The notes under the pieces are model-generated. The model saw only the letters and a list, made by a program, of their open reading frames with translations, did not search any database and was not told the DNA's origin. This document shows, in pieces, positions 1 through 8,663 of a DNA stretch of 8,663 nucleotides. The DNA is taken from IMG/VR virus record IMGVR_UViG_2690316149_000023. The stretch is one strand, 5' to 3'. This DNA comes from a virus. Lineage: Duplodnaviria > Heunggongvirae > Uroviricota > Caudoviricetes. Each line of letters begins with the position of its first letter. Within the stretch, counting starts at the first letter, position 1. Both the position numbers and the translations under genes were made by a program.

Positions 1-19
1 ATGGCGCTCATAAATCTGG

Positions 20-25
20 TATACT
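20..25 (+). promoter_or_regulatory. candidate -10 hexamer (TATACT) of the ssrA promoter; -35 would lie at or beyond the window start
   Basis: TATACT sits about 14 nt upstream of the mature tmRNA 5' end (GGGGCUGAUUC at 40). Position relative to the RNA gene is the only support. Confidence 0.4.
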
Positions 26-39
26 TACCTTTACACATT

Positions 40-402
40 GGGGCTGATTCTGGATTCGACGGGATTTGCGAAACCCAAGGTGCATGCCGAGGGGCGGTTG
101 GCCTCGTAAAAAGCCGCAAAAAATAGTCGCAAACGACGAAAACTACGCTTTAGCAGCTTAATAACCTGCTTAGAGCCCTCTCTCCCTAGCCTCCGCTCTT
201 AGGACGGGGATCAAGAGAGGTCAAACCCAAAAGAGATCGCGTGGAAGCCCTGCCTGGGGTTGAAGCGTTAAAACTTAATCAGGCTAGTTTGTTAGTGGCG
301 TGTCCGTCCGCAGCTGGCAAGCGAATGTAAAGACTGACTAAGCATGTAGTACCGAGGATGTAGGAATTTCGGACGCGGGTTCAACTCCCGCCAGCTCCAC
401 CA
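40..402 (+). ncRNA. ssrA: tmRNA (SsrA, 10Sa RNA), complete 363-nt mature form
   Basis: Begins GGGGCTGATTCTGGATTCGACGGG and ends the tRNA-like domain with GGTTCAACTCCCGCCAGCTCCACCA. The internal tag reading frame at 129..161 (GCA AAC GAC GAA AAC TAC GCT TTA GCA GCT TAA) encodes ANDENYALAA-stop, the canonical enterobacterial degradation tag. Recognised from memory of the E. coli sequence. Confidence 0.95.
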
Positions 403-530
403 ATCATGATTGGACGGTGTAAGGACAACACCAATAAAAACAGGAAGTTAGCAGTCTCAGCAGGACACCGACCAGACGGTGAGGAGACAAAAAAGGATAC
501 GCAAAGGAGCCGCGGCTCCCAAGTGACATG

Positions 531-561
531 AAAGCCCGCTAATGCGGGCTTTTTCGTTTTT
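531..561 (+). terminator. rho-independent terminator-like hairpin (GCCCGC-taat-GCGGGC followed by a T-run)
   Basis: Perfect 6-bp GC-rich stem (AAAGCCCGC / GCGGGCTTT) with a 4-nt loop, followed by TTTTTCGTTTTTATT on the plus strand. Lies about 130 nt downstream of the tmRNA CCA end. Confidence 0.6.
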
Positions 562-948
562 ATTACCTGCGGCAACACGCTATCCCTCTTCGTGTTATGG
601 GATGGAATTCCTTTTTACCTTCATTGGTACTTTCGGATACCAGATAACACCATTACCTATTTGACCAATGGCAGCGAAGCTGGTTTAAATAACCTCTCTA
701 GCAAACAAGTACAACTAAGTTAAGCGGCCAAAAAAAATCGCAATAAAACGTGCAATTACATTAACTAAGTAGGACGTTTTTAACACAAAAACATCGATTA
801 AAAAACGCACTGTGACAAACACTGAAAAAACAAGCATCACACACATTTTTTATTCATGTTTATCAATATGTTAAAATATAACCTTACTAATCTTGAACTC
901 ATCATCCGCTAATGTAGTTATATTATAAATAGCGCAGTGTGACACTCA

Positions 949-2457
949 ATGAAACCATCCATAGAACAACTTCTACATATCTACGGGCCGATGTCCTCAT
1001 CTGCCTTAAGAGAAAAACTGATAGCCAATGGCCTAACAGAAGTTAACGCCAGACAGCGAATCTCCCGCGTTGGAGGTGATGTTCAACGTTTTACTCATTT
1101 TTCTTTGCCCAAAAATGAAGCATTTCTCTATCTGACAAAGGACTATAACTCTCGTCGATATTGGATTGCATTGCTTGAAAGTCATGTAAATGCAAGAACA
1201 GTCTATGCTCACACCTTTTTCGCTTTCCACCCTTATCAAGGGGCGATCCCGACATATCTTTTTAGCAAGGTTTCAGGGAGTCCGGACAAACTGAAGGGAC
1301 ACATTGCGTCAAGCCGTCTTGAAGCGCAATTGCTTAAAGGTTCAGTTCTGCGTAGGGAAGTTGATGTCGTTTTGGGGGATTGTCTTGTTACTTACATAAA
1401 TAATATTAACGGGGTAACGGATACCCAACATGTCCGAAACCAATTGCTGGTTGAAGATATTCTCATTAAAGGTGTAGCTGACTGGATTAAACACAATAGC
1501 CTTGGCAGCTTTAATAAGGTCCAAGTCCGTAACTCTCAGAATATGCCTTCATTTAGCCATCACCATTGGGACATATGTGCTCCGTCATATATTATGCCTT
1601 TAGCAACAGTACAAAAAGGTGAAATGAGTAATGGCTTCATTGTTGCAGATGTCATATACAATGATTTAGATAGCAAAAGCATCCAAACCTATCTCACGAA
1701 AGTACAGCGATGCAGAAATATGCGAAATACTCGCCCGTTTCTAGCTATGCTGATTGCAGAACGTTTTGATCCAGAAGCCTTTCGCCTTGCGAAACAAGCT
1801 GGTGTAATGGCTACAACAGTATCTAACCTACTTGGTCAAGACATTTCAGCACTACTGTCCAGTTTATTAAATACTCTTAATCGTGCCAGTGCTATTGCGG
1901 CAGCAAACCCAGAAAAAATCAACGAACTATTTAAAGGACTTACGAGGATTGAAGGCGCCGCAATCAATATAAGAGGCGTAATGTTTGAAATGTTAGTTGG
2001 TCACATCGTACTGAAAACCCAAAATGTCAGCACTGTGGACTTGAATAAACAAATCAGTACCGAGGCAGGTAAGGCTGAAATAGATGTGATTGGTTTTAGA
2101 GGCGAAGCAGAAATTAAGTGCTACGAATGTAAAGGCTATGAAGTTAAGCGACTAATTTCAGTCGAAATGATCGAAAAGTGGCTCGAACGAGTTCAACGCA
2201 TCAGAAAATTCTACAGTCAGATTCATGTGTACCGTGACCGAAAAATGACTTTTTCATTCTGGACCTCATCAGATTTTGAACCTGAAGCACTTGAGCTGCT
2301 GCTTCATCAGAAGCAAAGAAATACAAAAATATCATTAGACTGGAAAAATGGACGTGACATTCTTTCCATTGTTAAGGAAGACAATCTGAAATCAATTGCA
2401 GATGTTCTTCAGGAACATTATCTTCGACACCCACTGGCTCCTGATGCAGATATGTAA
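949..2457 (+). CDS. hypothetical protein, 502 aa, no recognisable family; possible N-terminal winged-helix-like region and a C-terminal PD-(D/E)xK-like motif (tentative)
   Basis: Longest ORF in the window, with no competing ORF on either strand. Codon usage is AT-rich (about 37-40% GC on sampled lines, against about 52% in the tail-fibre part). It follows about 350 bp of very AT-rich upstream sequence. Start codon at 949 has only a weak Shine-Dalgarno; an alternative start is Met15 at 991. Tentative motif: D379 ... E388-I-K390 / E393-C-K395 inside EIDVIGFRGEAEIKCYECKG (nt 2077..2133). Confidence 0.8.
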   Translation: MKPSIEQLLHIYGPMSSSALREKLIANGLTEVNARQRISRVGGDVQRFTHFSLPKNEAFLYLTKDYNSRRYWIALLESHVNARTVYAHTFFAFHPYQGAIPTYLFSKVSGSPDKLKGHIASSRLEAQLLKGSVLRREVDVVLGDCLVTYINNINGVTDTQHVRNQLLVEDILIKGVADWIKHNSLGSFNKVQVRNSQNMPSFSHHHWDICAPSYIMPLATVQKGEMSNGFIVADVIYNDLDSKSIQTYLTKVQRCRNMRNTRPFLAMLIAERFDPEAFRLAKQAGVMATTVSNLLGQDISALLSSLLNTLNRASAIAAANPEKINELFKGLTRIEGAAINIRGVMFEMLVGHIVLKTQNVSTVDLNKQISTEAGKAEIDVIGFRGEAEIKCYECKGYEVKRLISVEMIEKWLERVQRIRKFYSQIHVYRDRKMTFSFWTSSDFEPEALELLLHQKQRNTKISLDWKNGRDILSIVKEDNLKSIADVLQEHYLRHPLAPDADM

Positions 2458-2686
2458 TGTGGATAAGCCTAAGGTTTATTTAGCTGCCTTTGATGCTGTC
2501 TATTACCGAATTGTGATGGTCTGCCCAGTACAAAAATATCATTCTGGGCGAATTGATTTAGAGGGTTCACCGGCTCTAAGAGAGCCGATATATGGCTAGT
2601 GTCTGAGTTCCCAAGAGCTCGACAGTTTGGGCTGTAAAGTTGTGCTGTCTGCCAGCATCAATCTTTACCGGTGGCCTGCATCATGT

Positions 2687-3241
2687 CTAATCCCTGCCTA
2701 CAGGAAATTTTCGGTATAGTGTTGACACTCCTACATCATAAATTAATGCTACGCGCTGACGCGTTTCTCCTGCAGCGATTAGTCTCCCTGCCTGCGCCCA
2801 CTGCTCATCCGTTAGTTTTGGCTTACGTCCACCAATTCGTCCCTGTGCGCGAGCAGCTTCCAGTCCAGCTTTTGTTCGTTCAACAATCAGTTCACGCTCC
2901 ATTTCAGCCAGGGCACCCATCACATGAAAGAAAAAGCGCCCCATTGGGGTACTAGTATCAATTGAATCCGTCAGACTACGAAAGTTGATGCCTCGTTCGC
3001 GCAACTCCTCAACCAGAATGACCAGATGCCGCATACTACGCCCCAGCCGATCCAGCTTCCAGACAACCAGAGTGTCACCTGCCGATAATGTCCTGAGCAG
3101 TTTTTTCAGTCCAGGCCTTTCGGACTTTGTACCGCTTATCTTGTCTTCAAAAATCAGCTCGCATCCTGCACAGTTCAGCGCATTACGTTGTAGATCTGTG
3201 TTCTGGTCATTTGTTGACACACGTACATAGCCAATAAGCAT
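2687..3241 (-). CDS. pin: site-specific DNA invertase, small serine recombinase of the Gin/Pin/Hin/Cin family (184 aa)
   Basis: N-terminus MLIGYVRVSTNDQNTDLQ with the catalytic Ser in the VRVSTNDQ motif; conserved core LVVWKLDRLGRSMRHL and FFHVMGALAEMERELIVERT; C-terminal HTH region (ALIYDVGVSTLYRKF). Start at 3241 is preferred over the ORF-track start at 3277 because an AGGGAG Shine-Dalgarno sits 7 nt upstream of the 3241 ATG and family N-termini begin MLIGY. The symbol is family-level only; I cannot tell pinE, pinR, gin or cin apart from memory. Confidence 0.93.
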   Translation of the reverse strand: MLIGYVRVSTNDQNTDLQRNALNCAGCELIFEDKISGTKSERPGLKKLLRTLSAGDTLVVWKLDRLGRSMRHLVILVEELRERGINFRSLTDSIDTSTPMGRFFFHVMGALAEMERELIVERTKAGLEAARAQGRIGGRKPKLTDEQWAQAGRLIAAGETRQRVALIYDVGVSTLYRKFPVGRD

Positions 3242-3267
3242 GGTAGATCTCCCTGACAAAAGCAGGA

Positions 3268-6135
<2,868 letters not shown>

Positions 6136-6138
6136 TCC

Positions 6139-6442
6139 ATGCATCGTATAGACACGAAAACCGCGCAGAAGGATAAGTTCGGCGCGGGTAAGAACGGTTT
6201 TACCCGTGGTAACCCCCAGACCGGCACACCTGCCACCGATCTGGATGATGACTACTTTGACATGTTGCAGGAAGAACTCTGCAGCGTGGTGGAGGCATCC
6301 GGTGCCAGCCTGGAGAAGGGGCGGCATGACCAGCTGCTTACCGCGCTTCGTGCGCTGCTGTTAAGCCGCAAGAATCCGTTTGGCGATATCAAATCTGATG
6401 GCACGGTGAAAACGGCTCTCGAAAACCTTGGTTTGGGAGAAG
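6139..6442. repeat. inverted repeat arm A (304 bp): fibre constant region plus crossover site
   Basis: Reverse complement of 8360..8663; identity checked at both ends and through identical N-terminal protein sequence. The true extent may be longer, since the partner arm runs off the window edge. Confidence 0.85.
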
Positions 6443-6900
6443 GTTCGGCATTACCCGTTGGTGTGCCTGTTCCGTGGCCTTCCGCCACTCCGCCAACGGG
6501 GTGGCTAAAATGTAACGGAGCAGTATTTTCTTCTGAAAAGTACCCAAATCTGGCAAAGGCTTACCCAACATTAAAATTACCAGATTTACGCGGTGAATTT
6601 ATTCGTGGCTGGGATGATGGGCGCGGGATTGACTCTGGTCGTAACTTATTATCTGCACAGAATGATGCAATTCAGAATATTGTTGGTTCTTTTGGGCGTA
6701 CCCAGCTTTTTAGAGACGTACTTAGTTCAGGGCCATTTAGTCAACATGGGCAAGTATTATCTACAGGTCTAAAGGAAGCCGAAATTATTGAGGGTTATGG
6801 CGCTTATAACTGGACATTCGACGCATCTCGCTCAGTTCGCACAGCATCTGAAACCCGCTCCCGTAACATCGCCTTTAATTATATTGTGAGGGCTGCATGA
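6139..6900 (+). CDS. tail-fibre protein (constant N-terminal region Sc fused to variable C-terminal receptor-binding region Sv1), 253 aa
   Basis: The N-terminal 101 aa ([17 protein letters not shown] ... [23 protein letters not shown] ...) resemble the conserved baseplate-attachment N-terminus of Mu S / e14 Stf-type fibres. The C-terminus carries the PWP...GWLKCNG...[17 protein letters not shown] motif. The reading frame runs straight through crossover site 2, and the stop overlaps the start of the downstream assembly gene (ATGA). Confidence 0.9.
6416..6441. other. invertase crossover site 2 (26 bp), inside the fibre gene at the constant/variable junction; direct orientation relative to site 1
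   Basis: CTCTCGAAAACC-TT-GGTTTGGGAGAA fits the Gin-family site pattern. The inner half is identical to site 1 and the whole site is identical (as reverse complement) to site 3. Confidence 0.8.
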
Positions 6901-7458
6901 TAAGTAAAGCTGTATTAAATAATGAACTCATCGCCACAAAGGCCGGAGACATTACCGTTTATAATTATGATGGTGAAACACGGGAATATATTTCCACATC
7001 AACTGAATATCTTGCTGTGGGTGTTGGTATCCCGGCATGTTCCTGTTTAGATGCTCCTGGCTCATATAAAGCTGGTTATGCAATTTGCCGTTCTGCAGAT
7101 TTTAACTCATGGGAATATGTGCCAGACCATCGCGGTGAAATCGTCTATAGCACCGAAACAGGAGAATCAAAAGAAATCACAGTTCCGGGTGATTACCCTG
7201 AAAATACAACCACTATCGCCCCGTTAACGTCATACGATAAATGGGATGGTGAGAAATGGGTGACCGATACTGAGGCACAGCATAACGCCGCAGTAGACGC
7301 GGCAGAAGTACGGCGCCAGTCACTGATTGATGCTGCTATGGCTTCCATTAGTCTGATTCAGCTGAAATTGCAGGCCGGGCGGAAGCTGACGCAGGCAGAA
7401 ACAACCCGGCTTAACGCTGTGCTGGATTACATTGACGCGGTGACTGCAACAGATACCA
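6428..7458. repeat. direct repeat copy B (1,031 bp), apparently identical to 3308..4338
   Basis: See copy A. Confidence 0.85.
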
Positions 7459-7502
7459 GCACCGCGCCGGATGTCATCTGGCCTGAACTACCGGAGGCGT
7501 AG
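6897..7502 (+). CDS. tail-fibre assembly protein (chaperone) U1, 201 aa
   Basis: Start is coupled to the fibre gene stop. C-terminal region ([51 protein letters not shown]) is typical of Tfa / gpU / gpG-family chaperones. The 3' end overlaps the convergent U2 gene, as in Mu G and P1 C segments. Confidence 0.9.
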
Positions 7503-7917
7503 GCCATTCAATATCTGGAGCACTGGAGGTATCAACCAGTTCCAGTGCGTCCAGATAATCCAGCCATAAATTATATTGTTCCAGCTCGTAACCTTTCAGA
7601 CGACCAATAGCAGCTTTGCCAGGCCACTGATGGGTATTGATGTAGGTATTGACTTCTGAAACCAAAGATATCTTTTTCATTTCAGCCGCCAGCATCTCAT
7701 CCTCTTTTGAAGGCGGCGGGGAATTAATCCATATTGGCCGTCCTGAACTGTCAGCGCCAATTTCTTTCCCTTCTGGATGCAGCCCAAGAAATTGCTCATA
7801 TGTTTCTCTGGTAATTTCAATAACATCATCAGGAAGCGTTCCCGCATCCTCATATTCTGGAAACAATTCTTGCAGATAAAAACTTTTACTTGCGGGTGAA
7901 AAGAATACTGAGTTCAT
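7474..7917 (-). CDS. tail-fibre assembly protein (chaperone) U2, 147 aa, partner of the alternative fibre tail Sv2
   Basis: Lies 2 nt downstream of the minus-strand fibre gene. The C-terminus ([26 protein letters not shown]) shows the same Tfa-type signature as U1. Confidence 0.85.
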   Translation of the reverse strand: MNSVFFSPASKSFYLQELFPEYEDAGTLPDDVIEITRETYEQFLGLHPEGKEIGADSSGRPIWINSPPPSKEDEMLAAEMKKISLVSEVNTYINTHQWPGKAAIGRLKGYELEQYNLWLDYLDALELVDTSSAPDIEWPTPPVVQAR

Positions 7918-7919
7918 TC

Positions 7920-8663
7920 TTACCGTCCAATGATTAACGCTGAGACGCTGGTATCTGAAGGAAAGGCTGCATTCAGTGGTTTGTCGACTTTGAACACAAT
8001 CGTATTATTCCCCCTGACAGCGGCAAAAGAACAAACCGCCGTCGCGTATGAACCTGTAATATTACTGGATACACCACCATAAGCTGTTGTTGATACCAGA
8101 GGGATAACGCCCAGCACCTTATTAGGAAATACAAAGGGCAATGTGGCTGTGGCAATATAAGACTTATTAGAACCTGTAATGGCATAAGCATTATCAGTCA
8201 TTCCATTCATCGCCACTGGACCGCTTATACTTACAGTAACCATCTGAATGATTAGCCCGTCAGGTTGACGAATCACAAAATTTCCATTGCCACCAGTAAC
8301 CGTCCAGAAAGACATATCAGGGATTTGGTTTTCCCCGTTGCCCACATTTCGTTTTGCCGCTTCTCCCAAACCAAGGTTTTCGAGAGCCGTTTTCACCGTG
8401 CCATCAGATTTGATATCGCCAAACGGATTCTTGCGGCTTAACAGCAGCGCACGAAGCGCGGTAAGCAGCTGGTCATGCCGCCCCTTCTCCAGGCTGGCAC
8501 CGGATGCCTCCACCACGCTGCAGAGTTCTTCCTGCAACATGTCAAAGTAGTCATCATCCAGATCGGTGGCAGGTGTGCCGGTCTGGGGGTTACCACGGGT
8601 AAAACCGTTCTTACCCGCGCCGAACTTATCCTTCTGCGCGGTTTTCGTGTCTATACGATGCAT
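7920..8663 (-). CDS. tail-fibre protein, second full-length copy (same constant N-terminus Sc, alternative variable C-terminus Sv2), 247 aa
   Basis: The first 101 codons are nucleotide-identical (as an inverted repeat) to 6139..6441. After the crossover site the sequence switches to a different Gly/Ser/Thr/Asn/Val-rich C-terminal domain ([35 protein letters not shown] ...). The window ends exactly at its start codon, so upstream context is not visible. Confidence 0.9.
8360..8663. repeat. inverted repeat arm B (304 bp visible, window-limited)
   Basis: See arm A. Confidence 0.85.
8361..8386. other. invertase crossover site 3 (26 bp), inverted orientation relative to sites 1 and 2
   Basis: TTCTCCCAAACCAAGGTTTTCGAGAG is the exact reverse complement of site 2. 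Confidence 0.8.

Follow-up and report, generated by a model that had tools for sequence, protein, structure and literature searches.

A conserved mobile gene with a near-invariant upstream box, found in the post-invertase slot of an e14-like prophage, is a candidate single-gene defence nuclease

What is the function of the 502-aa open reading frame lying between ssrA and the invertase gene of an e14-like prophage, and could it be, as a reading of the sequence alone had proposed, an undescribed single-gene defence or effector? The stretch of DNA analysed in our study, referred to here as the window, comprises 8,663 nucleotides. It contains the tmRNA gene ssrA (40..402, + strand, identified with ARAGORN), the 3' end of which (375-402) forms the attachment core where the prophage DNA starts; the similarity to the end of the FT130 prophage sets in at window position 375, with a copy of the ssrA 3' end there. 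The ORF itself occupies positions 949..2457 (+ strand, stop codon included), begins with an ATG and is the sole long ORF in its stretch, so that the description of a single clean 1.5-kb ORF holds, as does its convergence with the invertase gene, a pin-type serine invertase (2687..3241, - strand; Pfam Resolvase and HTH_7) that marks the cargo slot. The sequence-only reading had estimated a GC content of about 38-40% for the ORF against about 52% for its neighbours, which is near the measured values: 0.409 for the ORF (GC3 0.349) against 0.512 on the ssrA side, 0.491 in pin and 0.497 in the rest of the window. The DNA 5' of the ORF is more AT-rich still, as had been noticed, with a GC content of 0.335 between positions 600 and 948.

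The 502-aa ORF is a real, strongly conserved gene. Comparison with its Salmonella and Morganella orthologues yields dN/dS values of 0.06-0.08, which indicate strong purifying selection. Full-length homologues of the protein form 92 clusters at 90% identity, and at least 724 homologue clusters were found at 50% identity (E<=1e-3), distributed among the Proteobacteria, Firmicutes, Bacteroidota, Cyanobacteria, Acidobacteria, Planctomycetes and Saccharibacteria. Plasmids of Klebsiella, E. coli and Salmonella that carry the family number in the hundreds, and the gene is rare in E. coli, with 8 occurrences in 5,426 complete genomes. No homologue was found among 50,697 sequenced phage genomes, and an 18-mer scan of viral contigs gave, apart from one chance match, the same E. 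coli prophage gene twice. Scans of the Pfam, NCBIfam, PHROGs and PADLOC libraries gave no significant match to the protein, including any PADLOC 2.0 defence model, and no published description of the family was located by accession, box sequence or keyword; the claim that the gene is undescribed is thus sustained. Significant homology to a housekeeping or structural protein family, which had been named among the results that would speak against the proposal, was likewise absent from the library scans. Should the gene prove to act in defence, a widespread single-gene system that current annotation tools miss would be added to those known.

The position of the gene is informative as well. The window prophage is e14-like, its invertase being 88.6% identical to e14 pinE, and in the e14 element of K-12 pinE is followed by mcrA, in a post-invertase slot that matches that of the window gene. 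In the O157:H7 strains TT12B and YZ22PE244 it is PD-T4-3 that adjoins pin (PADLOC E 2e-140). These relatives corroborate the cargo position after the invertase that had been proposed, and they confirm a hotspot for the exchange of nucleases (McrA, PD-T4-3 and the window gene) at the post-invertase end of e14-like prophages; pin occurs in 2,591 genomes and the 502-aa gene in 8. Because the gene is conserved, mobile, preceded by a conserved box and located in the slot of known anti-phage nucleases, we regard it, from its sequence and context, as a good candidate for a new single-gene defence.

In the contexts examined, the homologues are always cargo of mobile elements, namely prophages, ICEs, Tn7-like elements and plasmids, and some stand beside integrases, a recurrence that the sequence-only reading had suggested looking for. 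The loci include a lambda-like prophage, where the homologue lies between the tail fibre and integrase genes; a prophage moron region; plasmid and ICE loci; an ICE where a type I R-M system and ArdA lie next to it; the cargo of a Tn7-like element near Wadjet; a locus adjoining an integrase and a methylase/HNH cluster; and an ICE where it adjoins Gabija. Gabija is often the immediate neighbour: the 147 ORFs flanking box-bearing loci include 7-8 GajB and about 5 GajA/OLD-like proteins, in addition to TraI, ArdC, resolvase, integrase and ParB. Across the more than 12 independent contexts examined, neither a conserved partner gene nor a conserved methyltransferase was found. On balance, we lean towards the interpretation that the gene is a self-contained mobile single-gene cassette coding for a stand-alone nuclease, which most likely protects its host or carrier against incoming phage or plasmid nucleic acid. 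Counting against this interpretation are the absence of the gene from the sequenced phage genomes scanned, the lack of a significant match to a PADLOC 2.0 model, and the fact that ZwsA, a related nuclease of NERD type, cuts RNA and not DNA.

The same contexts could also suggest, in place of anti-phage immunity, a selfish module for stability or competition, whose nuclease would serve the maintenance of the plasmid or prophage, for instance by killing element-free cells or by excluding or degrading competing replicons; the gene would be tightly autoregulated through the box, in the manner of toxin-antitoxin operons, and the winged-helix part of the protein would be a built-in 'antitoxin/repressor'. 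Homologues do occur on 357 plasmids, of which 193 are conjugative; some ColE1-type plasmids of 3.6-4.7 kb have no other large ORF, and on IncF plasmids the homologues lie near ccdAB and partition genes. We nevertheless consider such a module unlikely, given that no separate labile antitoxin or conserved partner accompanies the gene and that it is also found as chromosomal Tn7/ICE cargo and in prophage moron slots beside bona fide defence systems.

The predicted structure of the protein (pLDDT 90.3) is organized, from the N-terminus, as two winged-helix domains, a nuclease-fold domain and a PD-(D/E)xK nuclease. The first winged helix (aa 1-80, 949..1188, +) carries a recognition helix with conserved A34, R35 and R40, and the second, likewise assigned from the model (aa 81-155, 1189..1413, +), has conserved G98 and P112. 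The middle domain (aa 159-300, 1423..1848, +) presents the core fold of the PD-(D/E)xK superfamily and shows the highest conservation within the protein (E169, W179, D208, Y214, G229, D234 and K251), although it does not have the canonical D...(D/E)xK motif: the strand bearing D234 reads ADV(x) and lacks a lysine at +2, and the preceding strand has no conserved Asp, the residues D208, Y214 and K251 being conserved instead. The C-terminal domain (aa 337-477, 1957..2379, +) presents both the alpha-beta-beta-beta-alpha-beta core of the superfamily and a conserved E...D...(D/E)xK motif. Its predicted catalytic residues are E347 (codon 1987-1989), D379 (2083-2085), E393 (2125-2127) and K395 (2131-2133), all on the + strand; in an alignment of 43 diverse homologues, D379 and E393 do not vary, conservation of E347 and K395 is at least 90%, and the four align with the Card1 motif.

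The weak matches obtained from several sources all point to PD-(D/E)xK families. Searching the PDB by sequence gave chance matches or a weak match to Card1, and a middle-domain profile retrieved nothing beyond EF-hand noise. When the middle and C-terminal domains were compared with hhalign, as a recent duplication would suggest, a weak match of 45 columns was obtained (probability 9%). The structure model and the family alignment therefore bear on much of what the sequence-only reading had proposed. Its N-terminal winged helix and C-terminal restriction-endonuclease-like core are both supported, as are the nuclease-fold matches that it had suggested looking for by a structural-neighbour search, which were obtained for both nuclease-fold domains; it had missed the second winged helix and the second, non-canonical nuclease-fold domain. 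Among the motif residues it had picked, D379 and E393 are invariant and K395 nearly so, but E388-x-K390 is not conserved, and the HEPN-like Rx6H pattern at R419-H426 falls away, being a non-conserved stretch inside a helix of the nuclease domain. Its statement that classical motifs are missing agrees with our results, since neither a Walker A motif nor a DEAD box was found in the protein.

Two further explanations depend on this architecture. In the first, the protein is an RNA-targeting defence nuclease whose C-terminal NERD/Mrr-like domain cleaves phage RNA, as is reported for ZwsA. The spacing of the predicted active site (E..32..D..13-14..ExK) matches that of ZwsA (E535, D567, E580 and K582), NERD matches (PF08378) were found in 5 of the 43 family members, weak ones with a best value of 1.5e-4, and RefSeq calls distant plasmid homologues of about 26% identity NERD proteins. 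The window protein itself has no Pfam match to this domain, the accessory domains of ZwsA are different ones (VHS, DUF647 and S4), and the best structural neighbours of our protein are all DNA endonucleases, so that we find this explanation very improbable. In the second, the protein would be mainly a DNA-binding regulator of the mobile element or a DNA-repair factor resembling NucS/EndoMS, and its nuclease folds would serve in binding or structure recognition and not in immunity. Both nuclease-fold domains indeed have NucS/EndoMS among their top structural matches, the middle domain has no canonical catalytic motif and an operator-like box is present; against this, the C-terminal catalytic tetrad is near-invariant in the 43 homologues, the distribution is patchy and restricted to mobile cargo (as in those 8 of 5,426 E. 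coli genomes), and no regulated target genes are conserved alongside. It is the least probable of the explanations considered here.

Special attention was given to the region upstream of the gene. Directly 5' of the start codon there is a 21-bp box with the consensus TATAAATAG(C/A)G(C/T)AGTGTGACA, which in the window reads TATAAATAGCGCAGTGTGACA (924..944, +) and ends 4 nt 5' of the ATG. The box was found at 14-15 of 16 loci that had been picked by protein homology. Exact copies of its 20-base core number 90 in 185,579 species genomes, against about 4 expected, and 85 of them are directly 5' of a family gene, which makes the core a practical search handle for the family. The box is conserved far better than the protein, and it is essentially exclusive to the family. 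A distal site, GCACTGTGACA (807..817, +), lies 127 bp 5' of the proximal TGTGACA, and these two sites are the only matches in the window; we refer to the distal one as the putative operator O2. A distal TGTGAC occurs 95-160 bp upstream in 51 of 88 loci, against about 1.4 expected. The second TGTGACA, about 120-130 bp upstream, is about 12 helical turns away, and the spacing between the two sites shows a periodicity of about 11 bp, which may be inflated by the relatedness of many of the loci. According to the similarity across loci, the putative regulatory region 787..948 (+) travels with the gene between unrelated mobile elements, and it constitutes the only non-coding similarity among the E. 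coli, Salmonella, Morganella and Pantoea loci. The putative promoter/operator box lies inside DNA that the sequence-only reading had described simply as AT-rich, and it had been missed there.

Several identities of the box and its surroundings were considered and rejected: an RNA element, whether in the leader or further upstream (Rfam gave no match; leader fold z -0.5), a transposon end (no downstream or inverted copy at the loci examined), and CRP, LexA or Pho-box sites at TGTGACA (second half-sites absent). Given that a consensus -10 element overlaps the box at the correct distance from the start codon, we infer that the box probably combines a -10 element, the transcription start and an operator (O1). 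Only from their co-conservation do we infer that the family protein may bind the box, and its role may instead be exerted via a host factor or at the RNA level.

The conservation of the box also brings in another explanation, namely that the protein is a box-directed DNA-processing enzyme, which nicks or cuts to mobilise the cassette or acts in a homing or Type IIS-like manner at TGTGACA sites. Consistent with this are the family-exclusive box that outlasts the protein in conservation, a fold resembling FokI and N.BspD6I, in which winged-helix recognition modules are joined to a cleavage domain, the fact that homology between unrelated carriers starts just 5' of the distal site, and the existence of remnants of the regulatory region without the gene. 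However, both sites are 5' of the gene and on the same strand, neither a downstream match nor an inverted terminal copy was found, target duplications were not observed, and the overlap with a well-placed -10 element is more simply understood as a promoter/operator. We therefore judge this explanation improbable.

If the gene is the protective cassette that we favour, its parts could act together as follows. The box would be a host-independent promoter, with TATAAA(T) as the -10 element and an upstream A-tract (UP-like), and the leader would be very short, with transcription beginning near A936/G937. One or both of the protein's own winged helices would recognise GCA(S)TGTGACA, both where transcription starts (O1) and at the distal site (O2), and would thereby loop the DNA, so that the level of a potentially toxic nuclease would stay low and independent of copy number, whatever the host. 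The C-terminal domain would cut invader DNA, while the middle domain might serve as a pseudo-dimer partner, as a regulatory module or as a second site. Self might be told from non-self by recognition of modified DNA (Type IV-like, compare McrA in the equivalent slot) or by activation triggered by infection. A more far-reaching proposal, which we offer tentatively and consider doubtful, is that of a hitherto unrecognised class of phylum-spanning one-gene immune cassette, a tandem-nuclease effector fused to its own repressor, in which the near-invariant 21-bp promoter-operator and the phased distal TGTGACA would allow safe expression in any host; in its boldest version, the recognition of TGTGACA by the winged helices would also direct the nuclease, making it a methylase-free, sequence-guided restriction enzyme.

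Among the closest known systems are the Mrr-like/AF1548-type PD-(D/E)xK endonucleases (Type IV Mrr), with which the window family shares the condition of a solitary nuclease without a cognate methyltransferase. It differs from them in that the window protein has no match to Pfam Mrr_cat (PF04471) at E<=1, weak matches being found in 3 of the 43 family members (best 2.5e-6), and in that it adds two winged helices and a non-canonical nuclease-fold domain. The Type IIS enzymes and nickases FokI and N.BspD6I resemble it in fold, without sequence similarity and with a poor overall superposition (Foldseek TM<=0.26); in contrast to Type IIS R-M systems, no cognate methyltransferase is adjacent in the window or conserved at the homologue loci. 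McrA (e14) and PD-T4-3 (O157:H7), both of them single-gene nucleases that restrict phages, occupy the same cargo slot, from the pin invertase to the prophage end, of e14-like prophages that are close relatives, but their folds (HNH and GIY-YIG) are unrelated to that of the window protein and they are not homologous to it, so the likeness is one of position only.

ZwsA (Zowangsin) is a stand-alone NERD-domain defence nuclease that cuts phage RNA (bioRxiv 10.64898/2026.04.06.716636). As far as its published description allows comparison, it shares with the window protein an E...D...ExK site of NERD type with near-equal spacing, whereas ZwsA is longer and has a VHS-DUF647-NERD-S4 architecture (bioRxiv 10.64898/2026.04.06.716636). 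The resemblance to Card1, Can2 and Cap4 concerns the nuclease parts only, given that the window protein has no CARF or SAVED domain and that its N-terminal 305 residues consist of two winged helices and a nuclease fold. No SduA/DUF4263 profile matched it, which separates it from Shedu (SduA), and in contrast to the Shedu, Card1/Can2, Cap4 and HamA effectors it has neither a partner gene nor a significant PADLOC match. Its match to LmuA of Lamassu (E 0.0073) covers the nuclease domain only, and no SMC partner adjoins the gene in the window.

The controller (C) proteins of R-M systems and wHTH regulators such as BrxR and CapW embody the principle proposed here for the window family, in that an HTH protein acting on promoter operators restrains a dangerous defence gene after transfer to a new host. 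The window family would differ from these in that nuclease and presumed repressor module form one protein and in that the putative operator is near-invariant across phyla; such a fusion, together with a box that outlasts the protein, would constitute an unusually clear case of a portable, host-independent control circuit.

The 502-aa gene is a genuine, constrained gene under purifying selection, with a dN/dS of 0.064 against its Salmonella orthologue and 0.082 against its Morganella orthologue. It lies between the tmRNA gene ssrA (40-402) and a serine invertase gene, pin (2687-3241, minus strand; Resolvase and HTH_7 domains). A reading made from the sequence alone had described a single clean ORF convergent with the invertase, of lower GC than its neighbours and lacking Walker A and DEAD motifs, and our study bears this out: the ORF occupies 949-2457 on the plus strand, its GC content is 0.409 (GC3, 0.349) and that of 600-948 is 0.335, against 0.49-0.51 in the flanks, and a motif scan of the protein found neither motif. 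Clustering of the full-length homologues, which are ~500 aa long, gives 92 clusters at 90% identity; at 50% identity there are 724 homologue clusters with E<=1e-3, 289 of them with E<=1e-30. The gene is present in 8 of 5,426 complete E. coli genomes, annotated in all 8 as a "hypothetical protein".

When the regions 5' of the gene were compared between E. coli, Salmonella, Morganella and Pantoea, the sole non-coding similarity among the four regions consisted of two short elements in the last ~165 bp. Among 16 loci picked by protein homology alone, including Myxococcus, Henriciella, Sphingomonas, Acinetobacter and small plasmids, 14-15 carry the box TATAAATAG(C/A)G(C/T)AGTGTGACA or a close variant 5' of the start codon, and the identity of their proteins to the window protein goes down to 25-30%. 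The window's own proximal box is located at 924-944, with 4 nt between its end and the ATG. A scan for the 20-mer TATAAATAGMGYAGTGTGAC in 185,579 species, one genome each, returned 90 matches, against ~4 expected by chance (596 Gb, two strands). An ORF start lies 6-91 nt downstream of 79 of these, with a family HMM match at E<=6e-26, and 6 further matches have a family gene that is at the locus end, truncated or outside the ORF rule. Four of the remaining five (loci L046, L063, L052 and L086) have the exact box and a distal TGTGAC, with no family gene following; these could be remnants, or other genes may have captured the promoter. The hosts include Alpha-, Beta- and Gammaproteobacteria, Firmicutes, Bacteroides, Cyanobacteria, Acidobacteria, Planctomycetes, Nitrospinota and Saccharibacteria, among others. 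Because nearly all of the 20-mer matches precede family genes, the near-invariant box is essentially exclusive to this family, and it is far better conserved than the protein.

Of 88 loci, 51 have a distal TGTGAC(A) on the same strand, 95-160 bp upstream, where chance would give ~1.4. The proximal-distal spacings cluster near 109, 121, 130, 143 and 154 bp, and a Rayleigh test gives a peak period of ~11 bp, a signal that kinship among the loci may inflate. The 8.6-kb window has just two matches, the distal site GCACTGTGACA (807-817) and the proximal GCAGTGTGACA. On the 5' side of the box, a T is conserved at -1 and -3, as is an A-tract at -31 to -27. No Rfam family matched the leader or upstream region, the predicted leader fold was nothing unusual, and our literature search did not find the box sequence.

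These features would fit a promoter in which TATAAA(T) is the putative -10 element, the A-tract a putative UP-like element, and transcription is predicted to start near A936/G937. Where the box and the ATG are further apart, a Shine-Dalgarno sequence follows the box. Enterobacterial copies lack one before the ATG (949 in the window), and only ~12-14 nt separate the likely transcription start from the ATG; translation initiation in these copies may be near-leaderless. We propose negative autoregulation, since the cassette's own product would be the only reader of the box available in all hosts, and since the most conserved N-terminal feature of the protein is a winged-helix recognition helix (A34, R35, R40). 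The protein would bind two candidate sites, one at the transcription start and the other the distal TGTGAC(A), and loop the DNA, and a dangerous nuclease could thereby be carried safely, including on multicopy plasmids and in transfer between phyla. Alternatively, the box itself might be the substrate of the enzyme, in mobilisation or homing; no downstream or inverted copy of the box was found, which argues against this explanation, and we consider it quite improbable.

The protein has no significant match in Pfam, NCBIfam or PHROGs, and a comparison with PADLOC gave only a weak LmuA match (E 0.007, residues 368-485). Computation shows four domains and an intact catalytic tetrad: two winged helices (residues 1-80 and 81-155), a first restriction-endonuclease-fold domain in the middle (159-300), linker helices, and a second, canonical nuclease domain at the C-terminus (337-477). 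In an alignment of 43 diverse homologues, the invariant residues are R40, F59, W179, Y214, G229, D234, K251, G285 and G296, followed further towards the C-terminus by L310, G336, D379, E393 and W411, while E347, C394 and K395 are near-invariant. The C-terminal catalytic set is E347 ... D379 ... E393-C-K395, and the family profile aligns the nuclease motif of Card1 with these residues. Of the active-site residues that the sequence-only reading had picked out by eye, D379 and E393-x-K395 proved correct; its alternative E388-x-K390 is not conserved, and neither is its HEPN-like pattern at R419-H426, which falls inside a helix (405-424) of the nuclease domain. The middle domain has the fold but lacks the canonical motif, its D234 strand reading ADVx with no lysine; even so, conservation within the protein is highest there. 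No sequence relative of it was found in the PDB. It may serve as an active site of variant type, as a pseudo-dimer partner, or as a module that binds ligand or DNA. Family members give weak, convergent matches to NERD, Mrr_cat, DUF4143, DUF234 and PDDEXK_11. An RNA-cutting defence akin to the NERD protein ZwsA has, in our judgement, a slim chance of being correct, and a role as regulator or repair factor the slimmest of the explanations considered.

Our computational analysis of homologue contexts shows that the gene travels exclusively as cargo of mobile elements and lacks a partner gene: all the contexts studied are mobile elements, and they have no conserved neighbour in common. This agrees with the cargo role suggested from the sequence. 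The contexts comprise a lambda-like prophage in Morganella (between tail fibre and integrase), a Pantoea plasmid with integrases alongside, an ICE-like region with ArdC and integrases in Salmonella, a position adjoining an IS element in Myxococcus, an ICE in Henriciella (type I R-M operon directly 5', ArdA after), a Tn7-like element in Hydrogenovibrio (first cargo gene, Wadjet nearby), a Victivallis locus with an integrase directly before and then a methylase/HATPase/HNH cluster, a region with a serine recombinase, toxin-antitoxin genes and IS66, an ICE adjoining Gabija in Sphingomonas, and a prophage moron region. Two IMG/VR prophage contigs carry the family gene, and a search of 50,697 phage genomes gave no homologue. 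By tblastn, 357 plasmids carry one (Klebsiella 187, Escherichia 85; 193 conjugative); in the 3.6-4.7 kb ColE1-type plasmids pKP121-4 and pGY1 it is the only large ORF. In IncF(K)-type plasmids of Klebsiella and Citrobacter, a ~26%-identity homologue belongs to a fixed five-gene block (locus L017, 5466-10005; L015, 6483-11006) in the order HEPN nuclease, 259-aa hypothetical, homologue, DUF4238 protein, 96-aa hypothetical, of which none of the five genes matches PADLOC 2.0. We consider it unlikely that the gene is a module for the stability or competition of a plasmid or prophage. Defence genes are enriched beside box-bearing loci: the 147 immediately flanking ORFs include 7-8 GajB (best E 9e-233) and ~5 GajA/OLD-like proteins, as well as TraI, ArdC, resolvase, integrase and ParB.

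The window prophage is e14-like, its ymfQ region being 97% and its pin and tail-fibre segment ~89% identical to K-12 e14, and the homology ends at the 3' end of pin. As the e14 gene order is ymfQ-stfP-tfaP-tfaE-stfE-pinE-mcrA-attR, the Type IV restriction enzyme McrA sits in the slot of the 502-aa gene. In E. coli O157:H7 TT12B and in strain YZ22PE244 the slot holds a GIY-YIG gene (PADLOC PD-T4-3, E 2e-140; L020 4089-4862 and L021 4088-4861), adjoined in YZ22PE244 by an OLD-type "ATP-dependent nuclease" gene, and an autotransporter fills the slot in strain 1217KP. The computation thus shows the pin slot of our gene to be equivalent to that of McrA and PD-T4-3; the post-invertase end of these e14-like prophages is a cargo hotspot repeatedly occupied by nucleases, and it looks like a hotspot for defence genes. 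Of 5,426 genomes, 2,591 contain pin-like sequence and only 8 the DNA beyond pin seen in the window.

Strains FT130 and A2 also have this gene-plus-pin end, there adjoining pao genes; the far-side genes differ, FT130 having an OLD/AriA-like ATPase. Similarity between FT130 and the window starts at 375, inside the ssrA 3' end, of which FT130 has a copy; this copy adjoins the same 502-aa gene, beside pao genes instead of ssrA, and points to a rearrangement or tandem islands in FT130-type strains. The last ~28 bases of ssrA (…ttcaactcccgccagctccacca; window 375-402, FT130 locus L001 11776-11803), where prophage similarity begins, are presumably the attachment core. Just beyond the FT130 copy, a 564-aa ABC/OLD-type ATPase (L001 9477-11171, minus strand; NsnB, AriA, Old and GajA model matches) and a 94-aa ORF (11219-11503, minus strand) are probably another defence module. 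About 130 bp 3' of ssrA, in prophage-derived DNA, a strong terminator-like hairpin (530-553; 10 pairs, then a T-run) is probably a replacement terminator that the element provides for ssrA. The invertible tail-fibre region is scrambled (3268-4338 versus 6388-7460; 5572-6441 versus 8361-8663), with two copies of the tail-fibre C-terminal segment and its assembly gene. The ymfQ/tail-fibre N-terminus block is inverted relative to FT130, so that two constant N-terminus copies face each other. An IS3-family element (4365-5539, minus strand; orfA with HTH_Tnp_1, 5192-5539; orfB with rve, 4365-5072; both minus strand) is inserted in a tail-fibre assembly gene, whose frame (3777-4727) is fused to IS sequence.

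Overall, we lean slightly towards reading the 502-aa gene as a defence cassette. Its C-terminal domain is predicted to cleave nucleic acid, and self would be spared either because the enzyme recognises modified DNA, in the Type IV manner of McrA, which fills this slot in e14, or because infection activates it; these are the two options that we favour. Our literature search found no paper on the family, which is absent from PADLOC 2.0 (2023), Pfam, NCBIfam and PHROGs. Membership tests placed the protein outside Mrr_cat, Shedu, Lamassu, the CARF/SAVED nucleases and Type IIS R-M, and no solved structure has its whole architecture (Foldseek TM<=0.26). We rate it as a predicted stand-alone, mobile-element-borne nuclease, a known kind, but unusual in its tandem nuclease folds and in its conserved cis-element. 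Its fold belongs to the PD-(D/E)xK superfamily, closest to Mrr/AF1548-type nucleases, its layout resembles FokI and N.BspD6I, and the position of its gene parallels those of McrA and PD-T4-3.

Follow-up and report, generated by a model that had tools for sequence, protein, structure and literature searches.

A third crossover site and a second constant region at an e14-type Pin tail-fibre switch of Escherichia coli: a probable case of duplication followed by inversion

In the G segment/Gin system of phage Mu and the C segment/Cin system of phage P1, a serine invertase flips two alternative fibre C-termini and their chaperone genes behind one constant part. The Min system of plasmid p15B has six sites between its cassettes and one constant part, and nested inversions give rise to several isomers. 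Closer to the locus described here is the e14 P segment/PinE switch of E. coli K-12 (ymfQ-stfP-tfaP / tfaE-stfE-pinE). For the e14-type locus, a function was reported in 2025 for the product of the pin-side ORF with a short ATG leader, and StfE2 of e14, made by PinQ-driven inversion, was reported to block phage adsorption (PMC12529663). For Hin and Gin, a Fis-dependent recombinational enhancer is described within the invertase gene, towards its 5' end (PMC3798978).

We analysed 8,663 nucleotides of IMG/VR virus record IMGVR_UViG_2690316149_000023; this whole stretch is called the window below, and compared sequences carry L numbers. The window is best read as a Pin tail-fibre switch of the e14 type, carried at ssrA of E. 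coli by a decayed Mu-like prophage remnant devoid of other tail genes (Table 1). Gene order and gene families were the same as in e14, and the e14 crossover repeat TTGGTTTGGGAGAAGG (PMC12529663) was present in identical form. Other points of likeness were the short constant N-terminus with alternative C-termini and the short-leader ORF in the variable part beside pin. The switch segment measured about 1.9 kb, compared to 1,797 bp in e14. Unlike e14, with its single constant region (Sc), the window carries three crossover sites and two copies of Sc, and its module occupies ssrA within a remnant that an insertion sequence (IS) has cut. Mu and P1 differ further, as they are functional phages with one, much longer Sc and two sites, whereas the extra Sc of the window would be a by-product of duplication. 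With the Min system the window has in common the presence of more than two crossover sites, but its third site would be a duplicated Sc-side site.

Table 1. Features of the window (positions are those of the whole stretch)
Feature	Position	Strand	Remarks
ssrA (tmRNA)	40..402	+	attachment locus of the prophage remnant; ARAGORN, tag ANDENYALAA
X	949..2457	+	502-aa protein between ssrA and pin; no Pfam or NCBIfam family
pin, Din-family serine DNA invertase	2687..3241	-	184 aa as annotated in relatives; ORF to 3277
Extra silent Sv1 copy	3268..3780	+	short-leader ORF beside pin, 170 aa; Collar domain, E 2e-15
Crossover site ix1	3296..3321	+	outer half from the pin side; TT core at 3308-3309; inner half continues into Sv1
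5' 562 nt of tfa1	3777..4338	+	ended by the junction; identical to 6897-7458
Junction J	4328..4382		11-bp overlap, 42 bp to the IS tip, then 'AA'
Extra unit, 3,120 bp	4339..7458		removal gives back the canonical locus
IS3-family body without its own last 65 bp	4383..5575	-	orfA 5192-5539; orfB 4365-5072, C-terminus altered
ymfQ (Mu gp48-like baseplate gene)	5576..6135	+	without first 7 codons and all upstream; Phage_Mu_Gp48, E 1e-26
Tail-fibre gene Sc+Sv1	6139..6900	+	253 aa, ATG start
Crossover site ix2	6416..6441	+	outer half from the Sc side; core at 6428-6429; same orientation as ix1
tfa1, complete chaperone gene for Sv1	6897..7502	+	Caudo_TAP, E 6e-32
tfa2, chaperone gene for Sv2	7474..7917	-	Caudo_TAP, E 6e-27
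Tail-fibre gene Sc+Sv2	7920..8663	-	247 aa, ATG start
Crossover site ix3	8361..8386	-	outer half from the Sc side; core at 8373-8374; orientation opposite to ix1 and ix2

The pin-side flank was conventional. The position of ssrA relative to neighbouring genes was the same in L022 and L023. Protein X gave a weak LmuA-like match alone (E 0.007), and many E. coli contigs had an identical protein at this place. The invertase, annotated as pinE in relatives, contained the Resolvase (PF00239, E 1e-51) and HTH_7 (PF02796, E 3e-14) domains; its N-terminus, MLIGYVRVSTNDQ, carried the YVRVST motif.

A sequence-only reading of the window had described two full-length fibre genes on opposite strands with identical N-termini, each provided with a start codon and a downstream chaperone gene, and an inverted repeat of 304 bp that carried the whole constant region and reached the window edge. 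All of this was borne out. The two fibre proteins had exactly 101 N-terminal residues in common, up to ...ENLGLGE, and diverged after that. The repeat (arms 6139-6442 and 8360-8663, 304 nt, 100% complementary, 1,917 nt between them; repeat finder and self-BLAST) consisted of Sc and the inner part of the crossover site, and chance does not account for a perfect inverted repeat of this length within 8.7 kb. The window begins with the ATG of a 41-aa ORF inside ssrA, called as a gene in relatives, and ends with the ATG of the minus-strand fibre gene. As the window was apparently cut at called-gene boundaries, its edge is uninformative on where the repeat stops. Exact copies of the 253-aa and 247-aa proteins were found in 75 and 146 blocks of the collection, respectively, and for each protein ten of ten among the matches listed had the canonical single-Sc layout. 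The two proteins are the two normal flip products of the canonical switch in many E. coli. That known systems hold one Sc and express one tail at a time, as had also been stated, was right for the single Sc of canonical relatives, but the pin-side variable part has a short ORF of its own.

The sequence-only reading had overlooked a third crossover site, the silent copy of Sv1 with the 5' part of its chaperone gene, an IS3-family element, and the fact that the 'baseplate' gene upstream of the plus-strand fibre gene is cut by this IS. The sequence of ix1 was TTTTCATAAACG TT GGTTTGGGAGAA, which includes the e14 repeat, and that of ix2 was CTCTCGAAAACC TT GGTTTGGGAGAA; the reverse complement of ix3 was identical to ix2, and ix1 had the core and the inner half in common with both. 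Each of the three sites was recombinant exactly at the TT core, giving the combinations pin|Sv1, Sc|Sv1 and Sc|Sv2, and the outer halves are those expected under the duplication model given below. In all relatives a single Sc lay opposite the invertase, as is typical of a Din-family switch, whereas in the window Sc stood on both sides of segment 6442-8360 and pin was 3.1 kb away, past the third site. The canonical form of the remnant still flips, because the near-identical 5.15-Mb genomes L005 and L030, with 100% identical flanks, differed solely by inversion of a 1,957-bp segment. Both flip states were also found among strains.

A second repeat, in direct orientation, linked the two parts of the window: 3308-4338 and 6428-7458 were 100% identical over 1,031 bp, with a spacing of 3,120. 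The sole mismatch in the BLAST alignment of these copies, at 3307/6427, fell on the final base of the static outer half-site. The repeat covers the silent Sv1 copy (3308-3780 identical to 6428-6900) and the 5' fragment of tfa1, whose ORF continues along the antisense strand of the IS to 4727, with Caudo_TAP over residues 79-187 only. When 4339-7458 was deleted, the canonical layout appeared, i.e. pin, switch segment, single Sc, truncated ymfQ and IS. The parent reconstructed in this way (window minus 4339-7458, plus an appended mirror of 5400-6138) aligned to L005, L009 and L010 in one ungapped HSP of 3,458 bp at 99.5%, with all 17 mismatches in pin, and likewise matched two complete genomes. 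Window positions 4383-8379 matched E. coli 602687 in 3,996 of 3,997 bases, the same joint between IS and ymfQ included.

We consider it somewhat better than an even chance that the window reflects a recent, one-off tandem duplication followed by one Pin inversion between outer sites, in a decayed E. coli prophage remnant. The normal layout would have been pin, crossover site, [Sv1 tfa1 / tfa2 Sv2], crossover site, Sc and ymfQ, with ymfQ cut off by the IS3-family element in the lineage of the window. The duplicated stretch of 3,120 bp would comprise IS, truncated ymfQ, Sc, crossover site, Sv1 and the first 562 nt of tfa1, and its duplication would have given birth to the third crossover site. 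An ordinary Pin inversion between the outermost sites would then lead to the isomer seen in the window, with a 1.9-kb segment flanked by Sc on both sides. The model predicts that the sequence beyond 8663 would run through the reverse complement of 6138 to 4383, then GAAGAGTCAGAG, the 53-bp IS end AACAGATACC...CCACTACA, and the flank. The order of these events, the mechanism that formed the junction and the mirrored copy of 4383-6138 beyond 8663 are what we infer. The extra unit could be deleted again by RecA (via the 1,031-bp direct repeats) or by Pin (via the two direct sites), and because of these routes to its loss the structure should be unstable. The 304-bp inverted repeat would also permit Pin-independent flipping. 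Further Pin isomers predicted for the locus are one with two direct Sc+Sv1 copies, one with the inner segment flipped, and the deletion product accompanied by a 3,120-bp circle.

The same features might have been produced by assembly. According to this explanation, the genome would be canonical and single-Sc, with both flip states in culture, and a wrong path would have reused Sc, Sv1 and tfa1, leaving the odd IS junction in a minority of molecules at most; we hold this to be unlikely, yet a real contender. The combinations pin|Sv1, Sc|Sv1 and Sc|Sv2 are three of the four types expected of a flipping population, all repeat copies were 100% identical, and the arrangement was absent from every other genome searched. 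Zero divergence of the copies is as compatible with an artefact as with a recent duplication, and assemblers are known to have trouble with the locus; both points weigh against the duplication model. Short-read contigs L019 and L020 stopped at or inside ix1. Circular 'plasmids' of 1.92 kb have been deposited that correspond to the switch segment, while the chromosomes of the same assemblies hold it too. On the other side, the artefact would require several haplotype switches, whereas one coherent two-step history covers the whole window, and a path across 1-kb repeats and an IS implies long-read support.

A further objection to an artefact comes from the junction J itself. The transposase of the IS was recognized by NF033516 (265.8 bits, cut-off 160), rve (E 5e-27) and HTH_Tnp_1, and the IS body was 100% identical to L001 7984-9176. 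In L001 the intact element is 1,258 bp long, with terminal inverted repeats TGTAGTGG... at both ends. In the window, the orfB-side end was inverted and 12 bp were missing, which leaves the element without proper terminal inverted repeats (TG...CA); this copy is defective. No target duplication flanked the L001 element: its flanks were CAC and TCC, which is consistent with an IS-adjacent deletion having taken away the remainder of the prophage. J begins with the overlap AACAGATACCA (4328-4338), an 11-mer that occurred in the window at 4328 and 7448 only, then follows the IS, wrongly oriented, over 4339-4380 up to its exact tip, and ends with 'AA' at 4381-4382; 4328-4380 is the reverse complement of L001 7919-7971. 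Canonical reads cannot build 4328-4382: one side offers only 11 bp of overlap, and the other has two untemplated bases. As the exact IS tip and the 11-bp overlap are unlike an assembler's k-mer overlap, J needs real molecules.

In the duplication model, the joint would leave tfa1 at the 11-bp microhomology, run along 53 sub-terminal bp of the IS to the exact tip and, after two extra bases, enter the IS body at a point 65 bp from that tip. Such a path resembles the outcome of an aberrant event of transposase action or strand switching. A published model proposes that IS elements of this copy-out/paste-in kind, to which the IS3 family belongs, switch strands at microhomologies while being copied out (bioRxiv 10.1101/2023.06.07.543989). 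In line with rearrangements of that sort, the window has one breakpoint at the exact IS tip and the other at an 11-bp microhomology in neighbouring DNA. The published model explains IS loss and deletion, whereas the window shows a duplication, a 53-bp inverted stuffer from the IS end and two untemplated bases. No step-by-step mechanism that we devised reproduced the 'AA' together with the stop at the IS tip, which also counts against duplication.

Five other routes were rejected: i) simple IS insertion into tfa1, as the joint, on its tfa1 side, falls 53 bp within the IS, away from its end; ii) nested insertion of an IS into an IS, as the 'AA' at the tip is unlike the expected target duplication and such a form was seen in no E. 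coli IS variant; iii) IS-mediated duplicative inversion, or recombination of two inverted IS copies, as tfa1 would be split while tfa1 and the switch segment are complete in the window; iv) a chimeric mosaic broken at ix1, as the last difference from pin of the 602687 type was at 3113, about 180 bp before ix1; and v) a fold-back read artefact at the IS tip, as the arms are asymmetric and the left one has 53 bp only.

We also looked for the same arrangement elsewhere. Among 5,426 complete E. coli genomes, a phage set and a plasmid set, no record had Sc on both sides. In a BLAST search of the 5,426 complete genomes the two halves of J were matched only separately, and exact pattern scans for both sides of J were negative in one genome per species and in JGI metagenomes. 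Exact look-ups of the junction-specific proteins (the 316-aa and 315-aa tfa1-IS fusions and the 235-aa altered orfB) returned no match. In a draft genome of near-identical lineage, one scaffold bore both the X-pin flank, with a single mismatch over 3,322 bp, and the IS-ymfQ-Sc unit, at 100%, in the same relative orientation, which counts in favour of duplication. The related scaffold L043 had other sequence between ix1 and the IS. With an N at its join and a corrupted third site, L043 neither confirms the window nor agrees with it in detail; it gives weak support at most, and the same two defects count in favour of an artefact.

The minus-strand Sc might instead derive from a second, possibly intact tail module past 8663, to which the IS-truncated remnant was joined either through a deletion next to the IS that ended in tfa1, or through crossover-site recombination of two prophages. 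In every other contig examined, the X-pin flank was accompanied by a complete Mu-like tail module with full-length ymfQ. Furthermore, in the complete genome CP148297.1 (L041) the crossover site connects the Sc of the remnant with the switch segment and invertase of a P2-like prophage, which shows that elements do exchange parts at such sites. We nevertheless regard two modules as improbable. Their joining would require 100% identity over 1,031 and 304 bp, while identity in these parts ranged from 84 to 100% among the different lineages compared; both module types usually reside at the same ssrA locus; and duplication needs no second element.

As for the tail genes, full Mu-like modules with baseplate, sheath and tube genes were found in L002-L004, L022 and L023. 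Upstream of 6139, the window contained only ymfQ minus seven codons (measured by alignment to the 194-aa full-length protein of L022) and then the IS, and relatives with the same IS-ymfQ junction were remnants without sheath, tube or baseplate genes. No match to a sigma-70-like promoter was detected between the IS and the plus-strand ATG. These observations bear on the proposal that both receptor-binding variants are made at once from an evolved two-Sc switch in which inversion only swaps promoters, a proposal to which we attach hardly any credence. Both full ORFs do coexist, intact and each with a chaperone gene, and cryptic-prophage fibre products can matter to the host (PMC12529663). Against a purpose-built system stand the 3,120-bp duplication, the junction with a damaged IS and the uniqueness of the arrangement, which was conserved in none of the other sequences searched. 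IS debris and truncated chaperone and ymfQ genes accompany the second Sc, the IS-truncated relatives have no other tail genes, and the direct repeats make for an unstable structure. Flipping between 6416-6441 and 8361-8386 would indeed only exchange the variable part behind each Sc.

A further reading, by analogy with StfE2, is that the form with three sites and two Sc copies is real, is kept in its lineage and gives the host a constant supply of fibre-derived products (both chimeras and the pin-side Sv1 ORF) that may block adsorption of other phages; the duplication would then amount to an adaptive escape from an either/or switch. We hold this combination to be very unlikely. The StfE2 work also concerns a chimeric cryptic-prophage fibre with the same crossover repeat; there, it is the pin-side chimera of a canonical two-site locus.

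The understanding of such switches is unchanged by this locus. The genes seen in the window cannot build a tail, and the plus-strand fibre copy has no native operon upstream, although both chimeric ORFs are encoded together. The practical value lies in a warning on assemblies at invertible segments: because these yield odd contigs, mini-'plasmids' and broken drafts, two-copy layouts at invertible loci need read support. If the duplication is true, an unusual IS3-family joint would be documented, with an exact tip, an 11-bp microhomology and an inverted 53-bp stuffer. Moreover, a duplication and one ordinary inversion would have made of a two-state switch a multi-isomer locus with both products encoded together.

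Two full-length tail-fibre ORFs lie on opposite strands of the window, as the sequence-only reading had correctly described. The stretches 6139-6442 and 8360-8663 form a perfect inverted repeat of 304 bp (repeat finder and self-BLAST), residues 1-101 of the 253-aa and 247-aa proteins are identical, and each ORF, composed of a constant part (Sc) and an alternative variable part (Sv1 or Sv2), is followed 3' by a Caudo_TAP chaperone gene (tfa1, tfa2). The left end of the window is the ATG of a small ORF within ssrA, listed by gene callers in relatives, and the right end is the ATG of the minus-strand fibre gene. The window seems to have been cut at gene boundaries, and the fact that the repeat reaches its edge is therefore uninformative.

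Features of the window, from left to right
Feature	Position	Strand	Remarks
ssrA	40-402		
X	949-2457	+	502 aa; no Pfam/NCBIfam family
pin		-	Pin invertase; Resolvase and HTH_7 domains
ix1	3296-3321		crossover site
Sv1 copy and first 562 nt of tfa1	3308-4338		
Junction	4328-4382		55 bp
IS3-family element	4383-5575	-	
ymfQ	between IS and Sc+Sv1		Mu gp48-like baseplate gene without first 7 codons
Sc+Sv1	6139-6900	+	fibre ORF, 253 aa
ix2	6416-6441		crossover site
tfa1			
tfa2		-	
Sc+Sv2	7920-8663	-	fibre ORF, 247 aa
ix3	8361-8386		crossover site

In E. coli 602687, the order is ypjA fragment, IS, truncated ymfQ, Sc+Sv1, tfa1, tfa2 (-), Sv2 (-), pinE, three small genes and ssrA, and 3,996 of the 3,997 bases of window 4383-8379 are identical to this locus. 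The IS of this strain is intact at 1,258 bp and shows no target duplication, its flanks being CAC and TCC (7909-7918 and 9177-9186 of that locus). On one side it adjoins the ypjA fragment and on the other it meets ymfQ at codon 8; a deletion next to the IS probably took away the remaining prophage. The 247-aa protein is listed in 146 blocks of a public collection and the 253-aa protein in 75; every place shown for them contains a single Sc, and pin lies across the segment from it. A single switch normally yields both proteins, one in each orientation. The 5.15-Mb assemblies GCA_977064935.1 (locus L005) and GCA_977067085.1 are near-identical, with 100% identity in the flanks, and at this locus only the orientation of a 1,957-bp segment sets them apart; this is direct evidence that the switch is still active in the IS-truncated remnant. 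Genomes with X adjoining pin likewise have a single Sc, and their Mu-like tail modules are complete. The X protein gave only a weak LmuA-like match, in its C-terminal part (E 0.007), and a stretch resembling D...E-x-K (EIDVIGFRGEAEIKCYECK) occurs in it; many E. coli encode an identical protein at the same place, with ssrA on one side and pin on the other, where a Mu-like prophage ends, and X may be a defence or moron gene.

When 4339-7458 was deleted (3,120 bp, the direct-repeat spacing) and the mirror image of 5400-6138 appended after 8663, the reconstructed locus aligned with L005 and the related loci L009 and L010 in a single ungapped HSP (3,458 bp, 99.5% identical), with 17 of 17 mismatches within pin; it also covered two complete genomes from pin through the IS. 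The window thus equals the canonical locus with one 3,120-bp unit added, in which the junction and the IS (65 bp short) are followed by truncated ymfQ, Sc, a crossover site, Sv1 and tfa1 (5' part). The sites ix2 and ix3 are perfect inverted copies of one another, while ix1 combines the pin-side outer half with the core and inner half common to both; the core agrees with TTGGTTTGGGAGAAGG, given in PMC12529663 as the repeat of the e14 P segment. Stretch 3308-4338 is identical to 6428-7458, and in the BLAST alignment only 3307/6427 differs, where the static outer half-site has its last base, so that all three sites break exactly at the crossover core.

This arrangement probably arose within a prophage remnant, by a recent duplication followed by an inversion. 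Starting from the 602687-type orientation, tandem duplication of the unit with its odd joint would produce two direct Sc-side sites and one pin-side site; if Pin then inverted the DNA once between the pin-side site and the outer one of the Sc-side sites, the result would be exactly the window, with ix1 as pin|Sv1, ix2 as Sc|Sv1 and ix3 as Sc|Sv2.

At the joint, tfa1 continues into the 11-mer AACAGATACCA, present within the window at 4328 and 7448 only and also found 53 bp from the orfB-side IS tip. It is followed by 42 bases up to the exact IS tip (...CCACTACA), oriented opposite to the following IS body, and by 'AA', for which neither partner provides a template; the IS body is entered 65 bp from its own end, with a loss of 12 bp. 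Cleavage by transposase is indicated by the exact tip, and annealing or a strand switch, of the kind proposed for copy-out IS elements (bioRxiv 10.1101/2023.06.07.543989), by the 11-bp overlap. No stepwise mechanism that we devised yielded either the 'AA' or the stop at the IS tip. Both sides of the joint were absent from complete E. coli genomes, species-representative genomes and JGI metagenome contigs. The truncated chaperone gene is extended by 129 codons through the IS antisense strand into a 316-aa fusion ORF (3777-4727, +), and orfB (4365-5072, -) has lost its last 18 residues and gained FVVVK; neither product is on record anywhere.

An assembly artefact is the less likely reading, even though the repeat copies show no differences, no second example of the arrangement was seen in the sequences searched, and assembly of this locus is known to be troublesome. 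Two short-read drafts with ssrA, X and pin (L019, L020) have contigs ending at or inside ix1, equivalent to window 3306 and 3296, as expected of a culture holding both orientations. The switch segment also appears alone as separate 1.92-kb 'plasmids' in assemblies whose chromosomes carry it too: circular CP148528.1, NZ_CP148539.1 and NZ_CP148540.1 (1,920-1,923 bp) are exactly the invertible segment (window 6440-8362, 99.4-99.5% identity), and chromosomes CP148531 and CP148535 belong to the same accession series. Assembly of a mixture of flip states is the most likely source of such 'plasmids'. However, the junction is impossible to make from canonical reads, and one two-step history accounts for the whole window. 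A draft scaffold from a near-identical lineage (L043; GCA_001283505.1, CYDP01000040.1) differs from window 1-3322 by 1 mismatch and matches 4591-6442 at 100%; IS, ymfQ and Sc (+) lie downstream of pin (-), and the switch segment runs into an inverted Sc. It lends weak support to a real arrangement. In its stretches 7463-8060 and 11790-11865, a differing third variable cassette (gp53-like, 136 aa) adjoins pin, the 5' part of a chaperone gene meets mid-IS sequence at a single N, and the crossover site ahead of the inverted Sc stub has given way to sixteen garbled bases.

Exchange between elements at crossover sites does occur, and an origin of the window from two modules thus keeps a small probability. 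In complete genome CP148297.1 (L041; 9577-11886), the crossover site links this IS, truncated ymfQ and Sc to the switch segment and invertase (188 aa) of a P2-like prophage. That segment differs from the one in the window: its Sc+Sv encodes 214 aa, its chaperone genes are others, and it has a gp53-like Sv. P2-like sheath and tube genes come next. The structure suggests that two prophages underwent site-specific exchange.

The proposal that both fibres could be made at once, with inversion swapping their promoters, is supported in part, as regards coding capacity, both chimeric ORFs being present together. Upstream of the plus-strand copy, however, lies only truncated ymfQ abutting the orfA-side IS end, a simple scan found no sigma-70-like site there, and IS-truncated relatives with the same IS-ymfQ joint contain no other tail genes. 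A purpose-built dual-expression system is therefore unsupported, and we regard its evolution as very improbable. The premise that only one variable part is expressed at a time in single-Sc systems also needs qualification: in e14-type loci the pin-side variable part has its own ATG-led ORF, as in the window (3268-3780, +), where the 'silent' part adjoining pin encodes 170 aa with a Collar domain, in a position corresponding to the stfE-type genes of e14. Gene callers give it as a 169-aa protein in canonical loci. StfE2, such a pin-side chimera, was reported to block T2 adsorption in a 2025 study (PMC12529663).

The window carries a structural variant, known from this one instance, of a familiar type of switch. 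Under duplication plus inversion, the inverted repeat would extend past 8663, to about 2.06 kb in all; a flip between ix2 and ix3 would exchange Sv1 and Sv2 between the two Sc copies, and one between ix1 and ix3 would create two direct Sc+Sv1 genes. The variant is predicted to be unstable: the unit would be lost by RecA recombination of the 1,031-bp direct repeats or by Pin recombination of ix1 with ix2.
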